Shown: piece by piece, positions 1-64,000 of the stretch
Layout: every line of letters starts with the position of its first letter
Numbering within the stretch: the first letter of the stretch is position 1
Source of the DNA: Escherichia phage teqdroes
Direction: 5' to 3' (one strand)
Sequence record: NC_054932.1
Length of the DNA stretch: 64,000 nt
Notes under the pieces: generated by a model
Told to the model about the DNA's origin: nothing
Database searches by the model: none
What the model saw: the letters and a program-made list of their open reading frames with translations, nothing else
Made by a program: the position numbers and the translations under genes

Positions 1-1164
1 AAATCCCGTTTGATTAAAGCTTCCACTTCTAAAATGACTGCTGAACTGACTACATCTAAATTCTTTAATGAAAAGGATGTAATTCGTACAAAAATTCCAA
101 TGCTTAATATTGCTATTTCTGGTGCGATTGATGGCGGTATGCAGTCTGGTTTAACTATTTTCGCAGGGCCTTCTAAACACTTTAAATCAAATATGTCTTT
201 GACTATGGTTGCGGCATATTTGAACAAATATCCTGACGCGGTTTGTCTATTCTATGATAGCGAATTTGGTATTACTCCAGCTTATTTGCGATCCATGGGA
301 GTTGACCCGGAACGAGTAATTCATACGCCAATCCAGTCAGTTGAACAGCTGAAAATTGATATGGTGAATCAGCTTGAAGCTATTGAGCGCGGTGAAAAAG
401 TTATTGTATTCATCGACTCAATCGGTAATATGGCTTCTAAGAAAGAAACTGAAGATGCCTTGAATGAAAAATCTGTGGCAGATATGACTCGTGCTAAATC
501 GCTGAAGTCATTATTCCGTATTGTTACTCCTTACTTTAGCATTAAAAATATTCCATGCGTTGCGGTTAACCATACAATTGAAACAATTGAAATGTTTAGT
601 AAAACCGTGATGACAGGTGGTACAGGCGTAATGTATTCGGCTGATACTGTATTCATTATCGGTAAACGCCAGATTAAAGATGGTTCTGATCTTCAGGGGT
701 ATCAATTTGTTCTAAATGTAGAAAAATCTCGTACCGTTAAAGAAAAAAGTAAATTCTTTATTGATGTTAAATTTGACGGTGGCATCGATCCTTATTCTGG
801 ATTGTTAGATATGGCTCTTGAATTAGGATTTGTAGTAAAACCTAAAAATGGTTGGTATGCTCGTGAATTTCTTGATGAAGAAACCGGCGAGATGATTCGC
901 GAAGAAAAATCTTGGCGTGCAAAAGATACCAACTGCACTACATTCTGGGGTCCTTTATTTAAGCATCAACCATTCCGTGATGCTATTAAGCGTGCTTATC
1001 AGTTAGGTGCTATTGATAGTAATGAAATTGTTGAAGCGGAAGTTGATGAATTAATTAACTTAAAGGTTGAAAAATTTAAATCTCCAGAAAGTAAAAGTAA
1101 ATCAGCTGCTGATTTAGAAACTGACCTAGATCAGCTAAGTGATATGGAAGAATTTAATGAATAA
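1..1164 (+). CDS. uvsX: UvsX recombinase (RecA-like), 5'-truncated at window edge
   Basis: Translation matches T4 UvsX as recalled (…LIKASTSKLTAELT…KSPESKSKSAADLETDL…EEFNE); frame is open to position 1, so the N-terminus lies upstream of the window. Confidence 0.95.
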   Translation, partial: KSRLIKASTSKMTAELTTSKFFNEKDVIRTKIPMLNIAISGAIDGGMQSGLTIFAGPSKHFKSNMSLTMVAAYLNKYPDAVCLFYDSEFGITPAYLRSMGVDPERVIHTPIQSVEQLKIDMVNQLEAIERGEKVIVFIDSIGNMASKKETEDALNEKSVADMTRAKSLKSLFRIVTPYFSIKNIPCVAVNHTIETIEMFSKTVMTGGTGVMYSADTVFIIGKRQIKDGSDLQGYQFVLNVEKSRTVKEKSKFFIDVKFDGGIDPYSGLLDMALELGFVVKPKNGWYAREFLDEETGEMIREEKSWRAKDTNCTTFWGPLFKHQPFRDAIKRAYQLGAIDSNEIVEAEVDELINLKVEKFKSPESKSKSAADLETDLDQLSDMEEFNE

Positions 1165-1501
1165 AGATGATTTAGATTTAGATCTAGAAATTATCGATGA
1201 ATCCCCCTCTTCGGAGGGGGAAGAAGAAAGAAAAGAACGTCTTTTTAATGAATCTCTTAAGATAATTAAATCTGCCATGGAAAATGTTATCCAGGAGATT
1301 GTCATTAAACTAGAAGATGGTTCTACACACATTGTGTATGTGACAAAATTAGATTGGGTTGATGGAAAAGTCGTAATGGACTTTGCTGTTCTTGACCAAG
1401 AAAGAAAAGCTGAGTTAGCTCCTCATGTAGAAAAATGTATTACAATGCAATTACAAGATGCATTTAATAAAAGGTCAAAGAAAAAATTTAAATTCTTTTA
1501 A
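1157..1501 (+). CDS. 40: gp40 head vertex assembly protein
   Basis: ATG overlaps the uvsX stop; synteny uvsX-40-41 as in T4; acidic N-terminus. Confidence 0.7.
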   Translation: MNKDDLDLDLEIIDESPSSEGEEERKERLFNESLKIIKSAMENVIQEIVIKLEDGSTHIVYVTKLDWVDGKVVMDFAVLDQERKAELAPHVEKCITMQLQDAFNKRSKKKFKFF

Positions 1502-1510
1502 GGAGTAAGT

Positions 1511-2938
1511 GTGGTAGAAATTATTCTTTCTCATCTCATATTTGATCAAGCTTATTTTTCAAAAGTTTGGCCATATATGGATTCAGAATATTTTGAAAGT
1601 GGTCCAGCTAAAAATACATTCAAATTAATTAAATCTCATGTCAACGAGTATCATAGCGTTCCATCTATTAATGCGTTAAATGTTGCATTAGAAAATAGTT
1701 CATTTACTGAAACAGAATATTCTGGTGTAAAAACACTTATTTCAAAACTGGCTGATTCTCCGGAAGACCACAGCTGGTTAGTAAAAGAAACAGAAAAATA
1801 TGTTCAGCAAAGGGCGATGTTTAATGCTACGTCTAAAATAATCGAAATTCAAACTAATGCTGAGCTTCCTCCGGAAAAACGAAATAAGAAAATGCCGGAT
1901 GTTGGTGCTATTCCTGACATCATGCGACAAGCATTATCAATTTCATTTGATAGCTACGTTGGCCATGATTGGATGGATGACTACGAAGCACGTTGGCTAT
2001 CTTATATGAATAAAGCTCGTAAGGTTCCATTTAAACTCAGAATTCTGAACAAAATTACTAAAGGCGGAGCTGAGACTGGAACACTGAACGTTTTAATGGC
2101 TGGCGTTAACGTTGGTAAATCATTAGGATTGTGTTCATTAGCAGCAGATTATTTACAGCTCGGACATAATGTTCTTTACATTTCCATGGAAATGGCAGAA
2201 GAAGTCTGTGCTAAGCGTATTGACGCTAACATGCTTGATGTTTCTCTTGATGACATTGATGATGGGCATATTTCTTACGCTGAATATAAAGGAAAAATGG
2301 AAAAATGGCGTGAGAAATCTACCCTTGGTCGTTTAATCGTTAAACAGTATCCTACTGGTGGAGCAGATGCTAATACATTTCGATCACTTTTAAACGAATT
2401 GAAGCTCAAGAAGAATTTTGTTCCAACAATCATTATTGTCGACTATCTAGGTATTTGTAAATCTTGCCGCATTAGAGTTTATTCAGAAAATAGTTACACA
2501 ACTGTTAAAGCTATCGCAGAGGAATTGCGTGCTCTGGCTGTTGAAACCGAAACTGTTCTTTGGACTGCAGCACAGGTTGGTAAACAAGCTTGGGATTCTT
2601 CTGATGTTAACATGAGTGATATCGCAGAATCTGCTGGTCTTCCAGCGACAGCCGATTTTATGCTTGCGGTCATTGAAACCGAGGAGCTAGCAGCTGCTGA
2701 ACAACAACTCATTAAGCAAATCAAATCACGATATGGCGATAAGAACAAATGGAATAAGTTTTTGATGGGCGTTCAAAAAGGAAATCAGAAATGGGTAGAA
2801 ATTGAACAAGATTCTACTCCAACTGAAGTGAGTGAGGTAGCAGGTTCACAACAGATACAAGCTGAGCAGAATCGCTATCAAAGAAATGAATCCACTCGAG
2901 CTCAGTTAGATGCTTTGGCAAATGAATTAAAATTTTAG
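1511..2938 (+). CDS. 41: gp41 replicative DNA helicase (DnaB-like)
   Basis: 475 aa, GTG start 5 nt after AAGGAG; Walker A-like GVNVGKS; matches T4 gp41 length and sequence. Confidence 0.95.
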   Translation: MVEIILSHLIFDQAYFSKVWPYMDSEYFESGPAKNTFKLIKSHVNEYHSVPSINALNVALENSSFTETEYSGVKTLISKLADSPEDHSWLVKETEKYVQQRAMFNATSKIIEIQTNAELPPEKRNKKMPDVGAIPDIMRQALSISFDSYVGHDWMDDYEARWLSYMNKARKVPFKLRILNKITKGGAETGTLNVLMAGVNVGKSLGLCSLAADYLQLGHNVLYISMEMAEEVCAKRIDANMLDVSLDDIDDGHISYAEYKGKMEKWREKSTLGRLIVKQYPTGGADANTFRSLLNELKLKKNFVPTIIIVDYLGICKSCRIRVYSENSYTTVKAIAEELRALAVETETVLWTAAQVGKQAWDSSDVNMSDIAESAGLPATADFMLAVIETEELAAAEQQLIKQIKSRYGDKNKWNKFLMGVQKGNQKWVEIEQDSTPTEVSEVAGSQQIQAEQNRYQRNESTRAQLDALANELKF

Positions 2939-2968
2939 TTTACAAGCTGACAAGACTATGGTATAGTA
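2938..2968 (+). promoter_or_regulatory. T4-type early promoter (GTTTAC -35, TATAGT -10)
   Basis: GTTTAC at 2938-2943 and TATAGT at 2963-2968; -10 lies between the 8-bp inverted repeat ACAAGACT/AGTCTTGT. Confidence 0.55.
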
Positions 2969-2996
2969 GTCTTGTTGGTTAAATGAGGAGATTGTT

Positions 2997-3179
2997 ATGG
3001 AATTGGTAAAGGTAGTTTTTATGGGGTGGTTTAAGAATGAAAGCATGTTTACTAAAGAAATCACAATGATGAAAGATGACGTTCAATGGGCTACTACTCA
3101 ATATGCTGAAGTTAATAAAGCATTAGTTAAAGCTTTCATTGATGACAAGAAAGTGTGCGAAGTGGATTGCCGAGGATAA
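2997..3179 (+). CDS. dmd: Dmd-like antitoxin (inhibitor of host RnlA/LsoA), 61.5 position
   Basis: 60-aa ORF directly downstream of 41 with GAGGAG SD; size and position match T4 dmd. Confidence 0.7.
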   Translation: MELVKVVFMGWFKNESMFTKEITMMKDDVQWATTQYAEVNKALVKAFIDDKKVCEVDCRG

Positions 3180-3180
3180 T

Positions 3181-3438
3181 ATGCATATTGTTTTATTTAA
3201 ACCTACTCCGTATAACGTCAGGAAAAATACTCAATTCAAAGCACTTATTGCAGATACGTGGGAATTGGTGTTAGATATTCCAACAGAAGAAAGTCCTCCA
3301 TTTGGTCGAGTGGAATTTATTAAGTTTGCTGTACGTCCTACGAAGAGGCAGATTCGTCAGTATAAAAGGTATTTTCGTAAAATCGTTAAGCTAGAGAAAC
3401 AGTTTGTAACATGTGATTACGCAGAAGTTTTAAAATAG
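3181..3438 (+). CDS. hypothetical early protein (61.4 position)
   Basis: 85-aa ORF from ATG 3181 with GAGGA SD, basic C-terminus; the ORF-track start at 3139 is TTG and overlaps dmd. Confidence 0.5.
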   Translation: MHIVLFKPTPYNVRKNTQFKALIADTWELVLDIPTEESPPFGRVEFIKFAVRPTKRQIRQYKRYFRKIVKLEKQFVTCDYAEVLK

Positions 3439-3440
3439 CT

Positions 3441-3473
3441 GTTTACTTTTGTTGGAAATTGAGATACTATATA
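3441..3473 (+). promoter_or_regulatory. early promoter
   Basis: GTTTAC at 3441-3446, ACTATATAA -10 region. Confidence 0.5.
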
Positions 3474-3498
3474 AACATAAACTACTGAGGAGATTATC

Positions 3499-3792
3499 AT
3501 GAAAAAATTTATTTTTGCTACAATTTTTACTTTGGCTTCTTGTGCTGCTCAGCCTGCTATGGCAGGATATGATAAAGATTTGTGTGAATGGTCTATGACT
3601 GCAGATCAGACTGAAGTTGAAACTCAAATTGAAGCGGATATTATGAATATCGTTGAGCGCGATCGTCCTGAAATGAAAGCTGAAGTGCAAAAACAACTTA
3701 AGTCTGGTGGTGTAATGCAGTATAATTATGTTCTGTATTGCGATAAAAACTTTAATAACAAAAATATCGTAACCGAAATCACAGGCGAATAA
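3499..3792 (+). CDS. sp: Spackle periplasmic protein (gp5 lysozyme inhibitor, superinfection exclusion)
   Basis: 97 aa with signal peptide MKKFIFATIFTLASCAAQPAMA; near-identical to T4 Sp as recalled. Confidence 0.9.
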   Translation: MKKFIFATIFTLASCAAQPAMAGYDKDLCEWSMTADQTEVETQIEADIMNIVERDRPEMKAEVQKQLKSGGVMQYNYVLYCDKNFNNKNIVTEITGE

Positions 3793-3793
3793 T

Positions 3794-4426
3794 ATGATTT
3801 ATTATATGCACAAAAATCCACCGTTTAAATACGGTAAATTTCCTGATGCACAATGTTATAATATAACGCCTGATGAAAATAACCGTGGATATCTTATTGG
3901 CACAATTTTTGTAATTGTTAAAGATAACGAAATCGTTGCCTGGGCAGATTTTAAAGGTACAACATATGATGTTAATCCGGTGCCTTTCACATATTACAAT
4001 TTAATGGATTTGGCATACGATTATAATTGGTTTAATCATGACACTTTGGCTCATATTGAAGGTGTAGGATTTGATATTTCATATTCGGAATACACTTTAA
4101 GCCCTATGAGTCGAGCCCATAAAGAACCTGAATATTTTTCATTTAGGAAACGTGTAAACTTTAAACGCAGCACAGAGTATGTCGGTGGAATCTTTGTTAA
4201 AGATAATCGAATTATTCGTATTAATTATCCTTTGAGCGTTAGTCAAAAAGATATTGATGTTGATTTAGATTTCACTGAAAATAATATTAATAATATTGCT
4301 TCTGTGTATTTTGGTATCGATCACAAAATTGTAATATGTGGATATGAATTACCGTTTGAAGAACAGCCTAAAGTAAAAGTTTCTATTGACGATCAAATTT
4401 TTAATGCTTTTATGAATAAAGGTTAA
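3794..4426 (+). CDS. hypothetical protein, 61.2 position
   Basis: 210-aa ORF with internal repeated G-x-I-F/V-V-x-KDN segments; C-terminal IDDQIFNAFMNKG is shared with the next ORF. Confidence 0.6.
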   Translation: MIYYMHKNPPFKYGKFPDAQCYNITPDENNRGYLIGTIFVIVKDNEIVAWADFKGTTYDVNPVPFTYYNLMDLAYDYNWFNHDTLAHIEGVGFDISYSEYTLSPMSRAHKEPEYFSFRKRVNFKRSTEYVGGIFVKDNRIIRINYPLSVSQKDIDVDLDFTENNINNIASVYFGIDHKIVICGYELPFEEQPKVKVSIDDQIFNAFMNKG

Positions 4427-4427
4427 T

Positions 4428-4784
4428 ATGTATAGTTCTGAATTTTCATATTTAAAAATGGAAAAAATTTCATACGATTTTATAGATGAAAAGGTTTATT
4501 ACAGTTTCCATGAACCGCGTTTTAATAGTGAGGTTGGGTTTATTGTAGTAAAAGACAATTTCATTTTAAAGATATATTCGGCATTAAAGGATTTTCACTA
4601 CGAAAATATTAACCTAAAATTTGATAAAGAAAACGTTCGTAATTGTGCAGTAACAATTACAGGAAATAAAGGTACATGTGTTATGCTATCTGATGAAATT
4701 AATGATTTACTAAATGATGCAGAAAATATTACTGCGCCATCTATTGATGACCAAATTTTTAATGCTTTTATGAATAGAGGTTAA
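4428..4784 (+). CDS. hypothetical protein, 61.1 position, paralog of the preceding ORF
   Basis: 118-aa ORF ending IDDQIFNAFMNRG; start 1 nt after the previous stop. Confidence 0.55.
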   Translation: MYSSEFSYLKMEKISYDFIDEKVYYSFHEPRFNSEVGFIVVKDNFILKIYSALKDFHYENINLKFDKENVRNCAVTITGNKGTCVMLSDEINDLLNDAENITAPSIDDQIFNAFMNRG

Positions 4785-4785
4785 T

Positions 4786-4950
4786 ATGAAAACATATAAA
4801 GAATTTATTAAAGAAGATATGGTCGCTGGAGATTCAGGTGGTAATCCTGAAAATATCTCTACTGGAACAACGTCAGGCGCTGTAGTAAATAAAGGTCCTG
4901 AGCAGATTCCTAAAAAGAAAAAAGAGGAATCTAAAGAAAAAGAAGAGTAA
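4786..4950 (+). CDS. small Lys/Glu-rich ORF (54 aa)
   Basis: ATG 1 nt after the preceding stop and ending 2 nt before the gene 61 ATG; below the ORF-track size cutoff. Confidence 0.35.
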   Translation: MKTYKEFIKEDMVAGDSGGNPENISTGTTSGAVVNKGPEQIPKKKKEESKEKEE

Positions 4951-4952
4951 AA

Positions 4953-5981
4953 ATGTCATCAATACCTTGGATTGATAATGAGTTTGCATACCGTGCATTA
5001 GCTCATTTACCTAAATTCACACAAGTAAATAATAGTTCAACTTTTAAATTGCGGTTTAGATGTCCAGTTTGTGGAGATTCAAAAACCGACCAGAATAAAG
5101 CTCGTGGATGGTATTATGGTGATAATAATGAAGGAAATATTCATTGTTATAACTGTAATTATCATGCACCAATCGGAATATATTTAAAGGAGTTTGAACC
5201 TGATTTATATCGTGAGTATATCTTTGAAATAAGAAAAGAAAAAGGTAAAAGTCGTCCAGTAGAAAAACCTAAAGAACTTCCTAAGCAACCTGAGAAGAAA
5301 ATAATTAAATCTCTTCCGTCATGTGTTAGATTAGATAAACTGGCGGAAGACCATCCAATTATAAAATATGTAAAAGCTCGTTGTATTCCAAAGGATAAAT
5401 GGAAATATCTTTGGTTTACAACCGAATGGCCTAAATTAGTTAATAGCATAGCACCGGGAACATATAAAAAGGAAATACCTGAGCCTCGTCTTGTTATTCC
5501 AATTTATAATGCTAATGGAAAAGCTGAGTCTTTTCAAGGACGTGCATTAAAGAAAGATGCTCCCCAAAAATATATCACCATCAAAGCTTATCCTGAAGCA
5601 ACAAAAATTTACGGTGTTGAACGAGTTAAAGATGGTGATGTATATGTTCTAGAAGGACCCATCGATTCACTTTTTATTGAAAATGGTATAGCTATTACAG
5701 GTGGTCAATTAGACCTAGAAGTTGTTCCATTTAAAGATAGACGAGTGTGGGTTTTAGATAATGAACCTCGTCACCCTGACACTATCAAACGAATGACTAA
5801 ATTAGTTGATGCAGGAGAAAGGGTTATGTTTTGGGATAAATCTCCCTGGAAATCAAAAGATGTCAATGATATGATTAGAAAGGAAGGTGCAACCCCTGAA
5901 CAAATTATGGAATATATGAAAAATAATATTACCCAGGGGTTGATGGCTAAAATGCGGCTATCTAAATATGCTAAGATTTAA
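4953..5981 (+). CDS. 61: gp61 DNA primase
   Basis: 342 aa; zinc ribbon CPVCGDS…CYNCNYH; matches T4 primase. Confidence 0.95.
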   Translation: MSSIPWIDNEFAYRALAHLPKFTQVNNSSTFKLRFRCPVCGDSKTDQNKARGWYYGDNNEGNIHCYNCNYHAPIGIYLKEFEPDLYREYIFEIRKEKGKSRPVEKPKELPKQPEKKIIKSLPSCVRLDKLAEDHPIIKYVKARCIPKDKWKYLWFTTEWPKLVNSIAPGTYKKEIPEPRLVIPIYNANGKAESFQGRALKKDAPQKYITIKAYPEATKIYGVERVKDGDVYVLEGPIDSLFIENGIAITGGQLDLEVVPFKDRRVWVLDNEPRHPDTIKRMTKLVDAGERVMFWDKSPWKSKDVNDMIRKEGATPEQIMEYMKNNITQGLMAKMRLSKYAKI

Positions 5982-6178
5982 ATCAACCCAACTAAAGCAA
6001 ATGCTAAATCTACAAATGTATCAAGAGTAACTACTGGAATATTAACACCATGAGCAATAGCAATTGGTGATAAAACAAAATTCCAGAGTAAAATTCCTAT
6101 CATAGCAGAAATAGTAAAAGCTATACGTTTTTTATTACCTTTTATGGCATTAACAAGTGCCATTAATTTTTGTACCAT
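5978..6178 (-). CDS. hypothetical small hydrophobic protein, antisense to the early operon
   Basis: 66-aa minus-strand ORF; AAGGAGGA SD 5 nt upstream of its ATG; stop overlaps the gene 61 stop; two predicted hydrophobic helices. Confidence 0.45.
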   Translation of the reverse strand: MVQKLMALVNAIKGNKKRIAFTISAMIGILLWNFVLSPIAIAHGVNIPVVTLDTFVDLAFALVGLI

Positions 6179-6249
6179 GTGTCCTCCTTATTGCTTTATA
6201 TATTTATTGTATAATTAATCTACTAACCCATGAATTGAAAGGAAAAATA

Positions 6250-6768
6250 ATGGCATACTTTAATGAATGTTCACAACTGATTGAAGGCGCTGATAAAGCT
6301 CAAAATGAATACTGGGATATTCTCGGTGATGAAAAAGACCCGCTGCAGGTTATGCTTGATATGCAGAAATCTTTGCAGGTTCGTTTAGCTAAAGATAAAC
6401 CTGAATATAACCGTCATCCTGATGATTTGGCTACTGCCGGTGAAGTTGTTGATTGGCTACGTAATCAGAAAGACTATATTGATGATGAATTCCGTGAACT
6501 TCTGACTTCTCTTGGTGGTATGAGCAATGGCGAAAAAGATGCATCTGCTGTATGGAAACCTTGGAAGTCGCAACATGGTGAACGCCGTGAAACTCTGATT
6601 ACTGATTTGTCTCCGCAAGACCAGCTGGAAATTAAATTTGAAATGATTGATATTCTTCATTTCGTTCTGAATATGTTCCAAGGTCTTGGTCTTACTGCTG
6701 AAGAAATCTTTAAACTTTATTATCTGAAAAATGCAGAAAATTTCGCACGTCAAGACAGAGGTTATTAA
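6250..6768 (+). CDS. 56: dCTPase/dUTPase (gp56)
   Basis: Starts MAYFNECSQLIEGADKAQNEYWDILGDEKDPLQVMLDMQ; matches T4 gp56; the ORF-track start at 6157 is an upstream extension. Confidence 0.9.
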   Translation: MAYFNECSQLIEGADKAQNEYWDILGDEKDPLQVMLDMQKSLQVRLAKDKPEYNRHPDDLATAGEVVDWLRNQKDYIDDEFRELLTSLGGMSNGEKDASAVWKPWKSQHGERRETLITDLSPQDQLEIKFEMIDILHFVLNMFQGLGLTAEEIFKLYYLKNAENFARQDRGY

Positions 6769-7175
6769 TGGCTCGTTTAAATAAACGCCAGCTTAAGAAA
6801 GCCCGCAAGAAACGTATTGACCAGCTATTTAAAGATTATGACAAGGGGCTCGTATGTGAGCTCTTAACTAATCAGCTTCGTATGGTTGATTGGGTTGTAA
6901 AAGAAGGTCCTGACGAAATTTTTGTCAGTGAAGAAGCCTTAAAAATTAATTATAGAGCATTCAAAATGAAATTTGATTTTTATGCATGGCAAAAAGCCGG
7001 GAGACCGGCTAGTAGAGCATTTGGTTCTGATGGATATAATATTAGAGCCCATTGGAAATTTAATGCTCCAGAAGATTATTCTCCGGTAATTATTAACGGT
7101 GATGTTGTTATATTAACTAAAATTGGGTATTTTAACGTTCCGCGAGAATTTATTATAAATAGTCATGTAATTTAA
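6768..7175 (+). CDS. hypothetical protein
   Basis: 135-aa ORF, ATG overlaps the gene 56 stop (TAATG); basic N-terminus; occupies the slot between 56 and soc. Confidence 0.5.
   Translation: MARLNKRQLKKARKKRIDQLFKDYDKGLVCELLTNQLRMVDWVVKEGPDEIFVSEEALKINYRAFKMKFDFYAWQKAGRPASRAFGSDGYNIRAHWKFNAPEDYSPVIINGDVVILTKIGYFNVPREFIINSHVI
7154..7161 (+). promoter_or_regulatory. candidate late promoter (TATAAATA) for soc
   Basis: TATAAATA about 30 nt upstream of the soc ATG. Confidence 0.45.
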
Positions 7176-7191
7176 ATAAAAGGAGAATTAC

Positions 7192-7437
7192 ATGGCTAGT
7201 ACTCGCGGTTATGTTAATATCAAAACATTTGAGCAGAAATTAGATGGAAATAAGAAAATTGAAGGAAAGGAAATTTCCGTAGCTTTCCCTCTTTATTCTG
7301 ACGTTCACAAAATTTCTGGTGCTCATTATCAGACATTCCCTTCAGAAAAAGCAGCATATTCTACAGTATATGAAGAAAATCAATGTACTGAATGGATTGC
7401 TGCAAATGAAGATTTGTGGAAAGTAACTGGTGAATAA
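7192..7437 (+). CDS. soc: small outer capsid protein Soc
   Basis: 81-aa ORF MASTRGYVNIKTFEQKLDGNKKIEGKEISVAF…; matches T4 Soc. Confidence 0.95.
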   Translation: MASTRGYVNIKTFEQKLDGNKKIEGKEISVAFPLYSDVHKISGAHYQTFPSEKAAYSTVYEENQCTEWIAANEDLWKVTGE

Positions 7438-7444
7438 ATTCAAG

Positions 7445-7469
7445 GACTCCTTCGGGAGTCCTTTTTTCA
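7445..7469 (+). terminator. rho-independent terminator
   Basis: GGACTCC-TTCG-GGAGTCC hairpin followed by a T-run. Confidence 0.8.
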
Positions 7470-7477
7470 TTTAAATG

Positions 7478-7507
7478 GTTTACTTTCCAAAATGAGTATG
7501 GTATAAT
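7478..7507 (+). promoter_or_regulatory. early promoter
   Basis: GTTTAC at 7478-7483, TATAAT at 7502-7507. Confidence 0.55.
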
Positions 7508-7533
7508 AAAATTATCTTATAGAGGAGAGCACT

Positions 7534-7740
7534 ATGTTAAATCGCTGGATTAAACCAAATGAAGATTTAGATATTATCATTTCACGACATGTAATGAAGA
7601 AATATGAACTACAGCCATGGTCTACAGAAGTTGTTGTGCATTCATTTATGATGTACGCAGATGGTTCTGTCGAATTTAATGCAGAGATTCGATATGATTA
7701 TGGCGAGAAGCAAGTCGAATTTAAGAGAGGCTTTTTGTAA
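7534..7740 (+). CDS. hypothetical protein (68 aa)
   Basis: ORF with GAGGAGAG SD upstream. Confidence 0.5.
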   Translation: MLNRWIKPNEDLDIIISRHVMKKYELQPWSTEVVVHSFMMYADGSVEFNAEIRYDYGEKQVEFKRGFL

Positions 7741-8081
7741 TGTTTATCTTTAATTGGTTTAAAAGTTTCTTTACAGATTTTTTCTCTACGACTCCTGGAG
7801 AAGGTGTAGTTCCTATTTCAAATGACTACCTTCCTTTAACTGTAGTTGAGTATGTTTATATGGGAGATGGAACAGTAGAAGCAGTTACTATGACTTATGA
7901 AGAAGCCCAAGAATATTATAAAAATCCTTGGCGCTGGTCAACACCTACTGCATCATCTAACACACAGAATACACAGTCTAGTTCTGATTCATATGACACC
8001 AATGTTCCTGTTCATGTATGGACGGGCGATTCATGTGGAAGTTCTTGTGATTCTAGTTGTTCATCTACATCTTGCGATTGA
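7740..8081 (+). CDS. hypothetical protein with Cys/Ser-rich C-terminal tail
   Basis: 113 aa, ATG overlaps the previous stop; C-terminus …[17 protein letters not shown]. Confidence 0.5.
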
Positions 8082-8089
8082 GGAAAATT

Positions 8090-8575
8090 ATGGAAGCAAT
8101 TTTGTTTGAAATGTCTATCAATAGTATTAGTATGGCGTTTGTCAAGGATGTTCCAATTACCGTAGCAGTAATGATTGATAAAAGATATGACAATGACATG
8201 TATCTAGTAGAAGATTTTATTTCAATGCCAATTCCAGAAGATGTTGAAATAAAACTTAAAAAGATCGGAATTATTGAAAATGTACAAAATTCTCCATTTA
8301 TGGCAATTCAAGCATTTACTAAATCTAACTATATTGATGTTGCTGAAGCATATTATAATAATAAACCGCTGCCATTATATTCATATGATTCAATATATGA
8401 CTGGAAAATAGATAAGGGAAATAAATTTATAATTACGGAAGAAAATGCGCTATCATATTTTATTACCTCTTTATGGAATAATTTAAATCCAAAATTGCTA
8501 AAAATTCATGAATTTGACGATGCTCCTACTATTGTTTTAGGTAAAATAAATGAAAGTTCTGAAGAAAATGCTTGA
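8090..8575 (+). CDS. hypothetical protein (mrh-region)
   Basis: 161 aa from ATG 8090 with GAGGA SD; the ORF-track start at 8057 is upstream. Confidence 0.5.
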
Positions 8576-8753
8576 ATGGTTCAATAGACCAAACTCAATG
8601 TATATTGATGATGGTTGGGTTGAACAGGCAAATAAAGAAATGCAGAACGAATCGGAAGAATGGATGAAATCAATGATTAGTGCTGAGAAAGAAAAGAAAT
8701 TAGAACGCTCAGCACTTAAATTGATGAGAGACATCTATGGGGATAAATCATGA
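8550..8753 (+). CDS. hypothetical protein (67 aa)
   Basis: ORF overlapping neighbours in the same operon. Confidence 0.4.
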
Positions 8754-8914
8754 ACAAGAACATGACGTTAGAAGAGGCTAAAGCTAAAGCAAATGAAGCA
8801 CTGGATTTGCTTCTTAAAATCGGTAGTAAAATGATGGAAGAAAATGAGAAATATATCCAGGAAAACAAAATTCCCGATGATCCATTAGTAGGCAAAAGGA
8901 AATCACATGATTGA
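8750..8914 (+). CDS. small ORF (54 aa)
   Basis: ATGA overlap with the previous stop; not in the ORF track. Confidence 0.35.
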
Positions 8915-9377
8915 AGTAGCAAAACATTATTCAATAGAATTTATGTCTAAAGAAGGTAAATCAGTAAATACACTTGATAAAAAATGCTCGTTAATTATTC
9001 CTTTAGCAGAAAATCCGGATTTTTTAATTAAAGATATAAAAGAAAGAAAATATCCAGAAAATGTTATTCTAATTATAAAGCATACTGAAGATATTTTGCA
9101 GAATACAGATTCACCATTTTCTTCTTCTGAAGCTTTAACTATTAAAGGCTATAAAAGAGCTCATGAATATGGTCTTTTTGACTTGTTTGAAGATGATAAA
9201 GTTAAATTAGTGAGTCAGCCTTCTAAAAGTAAAACATTCATTATTGAAGATATTAAAGACATAAATGCATTTGTTAAGATGGTCTGGGCTCATTTTGATG
9301 TTGGACTACGCTGGAGAATGTCCGAAGAAGAAAGAAAGATCATTGAAACTAATCGTCAATTTGGTTTTTATCGCTAG
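8907..9377 (+). CDS. hypothetical protein (156 aa)
   Basis: ORF with ATGA overlap to the upstream ORF. Confidence 0.5.
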
Positions 9378-9385
9378 GAATTAGT

Positions 9386-9568
9386 ATGGATTTATTTGAG
9401 ATGTTAGAAGATAATCATTCTACGAATATCCAGAATGATTCTAGTGATTATAAGAAAGAATACCGTATAGTATTACAGAATTATGGAATTGAAGCCCCAG
9501 ATGCTCTTCTAGAAGAACTGGCTTCATACCATCTTGACCCTCCGCCTTGGGCTCCCTGGGCAAAATAA
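9386..9568 (+). CDS. hypothetical protein (60 aa)
   Basis: ORF; C-terminus DPPPWAPWAK. Confidence 0.4.
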   Translation: MDLFEMLEDNHSTNIQNDSSDYKKEYRIVLQNYGIEAPDALLEELASYHLDPPPWAPWAK

Positions 9569-9579
9569 TTTAAAAAGTT

Positions 9580-9610
9580 GTTTACTTTCCTTTCTAACGA
9601 TGATATGATA
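9580..9610 (+). promoter_or_regulatory. early promoter
   Basis: GTTTAC at 9580-9585, TATGAT -10. Confidence 0.5.
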
Positions 9611-9635
9611 GCTTCTGAAGTATACGGAGGCTATC

Positions 9636-10259
9636 ATGATTATTAATCCAGCAGATGTTGAACAGTTATCTATAAAAGCTGAAAGTGTTGATTTTCAATA
9701 TGATATGTATAAAAAGGTCTGTGAAAAATTTACTGACTTTGAGCAGTCAATTCTTTGGCAATGTATGGAAGCTAAAAAGAATGAAGCTCTTCATCGGCAG
9801 TTGAATAAAATCGTTAAAAAGCATTTAACTAAATCGCCTTATCAGTTATATCGTGGTATATCAAAATCAACAAAAGAACTCATTAAAGATTTACAAGTTG
9901 GAGAAGTGTTTTCAACGAACAGGGTAGATTCATTTACTACTAGTTTGCATACAGCATGCTCTTTTTCTTATGCTGAATATTTCACTGAAATAATATTTCG
10001 CTTAAAAACTGATAAAGCTTTTAATTATTCTGACCATATCAGCGATATTATACTTTCTTCTCCAAATACTGAGTTCAAGTATACATATGAAGATACTGAT
10101 GGATTAGATTCAGAACGTACTGATAACTTAATGATGATTGTACATGAACAAGAATGGATGATTCCAATTGGAAAGTATAGAATAACTTCTATTTCAAAAG
10201 AAAAATTACACGATTCGTTTGGAACATTTAAAGTTTATGATATTGAGGTAGTTGAATGA
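9636..10259 (+). CDS. modB: ModB ADP-ribosyltransferase
   Basis: 207 aa; R/S-x-S/E-x-E-type motifs (YRG, TTS, EQEWMIP); order modB-modA-srd-dda as in T4. Confidence 0.75.
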   Translation: MIINPADVEQLSIKAESVDFQYDMYKKVCEKFTDFEQSILWQCMEAKKNEALHRQLNKIVKKHLTKSPYQLYRGISKSTKELIKDLQVGEVFSTNRVDSFTTSLHTACSFSYAEYFTEIIFRLKTDKAFNYSDHISDIILSSPNTEFKYTYEDTDGLDSERTDNLMMIVHEQEWMIPIGKYRITSISKEKLHDSFGTFKVYDIEVVE

Positions 10260-10858
10260 AATATTCAGCAATGCAATTAAATGATTTTAAAATCAAATCA
10301 ATGGATGCATCGGTGCGTGCTTCTATTCGTGAAGAATTACTTTCTGAAGGGTTTAATTTATCCGAAATTGAACTTTTAATTCATTGTATTACTAATAAGC
10401 CAGATGACCATACTTGGTTAAATGAAATAATCAAATCTCGTTTGGTTCCAAACGATAAACCTCTTTGGAGAGGTGTTCCAGCTGAGACTAAACAAGTATT
10501 AAATCAAGGAATTGATATTATTACATTTGATAAAGTAGTATCAGCTTCATATGATAAAAATATAGCTCTACATTTTGCTTCTGGTTTAGAATATAACACA
10601 CAAGTTATTTTTGAATTCAAAGCTCCCATGGTATTCAATTTCCAGGAGTATGCTATAAAAGCTCTACGATGTAAAGAATATAATCCAAGCTTTAAATTTC
10701 CGGATAGCCATCGCTATCGTAATATGGAATTAGTTTCAGATGAACAGGAAGTAATGATACCAGCTGGAAGTGTATTTAGAATTGCAGATAGATATGAGTA
10801 TAAAAAGTATTCAACATACACTATCTATACTCTTGATTTTGAAGGATTTAATCTATAA
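10256..10858 (+). CDS. modA: ModA ADP-ribosyltransferase
   Basis: 200 aa; LWRG, SASYD, EQEVMIP motifs; paralog of the preceding ORF. Confidence 0.75.
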   Translation: MKYSAMQLNDFKIKSMDASVRASIREELLSEGFNLSEIELLIHCITNKPDDHTWLNEIIKSRLVPNDKPLWRGVPAETKQVLNQGIDIITFDKVVSASYDKNIALHFASGLEYNTQVIFEFKAPMVFNFQEYAIKALRCKEYNPSFKFPDSHRYRNMELVSDEQEVMIPAGSVFRIADRYEYKKYSTYTIYTLDFEGFNL

Positions 10859-10915
10859 TGGAAGGACTTAGATTCATTATACCACGAAAGTTTTAAAGCA
10901 TTTTTACATAAAGTT

Positions 10916-10945
10916 GTTTACAAGCTAAGGTAAAAATGTTATAGT
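10916..10945 (+). promoter_or_regulatory. early promoter
   Basis: GTTTAC at 10916-10921, TATAGT -10. Confidence 0.5.
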
Positions 10946-10981
10946 ATAAGTAGTTAACCGTCCGTAAGATGTGAGAAAAAT

Positions 10982-11737
10982 ATGAAACTGCATAATATGT
11001 CTAATAATCAAATTCGTAAAATTAAACGTCGTTTAGAGCATACTCAGGCATCTGCAAAAAGACGTTCTAAAGATTTTAACTTAGACTTCAATTACATTAA
11101 GAACATTTTAGATCAGAAAGTTTGTGCTTACTCGGGAGAACCTTTTGATAATCGTATTGAAGGAGAGAAATTATCATTAGAACGTTTTGATAATAACGTT
11201 GGATATATTAAAGGGAATGTTATTGCAGTAAAGAAAAAGTATAATACATTTCGTTCTGATTATACTTTAGAGGAGTTGATTGAAAAGCGTGATTTATTTG
11301 CTTTGCGAATTGGTCGTTCATCTGCGAAAAAAGTTCATAAACTAAATTTAGATGAAAAGAAATGGGCTAAAATCAAAAAGACTTATAATCAAATTAAAGC
11401 TATACAGAAAAAACGTGAAAACCGAATTGAACACGTTTCTCAGCTTTCTAAATCAAAACAGACCTCTGACATTAAGCTAAGAATTATAGCACTTAAAGCT
11501 CGTATTGATGGTTCTCGCATAGCTGAAGGCGCTGAAGTTGTTAAATTGAACGTTCTTCTTAAAGGCTCGGATTGGAAAATTGTGAAAAAGTTGTCAGAAG
11601 CAGAAATGCAATATGATATGTGTGATAAAATTATTCAAGGTGTAGAGCGGTATCAAAACTTGTCTTTTATTGATAAACTTAAACTGAAAAGAGGATATCC
11701 GCTAAATTGTTCAATTTTTAAACTTATCCGAGGATAA
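10982..11737 (+). CDS. srd: Srd-like protein
   Basis: 251-aa basic ORF in the srd position between modA and dda.1. Confidence 0.45.
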   Translation: MKLHNMSNNQIRKIKRRLEHTQASAKRRSKDFNLDFNYIKNILDQKVCAYSGEPFDNRIEGEKLSLERFDNNVGYIKGNVIAVKKKYNTFRSDYTLEELIEKRDLFALRIGRSSAKKVHKLNLDEKKWAKIKKTYNQIKAIQKKRENRIEHVSQLSKSKQTSDIKLRIIALKARIDGSRIAEGAEVVKLNVLLKGSDWKIVKKLSEAEMQYDMCDKIIQGVERYQNLSFIDKLKLKRGYPLNCSIFKLIRG

Positions 11738-11738
11738 T

Positions 11739-12050
11739 ATGGTTTATGTATACGCGATAGTTTACCGAGACAAAGACGGATTTACGGCGCCAGTTCCGCT
11801 TGATGAACATCGTCCTGCTGTATTTTTTGAATGGAAGATTGCTGATAAAGTATTTACCACTCTTAAAGAGCAGTATCAACTAGCTTTAGGTAAGGGAATT
11901 CCAAGATTAGTTGAGACTCCACGTAAATTTTGGTTTAATAAAATAGAAGTTAAACATGTTAAGCCTGACGTAGACACACAAAGATTATATCAGCGAATTT
12001 TAGATACTGGGCGTATTGTTAGTATACCAATTGCAGGGAATTTACGATGA
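11739..12050 (+). CDS. hypothetical protein (dda.1 position)
   Basis: 103-aa ORF immediately upstream of dda, overlapping it by 4 nt. Confidence 0.5.
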   Translation: MVYVYAIVYRDKDGFTAPVPLDEHRPAVFFEWKIADKVFTTLKEQYQLALGKGIPRLVETPRKFWFNKIEVKHVKPDVDTQRLYQRILDTGRIVSIPIAGNLR

Positions 12051-13366
12051 CATTTGATGATTTGACCGAAGGCCAGAAAAATGCCTTTAACATCGTTATG
12101 AAGGCTATTAAAGAAAAGAAACATCATGTAACTATTAATGGACCTGCTGGTACCGGTAAGACTACTCTTACCAAATTCATCATTGAAGCCCTAATATCTA
12201 CGGGTGAAACTGGTATTATTTTAGCAGCTCCTACGCATGCGGCTAAAAAGATTCTTTCAAAACTATCAGGGAAAGAAGCGAGTACTATTCATAGTATTCT
12301 TAAAATTAACCCAGTAACATATGAAGAAAACGTTCTTTTTGAACAGAAGGAAGTACCAGATTTAGCTAAATGCAGGGTATTAATCTGCGACGAAGTGTCA
12401 ATGTATGATAGAAAGCTATTTAAAATTTTGCTTTCAACTATTCCACCTTGGTGTACTATAATTGGAATAGGTGATAATAAGCAAATTAGACCTGTTGACC
12501 CAGGAGAAAATACTGCTTATATCAGTCCATTCTTTACACACAAAGATTTTTATCAGTGTGAACTTACTGAAGTTAAACGCAGTAATGCTCCTATTATTGA
12601 TGTAGCTACTGATGTTCGTAACGGTAAGTGGATTTATGATAAAGTTGTTGACGGGCATGGAGTACGTGGATTTACTGGTGATACCGCTTTACGCGATTTT
12701 ATGGTAAATTATTTTTCAATCGTCAAATCTTTAGATGATTTGTTTGAAAATCGCGTAATGGCATTTACGAATAAATCTGTTGACAAGTTAAATAGCATTA
12801 TTCGTAAAAAGATTTTTGAAACTGATAAAGATTTTATTGTTGGTGAAATTATTGTAATGCAGGAACCATTAATTAAAACATATAAAATTGATGGAAAGCC
12901 TGTGTCAGAAATTATTTTTAATAACGGACAATTAGTTCGTATTATAGAAGCAGAGTATACATCAACGTTTGTTAAAGCTCGTGGTGTTCCTGGAGAATAC
13001 TTAATTCGTCATTGGGATTTAACAGTAGAAACTTACGGCGATGATGAATATTATCGTGAAAAGATTAAAATAATTTCATCTGATGAAGAATTGTATAAGT
13101 TTAACCTATTTTTAGGTAAAACGGCAGAAACTTATAAAAATTGGAACAAAGGCGGAAAAGCTCCATGGAGTGATTTTTGGGATGCTAAATCACAGTTTAG
13201 TAAAGTGAAAGCACTTCCTGCATCAACATTCCATAAAGCTCAGGGTATGTCTGTAGACCGTGCTTTCATTTATACGCCTTGTATTCATTATGCAGATGCT
13301 GAATTGGCCCAACAACTTCTTTATGTTGGTGTTACCCGTGGTCGTTATGATGTGTTTTATGTGTGA
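12047..13366 (+). CDS. dda: Dda DNA helicase (SF1B)
   Basis: 439 aa; Walker A GPAGTGKTT; matches T4 Dda. Confidence 0.95.
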   Translation: MTFDDLTEGQKNAFNIVMKAIKEKKHHVTINGPAGTGKTTLTKFIIEALISTGETGIILAAPTHAAKKILSKLSGKEASTIHSILKINPVTYEENVLFEQKEVPDLAKCRVLICDEVSMYDRKLFKILLSTIPPWCTIIGIGDNKQIRPVDPGENTAYISPFFTHKDFYQCELTEVKRSNAPIIDVATDVRNGKWIYDKVVDGHGVRGFTGDTALRDFMVNYFSIVKSLDDLFENRVMAFTNKSVDKLNSIIRKKIFETDKDFIVGEIIVMQEPLIKTYKIDGKPVSEIIFNNGQLVRIIEAEYTSTFVKARGVPGEYLIRHWDLTVETYGDDEYYREKIKIISSDEELYKFNLFLGKTAETYKNWNKGGKAPWSDFWDAKSQFSKVKALPASTFHKAQGMSVDRAFIYTPCIHYADAELAQQLLYVGVTRGRYDVFYV

Positions 13367-13372
13367 GGCTAT

Positions 13373-13633
13373 ATGATTAACATCAATTCAAAATATTTAA
13401 ATCGTCTAATAGATGGTATAAGGAAGCATACTAATAAGCAAGATAATCTTAATGTTATGGTAACAGGAGCTGAGCTCCTTCATAAGCTTTATCTTATAAG
13501 TGATACTATATTAGCAATTAAACGAATTGAAAAACAATCATATCACAGTAATACAGATACGGTAATTACACTAGATGAAAGTGTCTGTAAATTACTAATT
13601 AAATTTGAGGAAGCTATTCGTGGAAATAACTAA
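13373..13633 (+). CDS. hypothetical protein (86 aa)
   Basis: First of three tandem, similar-sized small ORFs. Confidence 0.5.
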   Translation: MININSKYLNRLIDGIRKHTNKQDNLNVMVTGAELLHKLYLISDTILAIKRIEKQSYHSNTDTVITLDESVCKLLIKFEEAIRGNN

Positions 13634-13865
13634 AGATCAGTTTTATCTTCTTCAGGATAAAGTTAGCGAAATTTATGAAATTGCTCATGGTAAAAATCGT
13701 GAAACTGTAAAAATTGAATCTAGTAAGTTGATGCTTCAATTAGAAGAAATTGAACGAGATTTAATTGCGTTAGAATTCTTTTGTGGTGAAGTGAAAACTG
13801 TTACGATCAATGATTACGTTTTAGGCGAAATTAGCTATCTTTATGAGGCGATTATTAATGATTGA
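13620..13865 (+). CDS. hypothetical protein, tandem paralog
   Basis: GTG start with GAGGA SD; shares the …LEEIE/QRD/KDI…DY-x-LG/VG-E/Q-I pattern with the next ORF. Confidence 0.45.
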   Translation: MEITKDQFYLLQDKVSEIYEIAHGKNRETVKIESSKLMLQLEEIERDLIALEFFCGEVKTVTINDYVLGEISYLYEAIIND

Positions 13866-14100
13866 GTTGAGTTGGTACCAATTTAAATCTCTTATGACAA
13901 ATGTTAAAGCTGTCATTGAAGAAAATCAGGGTCCTGAAAATATTACTATTCGCGAAAAAGCTTTAAAGATAGTATACAGTCTTGAAGAAATACAAAAAGA
14001 CATTGAATCTATGGCAAAATTTATTGATGAGCCTATCAATAAAGTTTATATTCAAGACTATACTGTAGGTCAAATTCGTGATTTAGCGAGGAAAATTTAA
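13858..14100 (+). CDS. hypothetical protein, tandem paralog
   Basis: ATGATTGA overlap with the previous ORF; similar to the preceding ORF. Confidence 0.45.
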   Translation: MIELSWYQFKSLMTNVKAVIEENQGPENITIREKALKIVYSLEEIQKDIESMAKFIDEPINKVYIQDYTVGQIRDLARKI

Positions 14101-14783
14101 TGTTTGATTTTATTATAGATTTTGAAACAATGGGAAGCGGTGAAAAAGCAGCTGTTATTGATTTGGCTGTAATTGCTTTTGACCCTAACCCAGAAGTAGT
14201 TGAAACATTTGATGAATTAGTTTCACGTGGCATTAAAATCAAATTTGATTTAAAAAGCCAAAAAGGACATCGTCTTTTTACTAAAAGCACTATCGAATGG
14301 TGGAAAAATCAGTCTCCTGAAGCTCGAAAAAATATTGCACCATCCGATGAAGATGTAAGCACTATCGATGGTATTGCAAAATTTAATGATTACATCAATG
14401 CACATAATATCGATCCTTGGAAATCTCAAGGTTGGTGCCGTGGAATGTCGTTTGATTTTCCAATTTTAGTCGATCTCATTCGCGATATTCAACGTCTTAA
14501 CGGCGTTTCCGAGAATGAGCTTGATACGTTTAAGTTAGAACCTTGTAAATTCTGGAATCAGCGTGATATTCGTACCAGAATTGAAGCACTTCTGCTTGTT
14601 CGTGATATGACCACATGTCCTCTTCCAAAGGGAACTTTAGATGGATTCGTTGCACATGATTCTATTCATGACTGTGCGAAAGACATCCTGATGATGAAGT
14701 ATGCTTTGCGCTATGCTATGGGTCTTGAAGATGCTCCGTCAGAGGAAGAGTGCGATCCTCTATCTCTTCCAACAAAACGATAA
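14100..14783 (+). CDS. dexA: DexA exonuclease A (DEDD family)
   Basis: 227 aa, MFDFIIDFETMGSGEKAAVIDLAVIAF…; matches T4 DexA. Confidence 0.9.
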   Translation: MFDFIIDFETMGSGEKAAVIDLAVIAFDPNPEVVETFDELVSRGIKIKFDLKSQKGHRLFTKSTIEWWKNQSPEARKNIAPSDEDVSTIDGIAKFNDYINAHNIDPWKSQGWCRGMSFDFPILVDLIRDIQRLNGVSENELDTFKLEPCKFWNQRDIRTRIEALLLVRDMTTCPLPKGTLDGFVAHDSIHDCAKDILMMKYALRYAMGLEDAPSEEECDPLSLPTKR

Positions 14784-14789
14784 AAAGTT

Positions 14790-14820
14790 GTTTACTTCCT
14801 CGGTTAGTTGTGGTATTATA
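14790..14820 (+). promoter_or_regulatory. early promoter
   Basis: GTTTAC at 14790-14795, TATTAT -10. Confidence 0.5.
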
Positions 14821-14846
14821 ACACCATAGCTACTGAGGATAATAAA

Positions 14847-15350
14847 ATGAAAATTTATCGTGTTGAATCATCATTTAGTATTCTTAATTATGAAGATGCT
14901 ATAACAATACGTCGAGATCTTTGTGTTCAAATAACGCCGTACAGGAGTATAATGGATTCATGGAGCGAAGAGTGGTTATTACACGTAGGTTATGACAGAC
15001 CTAATTTTATGCATCATAGTAATGATAATAAAAGAATTCCTCTTCCGCACGAAGACAAACTATTAGTTAAAAATGCTAATATAGCAATTAATACTAATTT
15101 TGAGAAAGAAGAATATGTAGGCGTAGATCACTATATTCCAGGATGGTTTATAGCTCTTTATCATTTTGCTTTTGCTAGTGAATATGATATGATGAGATGG
15201 TTCACACGAGAAGAGCGTGAAGAATTAGCTTCTAAAGGATTTTATCTCGCTGTATACGAAGTACCTGAAGATAAAGTTATCATTGGTGGGCATCAAGTAA
15301 TGTTCCGCAAGTCACATGCCGAATTAAAAGGCTTTATTACCTTAGATTAA
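14847..15350 (+). CDS. motB: MotB-like early protein
   Basis: 167 aa from ATG 14847 with GAGGA SD; position downstream of dexA as in T4. Confidence 0.4.
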   Translation: MKIYRVESSFSILNYEDAITIRRDLCVQITPYRSIMDSWSEEWLLHVGYDRPNFMHHSNDNKRIPLPHEDKLLVKNANIAINTNFEKEEYVGVDHYIPGWFIALYHFAFASEYDMMRWFTREEREELASKGFYLAVYEVPEDKVIIGGHQVMFRKSHAELKGFITLD

Positions 15351-15360
15351 AGAGAAAATT

Positions 15361-15798
15361 ATGATTAAAAATAATGCTGTTTATCAATTGAAAAAATTTG
15401 ATGAAATTAAGAATTTTTCGGTACTGTCTAATACAGCTCATAATAAGTTTTGTGAACTTCTTGGTTTAACTGGCGGATATCCTTTTACTGTTATTAGTGT
15501 TAATAGCGGAATTCTTATCGGTATGATGTATATTGAAATTAGAAACTATTATGGAATGGTATCACCGCTTATTATTTATGAAAAAGATTTTAGTCTATTG
15601 ACAGAAATTGAAAAACCTGAAGATCCAACTGATCTACTGTGTAAGGCAGTTTATATTCGTCGTCCATTCGCGAATCCTGTGGGTGGATGGGTGACTGATC
15701 AGTGGATTGAAGATGGTGTTGAACTTCTGAACGTAGTTCATGCTGGAGAGTACTCTGTAGTTCCTCGCAGCGCAGTGATTAATGTTCGTGTAAGCTAG
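15361..15798 (+). CDS. hypothetical protein (145 aa)
   Basis: C-terminal TDQWIEDGVELLNVV motif shared with the next ORF. Confidence 0.5.
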   Translation: MIKNNAVYQLKKFDEIKNFSVLSNTAHNKFCELLGLTGGYPFTVISVNSGILIGMMYIEIRNYYGMVSPLIIYEKDFSLLTEIEKPEDPTDLLCKAVYIRRPFANPVGGWVTDQWIEDGVELLNVVHAGEYSVVPRSAVINVRVS

Positions 15799-15827
15799 TT
15801 TACAAACTCTTGGGACCAGAGTATAAT
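15798..15827 (+). promoter_or_regulatory. early promoter with -10 inside an inverted repeat
   Basis: GTTTAC at 15798-15803, TATAAT at 15822-15827, flanked by GGGACCA/TGGTCCC. Confidence 0.55.
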
Positions 15828-15871
15828 GGTCCCGTGGAGTATAAAATCTTTTTAACAAGTGAGAGATAACT

Positions 15872-16363
15872 ATGATTATTAATATTGGTGAATTAGCTCG
15901 TGTATCTGATAAATCCCGCTCTAAAGCGGCAGGAAAATTGGTCGAAGTTGTAAGCATTCAGCTTAAACACGGTGTTAAAGATGAAGATTCTGAAGTAAAA
16001 GTGCGTATCATTCCTAAAGATGGAAAGTCTAAACCTCAGTTTGGCTATGTTCGTGCGAAATTTCTTGAATCTGCGTTTTTGAAAGCTGTTCCTGCTAAAG
16101 GAATTGAAACGATTGATACTTCGCATGTAGGTGTAGACTTTAAGTGGAAACTCGGTCAGGCTATTAAGTTCGTTGCTCCTTATGAGTTTGAATTTACTGA
16201 AGGTGAGGAAGGTGTTGTTAACCGTACTCGCGCTATGTGTGCATACATTACTGATCAATGGGTAGAAGATGGCGTTAAGTTATACAACGCGGTATTTTTA
16301 GGAACATACAAAGTCATTCCTGAAAGTTGGATTAAACACTATAGCAAAGCTCGCTATGCATAA
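15872..16363 (+). CDS. hypothetical protein (163 aa), paralog of the 15361 ORF
   Basis: C-terminal TDQWVEDGVKLYNAV motif. Confidence 0.5.
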   Translation: MIINIGELARVSDKSRSKAAGKLVEVVSIQLKHGVKDEDSEVKVRIIPKDGKSKPQFGYVRAKFLESAFLKAVPAKGIETIDTSHVGVDFKWKLGQAIKFVAPYEFEFTEGEEGVVNRTRAMCAYITDQWVEDGVKLYNAVFLGTYKVIPESWIKHYSKARYA

Positions 16364-16460
16364 AGTTTAAAATTTTTTCATAAAACTATATACATCAGTA
16401 GTTGATTATGGTACTATATCAATATCAACTACTGATACAGAAAACAACTTGGAGAATAAA

Positions 16461-16730
16461 ATGGAAAATTTAATTATCATCGAGCAATCTTTCAATGATT
16501 ATGGTATGGCTTACGGTTATCGTGCGATAATGGAAGATTCTCGTGGATGTGTTATCGATATTGCTGAATGTAAAGATTTACTGCAGCTTTTGAAGATTGT
16601 TCGCAAAAATTGGGATTGTGAAAACATTAAAGCTCGTGTTGTAACGGAAGAAGAAACTGTTTTTCATGATGTAAAATTTGCCAAAGGTGCTGCTACTCTT
16701 CTGAAACGCATCGCTCCACTGTTCAATTAA
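16461..16730 (+). CDS. hypothetical protein (89 aa)
   Basis: ATG with GGAGA SD; the ORF-track start at 16449 is a short extension. Confidence 0.45.
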   Translation: MENLIIIEQSFNDYGMAYGYRAIMEDSRGCVIDIAECKDLLQLLKIVRKNWDCENIKARVVTEEETVFHDVKFAKGAATLLKRIAPLFN

Positions 16731-16743
16731 TGAGGAAATTGTA

Positions 16744-16959
16744 ATGAAACGTAAAATTGTTCAGAACTGCACTAATGACGAATTTGAAGATGTATTATTC
16801 GATCCAAATTTGGTAGTAGTTCAAAAGGAACACACCATCAAGTTTACTCACTTGACTTCGGTTTATGTGTATGAAAAGGTTGGTGATAAACAACCGATTT
16901 ACGGTGTATTCCGTGAAATCACTGAAGACGGTACAACTTACTGGAAGGAAATTTATTAA
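16744..16959 (+). CDS. hypothetical protein (71 aa; cef position)
   Basis: ORF with GAGGAAA SD. Confidence 0.4.
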
Positions 16960-17384
16960 TGGCTATTAGATTTGAAGTTAATAAATGGTATCAATTTAAA
17001 AATAAACAAGCTCAAGAAGCTTTTATTAAAGACCATACTGAAAACGGAATTTATGCACGACGTTTAGGTATGGAACCTTTTAAAGTTATAGATATTGACT
17101 ATCTTGGTCGTCCAACTAAAATTATGTCATCTACTGGAAGATTGGCATTATCCTCCGGTAAAGATATTTTGGATGAAGATTTTATTTGGCTTTCTACTAG
17201 CGAAGCTGAATTCTTTGATGAAGTTGAAAATCCATACCAGGCAGCTGAAGAGCAAGAGCAGGAAGAGAAAGAGCAAGAACAAATAGAAGATTTCACAGAA
17301 TTCCCGGTCATGAAAGTTACTATTGAAAATAATGAACATGCATGGTCCTTGTATCAGATGTTGAAAGCACATTTTAAGGAATAA
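16959..17384 (+). CDS. goF: GoF/ComC-alpha-like protein
   Basis: 141 aa with an acidic [12 protein letters not shown] stretch; size and position as T4 goF. Confidence 0.45.
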
Positions 17385-17386
17385 TT

Positions 17387-17563
17387 ATGCCAATGTATGA
17401 TTATAAATGCCAATCCGAAGATTGCGGGCATGAATATGAAAAAATTAAAAAGATTTCTGAACGAGAAAATGATGTTTGCCCTAAATGTCATCGTTTGTCT
17501 ACTCGTCGGCCTTCTGCTCCTAAGCATGTGAATGGTGGTTTTTACGACTTACTTAAAGGGTAA
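17387..17563 (+). CDS. zinc-ribbon protein (58 aa)
   Basis: Cys pairs CQSEDC … CPKC; not in the ORF track. Confidence 0.5.
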   Translation: MPMYDYKCQSEDCGHEYEKIKKISERENDVCPKCHRLSTRRPSAPKHVNGGFYDLLKG

Positions 17564-17565
17564 TT

Positions 17566-17937
17566 ATGTTTAAAATCGGTAAGAAATATTGCATTCGTGA
17601 AGGTGAAGAACAGAAATATCTACTTTCTGCTAGTAATAGGAATAGTTCTATTAATGTTGTAATATTGACTAGTGAATTTATCGTTGAAGATATGAAAGGT
17701 CATAATGTTATAATGATTAGTACAGCATCTGGAAATGATGGAAAAATTCTTCATAGTTGTCAGAGTAATGTTCTAATTTATGATGAAGAATTTGACTTCT
17801 TCGAAGAAGTCACAGAAGATTTTGATTTTGAATGCACTATTACTATGAAATCTGGCGACCCTCTTTCTTTTACAGTTAAAGATGAAAGAAGCCGTTTAAG
17901 AATTATTAGTCTCCTTCAAGCCATTAAATTTAAGTGA
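17566..17937 (+). CDS. hypothetical protein (123 aa)
   Basis: ORF tightly packed in the operon. Confidence 0.5.
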   Translation: MFKIGKKYCIREGEEQKYLLSASNRNSSINVVILTSEFIVEDMKGHNVIMISTASGNDGKILHSCQSNVLIYDEEFDFFEEVTEDFDFECTITMKSGDPLSFTVKDERSRLRIISLLQAIKFK

Positions 17938-18203
17938 AAATTATGAAATATGTTAATCGTTCTATCGCAGCATTAGTATTAGCAGTATCTTTAGTAGGAT
18001 GCACTGATGCTGATAATGCAACTAAAATTTTATCATCAAGTGGTTTTACGAATATTGAAATCACTGGATATAACTGGTTCGGTTGCTCTGAAAATGATTT
18101 CCAACATACTGGATTTCGTGCTGTTGGACCTACTGGGCAGAAAGTAGAAGGAACAGTATGTTCTGGGCTGTTCTTTAAGGATTCAACTATTCGTTTTAAA
18201 TAA
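17934..18203 (+). CDS. putative lipoprotein (89 aa)
   Basis: Signal peptide with lipobox LVGC; ATGA overlap with the upstream ORF. Confidence 0.5.
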   Translation: MKIMKYVNRSIAALVLAVSLVGCTDADNATKILSSSGFTNIEITGYNWFGCSENDFQHTGFRAVGPTGQKVEGTVCSGLFFKDSTIRFK

Positions 18204-18222
18204 AAGGCCTTCGGGCCTTTAG
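18203..18222 (+). terminator. hairpin terminator
   Basis: GGCC-TTCG-GGCC hairpin followed by TTT. Confidence 0.5.
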
Positions 18223-18272
18223 CTTTATGATTACCGGAGTATAATATTCCCGAAACCAAACGAGGATAAGTG

Positions 18273-20090
18273 ATGATTAAGAATGAAATTAAAATTCTGA
18301 GCGATATTGAACATATCAAAAAGCGTAGCGGCATGTATATTGGCTCTTCTGCTAATGAAATGCATGAGCGCTTTCTGTTTGGTAAATGGGAAAGTGTTCA
18401 GTATGTACCTGGTCTTGTTAAGCTTATTGATGAAATTATCGATAACTCAGTAGATGAAGGTATTCGTACTAAGTTTAAATTCGCAAATAAAATTAATGTT
18501 ACTATCAAAAACAATCAAGTAACAGTTGAAGATAACGGTCGTGGTATTCCACAAGCGATGGTTAAAACACCTACCGGTGAAGAAATTCCTGGTCCAGTTG
18601 CTGCTTGGACTATTCCAAAAGCGGGTGGTAACTTTGGTGATGATAAAGAACGTGTCACCGGTGGTATGAATGGTGTTGGTTCTAGTTTAACTAACATTTT
18701 TTCTGTGATGTTTGTCGGTGAAACTGGCGATGGTCAAAATAATATTGTAGTTCGTTGTTCAAATGGCATGGAAAATAAATCCTGGGAAACTATTCCTGGA
18801 AAATGGAAAGGAACTCGTGTTACTTTCATTCCAGATTTTATGTCATTTGAAACTAATGAGCTGTCCCAAGTTTATCTTGACATTACACTGGATCGTCTCC
18901 AGACACTTGCAGTAGTTTATCCTGATATTCAATTTACCTTTAATGGTAAAAAGGTTCAGGGTAATTTTAAGAAATATGCACGACAGTATGATGAACATGC
19001 TATTGTTCAAGAACAAGAAAATTGTTCTATTGCGGTTGGTCGTTCACCGGATGGATTTCGCCAATTAACTTATGTGAATAACATTCACACTAAGAATGGT
19101 GGCCATCACATTGACTGTGTTATGGATGATATTTGTGAAGACCTTATTCCACAAATCAAACGTAAGTTCAAAATTGATGTAACTAAAGCACGTGTCAAAG
19201 AATGTTTGACTATCGTTATGTTTGTCCGTGATATGAAAAACATGCGATTTGATTCTCAAACTAAAGAGCGTTTGACTTCTCCATTTGGTGAAATCCGTAG
19301 TCATATTCAACTTGACGCTAAAAAGATTTCACGCGCTATTCTAAATAATGAAGCAATTCTGATGCCAATTATTGAAGCTGCACTAGCTCGTAAATTGGCA
19401 GCAGAAAAAGCAGCTGAAACTAAAGCAGCTAAAAAGGCTTCTAAAGCTAAAGTTCATAAACATATCAAAGCGAATCTTTGCGGTAAAGATGCTGATACTA
19501 CTCTTTTCTTGACTGAGGGTGATTCTGCTATCGGATATCTTATTGATGTTCGTGATAAAGAACTTCATGGTGGTTATCCATTGCGTGGTAAAGTTCTCAA
19601 CAGTTGGGGTATGTCATATGCTGATATGCTTAAAAACAAAGAACTATTTGATATTTGCGCAATCACTGGATTAGTTCTTGGTGAAAAAGCTGAAAACTTG
19701 AATTATCATAATATTGCTATTATGACTGATGCTGACCATGATGGTCTAGGAAGCATTTATCCTTCTCTTCTTGGATTTTTTAGTAATTGGCCAGAACTGT
19801 TTGAGCAAGGACGAATTCGCTTTGTCAAAACTCCTGTAATCATCGCTCAGGTCGGTAAAAAACAAGAATGGTTTTATACAGTCGCTGAATATGAGAGTGC
19901 CAAAGATGCTCTACCTAAACATAGCATCCGTTATATTAAAGGACTTGGCTCTTTGGAAAAATCTGAATATCGTGAGATGATTCAAAATCCAGTATATGAT
20001 GTTGTTAAACTTCCTGAGAACTGGAAAGAGCTTTTTGAAATGCTCATGGGAGATAATGCTGACCTTCGCAAAGAATGGATGAGCCAGTAG
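18273..20090 (+). CDS. 39: DNA topoisomerase II large subunit gp39 (GyrB-like), uninterrupted
   Basis: 605 aa with GHKL ATPase and TOPRIM motifs; longer than the T4 gp39 I recall (~516 aa), consistent with a fused 39+60 reading frame. Confidence 0.9.
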   Translation: MIKNEIKILSDIEHIKKRSGMYIGSSANEMHERFLFGKWESVQYVPGLVKLIDEIIDNSVDEGIRTKFKFANKINVTIKNNQVTVEDNGRGIPQAMVKTPTGEEIPGPVAAWTIPKAGGNFGDDKERVTGGMNGVGSSLTNIFSVMFVGETGDGQNNIVVRCSNGMENKSWETIPGKWKGTRVTFIPDFMSFETNELSQVYLDITLDRLQTLAVVYPDIQFTFNGKKVQGNFKKYARQYDEHAIVQEQENCSIAVGRSPDGFRQLTYVNNIHTKNGGHHIDCVMDDICEDLIPQIKRKFKIDVTKARVKECLTIVMFVRDMKNMRFDSQTKERLTSPFGEIRSHIQLDAKKISRAILNNEAILMPIIEAALARKLAAEKAAETKAAKKASKAKVHKHIKANLCGKDADTTLFLTEGDSAIGYLIDVRDKELHGGYPLRGKVLNSWGMSYADMLKNKELFDICAITGLVLGEKAENLNYHNIAIMTDADHDGLGSIYPSLLGFFSNWPELFEQGRIRFVKTPVIIAQVGKKQEWFYTVAEYESAKDALPKHSIRYIKGLGSLEKSEYREMIQNPVYDVVKLPENWKELFEMLMGDNADLRKEWMSQ

Positions 20091-20119
20091 TTTACTTTAC
20101 CACAAGGATGTGGTATAAT
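20090..20119 (+). promoter_or_regulatory. early promoter
   Basis: GTTTAC at 20090-20095, TATAAT at 20114-20119. Confidence 0.55.
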
Positions 20120-20144
20120 TAATTGGGCAAATGAGGATATTGGA

Positions 20145-20348
20145 ATGAAATCATATAAAGTAAATTTAGAACTTTTTGATAAAGCAGTTCATCGAGAATA
20201 TAGAATCATTCAACGCTTTTTCGATATGGGAGAAGCCGAAGAATTTAAAAACCGCTTTAAAGATATTAGAGATAAAATTCAATCCGACACCGCAACTAAA
20301 GACGAACTACTAGAAGTTGCTGAAGTTATTAAACGCAATATGAATTAA
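20145..20348 (+). CDS. hypothetical protein (rIIA.1 position)
   Basis: 67-aa ORF with GAGGA SD. Confidence 0.5.
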
Positions 20349-20358
20349 TGAGGAAATT

Positions 20359-22536
20359 ATGATTATCACCACTGAAAAAGAAACTATTCTTGGCAATGGT
20401 TCTAAATCAAAAGCATTTAGCATCACAGCATCTCCTAAAGTATTTAAAATTCTGTCATCTGATTTGTATACAAACAAAATTCGCGCAGTAGTCCGTGAAT
20501 TGATTACCAACATGATTGATGCCCATGCTCTCAATGGAAATCCTGAAAAATTTATCATTCAAGTTCCTGGACGTTTAGATCCACGATTTGTTTGCCGAGA
20601 TTTTGGTCCGGGTATGAGTGATTTTGATATTCAGGGTGATGATAATTCTCCTGGTTTGTATAATTCATACTTCAGTTCATCTAAGGCTGAATCTAACGAT
20701 TTCATTGGCGGATTTGGTTTAGGTTCTAAATCTCCGTTTAGTTATACTGATACATTTAGTATTACTTCGTATCATAAAGGCGAAATTCGTGGTTATGTAG
20801 CTTACATGGATGGCGATGGTCCACAAATTAAACCTACATTCGTGAAAGAAATGGGTCCAGATGATAAAACTGGTATTGAAATCGTAGTTCCAGTTGAAGA
20901 AAAAGACTTTAGAAACTTTGCTTATGAAGTTTCTTATATCATGCGACCGTTCAAAGATTTGGCTATCATTAATGGTCTTGACCGCGAAATTGATTATTTT
21001 CCGGATTTTGATGACTATTACGGTGTAAATCCAGAAAGATACTGGCCTGATCGTGGTGGATTATATGCTATCTATGGTGGTATTGTTTATCCTATCGATG
21101 GTGTTATTAGAGACCGTAACTGGCTAAGCATTCGTAATGAAGTGAATTACATTAAATTTCCAATGGGTTCACTTGATATTGCTCCATCACGTGAAGCTCT
21201 TTCATTAGATGATCGCACTCGTAAAAATATTATTGAACGAGTTAAAGAGCTTAGTGAGAAAGCATTTAATGAAGATGTAAAACGATTTAAAGAATCTACA
21301 TCTCCTCGTCACACATATCGTGAATTGATGAAGATGGGGTATTCTGCTCGAGATTATATGATTAGTAATTCAGTCAAATTCACGACTAAAAATCTGTCAT
21401 ATAAGAAAATGCAGAGCATGTTTGAACCTGACAGTAAGTTATGTAATGCAGGAGTTGTGTATGAAGTAAATCTTGACCCTCGACTGAAGCGCATTAAGCA
21501 AAGTCATGAAACATCAGCCGTTGCGTCAAGTTATCGTCTGTTTGGTATTAATACAACAAAAATTAATATCGTTATTGATAATATTAAAAATCGTGTTAAT
21601 ATTGTCCGTGGATTAGCACATGCGCTAGATGATAGTGAATTTAATAACACTTTAAATATTCATCACAATGAGCGTCTTCTGTTTATTAATCCGGAAGTAG
21701 AATCGCAGATTGATTTACTACCTGATATTATGGCAATGTTTGAAAGTGATGAAGTTAACATTCATTATTTGTCAGAAATTGAAGCTTTAGTTAAAAGCTA
21801 TATTCCAAAGGTAGTTAAAAGTAAAGCTCCTCGTCCTAAAGCTGCTACAGCATTTAAATTTGAAATTAAAGATGGACGATGGGAAAAAGAGGAACTATTT
21901 ACACTTACGTCAGAAGCAGATGAAATTACTGGTTATGTAGCGTATATGCATCGTTCTGATATTTTCTCTATGGATGGTACTACATCTCTTTGTCATCCAT
22001 CTATGAATATTTTGATTCGTATGGCTAATCTTATTGGCATTAATGAATTTTATGTTATTCGTCCGCTTTTACAGAAAAAGGTAAAAGAACTCGGTCAGTG
22101 CCAATGTATTTTTGAAGCTTTGCGTGATTTATATGTAGATGCTTTTGATGATGTAGATTATGATAAGTACGTAGGTTATTCAAGTTCAGCTCAACGATAT
22201 ATTGATAAAATTATCAAGTATCCTGAACTAGATTTTATGATGAAGTACTTCAGTACAGATGAAGTTTCTGAAGAATATACACGACTCGCTAATATAGTTA
22301 GTTCATTGCGCGGCGTATATTTTAATGGTGGAAAAGATACCATCGGTCATGACATCTGGACAGTAACTAATCTTTTTGATGTATTATCAAATAATGCTTC
22401 AAAAAACAGTGATAAAATGGTTGCTGAGTTTACCAAGAAATTCCGTATTGTTTCCGACTTCATCGGATATCGCAACTCTTTAAGTGATGATGAAGTTTCC
22501 CAAATCGCCAAAACTATGAAGGCCCTTGCGGCCTAA
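20359..22536 (+). CDS. rIIA: rIIA membrane-associated protein
   Basis: 725 aa, [20 protein letters not shown]…; matches T4 rIIA. Confidence 0.95.
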
Positions 22537-22547
22537 TAAGGAAAATT

Positions 22548-23486
22548 ATGTACAATATTAAATGCCTGACCAAAAACGAACAAGCTGAAATTGTTAAACT
22601 GTATTCAAGTGGTAATTACACTCAGCAGGAATTAGCTTATTGGAAGGATGTATCGGTTGACACAATCCGTCGTGTTTTGAAAAATGCTGAAGAAGCTAAA
22701 CGCCCTAAAGTTACTATTAGTGGTGATATTACAGTTAAAGTTAATAGCGATGCAGTTATTGCTCCAGTTGCTAAATCTGACATTATTTGGAATGCATCTA
22801 AAAAATTCATTTCAATTACTGTTGACGGTGTAACTTATAACGCAACTCCTAATACTCATTCAAACTTCCAGGAAATTCTTAATCTGCTTGTAGCGGATAA
22901 GCTGGAAGAAGCGGCACAAAAAATTAATGTTCGTCGTGCTGTTGAAAAATATATTTCCGGCGATGTTCGAATTGAAGGTGGAAGCTTGTTCTATCAAAAT
23001 ATTGAATTGCGGTCTGGTTTGGTTGATCGTATTCTTGACTCGATGGAAAAAGGCGAAAACTTTGAATTTTATTTTCCGTTCTTGGAAAATCTGCTGGAAA
23101 ACCCAAGCCAAAAAGCGGTATCTCGACTCTTTGATTTCTTGGTAGCAAACGATATTGAAATTACAGAAGATGGTTACTTCTATGCTTGGAAAGTAGTTCG
23201 CAGTAATTACTTTGACTGTCACTCAAATACCTTTGATAACAGTCCTGGTAAAGTAGTTAAAATGCCACGTACTCGTGTGAACGACGATGATACACAAACT
23301 TGTTCTCGTGGTCTGCATGTGTGTTCTAAATCTTATATTCGTCACTTTGGCAGTTCAACCAGTCGAGTCGTAAAAGTTAAAGTACATCCTCGCGATGTAG
23401 TATCAATTCCGATTGATTACAACGACGCTAAAATGCGTACCTGCCAATACGAAGTAGTTGAAGACGTTACTGAACAATTTAAATAA
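22548..23486 (+). CDS. rIIB: rIIB protein
   Basis: 312 aa immediately after rIIA; matches T4 rIIB size and position. Confidence 0.9.
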   Translation: MYNIKCLTKNEQAEIVKLYSSGNYTQQELAYWKDVSVDTIRRVLKNAEEAKRPKVTISGDITVKVNSDAVIAPVAKSDIIWNASKKFISITVDGVTYNATPNTHSNFQEILNLLVADKLEEAAQKINVRRAVEKYISGDVRIEGGSLFYQNIELRSGLVDRILDSMEKGENFEFYFPFLENLLENPSQKAVSRLFDFLVANDIEITEDGYFYAWKVVRSNYFDCHSNTFDNSPGKVVKMPRTRVNDDDTQTCSRGLHVCSKSYIRHFGSSTSRVVKVKVHPRDVVSIPIDYNDAKMRTCQYEVVEDVTEQFK

Positions 23487-23498
23487 GGGCTTCGGCCC
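23487..23498 (+). terminator. GC hairpin (possible weak terminator or RNA processing site)
   Basis: GGGC-TTCG-GCCC immediately after the rIIB stop. Confidence 0.4.
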
Positions 23499-23514
23499 TT
23501 AACTAAGGAAAATT

Positions 23515-23709
23515 ATGTTAGGTTATCAAGCACGAGTAAAAGAAGAATACGATCAATTAATGCTCAAAATTAATGCACTGAGTAAATTTTTAGAAAGCGC
23601 AAAGTTTCTAACAGTTAGTGCAGTTGAGCAAGAACTGCTACTTTCACAGTTCATCTCAATGAAATCTTATGCTGAATGTCTAGAGAAAAGAATTGCACAA
23701 TTCAAGTAA
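23515..23709 (+). CDS. hypothetical protein (64 aa)
   Basis: ORF with AAGGAAA SD. Confidence 0.45.
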   Translation: MLGYQARVKEEYDQLMLKINALSKFLESAKFLTVSAVEQELLLSQFISMKSYAECLEKRIAQFK

Positions 23710-23713
23710 AACA

Positions 23714-23737
23714 AAAGGGCTTCGGCCCTTTTGTTTT
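23714..23737 (+). terminator. rho-independent terminator
   Basis: AAAAGGGC-TTCG-GCCCTTTTGTTTT. Confidence 0.7.
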
Positions 23738-23748
23738 AAGGAAAAATT

Positions 23749-24078
23749 ATGATTTATTGTATGAATATCGGTGATTCCGACATAAAAGAGATTAAACTGC
23801 ACGGAAATCATCACGCTAATATTGTGTACTGTAATAAATTTGAGTTTGGTCACGAAAAACTTGGGTTTCTTTACTGTAATGATGTTATAGTCATGGATAA
23901 AAAGGAGCTCGATGAACTTGACCGCGAGTCTTTAGATGAAAATGACCGAATTTATTATGGCACTCTTAAAGTATATAACGCCTATCTCAGTGGTAAAAAG
24001 GAAAGTCTAAATGCAGAAAACGAATCCGGGTTTACAGAGACTATTTCAGATTCCGACATTTACCCTATCGAACAGTGA
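23749..24078 (+). CDS. hypothetical protein (109 aa)
   Basis: ORF; its 3' end overlaps the denB call by 68 nt. Confidence 0.45.
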   Translation: MIYCMNIGDSDIKEIKLHGNHHANIVYCNKFEFGHEKLGFLYCNDVIVMDKKELDELDRESLDENDRIYYGTLKVYNAYLSGKKESLNAENESGFTETISDSDIYPIEQ

Positions 24079-24568
24079 CTTGACTAGTGAAATGAAGGTC
24101 AAAATTGCTGATACAGCAAGATACTCTTTAAAACAAAACCCGAACCAGGATAAAGCAGAAGTTATTGAAAGATGTCGTATCGCTGTGTACGCAGAATTTT
24201 TTGTAGCAGATTGGTTAAGCGGGTATGTTAATAAAGGCCAAGAGGATGTTAATGACCCGTATACATACGCATGGGATGTATTGGCGCATCCAAGATACTG
24301 CGGGCTTCGTGTAGAAGTTAAGACACACCAAACTGACTCACGTTGGATTTCTGTAACAACAGGATGCAGCGGAGAGTATCCATACGGTTCTGGAATAAAT
24401 CTAGGGCCCATTCTAAATCATCAAGTCGCTGACTGTATAATTATATTCAACACTAAAGAAATTCATCCAGGTGTCATCCAGTACACTCCGAAGTTCATCG
24501 GTGACAGAGAAGACCTTCGTAAGGTTGTAAGAAAAAGCAACTACAACGGATGGTATCTTTCCATTTAA
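24011..24568 (+). CDS. denB: DenB-like endonuclease IV
   Basis: 185-aa ORF from ATG 24011, size and position as T4 denB; an alternative start at ATG 24095 would remove the overlap. Confidence 0.55.
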   Translation: MQKTNPGLQRLFQIPTFTLSNSDLTSEMKVKIADTARYSLKQNPNQDKAEVIERCRIAVYAEFFVADWLSGYVNKGQEDVNDPYTYAWDVLAHPRYCGLRVEVKTHQTDSRWISVTTGCSGEYPYGSGINLGPILNHQVADCIIIFNTKEIHPGVIQYTPKFIGDREDLRKVVRKSNYNGWYLSI

Positions 24569-24586
24569 AAAAAATTTCACAAAATG

Positions 24587-24616
24587 GTTTACATACCACA
24601 AGGACCGTGGTACTAT
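24587..24616 (+). promoter_or_regulatory. early promoter (repeated module)
   Basis: GTTTAC at 24587-24592, TACTAT -10, followed by the conserved leader CAACTATCAGCTACGGAGGAG. Confidence 0.5.
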
Positions 24617-24643
24617 ACAACTATCAGCTACGGAGGAGTAAAA

Positions 24644-24907
24644 ATGAAATTTAAATTTTATTACGCTAAACATAAAATTACCGGTGAATTTATTGCATTT
24701 ACGACTTCAACTACAGGTGAAGGAGATATTTTTACTGCAGTATTTTTATCAAAATGGGAATCAGATCAACCTTACTTATCATCACGTGAAGATCTCCAAC
24801 GATTAGTTAATGGAGAATATAATGATTCATGGTCATATTTAGTCCATGATTGTGTTAAAAAGGCAATAAAACAAAAACACCTGGAAATCATTGAGATTGA
24901 ACTATGA
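24644..24907 (+). CDS. hypothetical protein (87 aa)
   Basis: ATG with GGAGGAG SD; the ORF-track start at 24584 runs through the promoter. Confidence 0.5.
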   Translation: MKFKFYYAKHKITGEFIAFTTSTTGEGDIFTAVFLSKWESDQPYLSSREDLQRLVNGEYNDSWSYLVHDCVKKAIKQKHLEIIEIEL

Positions 24908-24990
24908 GTTCATTATGGTGGTGTTTTGTTTGGTTAATTAGTATTCCATTAATTTGTTTAACATTTACTTTTGTGATGAGGTTATTATGA
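24904..24990 (+). CDS. hydrophobic micro-ORF (28 aa)
   Basis: MSSLWWCFVWLISIPLICLTFTFVMRLL; ATGA overlap with the upstream stop. Confidence 0.35.
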   Translation: MSSLWWCFVWLISIPLICLTFTFVMRLL

Positions 24991-25085
24991 AAATTTTGAA
25001 TTCTGTACTTATTGCTTGTGCGTGGTGGGTTGCACAGGTTTCAGCGGTAGTAGTTGGTATTCACATTTATTACGAATATTTTTAA
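24987..25085 (+). CDS. hydrophobic micro-ORF (32 aa)
   Basis: MKILNSVLIACAWWVAQVSAVVVGIHIYYEYF. Confidence 0.35.
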   Translation: MKILNSVLIACAWWVAQVSAVVVGIHIYYEYF

Positions 25086-25092
25086 AAAAGTT

Positions 25093-25123
25093 GTTTACAA
25101 GACTGTTCTTCCGTGGTACTATT
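25093..25123 (+). promoter_or_regulatory. early promoter
   Basis: GTTTAC at 25093-25098, TACTAT -10, leader …CAACTACGGAGGAAC. Confidence 0.5.
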
Positions 25124-25150
25124 ACCCTATCAACTACGGAGGAACAGAAA

Positions 25151-25264
25151 ATGAAAAAGATTGTTAAAGCTATATGGAATGTAGTTATAATACTAATAGT
25201 TTTGAGTATATTCCCAATCGTTTTAATGATTGATGTATTAAACGTTTACTTTGGATTTATGTGA
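25151..25264 (+). CDS. hydrophobic micro-ORF (37 aa)
   Basis: MKKIVKAIWNVVIILIVLSIFPIVLMIDVLNVYFGFM with GGAGGAAC SD. Confidence 0.4.
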   Translation: MKKIVKAIWNVVIILIVLSIFPIVLMIDVLNVYFGFM

Positions 25265-25271
25265 GGAAAAT

Positions 25272-25469
25272 ATGAAGCGTAAACGCAGTGCTTTTACATT
25301 TATTGAATGGTTTTTCGATAATATTTTTCCGGCTTTATTCATTTTCATGCTGATTTTTGCCTTGGGTTCAGTTGTAGTTGGAATCTATTTGATGACAGTA
25401 GTCGGAATTGATATTCATCAAAATGGTTTAAAATCTGTGGTTGAAACAATTTGGAATGGTGTAAAATAA
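25272..25469 (+). CDS. small membrane protein (65 aa)
   Basis: Hydrophobic core FPALFIFMLIFALGSVVVGIYLMTVVGI. Confidence 0.45.
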   Translation: MKRKRSAFTFIEWFFDNIFPALFIFMLIFALGSVVVGIYLMTVVGIDIHQNGLKSVVETIWNGVK

Positions 25470-25576
25470 TGAATTTACTAAACATTTGGTTTTATATTCT
25501 TATGTTTTACATTGGTGCAAATTTTCCATATTGGATGGGATGGTCAACAACTGCATTCGGATTTTATACTCCTTGA
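25469..25576 (+). CDS. hydrophobic micro-ORF (35 aa)
   Basis: MNLLNIWFYILMFYIGANFPYWMGW…; TAATG overlap. Confidence 0.35.
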   Translation: MNLLNIWFYILMFYIGANFPYWMGWSTTAFGFYTP

Positions 25577-25584
25577 GGTGAATT

Positions 25585-25800
25585 ATGAAAATTTTTAAAG
25601 ATGTAAAAGTTGGTGAAATTTTTTGTTTAGATAATGGTGATCAGTTAATTCGCATTTCACCTCTTAAGAGCACTAGCGAAAAAATGACAGTTAATGCTAC
25701 TTTAGCAAACAATAGTAATGAACGTTTCTGTATTGAAAATGATACTGAAACTTATACCGTAGAAGAGTTTTGGGAATTGAGCGTCGACTGCGACGATTAA
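25585..25800 (+). CDS. hypothetical protein (71 aa)
   Basis: ORF with GAGG SD. Confidence 0.45.
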   Translation: MKIFKDVKVGEIFCLDNGDQLIRISPLKSTSEKMTVNATLANNSNERFCIENDTETYTVEEFWELSVDCDD

Positions 25801-25806
25801 TTTAAT

Positions 25807-25828
25807 GGCCGCGTGTATTCATGCGGCC
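25807..25828 (+). terminator. GC hairpin (candidate terminator)
   Basis: GGCCGCGTGTATTCATGCGGCC. Confidence 0.4.
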
Positions 25829-25860
25829 TTGGAGTAGAAAATAATTTAGAGGAAATTAAT

Positions 25861-26319
25861 ATGAAATACATGACTGTTACTGATCTGAACAATGCAGGCG
25901 CAACTGTTATTGGTACAATCAAGGGCGGTGAATGGTTTTTGGGAACTCCGCACAAAGACATTTTGTCTAAACCTGGATTTTACTTTTTAGTAAGTAAATT
26001 AGATGGTCGTCCATTTAGTAATCCATGTGTGTCTGCACGATTTTATGTAGGTAATCAGCGTTCTAAGCAAGGATTCAGTGCAGTTCTAAGTCATATTCGT
26101 CAACGCCGGTCTCAGCTTGCACGTACTATTGCAAATAACAATGTTCCATACACAGTATTTTATCTGCCTGCTTCTAAGATGAAACCTCTGACGACGGGAT
26201 TTGGAAAAGGTCAGTTAGCTTTAGCGTTTACTCGTAATCATCATTCTGAGTATCAAACACTTGAAGAAATGAACCGTATGTTGGCTGATAATTTTAAATT
26301 CGTTTTGCAGGCATATTAA
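25861..26319 (+). CDS. ndd: Ndd nucleoid disruption protein
   Basis: 152 aa from [25 protein letters not shown]…; matches T4 Ndd. Confidence 0.85.
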
Positions 26320-26399
26320 TGAGTAATTTCCACAACGAACACGTGATGCAGTTCTATCGTAATAATCTTAAAACTAAAGGCGTCTTCGGACGCCAGTGA
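26319..26399 (+). CDS. stp: Stp peptide (26 aa; activator of host PrrC anticodon nuclease in T4)
   Basis: [26 protein letters not shown], as recalled for T4 Stp; TAATG overlap with ndd. Confidence 0.85.
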
Positions 26400-26406
26400 G
26401 GAAAAT

Positions 26407-26562
26407 ATGAATATCGCAAAATTATTAGGAGTTATTTCATTTATTTGTTGGATAGTAGCATGTGTTTTAACTATCTGTATCGATGCCAGCAGTGTGTTTT
26501 CGCAAGCTTTAGCTCAGGGTATGTGTGCATATTTAACATTTGTGTTGTTATCTAATGATTAA
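26407..26562 (+). CDS. ac: Ac (acridine sensitivity) small membrane protein
   Basis: 51-aa hydrophobic ORF directly after stp, as in T4. Confidence 0.7.
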   Translation: MNIAKLLGVISFICWIVACVLTICIDASSVFSQALAQGMCAYLTFVLLSND

Positions 26563-26695
26563 GAAAATCTTGGGCTATTCATTAGCCCTTGCTATTTTAT
26601 TGATAGCGTTATATTACGGAATAATGTTCGGATTAATTCAAGTCGTGCTTTTCATTTCTGATGTTATTATGGCACTACATTCACTAGTATGGTAA
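26555..26695 (+). CDS. small membrane protein (46 aa)
   Basis: MIKKILGYSLALAILLIALYYGIMFGLIQVVLFI…; overlaps the ac stop. Confidence 0.4.
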   Translation: MIKKILGYSLALAILLIALYYGIMFGLIQVVLFISDVIMALHSLVW

Positions 26696-26699
26696 ATTT

Positions 26700-28028
26700 A
26701 TGCAACTGAATAATCGCGATTTAAAAAGTATCATTGATAATGAAGCATTGGCTTATGCTATGTACACGGTTGAAAATCGTGCTATCCCAAATATGATTGA
26801 TGGATTTAAGCCAGTTCAACGATTTGTTATTGCTCGAGCTCTTGATTTGGCACGAGGAAATAAAGATAAGTTTCATAAGCTCGCTTCTATCGCAGGTGGT
26901 GTAGCGGACCTTGGATATCACCATGGCGAAAACTCTGCGCAAGATGCGGGAGCTTTGATGGCTAACACTTGGAATAATAACTTTCCTCTGTTAGATGGTC
27001 AAGGAAACTTTGGTTCTCGTACCGTTCAAAAGGCAGCGGCGAGTCGTTATATTTTTGCTCGTATAAGTAAAAATTTCTATAACGTGTATAAAGATACTGA
27101 ATATGCTCCGGTACATCAAGATAAAGAACACATTCCGCCTGCTTTCTATTTGCCTATTATTCCTACTGTTCTTCTTAATGGCGTTTCCGGTATTGCAACT
27201 GGTTATGCAACTTACATTCTTCCTCATAGTGTTTCTTCTGTCAAGAAAGCTGTACTGCAAGCTATTCAAGGAAAGAAAGTAACTAAACCGAAGGTAGAAT
27301 TCCCAGAATTTCGTGGTGAAGTCGTTGAGATTGACGGTCAATATGAAATTCGTGGAACGTACAAGTTTACTTCACGAACTCAAATGAATATCACTGAGAT
27401 TCCGTATAAGTATGATCGTGAAACTTATGTGAGTAAAATCTTAGACCCACTTGAAGATAAAGGCTTCATTACATGGGATGATGCTTGTGGTGAGCATGGC
27501 TTTGGCTTCAAAGTTAAATTCCGTAAAGAATATTCTTTGAGCGATAACGAAGAAGAACGCCATGCAAAAATTATGAAAGACTTTGGGTTGATTGAGCGTC
27601 GTTCTCAGAATATTACGGTTATTAATGAGAAAGGAAAACTGCAAGTTTACGATAACGTAGTTGATTTAATCAAAGACTTCGTCGAAGTTCGTAAAACTTA
27701 TGTCCAAAAACGAATTGATAACAAAATTAAAGAAACTGAGTCAGCTTTTCGTTTAGCCTTTGCCAAGGCGCATTTCATTAAGAAAGTAATTTCAGGTGAA
27801 ATTGTTGTACAGGGTAAAACTCGTAAAGAACTGACCGAAGAACTTTCTAAAATTGAGATGTATTCTTCTTATGTTGATAAACTAGTTGGTATGAATATTT
27901 TTCATATGACTTCTGATGAAGCAAAGAAACTTGCTGAAGAAGCTAAAGCTAAAAAAGAAGAAAACGAATATTGGAAAACTACTGATGTAGTTACAGAATA
28001 CACCAAAGATTTAGAGGAAATCAAATGA
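26700..28028 (+). CDS. 52: DNA topoisomerase II medium subunit gp52 (GyrA-like)
   Basis: 442 aa; matches T4 gp52. Confidence 0.95.
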   Translation: MQLNNRDLKSIIDNEALAYAMYTVENRAIPNMIDGFKPVQRFVIARALDLARGNKDKFHKLASIAGGVADLGYHHGENSAQDAGALMANTWNNNFPLLDGQGNFGSRTVQKAAASRYIFARISKNFYNVYKDTEYAPVHQDKEHIPPAFYLPIIPTVLLNGVSGIATGYATYILPHSVSSVKKAVLQAIQGKKVTKPKVEFPEFRGEVVEIDGQYEIRGTYKFTSRTQMNITEIPYKYDRETYVSKILDPLEDKGFITWDDACGEHGFGFKVKFRKEYSLSDNEEERHAKIMKDFGLIERRSQNITVINEKGKLQVYDNVVDLIKDFVEVRKTYVQKRIDNKIKETESAFRLAFAKAHFIKKVISGEIVVQGKTRKELTEELSKIEMYSSYVDKLVGMNIFHMTSDEAKKLAEEAKAKKEENEYWKTTDVVTEYTKDLEEIK

Positions 28029-28174
28029 GTCCATTCATAGGTATTACAAGCGCTGCATTAGTATCCGGTAGCATTTTACTGGCGGGTTTAGGTGTTGTTC
28101 CAGCCGTAGCAGGAGGTCTTCTTGCGTTCGGCATTCAACGTGTTATCATGACAGTTATCACAGTCATGCAGTAA
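28025..28174 (+). CDS. small membrane protein (49 aa)
   Basis: MSPFIGITSAALVSGSILLAGLGVVPAVAGGLLAFGIQRVIMTVITVMQ; ATGA overlap with the gene 52 stop. Confidence 0.4.
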   Translation: MSPFIGITSAALVSGSILLAGLGVVPAVAGGLLAFGIQRVIMTVITVMQ

Positions 28175-28179
28175 TTTTA

Positions 28180-28207
28180 GGGAGAGCCGAGGCTCTCCCT
28201 TTTTTTA
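28180..28207 (+). terminator. rho-independent terminator
   Basis: GGGAGAGCC-GAG-GGCTCTCCC followed by T8. Confidence 0.8.
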
Positions 28208-28231
28208 TTTCAAAAATTTTTTCACAAAACG

Positions 28232-28262
28232 GTTTACAACCAAAGCATACTGTGGTACTATA
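28232..28262 (+). promoter_or_regulatory. early promoter (repeated module)
   Basis: GTTTAC at 28232-28237, TACTAT -10, conserved leader CAACTATCAACTACTGATACAG. Confidence 0.55.
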
Positions 28263-28302
28263 CAACTATCAACTACTGATACAGAATTACGGAGATTAGA
28301 AA

Positions 28303-28938
28303 ATGTCTAAAGTAACTTACATCATCAAAGCTTCTAACGATGTTCTGAATGAAAAAACCGCTGCGATTTTAATTACCATTGCTAAGAAAGATTTCATTAC
28401 AGCTGCAGAAGTTCGTGAGGTGCATCCAGATTTAGGTAACGCAGTAGTTAATAGTAATATTGGGGTATTAATTAAAAAAGGCCTGGTAGAGAAATCAGGT
28501 GATGGATTAATCATCACGGGTGAAGCACAAGATATTATTTCAAATGCAGCAACTTTATATGCACAGGAAAATGCTCCAGAACTTCTGAAAAAACGAGCAA
28601 CTCGTAAAGCTCGTGAGATTACTTCTGATATGGAAGAAGATAAAGACCTCATGTTAAAACTGCTAGATGAAAATGGATTTGTTCTTAAAAAGGTTGAAAC
28701 TTATCGTAGTAATTATCTTGCCATTTTAGAAAAACGTACACATGGAATTCGCAATTTTGAAATTAACAACAATGGAAATATGCGAATTTTTGGATACAAA
28801 ATGATGGAACATCATATTCAGAAATTTACTGATATCGGAATGTCATGTAAAATCGCTAAAAACGGTAATGTGTATCTTGACATTAAACGCTCAGCAGAAA
28901 ACATTGAAGCAGTAATCACTGTAGCATCTGAACTGTGA
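28303..28938 (+). CDS. motA: MotA middle-transcription activator
   Basis: 211 aa, MSKVTYIIKASNDVLNEKTAAIL…; matches T4 MotA. Confidence 0.9.
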   Translation: MSKVTYIIKASNDVLNEKTAAILITIAKKDFITAAEVREVHPDLGNAVVNSNIGVLIKKGLVEKSGDGLIITGEAQDIISNAATLYAQENAPELLKKRATRKAREITSDMEEDKDLMLKLLDENGFVLKKVETYRSNYLAILEKRTHGIRNFEINNNGNMRIFGYKMMEHHIQKFTDIGMSCKIAKNGNVYLDIKRSAENIEAVITVASEL

Positions 28939-28948
28939 GGAATAAATA

Positions 28949-29278
28949 ATGAACAAGTTAGAAATTGTTAATGAACTTCGTCGTTGTGCAGAACCTACAC
29001 AAGAGGGTTGGGACATCTGGTATCATGGAGCTTATCTTGGAACTATCGTAAAGATTAAGACTGGTAAATACATGATTATTCGTGAAAGTAAAGATGCTCC
29101 AGTAGGTATTCGTAATAATTTTATGGCAGCGATAAGTTCATTTACGGATGCAGCTTACGAAATTTACCTTGCTGATTATAAAGAATTCCAGGAATCTCAA
29201 CCGGTTATTCGTTCAATTGGTGTTAACAGAGCTCAGCAGAAAACTTTGTGGCAACGTATTAAAGGATGGTTTAAATGA
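28949..29278 (+). CDS. hypothetical protein (109 aa)
   Basis: ORF downstream of motA. Confidence 0.5.
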
Positions 29279-29736
29279 ACCCATTTATCAATCGTTTAAA
29301 AATGCTGAATGTTCCTTTATCTCGTGAAACTCCAGAAAGTCTTGTTGAAAAATTTAAAACGCATGGTTATAAATGCACAGAAGAAGATATTCTGAAAGAA
29401 GTTCCTGAAATCTGTTGGCAGACTGCGTACTGGGATGAAAACCAAAAGTATCAACGACGAATTGTCTGTGCAGCCAACCGTTTTAAATTAAAAGATGGAC
29501 GAACTCTTATTATTCCAGGTGCTCGTCATTATTCTAAAGATATGGCCGAAGTTTTAGATGTAGTTAAACCTCAATTAGTTACTCAACAAGTTTGTGATGA
29601 TGACCAAGGGTTTATTGACCAATACAGTAATTATTGGACACGTGAAGAAGCAATGATTATTGCAACTTACGCTGGACAAGTACGTATTGAACGTGGTGGT
29701 AGTGAAAAAGAACTTTACTCTGAGGACCTTTACTAA
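29275..29736 (+). CDS. hypothetical protein (153 aa)
   Basis: ORF with ATGA overlap. Confidence 0.5.
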
Positions 29737-30032
29737 TGAATATTAAAAAGTTTCAAATCGATGGAATTATGAATCAAATCCAGGCACTGGAATATGCCAA
29801 TAAAATGATGTCAACTAATTGGGGAATTTATGCGAATGAGCCGGCATTTAAATTTTGTGATATGGAATTTGCCAAAAAGCTTGTAGGAAAAGATTATGTA
29901 TGTCCATTTAGTTCTCCAGTAAATGGAATGCTAAAACCTGCTTTACGCGATCTTTATATTGCGATGAACGAAGAAATGATAAAAGAATTAAAACGTCAAC
30001 TGAAGGTGATTCAATTTGGCCAGGGAAATTAA
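29736..30032 (+). CDS. hypothetical protein (98 aa)
   Basis: ORF with TAATG overlap. Confidence 0.5.
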   Translation: MNIKKFQIDGIMNQIQALEYANKMMSTNWGIYANEPAFKFCDMEFAKKLVGKDYVCPFSSPVNGMLKPALRDLYIAMNEEMIKELKRQLKVIQFGQGN

Positions 30033-30234
30033 TTCAAAATCTGATTATTTTAATTCTCTCAATGATAAAGATAAAAATCTAATACGGCATTTTATTGTTG
30101 AGATGGGATATACCGATACACGCGATTTAAGAGAACATATATTTGAATGCGGTGTAGCTAAAAAGTTTTCATTCACATGCAAATGTTTGAGAGAGGTAAT
30201 TCAGCACTATGAACAATTTAGTCGCAAAACATAA
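30016..30234 (+). CDS. hypothetical protein (72 aa)
   Basis: ORF; overlaps the upstream ORF by 17 nt. Confidence 0.4.
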   Translation: MAREINSKSDYFNSLNDKDKNLIRHFIVEMGYTDTRDLREHIFECGVAKKFSFTCKCLREVIQHYEQFSRKT

Positions 30235-30317
30235 TTTCAATAAAGCTTCTGTTCATAAGGATAAGAAGAAAGCGTTTAAAGAATCTAATCGCAAACAGAA
30301 ACATAAGGGGAAGGTCT

Positions 30318-30596
30318 ATGATTATTGATTCTCAGTCTGTGGTTCAATACACAATCAAAATTGATATTCTAGAAAAGCTATATAAGTTTCTACCAAATTT
30401 ATACCACTCAATTGTTAATGAATTAGTTGAAGAACTACATCTTGAGAATAATGATTTCTTGATTGGAACTTATAAAGACCTCTCAAAAGCAGGGTATTTT
30501 TACGTAATTCCAGCTCCAGGAAAAAGTATTGATGATGTATTAAAAACTATAATGATTTATGTCCATGATTATGAAATTGAAGATTATTTCGAATGA
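30318..30596 (+). CDS. arn: Arn anti-restriction protein (McrBC inhibitor in T4)
   Basis: 92-aa acidic ORF immediately upstream of asiA; size and position as T4 arn. Confidence 0.65.
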   Translation: MIIDSQSVVQYTIKIDILEKLYKFLPNLYHSIVNELVEELHLENNDFLIGTYKDLSKAGYFYVIPAPGKSIDDVLKTIMIYVHDYEIEDYFE

Positions 30597-30745
30597 GTCA
30601 TAATCTTGAAAAGGTAATCGAGCATAATGTAGCTCAGGAACGTAAGTCGTTCAAGGAATTCGTAGAAAAAATTTTTGAAGAAAATAACACAGACCAGTTT
30701 ACAAATCAAGCGTCTGATGATATTATAACAAAGTCAACTAATTGA
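30593..30745 (+). CDS. small ORF (50 aa)
   Basis: ATGA overlap with the arn stop; not in the ORF track. Confidence 0.35.
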   Translation: MSHNLEKVIEHNVAQERKSFKEFVEKIFEENNTDQFTNQASDDIITKSTN

Positions 30746-30757
30746 GTGGTATAGTTA

Positions 30758-31030
30758 ATGAATAAAAACATTGATACAGTTCGTGAAATTATTACTGTTG
30801 CGTCTATTTTGATTAAATTTTCCAGAGAAGATATTGTTGAAAATCGTGCTAATTTTATTGCATTTCTGAATGAGATTGGAGTAACGCATGAAGGTAGAAA
30901 ATTAAATCAGAATTCATTCCGTAAAATTGTTTCTGAATTAACTCAAGAAGATAAGAAAACCCTCATCGACGAATTCAACGAGGGTTTTGAGGGTGTATAT
31001 CGATATCTAGAGATGTATACGAACAAATAA
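30758..31030 (+). CDS. asiA: AsiA anti-sigma-70 factor
   Basis: 90 aa, MNKNIDTVREIITVASILIKFSREDIVENRANFIAFLNEIGV…; matches T4 AsiA. Confidence 0.9.
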   Translation: MNKNIDTVREIITVASILIKFSREDIVENRANFIAFLNEIGVTHEGRKLNQNSFRKIVSELTQEDKKTLIDEFNEGFEGVYRYLEMYTNK

Positions 31031-31687
31031 TTATTTAGCCCTTCCTAATATTCTGGCCGCCTGAGCACATATTGATTCAAGGCGGTCATTACTTATATGA
31101 TCATTTCTATACCAGTACATGGTTATCGTTCCAGCATAGATATTATCCAAATTAAAATATGGACAACTGTACATGTAGTTTATTTCGGGAGTAGGCTTTT
31201 TAGTTGGTAAAAAAGCAAATTTTGAGTCAGAATAATAATGACGTCCATTTAAATGAACTGTATATTCATCCATAGTTTTATCAACAGGATATCCTCCAAG
31301 TGATTTTTCAGTTATTGTTGAAGGTAATCTTCCTTCGTATGCTATAATATCAACAAAATAGTTTAAGTTTTTAGGGCGGAAAGAATACACCGCACTAAAG
31401 TCTGCCTCAGATGATATATGAACTATCTGGAGTTGTTCCAGGGCGACAGATTCAAAGCGTGCATTTCTTTCCTTTTCAATAATTTCACTGTATGTTTCAT
31501 ACTTTGATTGCTTATAGTACTCAAAGAAACTATCTCCCCTATACCAAACAATCGCCATCATAAATAAAAGAATTACGACAGCTACCCGGGAAGCAAGAAC
31601 CTTCCCAGTAGCGTTATCTTTGAACAAGCGATCTAGAACACCAAACAGAATATCAGAGGGCGAAAATGATATTCTAGGTGCTGCCAT
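31031..31687 (-). CDS. t: holin T
   Basis: 218 aa; N-terminal TM segment then a large periplasmic domain; matches T4 T; SD AAGGAGGG. Confidence 0.9.
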   Translation of the reverse strand: MAAPRISFSPSDILFGVLDRLFKDNATGKVLASRVAVVILLFMMAIVWYRGDSFFEYYKQSKYETYSEIIEKERNARFESVALEQLQIVHISSEADFSAVYSFRPKNLNYFVDIIAYEGRLPSTITEKSLGGYPVDKTMDEYTVHLNGRHYYSDSKFAFLPTKKPTPEINYMYSCPYFNLDNIYAGTITMYWYRNDHISNDRLESICAQAARILGRAK

Positions 31688-31704
31688 AGACCCTCCTTTT
31701 AAGA

Positions 31705-31712
31705 TATTTATA
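31705..31712 (-). promoter_or_regulatory. late promoter (TATAAATA) for t
   Basis: Plus-strand TATTTATA about 20 nt upstream of the t start. Confidence 0.55.
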
Positions 31713-32259
31713 CGTAATGCTTGAATAAACGCTTATACCAAGGTTTCCGTTCTTTTTCAGGCCATGAAGGGAATTCACCACCTAAATGCTCATGCTTTTC
31801 TAAAAGAGCAAAGAACCGCTTAAGGTTTTTATAATAAAATTTTTCCTTTTTATTGGCGACAGAAGCTTCAATCATATTATTTAAAACTTGGAACTCTTTA
31901 TATAATTCTTCAATTTTTCTATTACGAATTAAAACTCGCTTATATGTTTCGTCTTCTTTCCAACCGTCATCAGTCCATATATCAAATTCGCCAGGCTCAT
32001 CAAAAGTTATACCAACCGGGCTTCCAATTTCACTTATAAAAATTTCTTCTTTATTAAAAGTCCATGCTCGTTTTCCGCGATGGTCTTCTTCATAAATCCA
32101 ATCCTGAGTACGTTCATCAAATACAACTGCATATCCTTCTTTAGGTTCTAAAGGTTTTTTAATTGTTGAATGAGCAGGAAGACCGAGGCCTTTAACCGGT
32201 TTGTAATTTTCTTCTTTGTAAAATTCTTTAGTGTCAAAATAATAATGATATATTTTCAT
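31708..32259 (-). CDS. 38: gp38 distal tail-fibre assembly chaperone (T4-type)
   Basis: 183 aa; matches T4 gp38 size; SD and AUG separated by a GGGGCTTCGGCCCC hairpin. Confidence 0.85.
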   Translation of the reverse strand: MKIYHYYFDTKEFYKEENYKPVKGLGLPAHSTIKKPLEPKEGYAVVFDERTQDWIYEEDHRGKRAWTFNKEEIFISEIGSPVGITFDEPGEFDIWTDDGWKEDETYKRVLIRNRKIEELYKEFQVLNNMIEASVANKKEKFYYKNLKRFFALLEKHEHLGGEFPSWPEKERKPWYKRLFKHYV

Positions 32260-32286
32260 ATTTAGAAGGGGCCGAAGCCCCTCTCC

Positions 32287-35200
32287 TTATGCTAAACGAA
32301 CGATATAGTTAAAAGCAATGTTTTTAACCGTGTTTTCTGTATTACCTGTACTATTTACAGTGATAGTATGACCATGCGAGCCAATTGCTACCGTGTGGGT
32401 ATGAGCACCGATACCTACAGTATGGGTATGAGCACCAATACCTACTGTGTGAGCATGGTTACCTGTAGTGCTTGTAGTACCAGACCAAGTATGAGTATGA
32501 GCACCGTCTGAAGAAGTTTTGGCTATATTCGACCCTGCAGTAGCACCGTTCACGGTTCCAGTGAATTTAGCGTTGGCGTTTGCACCTACACTATTATATC
32601 CGTCATAGAATATGTTATTGGGTATGCCGGCTTGTATCTGAGGACCTGAGCGCGCATGTTGGTGTGCACCAGCAGAACTCGTAGTACCGCTTACAGTATG
32701 AGAGTGGTTACCTGTGGTATTGCTAGTCTTAGTGCCATAGTCAAAGCTACTTGTCGTCTTAGTACCATAATCAAAACTCGACGTAGTTTTAGTACCCAAG
32801 TCAGTACTTGAAGCCGATGCACTATGGCTATGAGCCTTAACACCATCGGCTTCTGCGCTTAATACAGCTCGACCACTTGGTTTACCTTTAATAGTTTGCC
32901 CGCGCATATCTGGAATTACGCCAGATGGGTAAGCCATAGCCAATTTTGGGTATGCAGACTTATCAAAAGTCTGGCCTTCCATAATAGCGTAACCGTCAGG
33001 AGGAGTATCCGTTGGCCATGGAATAGGAGCACCGATTGGGTAACTCGATACAATATCGGTTTTAAGTGATTCAATTGTACTGTTTAAATTAGCAAAATTG
33101 CCAGAACCACCTGTAATATTGCCGTCTGTACCTAAATAAACTGAACCACCAGCAGAAACACGCTTAGGAGATATAAAATCACCATTTTTGTTAAATTCCC
33201 AACCTAAATCCTTTATAATAGCGCCAGTCGAACCGCCATCGCCGCCTTCATGATAATGAACTCTGAAGTTACCGCCGTTAATTAGAGTTCCCAGAGAATA
33301 ACAACTGTTTCCTTGGACATATCGTTGTTTCAAAATAGGAACGTAAGTACTTGTATCTGTACGATTAATATTCATATAGAATGGAGCACGAACGTTTTCA
33401 TTATTTTGTGAAGCAAAAGACCCTGCACCAGCCGGGCGAACTGTGTCAGTACATTCAGCATCAATATAAGCTGCTTGTCCTACCTGCATACGGTAATTAG
33501 GAGAAATGCGACTATTACTAGTAACAACAACAAGTTTGGTATCGTTGTCCACAGTAATCATATTACCGCCAGCGCCATCATCGCCTAACGTAACAGAATG
33601 GCGCATTTGTACCATACCATTATTAAGACTAATACTAAGTGGGCGGAGATTACTTATTCCACCACTTTCACCGGCATCTTTAGGAGTCGGGATAATATGT
33701 AATGCTGTTTCTGAGCGACGGAAAATAGCACCGTATTCGGCATTCCAAATTCTTAATGCATCAGCAGTTCCACCAATTTTTACTTGTCCAGTAATAGAAG
33801 AACCACCTTGGACAAACAAACCATTAGACATGGTAACATTACCGACTAAAGTGCTTAATCCATTAACTTTAATACTTCCTCTAGCATTAACTTGTCCATT
33901 GAACTGGGTTACAACAGGCCCAGTAGTTTCAGAGCCACTTGGAGCCACACGCTGTGAATAAAAATAATATCCTTGTCCATCAGCTACTTCAAAAACCGTT
34001 TCACGATTACGATCGCCAGATGCGTTAAATGAATTACCCCATGCTTTAACAGTTACATAGCTTTTATTCTGACCAGCACGAGTACCGCCTTCCCACAAAA
34101 TTTTCTTAGTGCCATCAATTGTAGTAGTTGGAGCGAATGTTAGCCCAGCAGTAGAATTATTAGCTGCTAAATATATGCCATTATATATTGAAAGCTGCTT
34201 AACAGATGTAATACCGCCATCAGCATAAAACATTACATTATTAGAGCCAGTTACCAATTTCAAAATACCCGGGTTAACTTCCATGCCTTCTTGAGTATTA
34301 ATATTAGTTTTGCCTTTACCACGGAAATAGTGGTTCATTTTTCCGCCTGAGTTATAGCCAATATGCGTCTGGCCGTCTCCAGCAGTGTTTTCATCAGCTT
34401 GTGTTTGAACCGATAAAAACGCGGCGTTGGTTCCAGGCATAATCCATGTTGTACCTTGGTCCTCGGAACGACCAAAAATCGCTTTACGGGTACTACGGAA
34501 ACTATCAGGAGTAATAGATGCTAAAGAAAGACCACTAGCAACTAAATCATATACTCCAGTTTTTTTGTATGATAAGCCTGTTGATGCATCACCGATAACT
34601 ATATAACATTCGCCCATTGCTCCAGCGGAGCCGTAGTTATTAATGTTTTCATCTGTTGTAATTGTACCAATTGCGAGTGAGCGTCGTAATACTAAAGCCC
34701 CATCATTACGAAGACCCATTTGTTTATTAACGGCTGTATTACCAGTCCACCAAGAAAGTTCATCACTTTTTCCGGTTTGCGCAGAAGCTAATTCATGATA
34801 AATTGTACCGCCTGATTTAGCTCGAACTTTACGAAGATAGTTTATACCATTTTCTTCGCCTGTTCCAGGATAAACATATTGAACTAATGATTGCGAATCG
34901 TATTGTCCAAATGCTTTTGTATCTAAAATAATATTTTTAGTATTAATCTGAGGCGAAGTAATATTTCCAATAGCTGCAATATTTCCAGATGTAGTTATAC
35001 TACCTCCTGATACTGCTAAACCTCCACCGTCAACAGTAAATCCGCCGTCACGTCGAAACGTCCAATATTTCGAATCGCCAGATTCATTGATATAATGAAT
35101 CTTCAACGAACCTTCAGAAACTAAAGTACCTAATGAAAAAGTTCCATCTTTAAAGCGCTGTTTAATTATAGGATTATATTCAGATGTGGAAGTAGCTGAG

Positions 35201-35544
35201 CTTAAATCTACAAAAATTGGAGCTTTCGCAGTATGTTGACCGGACCAAGCCCCACTTCCAGTAGTACGATAATTAAACTCAATATATCCACCGCTTGCTA
35301 CAATTTGCGGACCAATTAAATTAAATTTTCCAGTCTGTGTATAATCACCAGTTTGAGTGATATTACCACTGATATTACCGCCAGTAGAAATGCTTAAATC
35401 GATGATATTTCCTGAATCATCTTTAGTAAAAATTGTTCTATCTTTTAAGTTTATAGCCAATTCACCTTCGGCTAATACTGAAGCAGCAGGACGTGCACCT
35501 GCGGTTTTGCTTCTTTTAAATTGTATTTGTTTTAAAGTAGCCAT
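32287..35544 (-). CDS. 37: gp37 long tail fibre distal subunit (receptor-binding)
   Basis: 1085 aa; C-terminal His-x-His boxes ([16 protein letters not shown]…) and tandem [10 protein letters not shown] repeats. Confidence 0.9.
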
Positions 35545-35552
35545 AAGTCCTC

Positions 35553-36218
35553 TTAATAATAGCCGAAATCTTGAACAGAATCCTTAATTACGATTTGGTC
35601 AAATCGTGGAACGTGTGAAGGTTGAGATGCAGGATTCTGCGAGAAAAAGTTTGGCGCTGTTAAATTACCTATCATGGTGTCACCAGACCGTAGCACCCTA
35701 GAGTTTGCATTTGCCGTAACAGTATTTATTGCTCCATCAACATAGTCCTTTCTAGTAAGGTCATTCGCTGCTATAGGAGCAGCCGCATCACTTCTTACTT
35801 GACCTGCTGCCGACACAACGCCTTTTGTACTAATATCACCATTACGTGCATTAATTACAACAGTTCGAGCTGCTGAACCTTGTGATGATTTAAAACCAAT
35901 ACCATTCCACGAAACAATATCGATATTTGCTACAGCAAAAGTAGCATTATCACCGTTACCTGGATAAACACCGCATGGGTTTGTGTTGTTTACAGCATAC
36001 GGAACTTGAATTCCACCGTTAAATGTTACCTTTGATGCATAAGTACCACCATTAGCTTTAGAAACGAAATCGTTATCAGCAGCTTGTGGTTTATTATATT
36101 CTGAATATATTTTAAATGATTTATAGAGTACATCGTCACCGGCTGGATTCAATGGAAAATTTCCTTGATGCCAAATGACAGAGCCTCCGGTTGTTGAACC
36201 TACTTTTAAATCAGCCAT
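35553..36218 (-). CDS. 36: gp36 long tail fibre hinge-distal connector
   Basis: 221 aa, synteny 34-35-36-37-38. Confidence 0.85.
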
Positions 36219-36251
36219 TGTATGCCCCTTTATTTTAATAGTATTTATAAA

Positions 36252-36259
36252 GAAAAAGG
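36252..36259 (-). promoter_or_regulatory. late promoter (TATAAATA) for gene 36
   Basis: Plus-strand TATTTATA between the gene 35 stop and gene 36 start. Confidence 0.55.
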
Positions 36260-36261
36260 GA

Positions 36262-36286
36262 ACCCGAAGGCTCCCTCAATTTATAC
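36262..36286 (-). terminator. hairpin terminator after gene 35
   Basis: Minus strand GGGAGCC-TTCG-GGTTCCC followed by TTTTTC. Confidence 0.5.
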
Positions 36287-37396
36287 TTCTCTAAATTCTT
36301 GCCCAAACACTTTACCAGTTTTAGATGATGCTTGCGTAGGAAGTACCATTATATCCGGAGGTGAAGCGGATTCACAGATATAATTAACACGAATACCGTT
36401 GACGCCAAATTCAGCAGGTTTTGAAATACCACCGTTTCTTGATACTTCAGAAAAGCTTAAATTTCTCATGCCACCTTGGCCAGCTTTAGCAGTTCTTTGT
36501 GCATATATCGTAAATCCTACAGCGTTTTCTGGAACAACTACATAATCTTCCTTTAATTCCCATGACCCAGCTTGTCCGGTAAATTCAGCTTGTGTCGAGG
36601 AAATATATCCATTTGATGCATTATAAAAACGGATAGATATATTTGTAGTTCCAAGAGCAAGTAAATCGGCATCAGCATATAACTGAGCTTTAAGATAAAG
36701 AACATCGCCAGGAATTAAATTATAATCAGATAATTTACTTATAGTAGCTGAAGTTGGTAGACGCGCAATTTCGTTATTAGTTCCACCAACCGCTGACATG
36801 AATTGCTCAACGCTTTCATACGTTCTTCTTGGAAACCCGGTAGCTCCGACGTCTTCTAAACTGTCAAATACAACATCTAAAATAGTTTGATAATCATCTG
36901 TGCTTTTTCTATTACTTAATTTAACATGCTCTAATGCAATAGCTCTTTTAGAAGAAGTATAAAAAGCAGCATATGATACGTCGAATCTTGACAATATAGA
37001 ATCAGATGGAAAAGCAGACGTTCCGGCGGTTCTTAACCAAGATACTACTTCAGGAGGAAAATTAACCTTTCCACTAGTTAATATAGCGACAATTCGATTA
37101 TTCGTCAAAGAATTCATGAAACTAACAAAAGCAGCTGATGTAGTATCATTTGAAGTCGAAAAAGCATATGACTTACTATCAACTAATGCTCCGGTGGAAG
37201 GGTCAAAAACTCTTAAATGAAGACCTGCGCTAAATGTTTGACTTCCTACAGGATTATCCTGAAATTTAACGTATGGTCCTGCTGTAGAAAGCGGGCAAGA
37301 ACCCGCTATACTTATTTTGTATCTTACTGAATTACTTTCCGATAAAAATGGCGTTTGGACATATCCTTGTCCAAACTCTGCCATAAATTTTTCCAT
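36281..37396 (-). CDS. 35: gp35 long tail fibre hinge connector
   Basis: 371 aa, synteny. Confidence 0.85.
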   Translation of the reverse strand: MEKFMAEFGQGYVQTPFLSESNSVRYKISIAGSCPLSTAGPYVKFQDNPVGSQTFSAGLHLRVFDPSTGALVDSKSYAFSTSNDTTSAAFVSFMNSLTNNRIVAILTSGKVNFPPEVVSWLRTAGTSAFPSDSILSRFDVSYAAFYTSSKRAIALEHVKLSNRKSTDDYQTILDVVFDSLEDVGATGFPRRTYESVEQFMSAVGGTNNEIARLPTSATISKLSDYNLIPGDVLYLKAQLYADADLLALGTTNISIRFYNASNGYISSTQAEFTGQAGSWELKEDYVVVPENAVGFTIYAQRTAKAGQGGMRNLSFSEVSRNGGISKPAEFGVNGIRVNYICESASPPDIMVLPTQASSKTGKVFGQEFREV

Positions 37397-37404
37397 AATA
37401 CCTC

Positions 37405-40400
37405 TTATTCAACCCATTCAAATTTAACCGTTTTATTCACTGGGTCAGGAATAATGCGAACATTACCAATTCGTAAGAAATCACGAATAGTAAGATTACC
37501 CATTGTGGCATTATCAGATGGTAAAGCACCGATATCAGATGGTTGAGGAGGGTTACCTCCATCAAATACCTGAACAAAACTTGACCAAGAGTTTTTGGTT
37601 TTCTGCCATGTACGTGTCCAGCGAGTGGTACGCGCGTCTGGCGTCGTTGGATAAGTAATCCAATCTTGGTAAAGCGAATCAAGTGTGTTACCAAACTGAG
37701 TCAGTGTACCAGGAGATTTAACTTCTTCGCCACGTTCTAAGTATGGAAGCCCAGTCACTTCATTAGTTTTTTCAACCATTTTAAAATAACCCGGGAACTG
37801 GTTATAAGTGGCTGAATCGTTAATATCAATTGACCAGAATCCTACCGTATCAGATGTTGGCGCACGGGTATATAAATCAGATGTTTTAGTACCCTGAGAA
37901 CGAATTCTCGAGTTAACAGTTAAACCGCCTGAATTTATAGTAGCACCTTTGGCAATGATTAAGCTTTCACCAATTGTGACTTGACCGGATTGATTATTAA
38001 TTGATAATGGACGTAATCCATTAAATCCACCGGTCTGATCACCAGATGCAGTAAGCATAAAATATGTACTGCCGCCATCATTCCTGATAAAGAATCCATA
38101 ATCACCGTTTATTGCTCTGAAAGCATTTGCAGACTTGCTAATGAATTCACCATTGGCTGTAACTGAACTACCAAATGTTGCTACGCCATTCGTATTCAAT
38201 GAACCGGAAGCATTAACATTTATTGGCATTACAGTACCATTGATACTAAACGTTATATTCCCAGCTTTATTACGTTGAGAATAAAAGTGATTAGACGTTT
38301 CATCACCAACTTCAAATACCGTAGAACGTGTTGTATCTGAACCGCCACCGAACTGATTTCCCCAAACTCTGATAGTCATCGTCTGCACTGGGTTAGTTCC
38401 AGTTTGAGGTCCTTTCTCAAAAATCAGACAAGTTGCCGTTCCAGTATTAGAAATAGTTAATGTGCTGTTTGCCGAAACTGATCCGCCAAACGTAGCAGTA
38501 CTAGATGATACAAGAGGGGCACTCAGATTCGTTTGTTGGGTTAAGGTTAGTGAACCATTAACTGTCTGTGCAATATCCCTACGAATGAACTGGGATGAAT
38601 CTAGACCATCCAATAAATTACTATCTACAGCTTTTGCTTTTAACGGCAAATAATTTGCTAATACACGGTTTAATTCATATGGTGATACCGCATAGCTATT
38701 TTTCTCATACAGTTCTAAATCTTGGGTAGAACCGACTGTATCATTACCAACGAATGTAATTGAACCAGATGAAGTTTTAACAAAGCCTCTTATCGCAGTA
38801 GTAGCTGCCCAAGTAGGTTCACTCTGCACAATCCATTTTAAATTTTTTGGAGATACAGCAGTATTTGCTGACGTTCCAGTCACAGTTTCAGACTGGGTTG
38901 CAACTTTAATAACACCTTCCTGTGCTTCAGTAGATTTAGTACCTAAAAGCTTTTTAGGAGTTATTAAAACATTATCTAATGTTCCTGCAGCAGCTTCAAC
39001 TTGTGTAGCTACACGAAGTGTACCACGCTGTGTCTCATTTGCTTCAAGAATATTAAGGGTATAATGGTCCCAGAGAGTTCCTGATTCAACTAATCCAGAT
39101 AGAGCAACAACAGAAGTACGATCAGTACTATTAAATCTAGTTTTAATTTTTAATGGTGTAGAGATACGAGTATCGTCGACGCCTGCGTCGAATTCAACTT
39201 GTGTAGCAATTTCAGCTATACCACTTAAACTTTCAGTTGCTTTACGGTCATTTAAAGTTTTAGGAGTGACTGCACGAGTATAATCAGTTCCTGTATTAAC
39301 TTCACTTTGTGTAGCAATTTCAATTAAACCAATTCTTCCATCAGTTGATGTCTTTTTATGTAACGTTTCTGGCGTTACAACCGCATTTGCCCATCCTTCT
39401 TGGCTTTGTCCAGCAATTACTTCGCTTTCAACTGCTAAAATTACTGCACCTTGTTGTGTTGGAGTAGCTTTATACTGATCCAGAGCTTTAGGCGAAACAA
39501 CTAAATTATTAGTGTTTTTATTATAAACGTTTGTACCATTTAATTCACGACTAGAAGCTGGAGTAGCTCCTGCGGTAGATACAAAGGTTACAATACCAGA
39601 TAATGATTCAGAACCCTGACGAGCTTGAAGCTTTTTAGGAGTGATGATTGTAGTATCATCAGTACCTGCATTAGTTTCCTGTTGCGTAGCAATTTCAGCA
39701 ACACCTCTGCGAGTTTCTGTAGCAGTTCTTTCATTCAGCTTTTTAGGAGTGATGATAATATCGTCAGCAAAAGAGAATGTAGTATCCTGGTTTACTTGAG
39801 CAGTAGTTGCTATTCTTGCGATACCTCTACGAGTTTCTGTAGCAGTACGGTTAGCTAATGTTTCTGGAGTAATTGCTAATTCTTTTTGTGGAGAATTTTC
39901 TAAATCGGCATTAGCTTGAGCTTGTGTAGCTAAAGCAATTACGCCTAATCTTGCTCTAGTAGAATCATTCAAAGAGTCTACTCTTTCTACGGTTGGAACG
40001 TTTTGTTGTACAACCCAGTATTTTCCATCAGAATCTTCTATATAAGCAAGTTGTAAAACTGGAACATAATTAGTTTCACCGTTAAAAACTAATTCTTGAA
40101 CAGTTACCCATTCAGCTTCAGGTGGATACTCTGAACGTTTTGGGAACTGCAGCAATTGAACTGAAGAAGCAATTTTATCTTCACCGGCAGCTTTGATTTT
40201 AACTGTTTGTCCTTTTCGCATGTAATTCATGGAAATTTTGACAGTATCACCAACAGAAATATTAGTTGGAAGCTGAAGTTCAATTGTTTGGGTTGTTCCA
40301 TTATTCGCACCAAATACCATAACTTCTTCATTTGGACGAATATTAGAATTGGTTGTTATAATGCGTAAACGTGCTTTACTATCCCCGTCAAATAATCTCC

Positions 40401-41274
40401 ATAATTTCTCATTATCATCATACATCAAGAAACCATCAATAGATGTACGGCCTTCAATGGAATGAGTTCCATCTTCTTGTACTGATGTCGTTTCATCGTA
40501 TGTAGTAACAATTGTATGATAAAGCGGATTTAGTTTATCTAAATCGACGAAATTAATAATATCGCCGTGATTAGCAAATCTCGGAAGTTTAATATTTATC
40601 GGTGCAGCAGAAGTAAATCTACGTACGATAAAATCATTAGATTGCGCTTGATAAGTATTCGCTGGTGTTACAACTACAGCTTCTCTACTATAATCAGCTA
40701 CATACATTTGCCACAGACGATTACTAAAAATTAAAACTAACTGCGACTTTGGATGAGTCATTAGTACTGAACGTACTTGTTCGCCTCTAAAGTTTACAAT
40801 ACTTTGCACTGGAGCTACAATTAAAACTTGGTTAACTCCAGGTTTTCCTCCAATATCTTGGAGAACGATAGTATCACCGTCAATTGGGGTAGATGGTAAA
40901 GTAAACGTGATGTCATTTCCAGTTGCAGTATTAACCGAAATAGCTTCACCGGATTTTAATTGATATGAACCAGATGAAACCGTAATCCAGTTTGCGTCTG
41001 TACGTAATGCTCTCCAGCGCCCGCTATTAAAAGCTCCTGCCGGTTTTGGAATATCATTTATAGCAGCCCAAAAGCGGTTATCATAAATGATTACAAAATC
41101 TTTTAAATATCCACGAGTTGGATCATATTGTTGAACTGTGTTTTCTTGAATTAAGTAATCAACGTTAACACCGTCAGTTCCTACGGTACGATCAGCTAAA
41201 GCTACGTTGATTATTTTATCGCCACCTGCGTCCAGACCGTCTTCTGCTCTGAACTTTCTTTTAATCTCGGCCAT
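37405..41274 (-). CDS. 34: gp34 long tail fibre proximal subunit
   Basis: 1289 aa, same length as T4 gp34; repetitive ATQ/TPKKL beta-rich segments. Confidence 0.9.
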   Translation of the reverse strand: MAEIKRKFRAEDGLDAGGDKIINVALADRTVGTDGVNVDYLIQENTVQQYDPTRGYLKDFVIIYDNRFWAAINDIPKPAGAFNSGRWRALRTDANWITVSSGSYQLKSGEAISVNTATGNDITFTLPSTPIDGDTIVLQDIGGKPGVNQVLIVAPVQSIVNFRGEQVRSVLMTHPKSQLVLIFSNRLWQMYVADYSREAVVVTPANTYQAQSNDFIVRRFTSAAPINIKLPRFANHGDIINFVDLDKLNPLYHTIVTTYDETTSVQEDGTHSIEGRTSIDGFLMYDDNEKLWRLFDGDSKARLRIITTNSNIRPNEEVMVFGANNGTTQTIELQLPTNISVGDTVKISMNYMRKGQTVKIKAAGEDKIASSVQLLQFPKRSEYPPEAEWVTVQELVFNGETNYVPVLQLAYIEDSDGKYWVVQQNVPTVERVDSLNDSTRARLGVIALATQAQANADLENSPQKELAITPETLANRTATETRRGIARIATTAQVNQDTTFSFADDIIITPKKLNERTATETRRGVAEIATQQETNAGTDDTTIITPKKLQARQGSESLSGIVTFVSTAGATPASSRELNGTNVYNKNTNNLVVSPKALDQYKATPTQQGAVILAVESEVIAGQSQEGWANAVVTPETLHKKTSTDGRIGLIEIATQSEVNTGTDYTRAVTPKTLNDRKATESLSGIAEIATQVEFDAGVDDTRISTPLKIKTRFNSTDRTSVVALSGLVESGTLWDHYTLNILEANETQRGTLRVATQVEAAAGTLDNVLITPKKLLGTKSTEAQEGVIKVATQSETVTGTSANTAVSPKNLKWIVQSEPTWAATTAIRGFVKTSSGSITFVGNDTVGSTQDLELYEKNSYAVSPYELNRVLANYLPLKAKAVDSNLLDGLDSSQFIRRDIAQTVNGSLTLTQQTNLSAPLVSSSTATFGGSVSANSTLTISNTGTATCLIFEKGPQTGTNPVQTMTIRVWGNQFGGGSDTTRSTVFEVGDETSNHFYSQRNKAGNITFSINGTVMPINVNASGSLNTNGVATFGSSVTANGEFISKSANAFRAINGDYGFFIRNDGGSTYFMLTASGDQTGGFNGLRPLSINNQSGQVTIGESLIIAKGATINSGGLTVNSRIRSQGTKTSDLYTRAPTSDTVGFWSIDINDSATYNQFPGYFKMVEKTNEVTGLPYLERGEEVKSPGTLTQFGNTLDSLYQDWITYPTTPDARTTRWTRTWQKTKNSWSSFVQVFDGGNPPQPSDIGALPSDNATMGNLTIRDFLRIGNVRIIPDPVNKTVKFEWVE

Positions 41275-41308
41275 TCTCCCGGGCTCCTATTGTGTTTTCA
41301 ATAATAAG

Positions 41309-41316
41309 TATTTATA
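41309..41316 (-). promoter_or_regulatory. late promoter (TATAAATA) for gene 34
   Basis: Plus-strand TATTTATA about 35 nt upstream of the gene 34 start. Confidence 0.55.
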
Positions 41317-41319
41317 CTT

Positions 41320-41349
41320 GTTTACTTTAAGATTTGGATGGTATATAAT
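41320..41349 (+). promoter_or_regulatory. early promoter for rnh (divergent from the gene 34 late promoter)
   Basis: GTTTAC at 41320-41325, TATAAT at 41344-41349. Confidence 0.55.
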
Positions 41350-41378
41350 AGAAATCTCACTAATTGAACGAGGTTCAT

Positions 41379-42296
41379 ATGGATTTAGAAATGATGTTGG
41401 ATGAAGATTACAAAGAAGGAATTTGCTTTATTGACTTTAGTCAAATTGCGCTTTCAACTGCTTTAGTAAACTTCCCAGATAAAGAAAAAATTAATTTATC
41501 AATGGTTCGTCATTTGATATTGAACTCAATTAAGTTTAATGTCAAAAAAGCAAAAACGCTTGGATACACTAAAATTGTACTGTGTATTGATAACGCGAAA
41601 TCTGGATACTGGCGTCGTGATTTCGCTTATTATTATAAGAAAAACCGTGGAAAAGCACGAGAAGAATCTACTTGGGACTGGGAAGGTTATTTTGAATCCA
41701 GCCATAAAGTTATAGATGAATTGAAAGCTTATATGCCATACATTGTTATGGATATTGATAAGTATGAAGCGGATGACCACATTGCTGTTTTGGTTAAAAA
41801 GTTCTCTTTAGAAGGACACAAGATTTTAATCATTTCATCGGATGGTGACTTTACTCAACTTCACAAATACCCAAATGTTAAGCAATGGTCACCGATGCAC
41901 AAGAAATGGGTTAAAATTAAAAGCGGTTCTGCTGAAATTGACTGTATGACTAAAATCCTTAAAGGCGACAAAAAGGATAACGTTGCTTCAGTTAAAGTAC
42001 GATCTGACTTCTGGTTTACCAGAGTTGAAGGTGAACGAACTCCTTCAATGAAAACTTCAATCGTTGAAGCTATTGCTAATGACCGTGAGCAAGCTAAGGT
42101 GCTTCTCACAGAATCTGAATATAATCGTTATAAAGAAAATTTAGTTCTAATTGATTTTGATTATATTCCTGATAATATTGCTTCAAACATTGTGAATTAC
42201 TATAATTCATATAAATTACCACCGCGTGGCAAAATTTATTCATATTTTGTAAAAGCGGGTCTTTCTAAATTAACTAATAGCATTAATGAATTTTGA
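41379..42296 (+). CDS. rnh: RNase H (FEN-type 5'-3' exonuclease)
   Basis: 305 aa from MDLEMMLDEDYKEGIC…; matches T4 RNase H. Confidence 0.9.
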   Translation: MDLEMMLDEDYKEGICFIDFSQIALSTALVNFPDKEKINLSMVRHLILNSIKFNVKKAKTLGYTKIVLCIDNAKSGYWRRDFAYYYKKNRGKAREESTWDWEGYFESSHKVIDELKAYMPYIVMDIDKYEADDHIAVLVKKFSLEGHKILIISSDGDFTQLHKYPNVKQWSPMHKKWVKIKSGSAEIDCMTKILKGDKKDNVASVKVRSDFWFTRVEGERTPSMKTSIVEAIANDREQAKVLLTESEYNRYKENLVLIDFDYIPDNIASNIVNYYNSYKLPPRGKIYSYFVKAGLSKLTNSINEF

Positions 42297-42304
42297 GGTG
42301 AATA

Positions 42305-42574
42305 ATGGCTAAAAAAGAAATGGTTGAATTTGATGAAGCTATCCATGGCGAAGACTTGGCTAAATTTATTAAAGAAGCATCTGATCATAAACTGAAAATT
42401 TCCGGTTATAATGAACTGATTAAAGATATTCGAATTCGTGCCAAAGATGAACTTGGCGTTGATGGTAAGATGTTTAATCGTCTATTAGCTTTGTATCATA
42501 AAGATAACCGTGATGTGTTTGAAGCTGAAACTGAAGAGGTAGTTGAACTTTATGACACAGTTTTCTCTAAATGA
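42305..42574 (+). CDS. dsbA: DsbA dsDNA-binding protein
   Basis: 89 aa between rnh and 33. Confidence 0.8.
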   Translation: MAKKEMVEFDEAIHGEDLAKFIKEASDHKLKISGYNELIKDIRIRAKDELGVDGKMFNRLLALYHKDNRDVFEAETEEVVELYDTVFSK

Positions 42575-42890
42575 TATTCGTCCGGTCGATGAGACCGGTC
42601 TTTCAGAAAAAGAACTTTCAATTAAGAAAGAAAAGGATGAAATAGCAAAGCTTCTTGATCGTCAAGAAAATGGATTTATTATTGAAAAAATGGTAGAAGA
42701 GTTTGGAATGAGTTATCTTGAAGCTACGACAGCATTCTTGGAAGAAAATTCTATTCCTGAAACTCAATTTGCTAAATTTATTCCTTCGGGTATAATTGAA
42801 AAAATTCAGTCAGAAGCTATTGACGAAAATCTTTTACGTCCTTCTGTTGTTCGTTGTGAAAAAACTAATACATTAGATTTTCTACTATGA
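42552..42890 (+). CDS. 33: gp33 late transcription co-activator
   Basis: 112 aa from MTQFSLNDIRPVDETG…. Confidence 0.85.
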   Translation: MTQFSLNDIRPVDETGLSEKELSIKKEKDEIAKLLDRQENGFIIEKMVEEFGMSYLEATTAFLEENSIPETQFAKFIPSGIIEKIQSEAIDENLLRPSVVRCEKTNTLDFLL

Positions 42891-43540
42891 TTAAACTCCG
42901 CATGCCTGCTGGTGGTGAAAGATACATTGATGGTAAATCAGTTTATAAATTATACTTAATGATAAAACAACATATGAATGGAAAGTATGATGTAATTAAG
43001 TATAATTGGTGCATGCGGGTGTCTGATGCCGCTTATCAAAAGCGAAGGGATAAGTATTTTTTCCAGAAGTTATCAGAAAAATATAAATTAAAGGAACTTG
43101 CTTTAATCTTTATAAGTAATTTGGTTGCTAACCAAGATGCTTGGATTGGTGACATCTCTGACGCTGATGCACTTGTGTTTTATCGTGAATATATCGGACG
43201 CTTAAAGCAAATTAAATTTAAGTTTGAAGAAGATATTCGCAACATTTATTATTTTAGTAAAAAAGTTGAAGTTTCTGCTTTTAAAGAAATTTTTGAATAT
43301 AATCCAAAAGTTCAATCAAGTTATATTTTTAAACTGCTTCAGTCGAACATAATTTCGTTTGAGACGTTTATCTTGCTTGATTCATTTTTAAATATAATTG
43401 ATAAACATGATGAACAGACTGATAATTTAGTCTGGAATAATTATTCTATAAAGTTAAAGGCTTATAGAAAAATTTTAAATATTGATTCACAGAAAGCTAA
43501 AAGTGTTTTCATTGAAACTGTGAAATCTTGTAAGTATTAA
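42887..43540 (+). CDS. 59: gp59 helicase loader
   Basis: 217 aa; matches T4 gp59. Confidence 0.9.
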   Translation: MIKLRMPAGGERYIDGKSVYKLYLMIKQHMNGKYDVIKYNWCMRVSDAAYQKRRDKYFFQKLSEKYKLKELALIFISNLVANQDAWIGDISDADALVFYREYIGRLKQIKFKFEEDIRNIYYFSKKVEVSAFKEIFEYNPKVQSSYIFKLLQSNIISFETFILLDSFLNIIDKHDEQTDNLVWNNYSIKLKAYRKILNIDSQKAKSVFIETVKSCKY

Positions 43541-43541
43541 T

Positions 43542-43565
43542 TGCTTATTATAAATAGATTATAAT
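43542..43565 (+). promoter_or_regulatory. candidate middle promoter (MotA box TGCTTA plus TATAAT) with overlapping TATAAATA
   Basis: TGCTTA at 43542-43547, TATAAATA at 43549-43556, TATAAT at 43560-43565, upstream of gene 32. Confidence 0.45.
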
Positions 43566-43639
43566 TATCTCACTGACCAGCTATGAGGTCATACATCGTC
43601 ATAGCACCAACTGTTAATTAAATTAAAAAGGAAATAAAA

Positions 43640-44548
43640 ATGTTTAAACGTAAATCTACTGCTGAACTCGCTGCACAAATGGCTAAACTGGCTGGAAATA
43701 AAGGTGGTTTTTCTTCTGAAGATAAAGGCGAGTGGAAACTGAAACTCGACAATGCGGGTAACGGTCAAGCAGTAATTCGTTTTCTTCCGTCTAAAAATGA
43801 TGAACAAGCACCATTCGCAATTCTTGTAAATCACGGTTTCAAGAAAAATGGTAAATGGTATATTGAAAACTGTTCATCTACCCACGGTGATTACGATTCT
43901 TGCCCAGTATGTCAATACATTAGTAAAAATGATCTGTACAACACTGACAATAAAGAGTACAGTCTTGTTAAACGTAAAACTTCTTACTGGGCTAACATTC
44001 TTGTAGTAAAAGACCCAGCTGCTCCAGAAAACGAAGGTAAAGTATTTAAATACCGTTTCGGTAAGAAAATCTGGGATAAAATCAATGCAATGATTGCGGT
44101 TGATGTTGAAATGGGTGAAACTCCAGTTGATGTAACTTGTCCGTGGGAAGGTGCTAACTTTGTACTGAAAGTTAAACAAGTTTCTGGATTTAGTAACTAC
44201 GACGAATCTAAATTCCTGAATCAATCTGCGATTCCAAACATTGATGATGAATCTTTCCAGAAAGAACTGTTCGAACAAATGGTTGACCTTTCTGAAATGA
44301 CTTCTAAAGATAAATTCAAATCATTTGAAGAACTGAATACTAAATTCGGTCAAGTTATGGGAACTGCTGTGATGGGCGGTGCCGCAGCGACTGCTGCTAA
44401 GAAAGCTGATAAAGTTGCTGATGATTTGGATGCATTCAATGTTGATGACTTCAATACAAAAACTGAAGATGATTTTATGAGCTCAAGCTCTGGCAGTTCA
44501 TCTAGTGCTGATGACACGGACCTGGATGACCTTTTGAATGACCTTTAA
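43640..44548 (+). CDS. 32: gp32 single-stranded DNA-binding protein
   Basis: 302 aa; zinc site and acidic C-terminal tail; matches T4 gp32. Confidence 0.95.
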
Positions 44549-44570
44549 TAGATTATATTATTAATTAATT

Positions 44571-44596
44571 GGGGACCCTAGAGGTCCCCTTTTTTA
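44571..44596 (+). terminator. rho-independent terminator
   Basis: GGGGACCC-TAGA-GGTCCCC followed by T6. Confidence 0.8.
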
Positions 44597-44621
44597 TTTC
44601 AAAAATTTTTTTCACAAAACA

Positions 44622-44651
44622 GTTTACATCCTTGTCCTTCCATGGTACTAT
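44622..44651 (+). promoter_or_regulatory. early promoter (repeated module)
   Basis: GTTTAC at 44622-44627, TACTAT -10. Confidence 0.55.
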
Positions 44652-44694
44652 ACAACTATCGGCAATACTGCTGATGATTAAAGAGGAAAATAAT

Positions 44695-44925
44695 ATGGCT
44701 AAAGTTGATATTGACATCGTTGATTTTGAATATATCGAAGAAATTATTCGTAATCGTTATCCTGAACTTAGCATCACAAGTATTCACGATGATCCCAATT
44801 ATTGCAATTTTTCTATTGTCATTGAAGGTCCTCTTGAAGACCTCACCCGCTTTATGGCTAATGAATATTGTGATGGCATGGATTCTGAAGACGCAGAATT
44901 TTACATGGGACTGATTGAACAATAA
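44695..44925 (+). CDS. hypothetical acidic protein (76 aa)
   Basis: ATG with AAGAGGAAAA SD. Confidence 0.5.
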
Positions 44926-44932
44926 TTATCAA

Positions 44933-44948
44933 GGGGCTATCAAGCCCC
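44933..44948 (+). terminator. GC hairpin (weak terminator candidate)
   Basis: GGGGCT-ATCA-AGCCCC, no clear T-run. Confidence 0.3.
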
Positions 44949-44969
44949 TATCAAAATGAGGAAACCGTA

Positions 44970-45350
44970 ATGTATACTGGTAAAAAGTATGAACTTGTTC
45001 CAAGACTTATTGATACATTTATTAATTATAGCCCACGTTCTAATTCATCAATAGTTAAAGCCATTCGAGATAATGGCGGATGGTTTGAAGTTAAAGAAGT
45101 TTCCGTCGCTAACGGATATAAAGCAGTAAAACACATTGAATGCGCAAATGGAAAGCATTTTTACCTCAAAGATAGACTTTTAGAAATTTGCGAAGACGAA
45201 TTTCATTGTTTTCGTGAGTATAAAGAACCGACTTCTGAAAAAGATGAAGTCAAAGACAAGGTTTCTGGCGTAACAAAAATTCACTGCATTGTAGATGAAA
45301 ACAATGTAGACGAAATCATTGAACTTTTGCGAAAAACTTTTAAGGCCTAA
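44970..45350 (+). CDS. hypothetical protein (126 aa)
   Basis: ORF with GAGGAAA SD. Confidence 0.5.
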   Translation: MYTGKKYELVPRLIDTFINYSPRSNSSIVKAIRDNGGWFEVKEVSVANGYKAVKHIECANGKHFYLKDRLLEICEDEFHCFREYKEPTSEKDEVKDKVSGVTKIHCIVDENNVDEIIELLRKTFKA

Positions 45351-45351
45351 T

Positions 45352-45612
45352 ATGACTAAAGATGATTTCCTGAATGCGGTAGAAAAAGCTAGTGAGAAAT
45401 TTGAAGTGATGGGTGTACGGGTCCACAAAGACAGAAATTACGGGCTCGATATTCAAACGTATTCGTTATGGCTTGTGGGTGAACACAGTCTTGTAACCAG
45501 TTTAGTTATGGGTGTCGATACCTATCCTCTATTGGTTAAGTTCAGAAGTATGGAAAAGGCTACTAAAGAAATGATTAAGCTTGGTAAGTGGCTCGATAAA
45601 ATTCAAAAATAA
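45352..45612 (+). CDS. hypothetical protein (86 aa)
   Basis: ATG 1 nt after the upstream stop. Confidence 0.45.
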   Translation: MTKDDFLNAVEKASEKFEVMGVRVHKDRNYGLDIQTYSLWLVGEHSLVTSLVMGVDTYPLLVKFRSMEKATKEMIKLGKWLDKIQK

Positions 45613-45614
45613 TT

Positions 45615-45643
45615 GTTTACAACAGGCTATGGTAGTGATACTA
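45615..45643 (+). promoter_or_regulatory. early promoter with -10 inside an inverted repeat
   Basis: GTTTAC at 45615-45620; AGGCTAT/ATAGCCT flanks the -10. Confidence 0.5.
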
Positions 45644-45669
45644 TAGCCTTATCAACTAAGGAGAATAAA

Positions 45670-45912
45670 ATGAGATTACAACGTCAGAGTATCAAAGATT
45701 CAGAAGTTAGAGGTAAATGGTATTTTAATATTATTGGTAAAGATTCTGAACTTGTTGAAAAAGCTGAACGTCTTTTGCGTGATATGGGATGGGAAGATGA
45801 ATGTGATGGATGCCCTCTTTATGAGGATGGAGAAAGCGCAGGATTCTGGATTTACCATTCTGACGTTGAACAGTTTAAAGCTGATTGGAAAATTGTGAAA
45901 AAGTCTGTTTGA
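45670..45912 (+). CDS. hypothetical protein (80 aa)
   Basis: ATG with AAGGAGAA SD. Confidence 0.5.
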   Translation: MRLQRQSIKDSEVRGKWYFNIIGKDSELVEKAERLLRDMGWEDECDGCPLYEDGESAGFWIYHSDVEQFKADWKIVKKSV

Positions 45913-45922
45913 GGAAAATATT

Positions 45923-46255
45923 ATGTCTGATATTCATGTAACTGGAATTTCCCAAGTAAACATTCGCTGCCAATTTAAAACTGTACCCGGGGTGACTCAT
46001 ATTAATTTATCACACGACCCATATTCTCGTGGAAGACAGTTAACTGGTGTAATTAAGTTTTTCGGAGGAATTGGTGGTAATGAATTTACTATAGGCGATG
46101 AAGAAATTGTTGGCTGTAAATTAAAAGTTCAGAAGGGCGTGTTAGAACTTTTTAATCCTGAAGCTTTTGATGAAATCTCACGAGCAGTTAACAAAGGAAT
46201 GTTAACGTTAATTAAAATGATTAAAGCTAGCGGATACGTTCCTGATCCTTTTTAA
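45923..46255 (+). CDS. hypothetical protein (110 aa)
   Basis: ORF with GAGGAAAA SD. Confidence 0.5.
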   Translation: MSDIHVTGISQVNIRCQFKTVPGVTHINLSHDPYSRGRQLTGVIKFFGGIGGNEFTIGDEEIVGCKLKVQKGVLELFNPEAFDEISRAVNKGMLTLIKMIKASGYVPDPF

Positions 46256-46266
46256 TTGGAGATGAT

Positions 46267-47093
<827 letters not shown>

Positions 47094-47113
47094 AATAACG
47101 CGTGGCGGAAAAT

Positions 47114-47461
47114 ATGAATTTTAATTATTACCCTATTCTATTAGAAAAAGACGCGAAACAGCCAAAGTGGCAGGGTCCTCAGTTTATTAAAGGTGTCTAT
47201 CAATTAGTAGTTCCTAAAGACAAGATTTATAGCAGTTGTTTCACTGAATCCGCTTGCAGTATTTTCGGTAATAGTTCTCCGTATTGGAATTTTGACATAA
47301 AGCTGGATAGAAATATCGATATTTGGTTGAAAGCTATGGATATTGGTAATATCACGTTTGATGAGAATAATTATCATATTATTGGTCGCTTTTCCAAACG
47401 CGGTAAAGAATTATATTTCACGCCTGAAATTGAGAGAAAATTTGATGCTAAACCGTATTAA
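47114..47461 (+). CDS. hypothetical protein (115 aa) between frd and td
   Basis: ORF from ATG 47114 (the track start at 47102 is GTG); no recognisable motif. Confidence 0.4.
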   Translation: MNFNYYPILLEKDAKQPKWQGPQFIKGVYQLVVPKDKIYSSCFTESACSIFGNSSPYWNFDIKLDRNIDIWLKAMDIGNITFDENNYHIIGRFSKRGKELYFTPEIERKFDAKPY

Positions 47462-47505
47462 TTATTAGCTTCATAAAATGTATTATAATTTATATAAGGT
47501 ACTAA

Positions 47506-48366
47506 ATGAAACAATACCAAGATTTAATTAAAGACATTTTTGAAAATGGTTATGAAACCGATGACCGAACAGGCACAGGAACAATTGCTTTGTTCGGTAC
47601 TAAATTGCGTTGGGATTTAACTAAAGGTTTTCCTGCAGTAACAACTAAGAAGCTTGCGTGGAATGCATGCATTGCTGAGCTTCTATGGTTTATTTCCGGT
47701 TCTACCAATGTTAATGATTTACGTCTTCGCACTCATGGTAGTCTTATTCAAGGCAAAACTATTTGGGACGATAACTATGAAAACCAGGCTAAAGACCTAG
47801 GATATCATAGTGGTGAACTTGGTCCTATATACGGTAAACAATGGCGTGATTTCGGTGGTGTGGATCAATTAGTTGAAACTATTGATCGTATTAAAAAATT
47901 ACCAACTGATCGACGTCAAATCGTTTCAGCATGGAATCCAGCTGAAATCAATCAAATGGCATTACCGCCCTGTCATATGTTCTATCAGTTTAATGTGCGT
48001 AATGGTTATCTTGATTTACAATGGTACCAAAGAAGTGTAGATGTTTTCTTGGGATTGCCATTCAACATTGCCTCGTACGCTGCCTTGACGCATATTGTGG
48101 CTAAGATGTGTAATCTTATCCCAGGAGATTTGATATTTTCTGGTGGTAATACTCACATCTATATGAATCATACTGAGCAATGTAAAGAAATTTTACGTCG
48201 TGAGCCTAAAGAACTATGTGAACTTAAAATTGATTGGCCTATAGAGTTTGGAAATTGTGACACCGAAACACAGCTTTACTGGTTAACTGAATACATGAAA
48301 CCGAAAGATTTTATCCTTGAAAATTATGAATCGCATCCAGCAATTAAAGGGAAAATGGCAATATGA
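47506..48366 (+). CDS. td: thymidylate synthase, uninterrupted
   Basis: 286 aa continuous ORF with the catalytic motif PPCH; no intron interruption. Confidence 0.95.
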
Positions 48367-48626
48367 TTTTACGATTTAAAGATACTTCTGGCGTTGTTCT
48401 TTTTACACTTCCTAACCCAAGCGAGTTAGAAGTTCCAGGACCAGAACAGCCTATTACCATTTATGGTAAAAAATACTATACTCATAAAATGACTCGTGAG
48501 TATTTTGATAATAAAATTTCTACAGTTAAAACTTCTTCTGATTGTTATTATGATATTACTGTTTTAACGGAAAAACAATATGACGAATTATTCCAGCGTG
48601 GGCCGTCTATGCCGGGTAGTGAATAA
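48363..48626 (+). CDS. hypothetical protein (87 aa)
   Basis: ORF with ATGA overlap to the td stop. Confidence 0.45.
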
Positions 48627-48906
48627 ATACAAATCCGACTTTGATGTTAATATTCACCGCGGTACATTTTGGGGAAATTACGTCGGTAAAGATGCTGGCA
48701 GCCGGGAGGCTGCCATTGAATTATTCAAAAAAGATTTTATACGTCGAATTAAATCCGGAGAAATAACTAAAGCACATTTAGAGCCTTTACGTGGAATGAG
48801 GCTAGGATGCACATGTAAACCAAAGCCGTGTCATGGTGATATAATAGCTCATATAGTTAACCGAGTGTTTAAAGACGATTTTCAAGTTGAGGACTTATGC
48901 AATTAA
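48580..48906 (+). CDS. hypothetical protein (108 aa)
   Basis: ORF overlapping the upstream ORF by 47 nt; start uncertain. Confidence 0.4.
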
Positions 48907-51161
48907 TTAATGTTATCAAAAGTAGTGGTGTTTCTCAGAGCTTCGACCCACAAAAAATTATTAAAGTTTTATCTTGGGCAGCTGAAGGAACATCAGTAGA
49001 TCCTTATGAATTATATGAAAATATTAAATCTTATCTCCGTGATGGAATGACAACTGATGATATTCAGACTATTGTCATTAAGGCTGCTGCGAATTCTATT
49101 TCGGTTGAAGAGCCTGATTATCAATATGTAGCTGCACGCTGTTTAATGTTTGCTCTTCGTAAGCATGTTTACGGGCAGTATGAACCGCGTTCATTTATTG
49201 ACCATATTTCTTATTGCGTAAATGAAGGGAAATATGACCCTGAACTGCTGTCAAAATATTCAGCAGAAGAAATTACATTTTTAGAATCAAAAATTAAGCA
49301 CGAGCGGGATATGGAATTTACTTATTCCGGAGCGATGCAATTAAAAGAAAAATATCTAGTCAAAGATAAAACCACCGGTCAAATTTATGAAACTCCGCAG
49401 TTTGCATTTATGACTATTGGAATGGCATTGCATCAAGATGAACCTGTTGATAGACTAAAACACGTTATTCGTTTTTATGAAGCGGTATCTACTCGACAGA
49501 TTTCATTACCAACTCCTATTATGGCTGGCTGTCGTACTCCGACTCGACAGTTTAGTTCATGTGTTGTTATTGAGGCAGGTGATTCGCTGAAGTCTATCAA
49601 TAAGGCTTCCGCTTCAATTGTTGAATATATCTCCAAACGCGCTGGAATTGGTATTAACGTTGGTATGATTCGTGCCGAAGGTTCTAAGATTGGTACAGGT
49701 GAAGTACGTCATACTGGTGTTATTCCTTTTTGGAAACATTTTCAGACTGCTGTTAAATCATGCTCACAGGGTGGAATTCGTGGCGGCGCTGCTACTGCTT
49801 ATTATCCTATTTGGCATTTGGAAGTTGAAAATCTTCTCGTTTTGAAAAATAACAAAGGCGTAGAAGAAAACCGAATTCGTCATATGGATTATGGTGTTCA
49901 GCTGAATGATTTGATGATGGAACGATTCGGAAAGAACGATTACATTACTTTGTTCAGTCCACATGAAATGGGTGGTGAGCTTTATTATTCTTATTTTAAA
50001 GACCAAGACCGTTTCCGTGAATTATATGAAGCCGCAGAAAAAGACCCTAATATTCGTAAAAAGCGTATTAAAGCCCGTGAACTGTTTGAATTGCTAATGA
50101 CTGAACGCTCAGGAACAGCAAGGATTTATGTACAGTTCATTGATAATACGAATAACTATACTCCATTTATTCGTGAAAAGGCACCTATTCGTCAGAGCAA
50201 CTTGTGTTGTGAAATTGCTATTCCAACAAATGACGTGAATAGTCCTGATGCTGAAATTGGATTGTGTACGTTATCTGCATTTGTGTTAGATAACTTTGAT
50301 TGGCAAGACCAAGATAAAATTAATGAATTGGCAGAAGTTCAAGTTCGTGCTCTTGATAATCTTTTGGACTACCAAGGATATCCAGTTCCTGAAGCAGAAA
50401 AAGCTAAAAAGCGTCGAAACCTCGGCGTAGGTGTTACTAACTATGCAGCTTGGCTGGCAAGTAATTTTGCTTCTTATGAAGATGCTAACGATTTAACACA
50501 TGAACTATTTGAGAGATTGCAGTATGGACTCATTAAAGCATCCATTAAGCTCGCCAAAGAAAAAGGACCTTGCGAATATTATTCAGACACTCGTTGGTCT
50601 CGAGGCGAATTACCTATCGACTGGTACAATAAAAAGATTGACCAAATCGCAGCTCCAAAATACGTTTGTGACTGGTCGTCGCTGCGGGAAGACCTTAAGC
50701 TCTTTGGCATCCGTAATAGCACATTATCAGCACTTATGCCATGTGAGTCATCTTCCCAAGTTTCTAACAGTACAAACGGTATCGAGCCTCCACGTGGACC
50801 AGTCTCTGTTAAAGAATCAAAAGAGGGTTCCTTTAATCAAGTCGTGCCCAATATTGAGCATAACATAGACCTCTATGATTATACGTGGAAATTAGCTAAG
50901 AAAGGTAATAAACCTTATCTTACGCAGGTAGCTATTATGCTGAAATGGGTATGTCAATCAGCTTCAGCGAATACATATTATGACCCGCAGATTTTTCCAA
51001 AAGGAAAGGTTCCAATGTCAATAATGATTGATGACCTTTTGTATTTTTGGTATTTTGGCGGAAAAAATTTCTATTATCATAATACCCGCGATGGTTCTGG
51101 TACTGATGATTATGAAATAGAAACTCCAAAAGCTGAAGATTGTTCATCCTGTAAATTATGA
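48897..51161 (+). CDS. nrdA: ribonucleotide reductase class Ia large subunit
   Basis: 754 aa, ATP-cone N-terminus; matches T4 NrdA. Confidence 0.95.
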   Translation: MQLINVIKSSGVSQSFDPQKIIKVLSWAAEGTSVDPYELYENIKSYLRDGMTTDDIQTIVIKAAANSISVEEPDYQYVAARCLMFALRKHVYGQYEPRSFIDHISYCVNEGKYDPELLSKYSAEEITFLESKIKHERDMEFTYSGAMQLKEKYLVKDKTTGQIYETPQFAFMTIGMALHQDEPVDRLKHVIRFYEAVSTRQISLPTPIMAGCRTPTRQFSSCVVIEAGDSLKSINKASASIVEYISKRAGIGINVGMIRAEGSKIGTGEVRHTGVIPFWKHFQTAVKSCSQGGIRGGAATAYYPIWHLEVENLLVLKNNKGVEENRIRHMDYGVQLNDLMMERFGKNDYITLFSPHEMGGELYYSYFKDQDRFRELYEAAEKDPNIRKKRIKARELFELLMTERSGTARIYVQFIDNTNNYTPFIREKAPIRQSNLCCEIAIPTNDVNSPDAEIGLCTLSAFVLDNFDWQDQDKINELAEVQVRALDNLLDYQGYPVPEAEKAKKRRNLGVGVTNYAAWLASNFASYEDANDLTHELFERLQYGLIKASIKLAKEKGPCEYYSDTRWSRGELPIDWYNKKIDQIAAPKYVCDWSSLREDLKLFGIRNSTLSALMPCESSSQVSNSTNGIEPPRGPVSVKESKEGSFNQVVPNIEHNIDLYDYTWKLAKKGNKPYLTQVAIMLKWVCQSASANTYYDPQIFPKGKVPMSIMIDDLLYFWYFGGKNFYYHNTRDGSGTDDYEIETPKAEDCSSCKL

Positions 51162-51212
51162 TATAATTTGACTCACGGACGAGTCACTATCTATTAACTA
51201 AGCGGAAAATTT

Positions 51213-52382
51213 ATGAGCACAGTTTTTAATACAAATCCAGTTGATGTTTTAAAAGAACCTATGTTCTTCGGTTCAGGTCTTGGTATTGCGCGTTATGATA
51301 TTCAACGCCATAAAGTTTTTGAAGATTTAACCGAAAAGCAATTATCATTTTTCTGGCGTCCTGAAGAAGTAAACTTGATGATGGATGCTGCACAATTTAA
51401 CAAGCTTCCTCAGTATCAGCAAGATATTTTTACTAATAACCTGAAGTATCAATCACTTCTAGATAGCATTCAGGGTCGTGCACCGTCTGCTGTACTTATG
51501 TCATTAATTTCAGATCCAAGCCTTGATACATGGGTTGCTACATGGACTTTTAGCGAAACTATTCACAGTCGTTCATATACTCATATCATGCGAAATCTTT
51601 ATACTGATCCATCAAAGGTATTTGATGAGATTGTATTAGATAAAGCTATCATGAAACGTGCTGAATCTATTGGTCGTTATTATGATGACGTTCTAGTTAA
51701 GACTCGTGAATATCAGAATGCGGTTGAAGATTATGAAGGAATTTTATCAGAAGGATTTCGTAAAGAAGAGCTAGGCAAAGTTGTTGAATGTACTAAACGA
51801 GCACTAATGAAATCTCTTTACCTCTGCCTGCACGTAATCAACGCATTGGAAGCTATTCGTTTTTATGTATCTTTCGCATGTACCTTTAACTTCCATAAGA
51901 ACATGGAAATCATGGAAGGTAATGCCAAGATTATGAAGTTCATTGCACGTGATGAGCAGCTTCACCTTAAAGGCACCCAATATATTATTCGTCAACTTCA
52001 ACTTGGCACTGATGGTGATGAATGGGTTAAAATTGCTCAAGAGTGTGAACAAGAAGCAGTTGATATTTTCATGGAAGTTAACCGTCAAGAAAAAGACTGG
52101 GCAGTTCATTTATTTAAAGATGGCGATGTTCCTGGATTAAATACAAATAGCATGTGGAGCTTTATTGATTACTTAACTGTATCTCGTATGAAACAGTGTG
52201 GTCTTCCATGCCCAATTACTGATGCTCCGGTTAAACATCCGTATCCTTGGATTCGTGAATATCTTAATTCTGATAATGTTCAATCTGCACCGCAAGAAGT
52301 AGAACTGTCATCTTATCTTGTAGCACAGATTGATAATGACGTTGATGATAAAGTTATGATGAGTTTTAAAAAATATTTTTAA
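51213..52382 (+). CDS. nrdB: ribonucleotide reductase class Ia small subunit, uninterrupted
   Basis: 389-aa continuous ORF with di-iron ligand motifs; no intron. Confidence 0.9.
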   Translation: MSTVFNTNPVDVLKEPMFFGSGLGIARYDIQRHKVFEDLTEKQLSFFWRPEEVNLMMDAAQFNKLPQYQQDIFTNNLKYQSLLDSIQGRAPSAVLMSLISDPSLDTWVATWTFSETIHSRSYTHIMRNLYTDPSKVFDEIVLDKAIMKRAESIGRYYDDVLVKTREYQNAVEDYEGILSEGFRKEELGKVVECTKRALMKSLYLCLHVINALEAIRFYVSFACTFNFHKNMEIMEGNAKIMKFIARDEQLHLKGTQYIIRQLQLGTDGDEWVKIAQECEQEAVDIFMEVNRQEKDWAVHLFKDGDVPGLNTNSMWSFIDYLTVSRMKQCGLPCPITDAPVKHPYPWIREYLNSDNVQSAPQEVELSSYLVAQIDNDVDDKVMMSFKKYF

Positions 52383-52409
52383 GGAGTGGGCCGCAAGGCC
52401 CATTTTATT

Positions 52410-53997
<1,588 letters not shown>

Positions 53998-54000
53998 GCT

Positions 54001-54030
54001 GTTTACAAGTCCCTCATGTTGTGTTATAGT
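54001..54030 (+). promoter_or_regulatory. early promoter with -10 inside an inverted repeat
   Basis: GTTTAC at 54001-54006, TATAGT -10, flanked by AGTCCCTCATGTT/AACATGAGGACT. Confidence 0.5.
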
Positions 54031-54061
54031 AATCTTACTGACATAACATGAGGACTTTATG

Positions 54062-54565
54062 ATGGATTTGCAGCTTATTACTACTGAAATGGTCGTTGAA
54101 GCATACGGTGATACTACAGATGGGATTTCTGTATTTAAAGGAAATCGTCGAGTTGGATATATCACCGATCTTAAGAAAGATTTAGCTAAGCAAGTCAAGC
54201 GGAAAACGACCATTAAAGAATATCGAAATCGTCGTCTTGAGCAAGCCCGTGATATGCTTCCTGATGCGGTTGAAGAGATGAAAGTCTTTTTAGAAAATCA
54301 GCTTGCGAAATATGATTGTGATGTGTTCATTAATCAGACTCAACCTAATGTTCATATTAACAACTGTAAATGCTATATCATCGTTAATCCTTTGACGGGA
54401 AAACATCGTCTTGGAATTAGTAATCCAAATCGTAGCGCATCAGATATGGCAGAAGATGTTGAGGCATGCTTTAAAATTTCTAAATCTCCTGCTGAACATC
54501 ATATTTTAATTAACGGTCTTTCTCAAGACGATATTATAGAGGTTATTAAAACTTTATGCAATTAA
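54062..54565 (+). CDS. alc: Alc (blocks transcription of cytosine-containing DNA)
   Basis: 167 aa, MDLQLITTEMVVEAYGDTTDGISVFKGNRRVGY…; matches T4 Alc. Confidence 0.85.
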   Translation: MDLQLITTEMVVEAYGDTTDGISVFKGNRRVGYITDLKKDLAKQVKRKTTIKEYRNRRLEQARDMLPDAVEEMKVFLENQLAKYDCDVFINQTQPNVHINNCKCYIIVNPLTGKHRLGISNPNRSASDMAEDVEACFKISKSPAEHHILINGLSQDDIIEVIKTLCN

Positions 54566-54909
54566 GTAATACGACAGCAGGCTTGCTATTAATTGTAATT
54601 GCATTGGGCGGAACTTCTTTAATTTTAAAAAATAAAATTGAAAGATTAGAAACGTCTGTTGTAGAAATTACAAAAACGGCCAATGAAAACGCTTTAGCAT
54701 TAAATAATTTGCGAATTCAGTATAATTATATTGATGCGATGAATAATAAAAATCGTGAGGCAATTGCTGCTATTGAGCGTGAAAATGAAAAACTGCGCAA
54801 AGACGCAAAGAAGGCGGATGTGGTGGCTCATAAGCCAGGATTGGTTGAAAAACAAATCAACAACTCCTTCAACAAGTTCGCAGAAGACATCCAGGACCTT
54901 TCTAAATGA
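54556..54909 (+). CDS. membrane-anchored hypothetical protein (117 aa)
   Basis: N-terminal TM helix AGLLLIVIALGGTSLIL followed by a coiled-coil-like region. Confidence 0.5.
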   Translation: MQLSNTTAGLLLIVIALGGTSLILKNKIERLETSVVEITKTANENALALNNLRIQYNYIDAMNNKNREAIAAIERENEKLRKDAKKADVVAHKPGLVEKQINNSFNKFAEDIQDLSK

Positions 54910-55205
54910 TTAAACTATCAACAGTAATATTATCTATTGGTCTTCTAGTTGGTTGTTCGACAAAGCCTCTAGAAGTAAAGAAAGAAACAGTTCATCCTAA
55001 TTGGCCTGTACAAATAAAGTCATATGATGAAGCTAAACTATCTTGGCAAGTTAAAGTTATTGATGGTAAAGCTTGGGTCGGTATGCCATTTGAAGATTCC
55101 CAGGAATTTCGCATTTGGCTTAATGATGTAAAACGATATGTACATGATCAGAAAACTATGATATGTTATTATCGTCAAGAGTTAAAAGAGGATAAATGCA
55201 AATGA
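54906..55205 (+). CDS. putative lipoprotein (99 aa)
   Basis: Signal peptide with lipobox LLVGCS. Confidence 0.5.
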   Translation: MIKLSTVILSIGLLVGCSTKPLEVKKETVHPNWPVQIKSYDEAKLSWQVKVIDGKAWVGMPFEDSQEFRIWLNDVKRYVHDQKTMICYYRQELKEDKCK

Positions 55206-55426
55206 TTTCATGGCATCAATTTGAACATCTCAAAGGATTGATTTATGAATCCGAGATGGCTGCAATGATTTATGGACGCCAGATTCAACGGTTAGAATCT
55301 TTACCTCCAACTAATGATGTTTTATTAGCTCAATCTCGGGCTAATCTTAAAAATGAATACCAAAATAAGTGGGGTAAAGCATCTAAAGACTTGCATGATT
55401 ATATTCAATCATTGGTTGAGAAATAA
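55196..55426 (+). CDS. hypothetical protein (76 aa)
   Basis: ORF. Confidence 0.45.
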   Translation: MQMISWHQFEHLKGLIYESEMAAMIYGRQIQRLESLPPTNDVLLAQSRANLKNEYQNKWGKASKDLHDYIQSLVEK

Positions 55427-55429
55427 TAA

Positions 55430-56654
<1,225 letters not shown>

Positions 56655-56655
<1 letters not shown>

Positions 56656-56852
56656 TGGCGTGGCATCATGAAACTTGGTCTATTGTTATTGTAAATAGTG
56701 GTTTAGTTGGTACTAGTAATGGGCAATTTTGTGTATTCACTAGTGAAATAAGAGCTTGGGAGGAATGCCTTAAATTAAGAGAAAAGAATCCTGATATTGA
56801 ACTAACAGTAAAGAAAACTAAACTACCTTTACCATGGAAAACTTATGAATAA
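56655..56852 (+). CDS. hypothetical protein (65 aa)
   Basis: ORF with TAATG overlap. Confidence 0.4.
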
Positions 56853-57045
56853 TATAGAAAAGATTTATCGTCTTTGTGATAAAATTGAAAAAGAAAAGAA
56901 ATATCTATTTTGTTTATGGCCTATTGTTGATGGAAGAGTAGGCTTAGATGTTCTTGATTATGAAACAGAAGACAAAGTAGATGGTTCAACTTTTGATAAT
57001 GCGTTGGATGTTATTGATTGGCTTGAAGAAAATTATGTGAGGTAA
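56845..57045 (+). CDS. hypothetical protein (66 aa)
   Basis: ORF. Confidence 0.4.
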   Translation: MNNIEKIYRLCDKIEKEKKYLFCLWPIVDGRVGLDVLDYETEDKVDGSTFDNALDVIDWLEENYVR

Positions 57046-57047
57046 AT

Positions 57048-57323
57048 ATGTTTCCGACTTATTCTAAAATCGTAGAAGTAGTGTTTAGTCAAATTATTGC
57101 TAATAATATGTTTGAAAAGCTTGATAACGCAGCTGAGCTTCGAATTCATGCTCAAGTGACTCATGTATTGAACACTTTGCTTCCAGACCAGGTGGATTCT
57201 ATTGCCATTACGCTGTATCCAGGTTCTGCGCATATCATTGTCGTATTTGGTCTTGATGCTGAGCTAGTCATCAAAGGCGATATTCGCTTTGAATCACAGA
57301 CATCAGAATTCAAGGCAATTTAA
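57048..57323 (+). CDS. hypothetical protein (91 aa)
   Basis: ORF. Confidence 0.45.
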   Translation: MFPTYSKIVEVVFSQIIANNMFEKLDNAAELRIHAQVTHVLNTLLPDQVDSIAITLYPGSAHIIVVFGLDAELVIKGDIRFESQTSEFKAI

Positions 57324-57325
57324 CA

Positions 57326-57364
57326 GTTTACTTTACGGTAGAGTTGTGATATTATAGCTCTACC
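57326..57364 (+). promoter_or_regulatory. early promoter with -10 inside an inverted repeat
   Basis: GTTTAC at 57326-57331; GGTAGAG/CTCTACC flanks TTGTGATATTATAG. Confidence 0.5.
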
Positions 57365-57385
57365 AAAACAAATGAGGAAATTGAA

Positions 57386-57913
57386 ATGAGCAAATGGTTT
57401 GAAGAAGATAAGGTTTATCACTTTAAAGCTGGATATAAAGATATTTTTAATGAAACTTGCGGGGCTAATAAACGAATTTCTCAGTTTATTGGGGAAAATT
57501 CATTTAAAGTAAAAATAGATCCTGCGAAAAATGTTATTAGCATTAAACGCGAAATTGACGATTGCTGGTATAAAGCTGTTGATGTAATGGGCGAATCTTA
57601 TAAAGATAGCCCGCTATTTTCAATTACTTATATGTCAGAATATTATTTTTTCGAAGAAGTTCAAAAAGATGACTCTATCAGTAAATTTGAAATTAAAACT
57701 GATAAAGAAATTAAGTGGAAAGTAGTAGGTATTACTGGTTGTATGTTTTATATCTATGCTCAAACTGATACGAAGGAAGAAGCTAAAAAGAAAGCTCTAG
57801 AATATCTTGAAGAGCATGAAGAAGGCCCGGTAATGATTACCCAAGATGCCGAATTAGTTTCTGTCAAATTAGTTAAAAACGTTGAAAGTAAGGAGCTGGG
57901 ATCAACATGCTAA
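57386..57913 (+). CDS. hypothetical protein (175 aa)
   Basis: ORF with GAGGAAA SD. Confidence 0.5.
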   Translation: MSKWFEEDKVYHFKAGYKDIFNETCGANKRISQFIGENSFKVKIDPAKNVISIKREIDDCWYKAVDVMGESYKDSPLFSITYMSEYYFFEEVQKDDSISKFEIKTDKEIKWKVVGITGCMFYIYAQTDTKEEAKKKALEYLEEHEEGPVMITQDAELVSVKLVKNVESKELGSTC

Positions 57914-58143
57914 GTGAAAAACCAATTACTGTTAAAGAATTCCAAGAAAAAGTTAAACTATTTGCTCAGGAATTGGTAAATAAGGTTTCTGAACGATTTC
58001 CAGAAACATCGGTTCGTGTTATTACCGAAACTCCTCGTTCAGTATTAGTAATTGTGAATCCAGGTGATGGTGACCAAATAACACATCTTAAACTGGATTT
58101 TGATGGATTAGTTGAAGCACAAAGGGTGTATGGCGTACTATGA
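57907..58143 (+). CDS. hypothetical protein (78 aa)
   Basis: ORF. Confidence 0.45.
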   Translation: MLSEKPITVKEFQEKVKLFAQELVNKVSERFPETSVRVITETPRSVLVIVNPGDGDQITHLKLDFDGLVEAQRVYGVL

Positions 58144-58478
58144 TGAATTTAACTGATATAATTGATAATTGTCTTGAAAATGATACTGGCGATCATAGAG
58201 CGCTTGATTCTGAAACAGCACAGTTCATTAGAATAACTTTAATGAATGATACTCTAGTGAATAGTATTCATCCTTCTGTGTATGATGCTATTATTGTGAC
58301 GAAATATCCAGTTGAGCTTCACAAAAAGATGGCTGGTGCAATTTTTATTGATAAGAAAAACCGCTTTAAAGATGGGCAGAATATAATTAGTTCTGTTATT
58401 AAAAGTATAACTAAACTTCGTCACGAAATTTATCGTGTTGAAACTGCTAAATCTGCTTATCTGGTGATTATGAAATGA
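58140..58478 (+). CDS. hypothetical protein (112 aa)
   Basis: ORF with ATGA overlap. Confidence 0.45.
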   Translation: MMNLTDIIDNCLENDTGDHRALDSETAQFIRITLMNDTLVNSIHPSVYDAIIVTKYPVELHKKMAGAIFIDKKNRFKDGQNIISSVIKSITKLRHEIYRVETAKSAYLVIMK

Positions 58479-59056
58479 AAGCGAGTACAGTACTTCAAAT
58501 TGCATATTTAGTATCACAAGAATCAAAATGTTGCTCCTGGAAGGTAGGAGCAGTAATTGAAAAGAATGGACGTATTATTTCTACCGGATATAACGGTTCT
58601 CCGGCAGGTGGTGTGAATTGCTGCGATTATGCTGCCGAGCAAGGTTGGTTGTTGAATAAACCTAAACATACTATCATTCAAGGTCATAAGCCTGAATGTG
58701 TATCATTTGGTTCAACTGATCGTTTTGTCTTGGCGAAAGAACATCGTAATGCTCACTCTGAATGGTCGTCTAAAAATGAAATTCATGCTGAACTAAATGC
58801 GATTTTGTTTGCTGCACGAAACGGTTCTTCTATTGAAGGTGCTACTATGTATGTAACACTTTCTCCTTGTCCAGATTGCGCAAAAGCGATAGCTCAATCT
58901 GGTATTAAAAAGCTGGTTTATTGCGAAACATATGATAAAAATAAACCTGGCTGGGATGATATTCTGCGAAATGCAGGTATTGAAGTGTTTAATGTTCCCA
59001 AGAAAAACTTGAATAAGTTAAACTGGGAAAATATCAACGAATTCTGTGGTGAATAA
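58475..59056 (+). CDS. cd: dCMP deaminase
   Basis: 193 aa; zinc motifs HAE…PCPDC. Confidence 0.9.
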   Translation: MKASTVLQIAYLVSQESKCCSWKVGAVIEKNGRIISTGYNGSPAGGVNCCDYAAEQGWLLNKPKHTIIQGHKPECVSFGSTDRFVLAKEHRNAHSEWSSKNEIHAELNAILFAARNGSSIEGATMYVTLSPCPDCAKAIAQSGIKKLVYCETYDKNKPGWDDILRNAGIEVFNVPKKNLNKLNWENINEFCGE

Positions 59057-59292
59057 TGAAATTTCGTTTGGTAAAGCTCACAGCAATTAGTTCTTATTCT
59101 AACGAGAACATCTCATTTGCTGTAGAGTATAAGAAATATTTTTTCTCTAAATGGAAACAGTATTATAAAACTGATTGGACTAGTATTGATAGACCATATA
59201 GTTGGAAATCTGATTTAGAAAAATGCCAAAAATTACTTTCCACCCTTAAAGAACGTGGAACAACTCATATTAAAACTGTAATAGGTAAATAA
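59056..59292 (+). CDS. hypothetical protein (78 aa)
   Basis: ORF. Confidence 0.45.
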   Translation: MKFRLVKLTAISSYSNENISFAVEYKKYFFSKWKQYYKTDWTSIDRPYSWKSDLEKCQKLLSTLKERGTTHIKTVIGK

Positions 59293-59601
59293 ATGAAACT
59301 GACAACTGAGCAGAAAGTAGCAATTCGTGAAATTTTGAAAACTAAATTGTCCATGGGTATTTCAAACGTGGTTTTTGAAAAGTCTGATGGTACTATTCGT
59401 ACTATGAAAGGCACCCGTGATGCTGACTTTATGCCAACTATGCAAACCGGTAAATTGACTGAATCTACTCGGAAAGAATCTACTGATATGATTCCGATAT
59501 TTGATGTTGAACTCGGTGCATGGCGAGGTTTTTCTATTGACAAATTGATTTCCGTTAATGGCATGAAAGTTGAGCATTTGCTTCAATTTATTGGTAAATA
59601 A
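59293..59601 (+). CDS. hypothetical protein (102 aa)
   Basis: ORF. Confidence 0.45.
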   Translation: MKLTTEQKVAIREILKTKLSMGISNVVFEKSDGTIRTMKGTRDADFMPTMQTGKLTESTRKESTDMIPIFDVELGAWRGFSIDKLISVNGMKVEHLLQFIGK

Positions 59602-59657
59602 ATGCTTTAAGAATTATTTGTTATTATTAATTCATCTGTTAACAAAAAGGAAAAACG

Positions 59658-59993
59658 ATGTCTGAAGTACAACAGCTACCAATTCGTGCTGTCGGTGAAT
59701 ATGTTATTTTAGTTTCTGAACCTGCGCAAGCCGGTGATGAAGAAGTTACAGAATCAGGACTTATTATTGGTAAACGTGTCCAAGGTGAAGTTCCTGAACT
59801 GTGTGTAGTTCACTCTGTTGGTCCTGATGTTCCTGAAGGTTTCTGCGAAGTTGGTGATTTGACTTCTCTTCCAGTTGGTCAAATTCGAAACGTTCCGCAT
59901 CCTTTTGTAGCTCTAGGTCTTAAGCAGCCAAAAGAAATTAAACAAAAATTTGTTACCTGTCACTATAAAGCTATTCCGTGTCTTTATAAGTGA
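59658..59993 (+). CDS. 31: gp31 co-chaperonin (GroES-like)
   Basis: 111 aa, [38 protein letters not shown]…; matches T4 gp31. Confidence 0.9.
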
Positions 59994-60001
59994 TATAAAT
60001 A
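59994..60001 (+). promoter_or_regulatory. late promoter (TATAAATA) upstream of rIII
   Basis: TATAAATA immediately after the gene 31 stop. Confidence 0.55.
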
Positions 60002-60119
60002 ATAATATGAATTGAGTTTCAATTCTATGTGGTAGTCTACAACTGAGAGATCTGTCGAAAGAAGATGAAATTCAGAAGAACGTGACTACCGAGTTTTAAT
60101 CTCTAACGAGAATTTTTAA

Positions 60120-60368
60120 ATGATTAAACAATTACAACACGCTCTTGAACTGCAACGAAACGCATGGAATAATGGTCACGAAAACTATGGCGCATCTATT
60201 GATGCTGAAGCCGAAGCTCTTGAAATCCTGCGTTATTTCAAACATCTGAATCCTGCTCAAACTGCATTAGCTGCTGAGCTTCAGGAAAAAGATGAACTTA
60301 AATATGCTAAGCCTCTGGCTTCTGCCGCACGAAAAGCAGTTCGTCACTTTGTGGTAACACTGAAGTAA
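60120..60368 (+). CDS. rIII: rIII lysis-inhibition accessory protein
   Basis: 82 aa; matches T4 rIII size and position. Confidence 0.8.
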   Translation: MIKQLQHALELQRNAWNNGHENYGASIDAEAEALEILRYFKHLNPAQTALAAELQEKDELKYAKPLASAARKAVRHFVVTLK

Positions 60369-60562
60369 TTTATTGGAGAGTCACTGCCTTAGTGTGAAGT
60401 TAAAACGAGGAGCCGTCGAACTTTGTTTTACGGTGTACCTCTTGAATGTTGACGAGGTTTATGGTTATCCTGTCGGTAAATATTCAAAACCTAAGTACCC
60501 CTTGAGGGCTTGCGCAGGCAATGCCAATAAGTCCTGCATTTTCATTTAAAAGAGAATTTATA

Positions 60563-60739
60563 ATGGCAAAACAAGCTAAAGCAAAGAAAGCAGTTGAAAA
60601 GAAAGTTGGTGATTCTAAACGCGCTGGTTACAAGCGTGGGTCGAACTCTCGTATCAATCAAACTGTTGAGAAGATCATGCGCCGAGCACGTGCGGTTCTT
60701 CGAGATGATGCTTCTCGTTTTGGTAAGCAGAAAGCATAA
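60563..60739 (+). CDS. small basic protein (58 aa)
   Basis: MAKQAKAKKAVEKKVGDSKRAGYKRG…; an in-frame upstream ATG at 60521 is also possible; SD weak. Confidence 0.4.
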   Translation: MAKQAKAKKAVEKKVGDSKRAGYKRGSNSRINQTVEKIMRRARAVLRDDASRFGKQKA

Positions 60740-60743
60740 GTTA

Positions 60744-60772
60744 AGGACTCCTTCGGGAGTCCTTTTTATTTT
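60744..60772 (+). terminator. rho-independent terminator
   Basis: AGGACTCC-TTCG-GGAGTCCT followed by a T-run; same hairpin as at 7445. Confidence 0.8.
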
Positions 60773-60791
60773 CCAAAGATTGCACAAAGTT

Positions 60792-60825
60792 GTTTACAGT
60801 ATGGCTCCTTTGTGATAGTATTATC
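60792..60825 (+). promoter_or_regulatory. early promoter
   Basis: GTTTAC at 60792-60797, TAGTATTAT -10 region. Confidence 0.5.
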
Positions 60826-60848
60826 TTACACAAACAAAGGAGAATAAA

Positions 60849-61217
60849 ATGAAAATCAATCTTAACTCATACATCAAAGGTAAAGACCACGACGGCTATA
60901 AAGCTATCGAAACTAAAGAACTTCAGTGGCACTTATACAAAGAACAATTTGAATTTGTAGGTTGCATGACTCCTGAAGGTCCTTCTGATGATTTCTCTTG
61001 GAAAATAATGTTAACTAACTTTTTTACTGGAGATACATACGAATTAAAAACTTTGATTCTTGGTAAAATTCGCTGTGAGACTTATGAAGATAAAGAAACT
61101 GGTTACTCTGAAGATGTTACGTGGTATCAAAATGGTCGTATTACCGCTGACCTCTTGATTGAAAAAATGAAAGCCAAAGGTGAATTAAATTTAGATAATT
61201 GGATTAAAGTTGCATAA
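60849..61217 (+). CDS. hypothetical protein (122 aa)
   Basis: ORF with AAGGAGAA SD. Confidence 0.5.
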   Translation: MKINLNSYIKGKDHDGYKAIETKELQWHLYKEQFEFVGCMTPEGPSDDFSWKIMLTNFFTGDTYELKTLILGKIRCETYEDKETGYSEDVTWYQNGRITADLLIEKMKAKGELNLDNWIKVA

Positions 61218-61222
61218 AATAG

Positions 61223-61261
61223 TTTACTTTGGTACAGGATATGATATTATATACCTGTACC
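61223..61261 (+). promoter_or_regulatory. early promoter with -10 inside an inverted repeat
   Basis: GTTTAC at 61223-61228; GGTACAGG/CCTGTACC flanks ATATGATATTATATA. Confidence 0.5.
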
Positions 61262-61287
61262 GCAATTAAACATCTTGGAGAATAAAA

Positions 61288-61653
61288 ATGAATTACATCA
61301 ACTTTGAACGTAAATATGTTTCTAACGGTATTGCAGGTTCTATTGATACTATCTGCCTTTGGAAACATCAAAATGGATCAGTATGCGAAATTGAACAGTA
61401 TATGACTCCTAACTACGTTTATATGCGATTTGAAAATGGCATCACGGTTTCAATCACGAAAGAAGGTTCTTCTTTTAAAATCGCATTGGATGATGATTTT
61501 CGTCAACGCGATTTAGGGACTCATCCTTGCTGGAATGGCGTTAATCGCAAGCTTCTGGTTAAAACTTGGATTCGTCATATTCTGAGTAACAGAGCTAAAC
61601 CTGAGCATCTTGAAGCAATCTTTGATGTAGTTCTTAACGAATTTGATATTTAA
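61288..61653 (+). CDS. hypothetical protein (121 aa)
   Basis: ORF with GGAGAA SD. Confidence 0.5.
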   Translation: MNYINFERKYVSNGIAGSIDTICLWKHQNGSVCEIEQYMTPNYVYMRFENGITVSITKEGSSFKIALDDDFRQRDLGTHPCWNGVNRKLLVKTWIRHILSNRAKPEHLEAIFDVVLNEFDI

Positions 61654-61663
61654 AATAAAATGA

Positions 61664-61680
61664 GGGGCTTCGGCCCCTTA
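61664..61680 (+). terminator. GC hairpin (terminator candidate)
   Basis: GGGGCTTCGGCCCC followed by TTA. Confidence 0.45.
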
Positions 61681-61694
61681 CTGAGGTAAATACT

Positions 61695-61982
61695 ATGTTT
61701 ATGACTACTTATTTTGATACCCGCAAAAATTTCTGTGAAGTGGTTTTCTCTAAGGCACCTAAAGACCTTCCTGCTCATTTGCAGCCTACTAGTGAATCGA
61801 TTAAAAACTATGTTAATATAGTCTGCCCTTTAGAGTTCCGTACTGTAAATGGCCGCGATACTTTAGCTATCACTAAACTTAATCGTGAAATTGACATTGA
61901 CCCTTCAATTGCGCGTGAAATTAACATTTCTGATATTGGCGGCGGTAATGTTAAATCGCATGGTTTTCAGATGAGGTTCTAA
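61695..61982 (+). CDS. hypothetical protein (95 aa)
   Basis: ORF. Confidence 0.45.
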   Translation: MFMTTYFDTRKNFCEVVFSKAPKDLPAHLQPTSESIKNYVNIVCPLEFRTVNGRDTLAITKLNREIDIDPSIAREINISDIGGGNVKSHGFQMRF

Positions 61983-62179
61983 TGAAATTCTTTTTAGGTC
62001 AAACTGTTGAATTAAAGGGAGTTGGTATACCTGGATTAATTTCTAAGGTTCTACCTCCATTTAAATGGAGTGGTATTCAAATAAAAGAGGCTTATATTGT
62101 TTCCTGGGTAGATGGAAATGAAGACCTTCGTATGGGTGATGAATTATCTCCTATCTACGGATTAAAGGAATTAGTATGA
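61982..62179 (+). CDS. hypothetical protein (65 aa)
   Basis: ORF. Confidence 0.4.
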   Translation: MKFFLGQTVELKGVGIPGLISKVLPPFKWSGIQIKEAYIVSWVDGNEDLRMGDELSPIYGLKELV

Positions 62180-62382
62180 ATATAATTAATAAGATTTTTG
62201 GAATTCAGTACATTAAGGTCACATATAAAGTAACAGATAAAAATCCGTATACTGATGAACACGAAGAACCACAAGTTAAGTCTATTATATTAGAAAAGGA
62301 CCCTAACTGGCCAGTTGAATTTCGTCTTCCTTGCTATGGTCATTGGGCTGATGTTGAAATTATAAGTATTGAAAATGTCTGA
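62176..62382 (+). CDS. hypothetical protein (68 aa)
   Basis: ORF. Confidence 0.4.
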   Translation: MNIINKIFGIQYIKVTYKVTDKNPYTDEHEEPQVKSIILEKDPNWPVEFRLPCYGHWADVEIISIENV

Positions 62383-62833
62383 GCTAGAGATAAGAAGCAA
62401 TTTTAGATGGCCATCATGTGCATTAAGTAATTTCGCCCAATGGCCTTTCGTTATGGATGGTATTCAATTTGGAGGTCTTGAAGGATTCCTCCAAGGGTGT
62501 AAGGTGAAAAATGTTGAACAACAACGTCGTATATTTGGGTTATCCGGGCTTGCCGCCCAACAAGCTGGAAGGTCTTATGCTAGAGCTCAGGACCGTGGGA
62601 CCCTCTTCTGGCTTGGAGTTCCGTTTTCAAGATACTCCCCGGCGTGGAAAGAATTATACACAAATGCATATTTTGAAGCAGCGATCCAAAACAAGGGCTT
62701 TCGTGATGCATTACAAGCCTCGAAAGGAAAAGTTTTGAAGCACAGCATGGCTAGTGGTCTAACAAAAGATGATACAATACTAACCGAAGCTGAATTTATT
62801 GATGTGTTAAATCTATTAAGAGACTCTCTATGA
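62375..62833 (+). CDS. NADAR/YbiA-like (DUF1768-type) domain protein
   Basis: Motif ALSNFAQWPF…DG…F…EGFLQGCK resembles the YbiA/NADAR signature as I recall it; assignment is by motif only. Confidence 0.45.
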   Translation: MSELEIRSNFRWPSCALSNFAQWPFVMDGIQFGGLEGFLQGCKVKNVEQQRRIFGLSGLAAQQAGRSYARAQDRGTLFWLGVPFSRYSPAWKELYTNAYFEAAIQNKGFRDALQASKGKVLKHSMASGLTKDDTILTEAEFIDVLNLLRDSL

Positions 62834-63666
62834 AGCCTACTATTTTAACTGATATTGATGGAGTATGTTTAAGCTGGCAATCAGGCCTTCCTTATTTTGC
62901 TCAGAAATATAATCTTCCGTTAGAACATATTTTAAAAATGATCCAAGATGAGAAATTTATTTCTCCGGGTAAACTCTTTAATTGCGATGAAGAACTTGGC
63001 GTCAAGTTAATTGAAAAATACAATCGTTCAGATTTTATTCGTTATTTGTCTCCATATAAAGACGCCCTGTGCGTAATTAACAAATTAAAAGAAGATTATA
63101 ATTTTGTAGCTGTTACAGCGTTGGGTGATTCTATTGACGCTCTGTTGAATCGTCAATTTAATTTGAATGCTCTTTTTCCTGGTGCCTTCTCAGAAGTAAT
63201 GATGTGTGGTCATGATTCTTCAAAAGAAGAGTTGTTCAAAAAGGCAAAAGAGAAATATAACGTAATTTGTTATATTGACGATCTCGCTCACCACTGCGAT
63301 CATGCGAGTGAAATATTACGTGTTCCTGTGTATTGGATGGCTCGAGGGGAACGTGACAGTATTCCAAAAACCGCTCAGCGAGTTTATACATGGAACGATG
63401 TAGAGAATAAGCTTTTTTCACCAAAGGAAAATAAAGAAAGTTTTGATAGTGAAAAAGCTATAAAAGATGTAATTGAAAAGATGATTAAAAATGATTCTTT
63501 TCGTTGGAACACTACCTGGAGAACTCCTGGATTTAATCCTTATAATCCATATCATCCATATCAGACACATCCGTTTCAGACATGGAACTATATTAAACCT
63601 GGTGGCATAGAGTATTTGTATAATAGACCTACTAGTGGTGATAATATTTTCCAAGGAGCATTCTAA
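62830..63666 (+). CDS. HAD-superfamily hydrolase-like protein (putative nucleotidase/phosphatase)
   Basis: N-terminal DIDGV (HAD motif I-like) and downstream YIDDLAHH; 278 aa. Confidence 0.45.
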   Translation: MKPTILTDIDGVCLSWQSGLPYFAQKYNLPLEHILKMIQDEKFISPGKLFNCDEELGVKLIEKYNRSDFIRYLSPYKDALCVINKLKEDYNFVAVTALGDSIDALLNRQFNLNALFPGAFSEVMMCGHDSSKEELFKKAKEKYNVICYIDDLAHHCDHASEILRVPVYWMARGERDSIPKTAQRVYTWNDVENKLFSPKENKESFDSEKAIKDVIEKMIKNDSFRWNTTWRTPGFNPYNPYHPYQTHPFQTWNYIKPGGIEYLYNRPTSGDNIFQGAF

Positions 63667-63935
63667 TGTTTGTTGTTCACACTATTTATGAAAATGAAGG
63701 TAATACTACACGTGATTACGGTCACGTAAATCAATTTTTTAGATGCAATCCAGAATTCCGAGCTCAAAAAGACGAACGAATTTTTAAAAAATGTGTAGAG
63801 CAAGGTTTCATTTACGTCAAACACTGGATGCAAGGAAATAAAGTTAGAACCACGTACCATAGGTCTTTGACTGAGCTTAATGATGAATTGATTTATAATA
63901 GAGCTGTAAACCAAACTCTAAAGGATGAACAATGA
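63666..63935 (+). CDS. hypothetical protein (89 aa)
   Basis: ORF immediately upstream of the ligase gene. Confidence 0.45.
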   Translation: MFVVHTIYENEGNTTRDYGHVNQFFRCNPEFRAQKDERIFKKCVEQGFIYVKHWMQGNKVRTTYHRSLTELNDELIYNRAVNQTLKDEQ

Positions 63936-64000
63936 TTCTTAAAATTCTGAACGAAATAGCATCTATTGGTTCAACTAAGCAGAAGCAAGCAATTCTTGAA
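63932..64000 (+). CDS. 30: DNA ligase gp30, N-terminal fragment (3'-truncated by window end)
   Basis: MILKILNEIASIGSTKQKQAILE… matches the T4 DNA ligase N-terminus. Confidence 0.85.
   Translation, partial: MILKILNEIASIGSTKQKQAILE

Follow-up and report, generated by a model that had tools for sequence, protein, structure and literature searches.

Introduction

The closest described relatives of the genes considered here are the small ndd.x genes of T4, the best-studied phage, in which they rank among the least understood genes. Transcripts of T4 ndd.2 to ndd.6 are classed as early (PMC9697503 Table S2), and one T4 proteomic data set lists the corresponding proteins as not detected, while both transcript and protein of ndd.1 are classed as early. 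Hydrophobic peptides of 3-7 kDa are poor targets for mass spectrometry. Viable T4 deletions of region D (rIIB-52) have been described (PMC12115623), and ndd.1 to ndd.6 were all scored 'Not Fit' in T4 CRISPRi-ART (PMC11879866); with neither knock-down nor deletion carrying a fitness cost, ndd.2 to ndd.6 are dispensable in the laboratory. In the literature that we searched, no paper assigns a function to ndd.2 to ndd.6 and neither 'ndd.2a' nor 'pla262' is mentioned. Neither a toxicity screen (PMC6893735) nor an anti-defence screen (10.1101/2024.04.14.589459) has anything to report on the ORFs, and the main text of HIDEN-SEQ does not mention them.

The surroundings of these genes are better described. 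DenB.1 (Y16Q), a 64-residue product formerly labelled 'hypothetical', was demonstrated in 2025 to act as an anti-Thoeris sponge (Sequestin). PeSL promoter cassettes have been reported in the hyperplastic regions of T4-like genomes (PMC2839356, PMC4122927); T4 ndd.4/.5 served as an example of PeSL promoter-cassette exchange, and the PST/T4 early-promoter consensus is TTTACW-N17-TAYWAT (PMC4122927). Here we analyze the equivalent region of Escherichia phage teqdroes within a stretch of 64,000 nucleotides (NC_054932.1), referred to below as the window.

Results

The cluster corresponds to ndd.2 to ndd.6 of T4

Five micro-ORFs lie on the + strand at 24904..24990, 24987..25085, 25151..25264, 25272..25469 and 25469..25576, exactly where the initial annotation had placed them. 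They are the homologues of T4 ndd.6 (28 aa), ndd.5 (32 aa), ndd.4 (37 aa), ndd.3 plus ndd.2a (here a single intact gene of 65 codons) and ndd.2 (35 aa), respectively. Each matches a PHROG over the whole ORF (PHROGs 4135, 2401, 3098, 5011 and 8851 for ndd.2 to ndd.6 in turn), with E values between 3e-17, for ndd.6, and 4e-29, that of ndd.5 being 4e-26. Pfam families are available for two of the five, DUF7248 for the 65-residue protein and, probably, Phage_T4_Y16N for the 37-residue ndd.4 product. DUF7248 (PF23906) scored 68.1 bits on the former, where the curated cut-off is 27, and the match spans positions 4-57 of the 58 in the model (E=6.5e-19); for the latter, PF26889 was absent from our own Pfam scan and is precomputed on all homologues that the ndd.4 profile retrieved, including the 37-residue Tequatrovirus proteins. 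NCBIfam holds no names for the micro-proteins. Matches of the DUF7248 profile to large proteins were discarded as spurious: one (P0032, 976 aa) is a repeat protein with a recurring short motif of the W(N/D)(G/A)IK type, and in three more (820-947 aa) the repeated hits all fall on the same short segment of the profile.

The cluster represents the block of small genes between denB and ndd in a T4-like phage of the genus Tequatrovirus. Its gene order is that of T4 and of Bas39, the closest GenBank record, a Tequatrovirus to which the window is 99.9% identical; the genes lie on one strand with early promoters upstream, and the position is retained in other genera. Across Tequatrovirus, the orthologues of ndd.2 to ndd.6 share 92-100% protein identity. 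The neighbours of the block are rIIB, DenB.1 (Sequestin), DenB, Ndd, Stp, Ac and MotA, and the old marker pla262 presumably maps between ndd and denB.

It had been stated that the ORF track missed these genes. This is true of the track, by reason of its length threshold only, but all five are carried as CDS in Bas39. The implied novelty does not hold either: ndd.2 to ndd.6 have stood in the T4 annotation for decades and are represented in public family databases, all with PHROG and two with Pfam families, and as a discovery they carry little weight. Two further ORFs proposed to be of the same type, at 26555..26695 and 28025..28174 (both +), proved to be real, encoding hydrophobic homologues of T4 gp52.1 (46 aa; DUF7396) and of MotA.1 (49 aa; T4 annotation and PHROG), and the proposed grouping with ac, 52.1 and motA.1 as small hydrophobic early proteins is supported. 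The micro-genes are distinct families, not duplicates; paralogy by tandem duplication was rejected on 28 pairwise local alignments compared with shuffles (best p=0.04, uncorrected).

The comparison also bears on the T4 reference. In T4 RefSeq (NC_000866), the lack of one G at 166,620-166,630 divides the 65-codon gene into ndd.3 and ndd.2a, and T4 ndd.3 looks like a frameshift artefact of a real 65-residue gene (DUF7248). The start of T4 ndd.4 is probably placed five codons too early, since the conserved ATG gives a protein of 37 rather than 42 residues. On both points, the comparison corrects the T4 reference annotation.

The micro-ORFs are protein-coding genes under purifying selection

Conservation of the reading frames among related phages, which had been named as a test that could refute the proposal, was assessed in an alignment of 22 Tequatrovirus sequences, 21 of them non-engineered, and in GenBank phage records; a search of IMG/VR via Ndd gave only five near-identical loci. 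The ORFs passed. In-frame pN/pS was 0.09 for ndd.6, 0.08 for ndd.5, 0.08 for the 65-residue gene and 0.14 for ndd.2, compared with 0.4 to >5 in shifted frames. Variable sites were distributed 19/12/58 over the three codon positions (chi-square p=1e-9), and 1/1/11 in ndd.5. Such pN/pS values near 0.1, together with the strong excess at third positions, indicate that the amino-acid sequence itself is selected. Within Tequatrovirus, ndd.4 has a pN/pS of 0.69 on only 8 variable sites, but between genera the ratio is 0.34-0.38, and its coding status follows from this cross-genus conservation. These data demonstrate that the micro-ORFs are protein-coding genes under purifying selection.

The four frames that could be searched are retained at full length in about 492-594 phage records each (ndd.6 in 492 and ndd.2 in 496), the 65-residue gene in 492 of 493. 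A tblastn search with ndd.5 returned no match, most likely because the low-complexity filter masked the query; its presence was assessed in the alignment only, where it is intact in 21/21 non-engineered sequences. Homologues beyond the genus were found for three families. Those of ndd.4, collected with a profile from an alignment headed by a 40-residue homologue, occur in Gaprivervirus, Dhakavirus, Marfavirus and in Enterobacter, Edwardsiella and Klebsiella phages. The 65-residue family comprises about 27 clusters of 47-76 residue proteins with a common architecture, and an ndd.2 homologue in Klebsiella phage Marfa conserves IG.N.PYW.GWS.T. Across genera pS reaches 0.6-1.0, so that the DNA has diverged to saturation, yet these three families retain their motifs. 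Neither ndd.6 nor ndd.5 had homologues in the four other genera inspected, and tblastn with ndd.6 gave matches only at 85% identity or more; these two could therefore be young genes of marginal function. The most often disrupted of the five is ndd.2, which is frameshifted in EC121 and has lost 72 nt in frame in TB004. Natural knock-outs were seen in T2, EC121 and TB004, while the deletion in T4_583L is engineered or of laboratory origin.

Two short operons are driven by early promoters

The genes form two short operons behind strong early promoters, with translation chained by overlapping stop and start codons. A promoter scan found a sigma-70-type early promoter at 24588..24616 (+; TTTACA-N17-TACTAT with a TG extension), matching the PST/T4 consensus and driving the 87-residue ORF, ndd.6 and ndd.5. 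A second one at 25094..25122 (+; TTTACA-N17-TACTAT with TG) drives ndd.4, the 65-residue gene, ndd.2 and ndd.1, and is conserved in those aligned Tequatrovirus sequences that retain the segment. The last gene of this small-ORF transcription unit, ndd.1 (25585..25800, +; T4 annotation and PHROG), encodes a soluble, acidic protein of 71 residues. Throughout the window the early-promoter consensus occurs 14 times on the + strand and 0 times on the - strand, and generic promoter-like matches on the - strand were weak and no more frequent than in shuffled sequence.

Overlaps of stop and start codons had been noted together with Shine-Dalgarno (SD) sequences. The overlaps are real: ATGA at 24904-24907 joins the 87-residue ORF to ndd.6, ATGA at 24987-24990 joins ndd.6 to ndd.5, and TAATG at 25467-25471 joins the 65-residue gene to ndd.2, while 7 nt separate the 37-residue and 65-residue ORFs. 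The SD sequences are mostly good (GGAGG before 25151, GAGG before 24987 and 25272), but those before 24904 and 25469, the two overlap-coupled starts, are weak (GAG / GGTG). Some translated ORF or mini-ORF always terminates on the ATGA at the ndd.6 start, also in phages in which deletion or replacement has removed the upstream gene.

Between ndd.1 and ndd, a GC-rich hairpin, GGCCGCGUG-UAUU-CAUGCGGCC (25807..25828, +), has no T-run after it. Its stem is retained in all aligned sequences, and the fold of 25796-25862 has an MFE of -19.4 kcal/mol (z=-3.9). No Rfam match to a known RNA element was found in the region at E<=1.

Predicted membrane character of the products

Each ORF had been proposed to encode a single hydrophobic helix. 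Taking the best 19-residue Kyte-Doolittle (KD) window as the measure of hydropathy, we found TM-like values for the first four (2.31 for ndd.6, 2.17 for ndd.5, 3.06 for ndd.4 and 2.71 for the 65-residue protein), each of which also has 19 or more consecutive hydrophobic residues flanked by a charge bias, as in single-pass proteins. The proposal is not clearly borne out for ndd.2 (25469..25576), where the best window reaches only 1.29, giving no clear TM helix and no single-pass pattern; this product is aromatic-rich and has no charged residues. As many as 34 of the 281 small ATG-initiated ORFs in the six frames of the window attain a KD value of at least 2.0, and five off-frame hydrophobic ORFs elsewhere in the window gave no PHROG match. 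Hydrophobicity alone is thus not beyond chance in this AT-rich window; conservation is.

From their sequences, we infer that each product is probably a single-pass peptide of the host inner membrane. By the positive-inside rule, the N-terminus is predicted to be cytoplasmic in ndd.5, in ndd.4, whose TM helix is accompanied by an N-terminal KK..K and by the invariant core SIFPIV.MID, and in the 65-residue protein; in ndd.6, with its helix at residues ~4-25 and a C-terminal Arg, it is the C-terminus that is predicted to be cytoplasmic. The 65-residue protein has MKRKR as its basic N-terminus, a single long TM helix and, as a conserved C-terminal motif, NGLKSVVETIWNG. The AlphaFold model amounts to one long helix, with helical segments at residues 3-17 and 19-64 (mean pLDDT 80.6, >90 over the TM part), and its DUF7248 relatives are all built in the same way, from a basic N-terminus through a TM segment to a conserved tail at the C-terminus. 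A cleavable signal peptide was considered and rejected; within the family, the residues preceding the tail show no conserved cleavage site, and a signal anchor is therefore more likely. The conserved amphipathic tail of ~20 residues (NGLKSVVETIWNG) is placed, by prediction, in the periplasm.

Cassette exchange around the cluster

The ORF upstream of ndd.6 (24644..24907, +; PHROG 2390) encodes a soluble protein of 87 residues and is a polymorphic cassette with three states: divergent 87-residue alleles occur in related phages, an unrelated 68-residue gene takes its place in T2/RB27-type phages, and in T4 the position is deleted. Where the 87-residue ORF is absent, an 8-codon remnant, MKI(A/V)EIEL followed by a stop, ends on the same ATGA. 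Within the cluster, micro-ORFs are fused in frame in the chimeras Sf25 gp120 and T4_583L. Gain, loss and fusion of the micro-genes come about through recombination at short homologies and at the repeated cassettes of early promoters. The promoters at 24588 and 25094 both match TTTACW-N17-TAYWAT beside variable small ORFs, the arrangement by which PeSLs are recognized. A terminator scan found no stem-loop next to either promoter, the only strong hairpin being the one downstream at 25807-25828; with no clear stem-loop upstream of the promoters, the two are therefore not demonstrably complete PeSLs.

Discussion

It is very probable that the cluster consists of real early membrane micro-genes. From their context and dispensability, the micro-proteins may be accessory host-interaction factors. 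Early in infection, each peptide would probably bind one specific protein of the host envelope by contact between helices; candidate targets include transporters, proteases and effectors of defence or exclusion that are embedded in the membrane. The micro-genes would pay off on particular hosts or in competition only, and laboratory knock-downs and deletions would be silent because the advantage is confined to such settings. This mechanism draws on analogy and gene neighbourhood, and we put forward the specific target-binding role tentatively; to the statement as a whole, early membrane micro-genes that are real and whose products act as target-binding accessory host-interaction factors, we incline slightly. 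The block is best read as belonging to an island devoted to host takeover and counter-defence, along with rII, Sequestin/DenB.1, DenB, Ndd, Stp and Ac. Given the anti-Thoeris activity of DenB.1, it is a reasonable place to seek membrane-level counter-defence or exclusion functions.

A bolder extension, which we regard as rather doubtful, takes the eight proteins between denB and motA (ndd.6, ndd.5, ndd.4, the 65-residue protein, ndd.2, Ac, gp52.1 and MotA.1) as a toolkit of 'transmembrane inhibitors', every one with its own target. By helix-helix binding, each would neutralize a different host protein of the inner membrane, be it a transporter or an effector of defence or exclusion. The set would then be the membrane equivalent of Sequestin/DenB.1, the soluble anti-defence sponge whose gene lies 1.2 kb upstream, and in-frame recombination between micro-ORFs could yield new specificities, as the Sf25 and T4_583L chimeras may illustrate.

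Other explanations were weighed against the same data. The micro-proteins might instead seal the envelope against superinfection, an Imm- or Sp-like change of the inner membrane or periplasm blocking the DNA of later phage. Early promoters and early transcripts, a predicted inner-membrane location, the conserved periplasm-facing tail of the 65-residue protein and dispensability in single-phage laboratory infections, as for exclusion genes, would all suit such a role. However, no Pfam or PHROG match to Imm, Sp or any named family was found and imm and sp already explain superinfection exclusion in T4, which makes this explanation unlikely. Host shut-off by membrane-perturbing peptides that help to arrest host metabolism, in the manner of type I toxins (Hok, TisB, Ibs) or holin-like proteins, is suggested by the size (28-65 aa) and hydrophobicity of the products, as in type I toxins, and by the adjoining genes for host-toxic Ndd and for Ac, a predicted membrane protein in the T4 record. 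Peptides that merely depolarize or permeabilize the inner membrane would have no need of family-specific motifs such as SIFPIV.MID, NGLKSVV..IWNG and PYW.GWS, and the phage requires an energized membrane during early and middle infection. No antisense promoter was found, with 0 early-promoter consensus sites on the - strand, and no Rfam match to toxin-antisense RNA families; we consider this role quite unlikely.

Finally, the ORFs might have little or no protein function, persisting mainly as translated spacers that relay ribosomes by coupling from the early promoters to ndd.1, or as DNA conserved for the sake of promoters or recombination cassettes, with hydrophobicity a by-product of T-rich sequence. 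The abundance of chance hydrophobic ORFs (34/281), the silent laboratory knock-downs, the broken copies in several isolates and the persistence of ndd.6 coupling despite loss of the upstream gene are all compatible with this. Yet a pN/pS of ~0.1 with a strong third-position excess, the retention of motifs by three families across genera at pS 0.6-1.0, and the lack of any family match for the chance hydrophobic ORFs elsewhere in the window make this reading very unlikely. Accessory host-interaction factors remain our preferred reading.

Among known systems, T4 ndd.2 to ndd.6, annotated as uncharacterized 3-5 kDa proteins of the ndd-denB interval, are the orthologues, with order, strand, promoters and coupling in common. 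The differences are that the 65-codon gene is split in T4 and intact here, that ndd.4 has 42 residues in T4 and 37 here and ndd.2 36 versus 35, and that an 87-residue gene lies between denB and ndd.6 here only, being absent from T4. T4 Ac, gp52.1 and MotA.1 resemble the micro-proteins in size class, hydrophobicity, strand and early region but are unrelated in sequence (0/28 pairs among the eight proteins significant after correction), and Ac, unlike the ndd.x genes, has a genetic phenotype, acridine sensitivity, according to its annotation. The two promoters of the window fit the PST/T4 consensus of PeSLs, whereas a clear upstream stem-loop was found at neither. Type I toxins (Hok, TisB, Ibs, Ldr) are similar in size and hydrophobicity, but the micro-ORFs differ in lacking an antisense RNA or Rfam match and in their motif-specific conservation. 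T4 Imm and Sp are early, non-essential and located in the envelope, and would be candidates only for a similar way of working: the micro-proteins match no Pfam or PHROG family of theirs, Imm is larger than the micro-proteins and Sp is a larger periplasmic protein. Although the small bacterial membrane-protein regulators AcrZ, MgrB and MgtS are host-encoded, have established partners and share no homology with the micro-proteins, these single-pass peptides of fewer than 70 residues each bind a larger membrane protein (PMC11539335), and they provide the mechanistic analogy that we favour for what the ndd.x peptides may do.

Identity and annotation of the cluster

Five short ORFs occupy the + strand of the window between denB (24011-24568) and ndd.1/ndd, and comparison with the T4 reference matches them, in order, to ndd.6 (24904-24990, 28 aa), ndd.5 (24987-25085, 32 aa), ndd.4 (25151-25264, 37 aa), ndd.3 plus ndd.2a (25272-25469, 65 aa) and ndd.2 (25469-25576, 35 aa). 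Reading 24400-26200 and listing its ORFs returned exactly the coordinates of the initial annotation, as well as the overlapping stop/start codons that it described (ATGA at 24904 and 24987, TAATG at 25467-25471). It had also assigned Shine-Dalgarno (SD) sequences to these ORFs; these are strong before 25151 (GGAGG) and before 24987 and 25272 (GAGG), but weak at two stop-overlapping starts (24904 and 25469). In an automatic ORF list some of the micro-ORFs begin at TTG codons further upstream; it is the ATG starts that have an SD or an overlapping stop codon just before them. Two additional micro-ORFs of the initial annotation also exist, at 26555-26695 (T4 gp52.1, Pfam DUF7396) and 28025-28174 (T4 MotA.1).

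The claim that the cluster had been missed by the ORF track reflects a length cut-off. Over the 4.3 kb at 24000-28300, identity to Escherichia phage FriedrichMiescher (Bas39, Tequatrovirus) is 99.9%; the record of that phage annotates all five micro-ORFs, each as a hypothetical protein, and several hundred T4-like phages match the same segment at 95-99% identity. A PHROG family was found for all five, for gp52.1 and for MotA.1; in Pfam, DUF7248 covers the full length of the 65-aa ORF and the ndd.4 family is PF26889 (Phage_T4_Y16N). The cluster is therefore a rediscovery of known genes.

The comparison also bears on the annotation of T4 itself. The RefSeq record (NC_000866) lacks one G, ATGAAGCGT -> ATGAACGT, in codons 2-3 of the 65-codon gene (window 25272-25469; T4 equivalent 166548-166628). 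This G is present in re-sequenced T4 (OZ209057), where the 65-codon gene is intact, and in all other phages. Because of the missing base, we infer that T4 'ndd.3' (26 aa) is a wrong-frame artefact and that 'ndd.2a' corresponds to the last 40 residues of the 65-aa protein, read from an internal Met; the CRISPRi-ART table (PMC11879866) lists 'ndd.3' as a PHROG singleton. The start ATG of the 42-aa T4 ndd.4 owes its existence to a C-to-T substitution in the SD, CTACGGAGG -> CTATGGAGG (window 25136-25153), and is absent from all other phages, so the conserved start is the one giving 37 aa.

Coding status and conservation

In this AT-rich window, 34 of the 281 ATG-ORFs of 25-70 codons in six frames reach a Kyte-Doolittle mean of at least 2.0 (19-residue window), and hydrophobicity by itself is thus insufficient to set the micro-ORFs apart from chance. 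Five other small hydrophobic + strand ATG-ORFs (at 13290, 17397, 21506, 23287 and 47663; 28-45 aa, Kyte-Doolittle mean at least 2.4), used as negative controls, had no PHROG matches and are probably chance frames. Since such ORFs are frequent by chance, we aligned the denB-ndd interval with that of 21 other Tequatrovirus sequences, among them T4, T2 and RB27. In the annotated frames pN/pS was 0.09 for ndd.6, 0.08 for ndd.5, the 65-aa gene and ndd.1, and 0.14 for ndd.2; the two shifted frames gave 0.4 to >5. Summed over the five micro-ORFs, codon positions 1, 2 and 3 carry 19, 12 and 58 variable sites (chi-square p=1e-9). Within Tequatrovirus, ndd.4 has too few changes to be informative (pN/pS 0.69, 8 sites only). 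It is nevertheless the most widely conserved of the five, with homologues in Gaprivervirus, Dhakavirus, Marfavirus and phages of Enterobacter, Edwardsiella and Klebsiella that share an invariant core, K.I.N..VL.I.PIV..ID; between genera its pN/pS is about 0.35, with pS saturated.

VR7 carries a 68-aa homologue of the 65-aa gene, and Klebsiella phage Marfa one of ndd.2; homologues of ndd.6 and ndd.5 were not found in the four other genera inspected. Searches of phage records by tblastn returned full-length frames for ndd.6 (492, all matches at 85% identity or above), ndd.4 (594), the 65-aa gene (492) and ndd.2 (496); the ndd.5 query gave zero matches, probably through low-complexity masking. 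The initial annotation had made its reading depend on in-frame conservation among related phages, which is what pN/pS and the tblastn frames show, and on these sequence grounds we regard the micro-ORFs as real genes.

At 24644-24907, directly after denB, three alternatives occur: the ORF is present as divergent 87-aa alleles, its place is taken by an unrelated 68-aa gene (T2/RB27 type), or, in T4, it has been deleted. Homologues of the 87-aa form occupy the same position in Mosigvirus, Dhakavirus and Gaprivervirus. Where the 87-aa gene is deleted or replaced, an 8-codon remnant, MKI(A/V)EIEL*, persists and terminates at the ATGA of the ndd.6 start; its SD is a clear GGAG in T4 and, in T2-type phages, a less marked GAG. 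In all 22 sequences some ORF thus terminates on this ATGA, which is one indirect sign that ndd.6 translation is selected.

Early promoters and expression

Matches to the T4/PST early-promoter consensus, TTTACW-N17-TAYWAT (PMC4122927), number 14 on the + strand of the window and none on the - strand. Two of them, both TTTACA-N17-TACTAT with a TG extension, lie at 24588-24616 and 25094-25122 (+). Similarity over about 60 nt, including an upstream A/T tract, is common to four + strand promoter segments (24569-24643, 25087-25150, 28213-28300 and 44603-44690). The downstream leader ACTATCA(A/G)CTAC is found in three of the four, the copy at 44623 having ACTATCGGCAAT, and continues into GGAGG in both copies flanking the cluster. 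Exchange at early-promoter cassettes has been described, with the ndd.4/.5 site as a worked example (PMC4122927). Between ndd.1 and ndd, a conserved GC-rich 9-bp hairpin (25807-25828, +) lacks a 3' T-run; its region (25796-25862) folds at -19.4 kcal/mol (z=-3.9). The hairpin may serve to stabilise or process the mRNA, or may act as a partial terminator.

Time-resolved RNA-seq of T4 places the transcripts of ndd.2, ndd.2a, ndd.3, ndd.4, ndd.5 and ndd.6 in the early class, and T4 proteomics detected Ndd and Ndd.1 and none of the products of ndd.2 to ndd.6 (PMC9697503 Table S2). Such non-detection is unsurprising because the peptides are hydrophobic and of 3-7 kDa.

Predicted products

A single hydrophobic helix had been attributed to each product. 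A hydrophobic stretch of TM length is present once in each of ndd.6, ndd.5, ndd.4 and the 65-aa protein (Kyte-Doolittle 2.2-3.1); ndd.2 has zero charged residues, 13 aromatics in 35 residues and no clear TM helix. The charge distribution suggests a cytoplasmic N-terminus for ndd.4 (MKKIVK), ndd.5 (MK) and the 65-aa protein (MKRKR), and a cytoplasmic C-terminus for ndd.6 (ending RLL). Residues 8-11 of ndd.5, LIAC, match a lipobox; the match is probably coincidental, because the Cys comes as early as residue 11 and the hydrophobic stretch follows it. The 'outer membrane' and 'periplasmic' labels in T4 seem to be artefacts that old localisation programs produced, in one case from a truncated sequence.

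In the AlphaFold model the 65-aa protein forms essentially a single long helix with a kink at the conserved proline (mean pLDDT 80.6, >90 across the TM part). An exhaustive profile search gave about 27 clusters, nearly all of 47-76 aa, and the ten small relatives inspected have one layout in common, in which a basic N-terminus is followed by a TM segment and then by a conserved tail, (D/E/Q)(N/D/E)GLKS(V/I)(V/I)..(I/V)W(N/E/D)G. No relatedness was detectable among the five micro-proteins, Ac, gp52.1 and MotA.1.

Dispensability and possible roles

T4 tolerates deletion of its 'region D' (from rIIB to gene 52), as in NB5060 and T4GT7 (PMC12115623), and CRISPRi-ART scored ndd.1 to ndd.6 all as 'Not Fit', that is, without fitness effect (PMC11879866 supplement). 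Individual lesions are seen in natural isolates: in T2 (AP018813; aligned locus L012 1501-1698) S33 of the 65-aa gene is replaced by a stop, ndd.2 has a +2 frameshift in EC121 (L019) and a 72-nt in-frame deletion in TB004 (L021), and 55 nt are duplicated where ndd.6 meets ndd.5 in 101112UKE3-1 (L023); these may be sequencing errors. Two deletions join micro-ORFs in frame, both at short VVG-coding homologies: gp120 of Shigella phage Sf25 (P0007) fuses ndd.4(1-31) to the last 31 residues of the 65-aa protein, and the T4 mutant T4_583L (L025 1564-1695) fuses ndd.5(1-22) to its last 21 residues.

That the micro-ORFs are genuine early membrane micro-genes is, in our judgement, very probable. Our literature search found no published function for any of the five. 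Early promoters, membrane character, neighbourhood, and motif-specific purifying selection alongside laboratory dispensability lead us to propose that the products would be accessory microproteins that cross the inner membrane once and are produced in the first minutes after infection; each would probably bind a host envelope protein, with a benefit that would depend on host or competition. We hold this target-binding role tentatively, at somewhat less than an even chance. The initial annotation, whose interpretation was reasonable yet unproven, had suggested host-membrane or superinfection functions; superinfection exclusion seems unlikely to us. Membrane-perturbing peptides that shut off the host are slightly more doubtful, and the tail of the 65-aa family is so specific that it argues for a defined binding partner over generic membrane damage. 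Translated spacers without protein function would be the least probable explanation, being of all these alternatives the poorest fit to the selection data.

The neighbourhood that supports this account comprises rIIB, DenB, a DenB.1 homologue, Ndd, Stp (the anticodon-nuclease activator), Ac and MotA. The 64-aa DenB.1 homologue (23515-23709, +) belongs to PF21825 (E=4e-19), a family named Sequestin in 2025 (PMC12265669). With its T4 member, Y16Q, an engineered phage could overcome type I Thoeris; another Sequestin was shown to bind the signal, 3'cADPR, and Y16Q is predicted to do so (PMC12265669). The main residual value of the cluster is as a pointer to unstudied phage membrane microproteins beside a proven anti-defence gene.

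Follow-up and report, generated by a model that had tools for sequence, protein, structure and literature searches.

The structure of the receptor-binding tip of T4 gp37 (PDB 2XGF) was reportedly described by Bartual et al. in 2010, and Montag, Hashemolhosseini and Henning are said to have given the sequence of TuIb gp37 in 1990 (J Mol Biol 216:327). The T4 tip is a six-stranded antiparallel needle, with a head formed by three intertwined chains (PMC9659904). Seven irons lie along this needle, buried on its axis and held by histidines from the three chains (H929 is one of the ligands), and they are required for folding (PMC6957217). Residues 933-959 of the T4 head touch LPS and OmpC, and mutations in the head alter OmpC/LPS binding (PMC6957217; PMC5221442). 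The receptors listed for related phages are OmpC/LamB for TuIb and OmpF for TuIa (PMC9659904), and infection by FelixPlatter (Bas40) depends on OmpC, as established by knockout and genetic complementation (PMC8594841). Korf et al. (2019) described seven to nine putative iron-coordinating His-X-His (H-x-H) motifs in gp37 of R5505, KAW1E185 and other phages, and related these fibres to 2XGF (PMC6563267). In phages of the T2/T6/S16 type, a separate gp38 of ~260 aa is the adhesin at the tip of gp37 (PMC3157838).

Results

The gene 37 locus

The stretch of DNA analysed here (64,000 nt, referred to as the window) is a segment of a Tequatrovirus genome, whose best match over positions 36000-60000 is phage 303Ecol101PP (98.3%); a tRNA scan found no tRNA genes in the 64,000-nt window. 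The gene order 36-37-38-t is that of T4, the T holin also being located downstream, and gene 38 starts 27 nt past the gene 37 stop (Table 1). The gp37 reading frame is unbroken over the full ORF, and the gene is 99.1-99.4% identical at the nucleotide level to those of FelixPlatter, KMB22, Ozark, teqhad, R5505 and others (99.4% to FelixPlatter, KMB22 and Ozark). An exact-sequence look-up in the protein collection returned no record of the 1085-aa protein itself.

An earlier reading made from the sequence only had proposed that gp37 is longer than its T4 counterpart and that gp38 is the 183-aa chaperone rather than the T2-type adhesin, and both proposals hold. The protein is 68% identical to T4 gp37 (NC_000866, 3081 nt = 1026 aa), and its excess of 59 aa is spread over the shaft (+22), the outgoing limb of the tip (+10), the head (+18) and the returning limb (+9); in the T4 alignment, both repeat arrays described below differ by one unit. 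The gp38 found here has 183 aa and is nearly the same protein as T4 gp38, and gp37 carries its own adhesin tip, in contrast to the arrangement in T2, T6 and S16.

Table 1. Fibre genes and mapped elements of gene 37 in the window, by position
Feature	Position	Strand	Basis
Gene 38, 183-aa fibre-assembly chaperone, T4 type	31708-32259	-	181/183 identity to T4 gp38, 182/183 to TuIb gp38
Gene 37, distal subunit of the long tail fibre, carrying its own adhesin tip, 1085 aa	32287-35544	-	ORF list; nucleotide match to relatives; T4 alignment
Conserved C-terminal tail	32290-32367	-	Last ~45 aa same in T4
His-box array, aa 1030-1059, four H-x-H 9 aa apart, returning limb (one box more than T4)	32368-32457	-	Tandem Repeats Finder; alignment
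First H-x-H of returning limb (H1016/1018)	32491-32499	-	Motif map
Head domain, aa 964-1015, 52-aa variable receptor-contact region, TuIb type	32500-32655	-	Variable alignment block; TuIb tip identity
H-x-H pair spaced 14 aa, outgoing limb (H947/949, H961/963)	32656-32706	-	H961/963 aligns with T4 H929/931
Two GTK units and degenerate third, aa 917-946, His-free, outgoing limb (one unit more than T4)	32707-32796	-	Tandem Repeats Finder; alignment
First H-x-H (H905/H907), needle base, outgoing limb	32824-32832	-	Aligns with T4 H883/H885
Collar domain, aa 838-885	32890-33033	-	Pfam PF07484, E=2.3e-11, 43.9 bits (cut-off 24); inside the 2XGF match
Junction of 18-nt in-frame deletion (ITDGSF lost after aa 558), shaft	33868-33875	-	Alignment with relatives
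Gene 36, distal hinge connector, 221 aa	35553-36218	-	Pfam PF03903, E=1.4e-42

Domains and motifs of the tip

Residues 808-1085 of gp37 match residues 2-242 of 2XGF with E=1.3e-95 (phmmer), so that the whole solved fragment of the T4 tip is covered. Eight H-x-H motifs start at residues 905, 947, 961, 1016, 1030, 1039, 1048 and 1057, three of them before the variable head and five after it, with spacings of 42, 14, 55, 14, 9, 9 and 9 aa. The last 186 aa contain 16 histidines, every one of them inside these motifs, and eight motifs were reached by none of 100,000 shuffles of that segment (maximum 7). The distance from the last H-x-H to the C-terminus, 29 aa, is constant in homologues. The motif positions computed for T4 are 883, 915 and 929 before the head and 966, 980, 989 and 998 after it, and the third of these is the published H929.

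Two tandem arrays flank the head. On the outgoing limb, two identical copies of a 10-aa GTK unit occupy aa 917-926 and aa 927-936, with a third, degenerate copy behind them at aa 937-946, and on the returning limb the boxes read HAHTVGIGA, HTHTVGIGA, HTHTVAIGS and HGH. Tandem Repeats Finder reports the His boxes with period 27 (2.6 copies, score 100) and the GTK units with period 30 (2.4 copies, score 83). The sequence-only reading had placed the H-x-H boxes at 32380-32480, close to where we find them; the GTK repeats, which it had given as about 2.5 copies at 32750-32840, are real but had been placed some 45 nt too high. In other records the same region bears a variety of labels: the His-box array is entered as a 'repeat_region' in those of teqhad (L002, 6113-6175) and teqskov, and the GiZh and ATK47 records carry an 'attP' and a 'StbAB binding site' over gene 37, which look like automated mis-annotations of the repeats.

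Allele and receptor class

The TuIb gene 37 record (X55191) contains only the 3' part of the gene, and the comparison with it is limited to the tip. Over the last 267 aa, 264 residues are identical to TuIb gp37 in a gapless alignment, the tip DNA is 99.0% identical and the unit counts are equal; the differences are three substitutions in the head region (F/I, T/S and N/S). The tips of FelixPlatter (Bas40), teqhad, Ozark, R5505 and KMB22 gp37 are 99.8-100% identical to that of the window, although these proteins have 1091 aa as compared with 1085. For Bas40, identity with the window is 99.8% over the tip DNA and 99.4% over the nucleotides of the whole gene. On the strength of its identity with TuIb and Bas40, the window fibre is predicted to be specific for OmpC.

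The two repeat arrays vary together

Tips were collected by a word-indexed protein search, from IMG/VR loci and by an exhaustive HMMER search of 1.84 billion cluster representatives, from which the best 150 of 836 hits were used. The first protein search returned mainly prophage side tail fibres and fragments, which were taken for tip architecture only. Since a regular expression for the GTK unit under-counts diverged units, H-x-H spacing was used as the measure, and it was taken in 193 tips that were complete and distinct. The distance from the first H-x-H to the second goes up with the number of 9-aa spacings on the returning limb: a gap of 32 aa is paired with two 9-aa spacings (97 tips), 41-42 aa with three (87 tips), 52 aa with four (5 tips), 62 aa with five (1 tip) and 73 aa with six (1 tip), a slope of 9.7 aa of gap per His box. 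The 14-aa H-x-H modules near the head also match on both limbs, with one on each side in 101 tips, none on either side in 89 and two on each side in 1. The total number of H-x-H motifs among homologues ranges from 4 to 10. Only two of the 193 tips break the rule; one (P0228) has merely lost its second motif, and the other, locus L004, is the one true exception.

Two further observations were made on this collection. Eight proteins (P0159, P0217, P0190, P0191, P0201, P0238, P0242 and P0048) have much longer needles: the 9-aa spacings number four to six or the 14-aa modules are doubled, the H-x-H motifs reach as many as 10, and the outgoing limb is extended to match in each of them. In addition, seven proteins that carry this collar-needle tip (P0032, P0038, P0040, P0057, P0058, P0063 and P0066) are named terminase large subunit or tape-measure protein; they carry an N-terminal PF05876 or PF09718 domain and may be fusions, mis-called ORFs or prophage annotation errors.

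Stability of the repeats, locus L004 and the shaft deletion

Among the best 60 phage records, the last 614 nt of gene 37 contain no indels and are 100% identical to the window in nine sequenced phages, R5505 among them. In a spread sample from further down the ranking, matches with the same head are colinear save for one of +15 nt. Altogether, ~100 phage genomes carry the allele with its copy number unchanged. The two identical GTK peptides are encoded by DNA that agrees at only 22/30 nt; all eight differences are synonymous, no exact repeat exceeds 8 nt, and the T4 unit is a better match to each of the two units (25/30 nt) than they are to one another. Because the units are so little alike and each is nearer to that of T4, the GTK duplication must be old. 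The His-box units are 22/27 nt identical, with a longest exact repeat of 14 nt at period 27. Copy number is therefore stable in close relatives, and the DNA units are neither long nor near-identical, contrary to what is expected of a hypermutable locus. The repeat polymorphism across isolates that the sequence-only reading anticipated did not appear when copy numbers were compared in the best 60 phage records.

Locus L004 lies on IMGVR_UViG_3300030021_000020, the contig that also holds L086. Its gp37 has 1076 aa and a TuIa-type head, and at L004 positions 3575-3810 exactly one 27-nt His box is missing between flanks identical to those of the window, so that two GTK units are now set against two 9-aa spacings. 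The junction was found in no other IMG/VR contig and in no isolate phage, and isolates including TuIa keep the box. Either this tip is a genuine but rare unbalanced variant, or the contig is misassembled; as it stands, the missing box indicates that a unit can be lost by unequal exchange or slippage.

In the window gene itself, a deletion lies in the shaft. The 18-nt segment lost at the junction listed in Table 1 is absent only from the window and is retained by all of the best 60 phage records. In the relatives, GGAAGTATT and GGAAGTTTT stand at the two ends of the segment as an imperfect direct repeat of 9 nt, on which such a deletion could plausibly arise. The length of 1085 aa, as against 1091, results from this 18-nt deletion and is unconnected with the repeats.

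Discussion

What the region encodes is very probably the TuIb allele of the tip with which a T4-type long tail fibre binds its receptor, with the two repeat arrays as paired halves of a needle and specificity confined to the head. The polypeptide would exit the collar and run outward along a thin needle, form a small head that contacts the receptor at its end, and then return along the needle to the C-terminus. Three such chains would intertwine, and by analogy with T4 each H-x-H, contributed by all three chains, would coordinate one iron on the fibre axis. The outgoing limb, with its His-free 10-aa GTK units, and the returning limb, with its 9-aa HxHxVxIGx boxes, may be the two halves of one and the same stretch of needle. 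Since the chain runs out and back along that needle, each GTK unit can be read as the partner of one His box, and the arrays appear to be paired structural modules that set needle length. The pairing rule follows naturally from the known fold.

The window has one rung more than T4, and an eighth metal site and a longer needle are therefore predicted: eight metal sites as compared with seven in T4, and a needle about one fifth longer (56 versus 46 residues from the first to the third H-x-H). An AlphaFold2 monomer model of aa 808-1085, built from a 74-sequence alignment, reached a mean pLDDT of 52 and a pTM of 0.22, the expected fold being an obligate intertwined trimer. Because this model is too poor for the purpose, the register between GTK units and His boxes proposed here is drawn from the counts only.

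The figure of 193 tips overstates the number of independent events, since the tips are related and recombine as blocks, and the co-variation of the arrays is in part shared ancestry. Ancestry alone, however, is a poor explanation, as it is hard to see how it would account for five copy-number classes combined with many different heads. We did not find the pairing rule in the searchable literature; the 2010 structure paper and the sequence papers of 1990 and 1996-98, which were outside this search, may have it.

We would tentatively go one step further, to a proposal that may well be wrong, and suggest that the needle of this widespread family of fibre tips acts as a ruler whose length changes only by whole rungs (two to six observed), each consisting of one GTK unit and one His box, and is perhaps selected for reach. 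Matched units, with the head between them, would be separated by ~300 nt, and a change of length would require two matched indels or the exchange of a whole tip. On this view L004 could be an uncommon intermediate with unbalanced limbs. Selection might act on needle length, together with the iron count, where receptors have to be reached through surface layers that vary in depth.

The sequence-only reading had seen in the repeats likely sites of slippage or recombination that would affect receptor specificity. In its strongest form, this would make them contingency sites, at which slippage or unequal recombination often alters copy number and shifts host range. A published title reportedly states that duplications in this part of T4 gene 37 expand host range, and to the extent that a title can, it offers a precedent. 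Conserved motifs in these fibre genes are also described as exchange sites (PMC3157838; Tetart 1996, by its title), and such exchanges would fit contingency as well. T4 and the window do differ by exactly one unit in each array, the His array does hold a 14-nt exact repeat at period 27, and L004 has lost one 27-nt box between otherwise identical flanks; that units can be gained or lost is the part of the claim that stands. Frequent change is a different matter. The tip is free of indels in the best 60 records, the same-head matches below them are colinear with the one exception of +15 nt, and the L004 junction is a singleton in IMG/VR, the box being retained in every isolate including TuIa. 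The GTK duplication is old, with diverged units separated by synonymous changes, and the strict pairing of the arrays argues for selection against changes in a single array. Copy number is also decoupled from the receptor: the counts are equal in TuIa (OmpF), TuIb (OmpC) and the window (predicted OmpC), whereas T4 (also OmpC) has one fewer of each unit, and copy number therefore does not set the receptor. Specificity resides in the head between the arrays, which is also the part of T4 that makes contact, and not in the repeats, and that portion of the earlier claim has to be given up. Contingency in this sense is unlikely. The arrays differ between lineages, yet as structural modules they are strongly constrained, and they do not serve as hot spots at which specificity is tuned.

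A second alternative gives the variable H-x-H count a role in iron itself: it would adjust how much iron the virion carries, or imitate siderophore-iron in the manner of a 'Trojan horse' for receptor piracy, and the extra box would have been selected for its iron and not for structure. Such a hypothesis has been published for fibres bearing H-x-H motifs (PMC11705849), and the range of 4-10 motifs among homologues would give it room. We consider it very improbable here: the near-identical Bas40 fibre uses the porin OmpC and not a siderophore transporter, the irons of T4 are required for folding and lie buried on the axis, and the His-free GTK units rise in number together with the boxes, as suits a constraint of geometry better than one of metal load.

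It is scarcely credible that errors of sequencing or assembly in repetitive DNA produced the length difference and the repeats. The 18-nt shaft deletion does occur in no other record, and the sole unbalanced tip comes from a metagenome contig. Against this, nine phages sequenced independently of one another have the very same tip DNA (100%), the 1990 Sanger sequence agrees with it at 99%, the reading frame is intact throughout, and the shaft deletion keeps the frame and has an imperfect direct repeat at its borders, as a real deletion would. With these nine genomes and the Sanger record in agreement, an assembly artefact was also rejected as the source of the copy-number difference from T4.

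We return to the reading of the arrays as paired halves of a needle, and to what it may be good for. Published work already covers this allele and the class of receptor it uses, what the H-x-H motifs do, and how their number varies (7-9) in T4-like coliphages, and the discovery value of the locus, a known allele of a well-studied adhesin, is small. For the engineering of fibres, however, the practical lesson is to change both arrays together, and to swap the head and not the repeats in order to retarget a phage. The strict pairing seen over 193 tips provides a testable design constraint for chimeric fibres based on the T4/lambda Stf tip.

Finally, the tip can be set beside those of its known relatives. 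With T4 gp37 it has in common the collar, the H-x-H needle, the presence of a head, the C-terminal ~45 aa, the gp38 chaperone and the predicted primary receptor class, OmpC; T4 differs in having seven H-x-H motifs as against eight, with one GTK unit and one His box fewer, a head that is 18 aa shorter and unrelated in sequence, and a shaft with a net difference of 22 aa. The OmpF-specific TuIa gp37 (X55190) is identical to the window in needle architecture and unit counts, and differs in its head sequence and in the porin that it recognizes. The side tail fibres of lambdoid prophages (the Ur-lambda Stf family) share the last ~215 aa, namely the collar, needle, head and H-x-H boxes, and obey the same rule of paired unit counts, whereas their N-terminal shafts are short and unrelated, their chaperone is of the Tfa type, and their heads and receptors are others.

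Follow-up and report, generated by a model that had tools for sequence, protein, structure and literature searches.

Sequence comparison identifies the reading frame between frd and td of Escherichia phage teqdroes as td.1, an accessory gene of T4-like phages

Introduction

In phage T4, the genes for dihydrofolate reductase (frd) and thymidylate synthase (td) meet in an ATGA overlap. In the 64,000-nt stretch of Escherichia phage teqdroes analysed here (NC_054932.1; hereafter the window), frd ends at 47093, td starts at 47506, and a 115-aa open reading frame (ORF) lies between them at 47114–47461. This raises the question of what the ORF is and of how the two junctions came to differ. A first-pass annotation of the same DNA noticed the ORF, cited the T4 overlap and pointed to the continuous td (286 aa) and nrdB (389 aa) genes; it proposed either the gain of a cassette in this lineage or a degenerate remnant of a homing endonuclease or intron. 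The ORF, its position and the T4 overlap (NC_000866) were confirmed, as was the continuity of td and nrdB, both of which have two exons in T4, with I-TevI and a defective I-TevIII, respectively. T4 itself lacks the ORF. The observation is correct; the interpretation is partly supported and mostly wrong, as set out below.

Gene arrangement at the frd–td junction

The window comes from a Tequatrovirus (T2/T4/T6-type phage); over 24 kb, its best database matches have 97–98% identity. On its plus strand, frd (193 aa) occupies 46512–47093 according to the ORF list and to the frd annotation in matching records. It is followed on the same strand by td.1, a 115-aa PHROG 1928 protein whose CDS limits (47114–47461) are the same as in GenBank records, and by td (47506–48366), which is intron-free by the ORF list and by comparison with T4. 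The ORF list also gives nrdA (48897–51161), and an intron-free nrdB (51213–52382, plus strand) comes directly after it, with no mobE. The gap between nrdA and nrdB (51162–51212) measures only 51 nt and lacks both mobE and nrdB.1, whereas T4 has both; in the otherwise very similar phage FriedrichMiescher, this gap holds a gene for a 243-aa putative homing endonuclease. Between gene 32 and frd there are three further small ORFs, at 45352–45612 (86 aa), 45923–46255 (110 aa, DUF7247) and 46267–46512 (81 aa); all three are absent from T4 and present in relatives and in other genera. Over the whole gene 32–td region, T4 is a reduced version.

Here td.1 is clear of both neighbours, with spacers of 20 nt on the frd side and 44 nt on the td side. 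A putative, weak Shine–Dalgarno-like GGCGGA (47104–47109, plus strand) can be read 4 nt 5′ of the ATG at 47114, which gives the 115-aa product; an alternative GTG start at 47102 would give 119 aa. The AT-rich spacer before td (47462–47505, plus strand) contains GCTTCA (47468–47473), TATAAT (47484–47489) and the td ribosome-binding site AAGG. The first two elements could be taken as a MotA-box-like middle promoter of td. This reading was our own, its 10-nt spacing is short, and we set it aside and do not rely on it because the implied transcription start would delete the td ribosome-binding site. A promoter and terminator scan of 46300–47800 found no more sites than in shuffled sequence, and the TATAAT-containing spacer was not among the sites listed by the sigma-70 scan. 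From its position on the same strand, td.1 is probably co-transcribed with frd and td, and we infer its co-expression with the early and middle nucleotide-metabolism genes.

Identification and distribution of td.1

Database comparison identifies the ORF as a genuine, conserved and already annotated accessory gene of T4-like phages (Tevenvirinae). The name td.1 is found in the T6 record AY262134.2 (ABI48938.1), where the product is called a 'hypothetical protein'; the literature that we searched contains no mention of td.1 or of an ORF between frd and td. The 801 nt around td.1 are 100% identical in phages FriedrichMiescher and 303Ecol101PP. By tblastn, td.1 occurs in 579 phage records, of which 361, including T2, T6 and RB14, match at 90% amino-acid identity or more and 218 at less than 60%; the proteins of T2 and RB14 are 100% identical to that of the window. 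Residues 4–111 match the PHROG 1928 profile with an E value of 8.4e-36. No further copy of the family was found within the 64-kb window.

The family is compact. In an exhaustive HMMER search, 1.84 billion cluster representatives yielded only 16 related clusters, all of 99–116 aa; a 17th match, to an 838-aa protein (E 7e-4), is probably spurious. Among 5.8 billion proteins, a profile search returned only single-domain proteins of 113–148 aa on phage contigs, with no domain fusions of the family. Taken together, the relatives (more than 40) are all of 99–148 aa, single-domain and free of any Pfam domain.

Could the frame nevertheless be a non-functional one, arisen by chance or decaying in intergenic DNA? 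Its weak Shine–Dalgarno sequence, its absence from T4 and from the phages with a 68-aa ORF at the same place (described below), and two records in which it is split in two pieces would agree with such an origin. However, the amino-acid sequence is conserved at 97–100% across hundreds of isolates, and homologues with identities as low as 26% share its length and motifs. The dN/dS ratio against diverged homologues is well below 1 (about 0.13–0.43, a rough value with dS near saturation), and AlphaFold2 gives the protein a confident fold. A chance frame is scarcely credible against these observations, and the dN/dS ratio indicates that td.1 is under purifying selection and that its frame is maintained. 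The gene is evidently dispensable, since T4 and the phages with the 68-aa ORF live without it. The two split matches are from Escherichia phages Pu-Krd-SF1 and SF2 (PQ249395.1 and PQ249396.1); they carry no annotation, and either a frameshift or an error in sequencing accounts for the split.

Alleles of the junction in Tequatrovirus

Within Tequatrovirus, the slot between frd and td has three alleles: td.1, a 68-aa ORF, or nothing. Short junction forms were detected with a query joining the starts of frd and td, and the denominator is the 535–559 records with a Tequatrovirus-like frd. td.1 alone is found in 361 records, among them the window, T2, T6 and RB14. The 68-aa ORF is found in 125 records that resemble Yersinia phage fPS-65, in which it (PHROG 9550) lies at L007 2079–2285, equivalent to 47094–47505 of the window. 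The empty T4-type junction, together with a td intron, is found in at least 32 records; T4 stocks and derivatives make up about half of these. Thus, the empty junction of T4 is the minority state and td.1 the majority state.

The 68-aa allele is a 206-bp insert that overlaps its neighbours at both ends, with ATGA on the frd side and TAATG on the td side. Its ORF is unrelated to td.1. It shares 69–81% identity with the ORF lying just 5′ of td in other genera and about 43% with Phapecoctavirus ORFs.

Order of genes in related genera

We compared the junction with those of Kanagawavirus, Jiaodavirus, Roskildevirus, Gelderlandvirus, Moonvirus, Kagamiyamavirus, the unclassified Klebsiella phage Biddle and two metagenomic relatives. 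In nearly every case, a td.1 homologue comes right after frd, and the stop codon of one gene usually overlaps the start codon of the next. In the Roskildevirus phage Cronus, a 144-aa paralogue lies between frd and the homologue, which itself abuts td. The homologues are 28–63% identical in amino-acid sequence to the window protein, and those of the two metagenomic relatives reach 63–66%; the neighbouring Frd proteins are 46–55% identical, in the same range. This matching divergence fits descent of td.1 together with its flanks.

A second ORF often follows the td.1 homologue and is a paralogue of it. For example, Moon gp253 is recognized with an hhalign probability of 97.5% (E 7e-12) and Cronus gp170 with 83%, and all of the homologues and paralogues fall within PHROG 1928. 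In several relatives, the 68-aa ORF (PHROG 9550) comes next and abuts td. In this ancestral-type layout, as many as three small genes, overlapping the genes next to them, occupy the frd–td interval of the related genera. Two tandem, strongly diverged paralogues of the td.1 family are seen in other Tevenvirinae genera (L005 2059–2797, L010 1480–2134, L012 3001–3673 and others). In one subgroup, the conserved QKKW motif is followed by about 20 inserted amino acids with the consensus '..PPTIEQFKR.P..Y'.

Loss or gain of the td.1 segment

The junction carries an exact 9-bp direct repeat, TAAATGAAA, located by exact search on the plus strand. Its left copy (47087–47095) spans the frd stop codon and its right copy (47503–47511) the td start codon. 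The start-to-start distance of 416 bp is also the length of the indel that separates the window from T4, which has a single copy of TAAATGAAA at its ATGA junction. Moreover, the ATG AAA TAA at 47090–47098, just at the end of frd, resembles the remains of an overlapped start. Five of the nine positions of TAAATGAAA are free of frd and td coding constraint, which gives a chance match of about 0.005. Three other 9-mer strings are repeated in the same 521 nt (two of them overlap, so that they represent two loci); AT-rich DNA repeats 9-mers by chance, and the TAAATGAAA repeat is support, not proof. A perfect 9-nt inverted repeat, TATATAAAT/ATTTATATA, at 47083–47091 and 47488–47496 also brackets the td.1 segment and, in a sequence so rich in AT, may be due to chance.

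These features can be read in two directions. In the first, proposed here, the ancestral order would be frd, td.1, a td.1 paralogue, the 68-aa ORF and td, and each Tequatrovirus allele would be a different deletion derivative of this string. All of the boundaries in the ancestral string share the same ATGA(A) overlap and thus offer the short homologies needed for such deletions, so that deletion or recombination between the repeated start/stop junctions may have made the alleles. The T4 state would result from the loss of 416 bp between the two copies of TAAATGAAA. Deletion between short direct repeats is the way in which T4 ordinarily loses DNA.

In the second direction, the T4-like ATGA junction would be ancestral in Tequatrovirus. 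A different T4-like phage would later have supplied the td.1 segment, complete with its own ribosome-binding site and spacer, and the insertion would have duplicated TAAATGAAA. The exact repeat flanking the 416-bp segment and the leftover ATG AAA TAA after frd suit this course too, as do the different contents of the slot among Tequatrovirus genomes and the non-overlapping junctions of td.1 here, as opposed to the overlapping homologues elsewhere. However, the same position is held by td.1 homologues across the other genera examined, empty junctions are few, and td.1 is the majority. The best possible donor among 5.8 billion proteins is no more than 66% identical in amino-acid sequence, and there is no mechanism of the transposase type to account for a 9-bp duplication. 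We therefore regard the gain of a cassette in this lineage, one of the two proposals of the first-pass annotation, as unlikely; what stands of that proposal is that the junction is a variable slot. Loss in the T4 lineage would be the simpler reading, and it is preferred because td.1 is the majority allele and is syntenic after frd in other genera.

Comparison with homing endonucleases and introns

A gene that varies in presence between conserved neighbours, beside the host gene of a mobile intron, invites the other proposal: that td.1 is a free-standing homing endonuclease or the decayed remnant of an endonuclease or intron. The N-terminal 'GVYQL' indeed recalls the GIY of I-TevI. The likeness to I-TevI, however, covers 8 residues/columns with an hhalign probability of 0.5%, and for MobE the probability is 0.05%. 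We tried to read 'GVYQLVV...IYS' as a GIY-YIG pair; the family does not conserve the second motif and keeps only G(I/V)Y. In the family alignment, the YIG motif is absent and no Arg, Glu, Asn or His is invariant. For the His/Asn/His pattern of HNH enzymes, there is no invariant His, and one family member lacks His altogether. I-TevI and Seg-type enzymes have a C-terminal DNA-binding domain and a total length of about 200–250 aa; td.1 has 115 aa, and the family, at 99–148 aa, has no such DNA-binding extension.

Searches of Pfam, NCBIfam, PADLOC and PDB sequences with the window protein gave no match, nor did the family profile, including against the PDB, and Pfam matched none of the 19 family members. 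The confident model of td.1 matches no GIY-YIG, HNH, LAGLIDADG or PD-(D/E)xK fold and does not show the alpha/beta arrangement of GIY-YIG. Purifying selection and stable synteny across genera also speak against a decaying or mobile element. To our knowledge, every known homing endonuclease family needs conserved residues of the Asp/Glu/His type. Judged by its sequence and predicted structure, td.1 is not a homing endonuclease, and we consider the nuclease or intron-remnant origin very improbable.

The label 'putative homing endonuclease' nonetheless appears in BASEL phage records and in one Klebsiella phage record (ValerieMcCarty04). The BASEL methods section describes comparative annotation and mentions no homology to nucleases. 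We suspect that the label stems from the presence/absence pattern.

An Rfam search of 46000–53000 at E ≤ 1 gave no group I intron match, and the same search missed the td intron of T4. In this control, the T4 nrdB intron scored 35.7 bits, below the gathering score of 50, and the T4 td intron (L002 9548–10564) was unreported at E ≤ 1. Rfam negatives are thus weak against ORF-bearing phage introns, above all that of td. The window Td is colinear with the spliced T4 Td, with equal length and 83% amino-acid identity, and hence td is intron-free here. The first-pass annotation had tied the ORF to the missing introns. Chimeric two-piece queries were used to ask whether td.1 and the td intron exclude each other, through I-TevI co-conversion deleting td.1. 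They do not: 79 records, T6 included, carry both. The empty junction occurs with the intron in 32 records and the 68-aa allele with the intron in fPS-65. We see no clear association between td.1 and the intron in these counts, which were compared without formal statistics.

Predicted structure of td.1

The AlphaFold2 model, built from a 19-sequence alignment, has a mean pLDDT of 90.9 and a pTM of 0.84. It is beta-rich with one helix, and the protein is mildly basic (pI about 8.5). The only family-invariant residues are Trp19, Gly27, Gly91, Lys95 and Gly97, and Gln16, Tyr29 and Phe93 are near-invariant. No Asp, Glu or His is invariant in the alignment, so that there is no candidate catalytic acid or histidine.

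The model has no significant match among PDB folds. Its BFVD matches are confined to uncharacterised T4-like phage proteins, one of which is the Cronus paralogue. Among the top structural matches, none of which is significant, OB-fold proteins turn up repeatedly. OB-folds (SSB, RPA, S1, Teb1 and RuvA domain I) are likewise small, beta-rich and mildly basic, with one helix between strands, and the order of secondary-structure elements in td.1 is compatible with such a fold, all OB matches being below significance. Since there is no candidate catalytic acid or histidine, we favour a binding role over an enzymatic one. Our guess, made with low confidence from the model, is that td.1 may be a small, mildly basic, non-enzymatic binder of nucleic acid or of a partner protein; any specific molecular role deserves a low degree of belief at best.

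The td allele of the window

Frd of the window is 98% identical in amino-acid sequence to that of T4; Td is 83% identical, as distant as the Td proteins of other genera. At the nucleotide level, identity is at least 90% over the first 150 nt of td and 62–86% thereafter. By this pattern, the td allele looks mosaic. In comparison with T4, the position equivalent to the td intron insertion site is 48054/48055 (plus strand). Around it (48025–48080), six of eight codons differ synonymously from T4, and the I-TevI cleavage motif CNNNG is kept, as CAAAG in the window and CAACG in T4.

Discussion

Differential loss of ancestral genes accounts better for the variable junction than does the gain of a cassette or the decay of an endonuclease. 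We hold the gene-level and evolutionary account as a whole, a real gene and differential loss of ancestral genes, to be likely. The finding is of little import in itself, the gene being ordinary and already annotated. Some modest points are nevertheless useful. T4 is a reduced reference genome, without td.1 and the three ORFs 5′ of frd that its relatives keep. The frd–td slot is a clean three-allele case that alternative deletions at repeated ATGA junctions could explain. The 'putative homing endonuclease' label has no support in sequence or structure and should not spread. Lastly, td.1 and its paralogues combine a confident predicted fold, no solved relative and a tractable phage, and offer a cheap functional target. 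A bolder idea is that the family represents an undescribed fold of small basic binders and that the position between frd and td reflects a functional tie; we rate it as improbable. If it were true, td.1 might assist the folate/thymidylate branch of phage dNTP synthesis as an accessory factor or, alternatively, a nucleic-acid-binding or host-interaction (counter-defence) factor dispensable to T4.

Comparison with known systems

The free-standing homing endonuclease genes of T4, such as mobE and segG, are similar to td.1 in being small, located between nucleotide-metabolism genes and patchily present. They differ in several respects. First, td.1 has no GIY-YIG or HNH motif or fold and no candidate catalytic residues. 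Second, it is half their size or less. Third, in place of sporadic insertions, td.1 shows stable synteny, tandem paralogues and a divergence like that of its flanks.

The td.1 of T6 is the same gene, and 200 nt over its 3′ end and the spacer are about 99% identical to the window. RB32ORF229c of RB14/RB32 and an unannotated ORF of T2 (AY310907.2) are also the same gene, in the same position and with the same CDS limits as td.1 of the window. There is no substantive difference between the window gene and its counterparts in T6, T2 and RB14.

Finally, the gene 32–frd–td–nrd region holds other small ORFs, namely frd.1/DUF5417, frd.2, frd.3, DUF7247, nrdA.1/DUF4326 and nrdA.2/DUF5496. Like td.1, these early-region ORFs are short, lie on the same strand and are variably present, and their starts and stops often overlap. 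Unlike them, td.1 does not yet have a Pfam family, and it has tandem paralogues.

Follow-up and report, generated by a model that had tools for sequence, protein, structure and literature searches.

The DNA analyzed here, hereafter the window, is a 64,000-nt stretch of Escherichia phage teqdroes (NC_054932.1). Most of it matches T4 at ~94-97% identity, and its identity to Escherichia phage 303Ecol101PP is 99.4%. The + strand, which carries the T4 early genes, is equivalent to the T4 minus strand from position 23,549 down to 1 and then from 168,903 down to 127,140. The site flagged for study, at 57326-57364, is the orthologue of the T4 early promoter Pe133295, located between cd.3 and cd.2 and identical in T4 here, and its -10 element sits in the loop of a short inverted repeat (class I, as defined below):

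57326-57355, + strand: early promoter with -35 GTTTAC at 57326-57331 and -10 TATTAT at 57350-57355; inferred start near 57362.
57337-57364, + strand: class I hairpin, with arms GGTAGAG and CTCTACC around a 14-nt loop that holds the -10.

T4 base 133295 is an A within the 3′ arm CTCTACC. Folded as RNA, the hairpin has 12 pairs, G-U pairs included, and a predicted energy of -16.3 kcal/mol (z -5.8); it ends 9 nt before the Shine-Dalgarno sequence (SD) GAGG at 57374-57377, which is followed by an ATG at 57386. Orthologues of this hairpin either carry the stem GGTAGGACT/AGTCCTACC or have no stem. Directly after the promoter lies a 175-aa ORF (57386-57913) with no Pfam match. T4 is without this 519-bp ORF: there, the same promoter and SD run straight into cd.2, and the junction with the window ORF falls within the leader/SD, as described for gene shuffling mediated by promoter-early stem-loops (PeSLs), elements defined in phages phi1/RB49 (Arbiol et al. 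2010, PMC2839356) that combine a strong early promoter with a stem-loop.

A GenBank note on the T4 counterpart of window 57344-57357 (T4 133300-133313) reads 'inverted complement of previously reported sequence; corrects the early promoter Pe133295'. The correction covers exactly the 14-nt loop, so the earlier T4 sequence had the -10 flipped between the arms; such a flip could be a promoter-killing inversion selected in cloning, or a sequencing error. An exact-pattern search for the inverted loop tells nothing, since inverting the loop of a hairpin simply yields the reverse complement of that hairpin. BLAST with flanking sequence found no inverted-loop variant in 669 phage records (best identity 92.7%).

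Matches to GTTTAC-N17-TAnnnT number 22 in the window on both strands, against 5.2 expected, and 20 of these early-promoter matches lie on the + strand at 16-18 nt spacing. These sites are T4-type early promoters, and they share with PeSLs the sigma-70-type early promoter with boxes ~17 nt apart. We took the 20 + strand sites (GTTTAC-N16-18-TANNNT) as the window set and assembled two larger ones: 165 promoters from the window, T4 and 42 related loci (45 sources), and 383 unique promoters from ~170 loci. Transcription starts were inferred from -10 spacing and one T4 promoter name and were set ~7 nt after the -10. An antisense GTTTAC-N18-TACAAT match at 40792-40821, within tail-fibre gene 34 and with no ORF downstream, may be chance; gene 34 is also the location of T4 oriG with its antisense primer RNA.

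These promoters are tightly packed. The median intergenic length is ~69 nt for the window promoters and 75 nt when all promoters are counted, the -35 follows the upstream stop codon by a median of 6.5 nt, and 25-45 nt separate the -10 from the ATG. At six inverted repeats listed by an earlier, sequence-only reading of the window, -1 to 4 nt lie between stop and -35 and intergenic lengths are 57-73 nt; all six are in the sequence as described, each with its 5′ arm within the -35/-10 spacer and the -10 hexamer in the loop. Besides the flagged site they are as follows, the last belonging to a second class:

2950-2975, + strand: class I hairpin of the dmd promoter, ACAAGACTA/TAGTCTTGT; -15.3 kcal/mol, z -5.6.
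15812-15833, + strand: class I hairpin of the motB promoter, GGGACCA/TGGTCCC.
45624-45649, + strand: class I hairpin of the frd.1 promoter, AGGCTAT(GGT)/(ACT)ATAGCCT; -15.6 kcal/mol, z -5.0.
61231-61261, + strand: class I hairpin of the gene 30.7 promoter, GGTACAGG/CCTGTACC.
54007-54056, + strand: class II hairpin of the alc promoter (54001), with 5′ arm AGTCCCTCATGTTGTG in the spacer and 3′ arm CATAACATGAGGACT.

The dmd repeat, cited as ACAAGACT/AGTCTTGT, can extend to 9 bp, and the -35 of its promoter, at 2938, overlaps the gene 41 stop codon; the alc repeat had been cited at 54008-54056 as AGTCCCTCATGTT/AACATGAGGACT with one bulge. Promoters 3441, 7478 and 10916, said to be without such repeats, indeed offer at best 6, 5 and 4 bp. 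The earlier list omitted two further hairpins, at 60805-60842 and 25103-25147, as well as the split into two classes, the hiding of the SD at 54008-54056 and the identity of the architecture with PeSLs. Its author had left the exclusion of chance to a scan of GTTTAC sites, here and in related genomes, against controls. That scan does exclude chance: a perfect repeat of at least 7 bp spans the -10 at 8/20 window promoters versus 1.7 expected when downstream halves are permuted among promoters, and a count of 8 was reached in 0/20,000 permutations.

Larger samples gave the same excess. Repeats of at least 9 bp occur at 34.5% of the 165 promoters versus 1.2% of within-phage chimeras, and a stem score of at least 8 is reached by 26.6% of the 383 unique promoters (~170 loci) versus 4.5% of chimeras. 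Within T4 23.5-100 kb, which is not syntenic with the window, repeats that reach 7 bp are present at 9/19 promoters, where 5.8% would be expected (P=4e-7); the ipI, ipII, ipIII, denV and regB promoters are among the sites. The ipII and ipIII promoters (T4 65799 and 66498; our locus L182, minus strand) have a common arm core, AATTGTGA/TCACAATT, which extends to 14 bp at 65799; the ipII/ipIII variable loci have been cited as PeSL-like (PMC2839356, PMC4122927). Eight window hairpins folded as RNA have energies of -13.8 to -24.8 kcal/mol, with z scores of -4.0 to -7.1 against shuffles. Strong stems are present in just 27% of the 383 promoters, enrichment is weak at middle promoters (nested stems at 12% vs 4%) and late promoters (12% vs 9%), and a search of the whole window against Rfam gave 0 matches at the gathering score.

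Orthologous promoters differ in arm sequence and retain complementarity. At alc, the orthologue arm pairs include TCTCCATTTGGTTG/CAACCAAATGGAGA, ATCCTCATCAG/CTGATGAGGAT and CCTCGTTTGTT/AACAAACGAGG, plus others, and 84% of orthologues reach a self stem score of at least 8, compared with 9.8% when arms are crossed by exchanging them between orthologues whose spacers differ. The gene 30.7 promoter behaves likewise (self stems 85%, crossed 8%), its orthologues having 11-13 bp stems with wholly different arms, or class II stems. Among 11 alc promoters that align in register, 91.6% of cells pair versus 31-58% when the partner is slid; compensatory changes occur in 4/14 pairs, and the covariation score was reached by 0/500 shuffles. 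The SD variants GGAG, GAGG and GGGG co-vary with the spacer anti-SD sequences TCTCC, TCCTC and TCCCC. RNAalifold predicted no pairs from a MAFFT alignment of 23 alc promoters, because the 3′ arms are out of register in that alignment. The pattern of sequence change indicates that the pairing is under selection.

Promoter and stem also seem to travel as units. The motB promoter with its stem (window 15798-15850) forms a ~55 nt cassette that stands before at least three unrelated genes in other phages, with copies at L009:1619, L019:2468, L026:2316 and L028:2716 in our collection of loci; those copies read GGGAGCA/TGCTCCC, from which the window differs by a compensatory G:C to C:G swap. The stem GGTAGGACT/AGTCCTACC is found at an alc promoter in one locus (L025:1500) and at a cd.2-type promoter in four others (L026:4821, L028:5157, L030:5157, L041:5014), and this promoter and stem apparently move together.

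The stems fall into two discrete classes. Measured from the -10, the 3′ arms of 102 strong stems have a bimodal start, at -5 to +5 nt (n=49) or at +8 to +20 nt (n=53), a few outliers aside. They end 15-31 nt or 2-8 nt before the ATG, and most 5′ arms begin 0-5 nt downstream of the -35. Class I hairpins are tight, and the -10 sits at their tip. Class II stems have the SD itself as their 3′ arm, as at alc and at the two hairpins added here:

60805-60842, + strand: class II hairpin of the gene 30.8 promoter (60792), CTCCTTTGT/ACAAAGGAG, with the 3′ arm being the SD.
25103-25147, + strand: class II hairpin in the ndd region (promoter 25093), CTGTTCTTCCGTGGT/ACTACGGAGGAACAG, with 15 pairs, two of them G-U.

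At alc (54007-54056; -24.8 kcal/mol, z -7.1), the 3′ arm includes the SD GAGGA, 2 nt before the ATG at 54059, and the predicted probability that this SD is unpaired rises from 0.00 in read-through RNA to 0.71 in the promoter's own transcript. The gene 30.8 SD shows the same values (0.00 vs 0.71), and at 25103-25147 (-22.7 kcal/mol), where the 3′ arm spans the SD GGAGG, they are 0.00 and 0.90. Averaged over promoters, SD accessibility in read-through RNA does not separate from that in promoter-swapped chimeras (0.35 vs 0.36); the mean being no lower than in chimeras, only the long-stem cases bear the class II argument. Imperfect pairings also bury the SD in predicted read-through RNA at 9600-9640 and 14797-14839 (unpaired 0.00), and at promoter 9580 it is the -10 region that forms the pairing with SD and AUG. 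Three SD regions (60838-60848, 61277-61287 and 45659-45669) read GGAGAATAAAA and fit the RegB strong-site consensus GGAGRAYARAA.

Class I hairpins end 9-27 nt before the SD. At 57337-57364, 2950-2975, 45624-45649 and 61231-61261, the SD has an unpaired probability of 0.48-0.85 and so is not hidden; the hairpin at 15812-15833 likewise leaves the SD uncovered, with the GAG assigned there paired in both transcripts (0.01 vs 0.02).

Nested stems depend strongly on what lies upstream, being typical of promoters set directly behind a co-directional gene that lacks a terminator. Of 144 promoters with the -35 right against the upstream stop, 50% have one; the share is 29% where 6-19 nt intervene and 7-8% among the 152 promoters with 20 nt or more (abutting versus ≥20 nt, odds ratio 11, p=4e-16). 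Regions with large gaps have instead an upstream hairpin in 59% of cases versus 11% of controls, mostly with a T-run, and these are true terminators. The window contains two canonical examples:

44571-44599, + strand: intrinsic terminator, GGGGACC...GGTCCCC with a T-run; the early promoter at 44622 follows closely.
60743-60774, + strand: intrinsic terminator, AAGGACTCC TTCG GGAGTCCTT with a T-run, shortly before the promoter at 60792.

The terminator at 44571 is an alternative arrangement, found where there is spacer behind the upstream gene. Stems resembling window 20099-20114 (CACCA...TGGTG) occur in other phages lacking a nested stem.

Taking these observations together, we think it probable that the repeats are PeSL-type stem-loops that fold as RNA hairpins solely in transcripts arriving from upstream. 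RNA polymerase recruited to the promoter would start ~7 nt after the -10, within or past the 3′ arm. Judged from this geometry, the promoter's own start lies 3′ of every 5′ arm, so its own mRNA cannot form the hairpin. Nesting would then be a packing solution forced by genome compaction: with the -35 abutting the stop and the ATG close to the -10, only the spacer and a short leader are free, so that a hairpin must straddle the fixed -10. The sequence-only reading had argued from differing arms at a constant position to a structural role, a view upheld by orthologues that change their arms yet keep the pairing, and it had left three mechanisms side by side. A structure in read-through RNA fits best, because the stems depend on upstream context and one class pairs with the SD, which is sensible only in RNA; a DNA cruciform is poorly supported, and promoter occlusion found no support.

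By analogy with the T4 genes e, soc, 49 and I-TevI, class II hairpins would restrict translation to transcripts from the gene's own early promoter, and would shield GGAG from RegB in read-through RNA. A review describes such protection of GGAG from RegB by RNA secondary structure, along with the GGAGRAYARAA consensus. Class I (57337-57364 and four others) does not cover the SD, and what it does, the least certain part of the proposal, can only be guessed from several options: most likely, the hairpin insulates the upstream cistron, whether by holding back 3′ exonucleases or RNase E or by weak attenuation.

The excess of G-U over A-C mismatches at unconstrained stem positions of class I (10 vs 3, one-sided p ~0.05) points to RNA but is only suggestive; in class II the counts are 5 and 8, partly reflecting chance extensions at stem ends. 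The sense strand folds more stably than the antisense strand in 35/41 class I stems, a comparison confounded by G-U in the promoter consensus.

The role proposed for the stems by the PeSL authors is that of terminators or attenuators, acting here on polymerase that arrives from upstream, and also of recombination sites (PMC2839356, in which translation is not mentioned). We regard termination or attenuation as the function of the nested stems as unlikely. The only published experiment concerned one phi1 stem-loop, which, placed before lacZ, cut expression about as much as rrnB T1 and was interpreted as transcription termination; a lacZ assay, however, would also respond to a change in translation or RNA stability. 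The complementary distribution of nested stems and true upstream terminators across intergenic regions, as if the two were alternatives, fits termination, yet the 60792 promoter has a terminator plus a nested stem. The stems themselves do not look the part: at least 5 T in the next 8 nt follow 0/102 strong stems, those 8 nt hold a mean of 1.65 T versus 2.5 expected in tails that are A-rich, and loops measure 8-24 nt. A terminator scan that flagged the terminators at 44571 and 60743 flagged no nested stem. The combination of GC-rich hairpin, short loop and U-run that marks an intrinsic terminator is thus not found in the nested stems.

That the repeats act as DNA, with a supercoil-extruded cruciform or hairpin hiding the -10 and shutting the promoter, or marking a recombination site, strikes us as decidedly improbable. 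The arms do flank an AT-rich, easily melted center, arms of 14 bp enclose loops of 8 nt at some T4 sites, and early-promoter shut-off is described as incompletely understood; crossovers in RB49 PeSL mini-circles mapped to the stem-loop, and what was inverted in the earlier T4 sequence is precisely the 14-nt loop of 57337-57364. Against this, inverted-loop variants are absent among the 669 phage records, and DNA hairpins at these sites reach only -5 to -8.4 kcal/mol per strand and leave a center of 8-15 bp unpaired; a cruciform calls for long arms and a very short spacer, whereas window class I arms are 7-9 bp with loops of 8-15 nt. Pairing with the SD, and covariation of the anti-SD with the SD variant, would be meaningless in DNA, and class I stems tolerate G-U more than A-C. 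An intrinsic property of promoter DNA should, moreover, ignore upstream context; stems that track the distance to the upstream stop and the absence of a terminator fit a structure in read-through RNA.

Two further accounts can be set aside more briefly. A lack of any function, the repeats being chance matches in AT-rich DNA or hitchhikers on copied promoter cassettes, is very improbable: 7-bp repeats do occur at 11% of random window positions, and the cassette that precedes unrelated genes with its stem included shows some recurrence by descent, but the observed frequency is 5 to 30 times that of chimera controls in three independent data sets, and orthologues have different yet complementary arms with compensatory changes. 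Operators for a dimeric DNA-binding regulator covering the -10 would suit the dyad symmetry centered there and are hardly credible, given arms that are unrelated between promoters and orthologues, arm spacings of 3 to 30 nt, and no shared half-site motif seen.

The architecture itself is already published as PeSL and is not new. What the read-through RNA interpretation adds is an argument that the stems are not classical terminators, and would instead be RNA structures marking a gene's own transcript against read-through. As a tentative but plausible extension, T-even early-promoter spacers might double as anti-SD strands, with alc, 30.8, denV and regB translated only from their own early transcripts. 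If so, a helix in read-through RNA would lock away the site that serves both ribosome binding and RegB cleavage; hairpin-gated translation would cover ~14% of the 383 promoters and about a quarter of those abutting an upstream gene; and each such gene would receive a short, promoter-timed pulse of expression, making PeSL stems post-transcriptional insulators, not terminators. Should class II work as proposed, neighboring early genes on overlapping transcripts could be expressed independently and briefly. For annotation, hairpins at phage promoters should not be called terminators by default. In the searchable literature, which omits most subscription journals, we found no description of early-promoter spacers as anti-SD strands.

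Several known systems resemble parts of this arrangement. In bacterial operons, intercistronic stem-loops stabilize upstream mRNA or block RNase E scanning. The hairpins described here are similar in being stable and without a U-run between cistrons, and they also lie just upstream of a RegB (GGAG) site; what sets these compact phage genomes apart is that the hairpin overlaps a promoter. Promoter elements inside inverted repeats are likewise known from an engineered promoter regulated by supercoil-induced cruciform extrusion and from phage N4, whose early promoters are DNA hairpins. Those systems need long arms and short loops or a dedicated virion RNA polymerase, whereas the promoters here are of sigma-70 type with short arms and long loops.

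PeSLs are closer. In phi1/RB49, the stem-loops are commonest between the -35 and -10 or overlapping the -10, and published stems include G-T pairs (PMC2839356, PMC4122927); Comeau et al. 2014 (PMC4122927) added PST/T4 and nt-1/KVP40 to the phages with PeSLs and noted PeSL-like elements at T4 internal-protein loci. The window shares with them an early promoter packed between the upstream stop and the SD/ATG, adjoining indels and standing before unrelated genes. Its stem-loops lie within or overlap the promoter, with the -10 in the loop and the 5′ arm in the spacer, and mobile cassettes with indels or gene replacement are represented by the ORF behind the 57326 promoter, the 15798 cassette and the GGTAGGACT stem. 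It differs in that the T4/PST figure legend (PMC4122927) puts the stems upstream of the promoter, and in that the T-even stems here are without U-runs and fall into two classes, one of which is the SD.

Class II has its nearest counterpart in T4 e, soc, 49 and I-TevI, where sequestration of the SD is relieved by an internal late promoter (PMC3014915, PMC2988022). The likeness lies in an SD/AUG paired in the long transcript, as predicted at 54007-54056, 60805-60842 and 25103-25147, and in an own transcript without the 5′ strand, which from the inferred starts applies to all 5′ arms. The promoters differ: those of e, soc, 49 and I-TevI are late, and one of the two reviews states that all such hairpin-gated genes are late, whereas the hairpins here, known from sequence alone, belong to early promoters of early genes such as alc, with the promoter's own spacer as the 5′ strand. 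By this analogy, hiding the SD in early genes would extend a mechanism that both reviews (PMC3014915, PMC2988022) list for late genes only.

Follow-up and report, generated by a model that had tools for sequence, protein, structure and literature searches.

Does a phage NADAR gene that lies directly upstream of a HAD-like gene, close to DNA ligase, act jointly with it, or are the two genes simply neighbours? The question arises near the end of the window, the 64,000-nt stretch of Escherichia phage teqdroes DNA (NC_054932.1) analysed here, for which a first-pass annotation had proposed a NADAR-HAD module for DNA repair or against DarT toxins. Our analysis indicates that the pair consists of two independent early genes, gene 30.3 for AdfN and gene 30.2 for a predicted HAD phosphatase, which are chance neighbours in a T4-type string of coupled genes; we assign this reading a probability of about 0.8.

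The locus and its gene string

The window belongs to a T4-like (Tequatrovirus) phage. Its last 3.2 kb are 96–98% identical to many Tequatrovirus genomes, and the gene order cd, 31.2, 31.1, 31, rIII, 30.9 ... 30.4, 30.3, 30.2, 30.1, 30 (DNA ligase) is that of T4 read along its minus strand. Both ORFs were present on the + strand exactly where they had been annotated (Table 1). That they are genuine, conserved genes rather than chance ORFs is shown by their matches to PF08010 (2e-70) and PHROG 420 (1e-93), respectively, and by their occurrence in about 1,450–1,500 of 50,697 phage genome records each, with matching host genera. Their description as adjacent to DNA ligase is a loose one: gene 30.1 intervenes and only 23 ligase codons are included; the gene extends past the window end, and the records of relatives annotate DNA ligase.

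Genes 30.4, 30.3, 30.2, 30.1 and ligase follow one another in this order and are translationally coupled, each stop overlapping the next start. Gene 30.4 ends with a stop at 62380-62382 and overlaps 30.3, whose ATG is at 62375, by 8 nt in all; 30.3 and 30.2 have a common ATGA (62830-62833), 30.2 and 30.1 a common TAATG (63664-63668), and 30.1 and ligase again a common ATGA (63932-63935). No terminator-like site was seen on the + strand between 61960 and 64000, so that nothing separates these genes transcriptionally, and a promoter scan remained at chance level (16 found versus 13.9 expected). Neither window protein was matched by PADLOC.

Table 1. Features of the 30.4-to-ligase region, in window coordinates.
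Feature	Position	Strand	Description
Gene 30.4	62176..62382	+	68 aa; 66/68 identical to T4 gp30.4; PHROG 2042
Gene 30.3 (adfN)	62375..62833	+	152 aa; 151/152 identical to T4 gp30.3; PF08010 2e-70
AdfN catalytic codon E36	62480-62482	+	
AdfN catalytic codon K43	62501-62503	+	
AdfN catalytic codon H123	62741-62743	+	phage-clade His
ORF 30.3'	62511..62738	+	75 aa, other reading frame inside adfN; 73/75 identical to T4 30.3'
Gene 30.2	62830..63666	+	278 aa; 273/278 identical to T4 (98%); PHROG 420 at 1e-93
gp30.2 catalytic core and alpha-helical C1 cap	62830-~63415	+	aa 1-~195
gp30.2 motif I, D8-I-D10-G-V12	62851-62865	+	further motifs: II T96, III K132, IV D150-D151
gp30.2 tail motif GGIEYLYNRPT	63601..63633	+	aa 258-268; only conserved tail element
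Gene 30.1 (DUF3045)	63666..63935	+	89 aa; Pfam PF11243 3e-64; between 30.2 and ligase
Gene 30, ATP-dependent DNA ligase, first 23 codons	63932..64000	+	23/23 identical to T4 gp30 N-terminus

Gene 30.3 and its NADAR product

The NADAR role of gene 30.3 is already known, having been published for the same gene in 2024–2025, and our analysis adds nothing new to it. Johannesman et al. [quoted passage not shown] Mutagenesis defined E36 and K43 as the catalytic residues of AdfN-T4, the E36A and K43A mutants being defective, and T4 without adfN was DarTG1-sensitive (PMC11825919). An independent study (Toxins 2024; PMC11125620) found that T4 gp30.3 de-ADP-ribosylates DNA in a guanine-specific manner, and defined a phage NADAR clade by a His in place of the last-strand Glu or Asp. 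The first-pass annotation had pointed to reports of guanine de-ADP-ribosylation by some NADAR proteins and proposed to check the present one in vitro and by infecting DarTG-carrying hosts with knockouts; for adfN, experiments of both kinds were already in print for the T4 orthologue, the former with purified gp30.3 (PMC11825919, PMC11125620) and the latter with a deletion that left T4 DarTG1-sensitive (PMC11825919).

The YbiA/NADAR motif from which the gene was recognised, ALSNFAQWPF...EGFLQGCK, occupies residues 16–43 of the window protein. Relative to T4, this protein has a single change, I125M; M is the majority residue there in the family. We expect no functional difference. It is full length, has no N-terminal extension, keeps the C-terminal helix (aa 138–151) and shows no RB69-type frameshift; truncation of the RB69 type, which removes this helix, lowers AdfN activity (PMC11825919). 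In a set of 31 gp30.3 homologues whose identity reaches down to 35%, neither E36 nor H123 varied, and K43 was at least 90% conserved.

Profile and fold searches agreed with the published experiments on the 99.3%-identical T4 protein (PMC11825919, PMC11125620) in supporting the NADAR assignment. The gp30.3 family profile had E. coli YbiA as its best match among PDB sequences (E=0.004), in an alignment spanning the catalytic Glu and Lys. A Foldseek search with the AF2 model of AdfN (pLDDT 94, pTM 0.89) returned YbiA 2b3w (E 2.9e-5, TM 0.67), the Phytophthora NADAR (PnNADAR, 8bau) and the DarG1-type NADAR of G. lovleyi (8bat) as the top three PDB matches, and every PDB match beyond these three NADAR structures had a probability of 0.08 or lower. 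In Pfam, the window protein matches PF08010 (Phage_30_3) and not the curated NADAR/DUF1768 model PF08719; the homologue P0183 carries both. From its orthology with T4 AdfN (99.3% identity), we infer that window gene 30.3 is adfN and encodes a stand-alone NADAR DNA ADP-ribosylglycohydrolase. The enzyme would hydrolyse the N-glycosidic bond that joins ADP-ribose to guanine in DNA, erasing the replication-blocking marks of the host DarT1 toxin and allowing the phage to grow on DarTG1 hosts.

The gene occupies the same position as in T4, where AdfN has the same E36, K43, H123 and C-terminal helix and differs only by the substitution noted above (PMC11825919; in vitro, PMC11125620). With DarG1-type NADAR antitoxins (Geobacter lovleyi 8bat) and E. 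coli YbiA (2b3w), phage AdfN has in common the YbiA/NADAR fold and the ADP-ribose-contacting catalytic Glu and Lys, and the chemistry of the DarG1 type on guanine-ADP-ribose is the same. However, phage AdfN lacks the N-terminal extension of DarG1 and carries a His in the last strand, at a position occupied by Asp in DarG1 and by Glu in YbiA. It is also an orphan without a cognate toxin and fails to counteract DarT1 when cells are uninfected. In the work of Johannesman et al., AdfN(T4) did not rescue uninfected cells and rescued T5 and Bas25 only partly, and its full activity was considered probably to need "an as-yet unknown T4 factor", perhaps one that stabilises or localises AdfN (PMC11825919).

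ORF 30.3', annotated in T4, has two differences from its T4 counterpart, and both change its protein (F33S and F59S). The only change in AdfN lies outside the span of 30.3', so both differences are silent in the adfN frame, which is the pattern expected if selection acts on the adfN frame alone. The status of 30.3' as a gene is doubtful.

Genes 30.2 and 30.4 in relation to AdfN

If NADAR and HAD proteins formed a single anti-DarT or DNA-repair module, as first proposed, the HAD enzyme might, for example, act on the ADP-ribose set free or on an intermediate of repair, leaving ligase to close the DNA. The ATGA overlap of stop and start implies that 30.3 and 30.2 are co-expressed, and the need of AdfN for a T-even factor would leave room for a partner; yet de-ADP-ribosylation of DNA by the purified enzyme proceeds unaided. 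Moreover, NADAR chemistry keeps the DNA backbone intact and leaves no nick, so that ligase is not mechanistically needed.

The proposal can be confronted with the HIDEN-SEQ preprint (10.1101/2025.11.20.689424), in which a saturated T4 transposon library was grown on E. coli carrying DarTG1. The values, control versus DarTG1, come from Extended Data Table 6, sheet S6, and are gene-level data only. Insertions in 30.3 were eliminated on DarTG1 (28 sites, log2FC -7.25, adjusted p 0), whereas those in 30.2 were neutral (71 sites, log2FC -0.12, p 0.61) (10.1101/2025.11.20.689424). As T4 gp30.2 shares 98% identity with the window protein and insertions in its gene are neutral, we conclude that counter-defence against DarT1 does not depend on 30.2, which stands outside the anti-DarT1 mechanism. 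We had also considered gp30.2 as the factor that potentiates AdfN, given that it is coupled to and co-distributed with adfN and absent by name from T5-like records, and rejected this candidate on the Tn-seq data. Insertions in 30.2 were likewise neutral in M9 versus LB.

To examine linkage, we compared viral-contig loci, 78 built around a gp30.2 homologue and 79 around a NADAR homologue, with a reach of 8 kb. A NADAR gene was found in 37 of the 78 gp30.2 loci, from several genera, always upstream of 30.2 and on the same strand, at a spacing of -48 to +1216 nt. This recurrent order speaks for a module, but the other 41 loci lacked a NADAR gene within 8 kb, and in nine near-complete genomes the two genes lay 54–69 kb from each other. 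Conversely, gp30.2 occurred in 18 of the 79 NADAR-centred loci. The host-genus counts of the two genes are near-identical, which would also fit a module, although both are near-core in Straboviridae and their co-occurrence at genome level is therefore uninformative. Adjacency alone is weak evidence as well, the whole cd-31-30 block being syntenic in T4-like phages. Ligase, in turn, was present in 73 of the 78 gp30.2 loci, usually immediately downstream. The linkage between NADAR and 30.2 is thus facultative, and the evolutionarily stable neighbour of 30.2 is DNA ligase, not NADAR. No gene travelled consistently with NADAR away from gp30.2, and no neighbour cluster in these loci exceeded six loci.

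Two loci deserve separate mention. In one (L013), 30.2 is intact but the NADAR ORF next to it is shortened. In the divergent contig L109, a distant HAD gene lies upstream of NADAR, in the reverse of the usual order, which lends slight support to some association between the two families.

Taken together, the elimination of 30.3 insertions on DarTG1 against neutral 30.2 insertions, adjacency in 37 of 78 loci and the separation of the genes by 54–69 kb in nine genomes speak against a joint anti-DarT or DNA-repair module next to ligase. For DarTG1 this proposal is largely refuted, and we regard it overall as very improbable.

In sheet S6, only two genes were significant on DarTG1, 30.3 and 30.4, the latter with a log2FC of -1.79 (adjusted p 0.014) (10.1101/2025.11.20.689424). 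This depletion could be a polar effect on adfN, or it could reveal a helper of AdfN. A tentative possibility, to which we give rather less than even odds, is that the T-even factor which potentiates AdfN, by stabilising or localising it, is gp30.4 and not gp30.2. Its gene is the only one besides adfN that is significantly depleted, while being neutral in M9. Polarity alone would be less expected from the behaviour of the surrounding genes: 30.6 and 30.7, further upstream, were not depleted (log2FC -0.30 and -0.19), and the authors argue that polar effects are rare (10.1101/2025.11.20.689424). Similarly, 30.1 overlaps a following gene too, the essential ligase gene, yet tolerated insertions at 21/21 sites; it showed no significant change on DarTG1 (21 sites, log2FC -0.01; 10.1101/2025.11.20.689424) and was neutral in all Tn-seq conditions read. 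Homologues of gp30.4 are also limited to the T-even/Mosigvirus group, in which AdfN(T4) works fully.

However, the adfN ATG lies inside 30.4, and GGAG, GAGG and AGGA are absent from the 20 nt upstream of it. Without such a Shine-Dalgarno-like sequence, halting the translation of 30.4 should lower AdfN through lost coupling, and this predicts a partial effect such as that observed (-1.79 versus -7.25). The ligase gene, by contrast, has its own AAGGA. The HIDEN-SEQ authors do not mention 30.4 (10.1101/2025.11.20.689424). Homologues of gp30.4 always overlap the start of NADAR and are confined to the T-even/Mosigvirus group; as none occurs outside it, a search for gp30.4 travelling with relocated NADARs is not discriminating. 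Gene 30.4 is in any case a useful by-product of the analysis, a data-supported candidate for the T-even potentiator of AdfN that is not discussed in the source papers. If the candidate is correct, this protein of 68 aa, whose frame overlaps the start of adfN, would be a dedicated AdfN partner within the operon, in place of the HAD phosphatase.

A predicted phosphatase gene close to ligase

Roughly 100 T4 genes lack an assigned function, and 30.2 is among them. Its product belongs to a well-known enzyme superfamily; we found no functional or biochemical study of it in the searchable literature. The HAD-like DIDGV motif noticed at first is located at residues 8–12, and the assignment holds at the level of motifs and fold, with four catalytic motifs and a Rossmann-like HAD core. 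In an alignment of 36 homologues (33–74% identity), D8, D10, G11, K132, D150 and D151 were invariant and T96 was at least 90% conserved, the conserved unit of the family being the N-terminal ~195 residues. The AF2 model exceeds a pLDDT of 90 over residues 1–190 and contains a five-helix insertion (about aa 14–73) between strand 1 and the core, corresponding to a C1 cap. From about aa 197, it continues as a lower-confidence C-terminal tail in which residues 225–231 and 242–278 are disordered. A D-x-D motif combined with a DD motif indicates Mg2+-dependent phosphoryl transfer, not dehalogenase chemistry. gp30.2 would accordingly be a Mg2+-dependent HAD phosphatase in which D8 is the Asp nucleophile and D10 the Asp+2 general acid/base, with the alpha-helical C1 cap enclosing small substrates.

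Single-sequence searches of Pfam, NCBIfam and PDB gave only noise for gp30.2, and only the family-specific PF08010 for gp30.3; in particular, the Pfam HAD models PF00702 and PF13419 did not match the window gp30.2 at E<=1. Across the 36 members, the only recurrent Pfam signals were Hydrolase (PF00702, 9 members), NT5C (7) and HAD_2 (6). The nine PF00702 matches were below threshold, which the distant member P0300 passes (28.8 vs 26.4 bits). For NT5C (PF06941), the window protein and the seven members (best E 1.2e-4) were sub-threshold, and another distant member, P0346, was above it (25.5 vs 24.8). With the gp30.2 profile, the best PDB match was mouse cdN (E 0.012), W16-x-S18-G-L aligning with F-E-S-G-L of cdN. 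An exhaustive search with the profile collected 1,460 cluster representatives. A few depositors label gp30.2 homologues "5' nucleotidase" or "phosphatase".

The NT5C 5'(3')-deoxyribonucleotidases cdN and mdN (PF06941; 2jao, 2i7d, 4yih) and the deoxyribonucleotidase-like protein 3bwv of S. epidermidis combine, like gp30.2, a HAD core with an alpha-helical C1 cap. They have in common with it the D-x-D-G-V motif I, an aromatic residue at +8 followed by S-G-L, and the DD of motif IV, and they provide both its best PDB sequence match and its most compact structural matches, at an identity of only 16–21%. These enzymes lack the additional, mostly disordered tail of about 80 residues that gp30.2 carries. 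As gp30.2 most resembles 5'(3')-deoxyribonucleotidases, its most likely activity, judged from these resemblances, is to remove phosphate from a (deoxy)nucleoside monophosphate, or from another small phosphoester of this kind, in the nucleotide metabolism of the phage. Insertions were recovered at 72/72 sites of T4 30.2 in the Tn reference library, indicating that the gene is non-essential. gp30.2 can be described as a predicted HAD phosphatase, capped and NT5C-like, whose gene is stably linked to that of DNA ligase throughout the T4-like phages and can be dispensed with in the laboratory.

Its tightest linkage, to ligase (73/78 loci, often abutting, and kept even where the order is inverted, as in L077–L079), could instead reflect a polynucleotide 3'-phosphatase that heals ends like the HAD domain of T4 PseT/PNK and prepares nicks for ligase. 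Weak matches to PHROG 415 "polynucleotide kinase" (0.003 with the window protein, 0.0005 with P0256) point the same way, and PseT and gp30.2 are both phage-encoded HAD phosphatases with DxD chemistry and a tie to ligase. The phosphatase domain of PseT is cap-less and acts on polynucleotide ends. gp30.2, however, has a C1 cap, and its similarity to PseT does not extend beyond the superfamily motifs. We regard an end-healing role as improbable.

We consider it similarly unlikely that gp30.2 acts on a small molecule derived from NAD or ADP-ribose (ADP-ribose, ribose-5-phosphate, NMN or ADPr-1''-phosphate) rather than on dNMP pools, in the service of phage ADP-ribosylation biology (Alt, ModA/B, AdfN, AdfM). 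Gene 30.2 does lie between NADAR and the Alt ADP-ribosyltransferase gene, found 1.7 kb past ligase in relatives, and phage NADARs are reported to be co-expressed with ARTs as early genes. Nevertheless, no sequence or structural signal pointed toward such substrates, the sequence affinities of gp30.2 being with NT5C, and the absence of a 30.2 phenotype on DarTG1 and the facultative linkage to NADAR argue in the same direction.

P0256 is the only member of the family in which a fusion adds a recognisable extra domain: its HAD part, of the gp30.2 type, is joined to a region that matches a PHROG labelled "DNA polymerase". We gave this fusion little weight, as it is a single metagenomic sequence and neither Pfam nor PDB supports the added region.

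Returning to gp30.2 as a predicted nucleotide phosphatase, the tail is variable or absent among its homologues except for one motif that is kept across several genera, with the family pattern G-[IT]-E-Y-[LWY]-x-x-[QR]-P-T. GGIEYLYNRPT may be a short linear interaction motif. Its IEYLY resembles the clamp-binding tails of T4 gp43 (SLDFLFG), gp55 (SLDFLYEAND) and gp33 (TLDFLL), which follow xLDFL[FYL]. This resemblance is no more than suggestive; the reading that it would allow, of gp30.2 as a nucleotide phosphatase attached to the replisome by a candidate clamp-binding-like motif, is weaker than that of gp30.4 as an AdfN partner.

Possible gene loss and length variation in adfN

Protein matches from T4-like phages indicated that many adfN alleles in the databases are truncated or fragmented, encoding 86–126 aa as compared with 152, and resembling the frameshift known from RB69 (PMC11825919). 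Their frequency suggests that this counter-defence gene is often lost. At one locus (L013), an intact 30.2 lies beside a truncated adfN.

Lengths also differ in the literature: the methods of one study describe the T4 NADAR construct as 'gp30.3; residues 1-208' (PMC11125620), whereas the coding length of gene 30.3 is 152 residues in T4 and in the window (62375-62833). The AdfN match to PHROG 652 is confined to profile positions 126-272 of 296, and some homologues (P0131 and P0133, 201 aa) carry N-terminal extensions.

Features of the adfN region and of related loci
Feature	Position	Strand	Remark
Terminator-like hairpin, strong	60743-60764	+	9-bp stem, AAGGACTCC-TTCG-GGAGTCCTT, then T run
Gene 30.4	62176-62382	+	68 aa; overlaps adfN start
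ORF 30.3'	62511-62738	+	alternative frame inside gene 30.3, annotated in T4
GGIEYLYNRPT, gp30.2 aa 258-268	63601-63633	+	cross-genus conservation
Shortened or broken adfN alleles	L013 7636-8001		proteins P0104-P0107, P0113, P0116, P0117, P0151
Alt RNA-polymerase ADP-ribosyltransferase gene	L001 7834-9204; L002 1-503		relatives, past window end

Overlapping and neighbouring genes

In a T4 transposon screen on E. coli with DarTG1, gene 30.4 was the sole significant gene besides adfN (log2FC −1.79, adjusted p 0.014), and it was left undiscussed by the authors (10.1101/2025.11.20.689424). Its depletion could be a polar effect arising from translational coupling, or 30.4 could be the predicted T-even factor that potentiates AdfN.

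ORF 30.3' is present in the window with two differences from T4, both changing its amino acid sequence (F33S and F59S). The AdfN residues are unchanged from T4 across this span, and the nucleotide changes are therefore silent in the adfN frame; this is the pattern that would be expected if 30.3' were not under selection as a protein.

Directly 3' of gene 30.9, and ahead of the string running from 30.8 to ligase, the terminator-like hairpin is a probable boundary between transcription units. In two relatives, the Alt gene is found approximately 1.7 kb downstream from the ligase start, which places a NADAR that removes ADP-ribose at most approximately 4 kb from a phage ADP-ribosyltransferase.

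HAD neighbours, a HAD fusion and the gp30.2 tail

The linkage between HAD and NADAR is kept, in reversed order relative to T4, in a divergent 166-kb viral contig (L109 6736-8456), where a distant gp30.2-like HAD (MSKFLLTDIDGCVLNW...) is located 5' of the NADAR gene, with two small ORFs in between. Additionally, a metagenomic protein of 591 aa (P0256) contains a gp30.2-type HAD at aa 386-586, fused to an extra N-terminal region. This region yielded no match in Pfam and PDB sequence searches; it matches PHROG 24943, 'DNA polymerase' (E 1.7e-34), and its GDLDIII...QVDLIF pattern looks like that of a Pol-beta-type nucleotidyltransferase.

The C-terminal tail of gp30.2 is variable and disordered, and GGIEYLYNRPT is the single motif in it that is kept across genera. 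Its IEYLY core resembles in sequence the gp45-clamp-binding tails of T4 gp43 (SLDFLFG), gp55 (SLDFLYEAND) and gp33 (TLDFLL).
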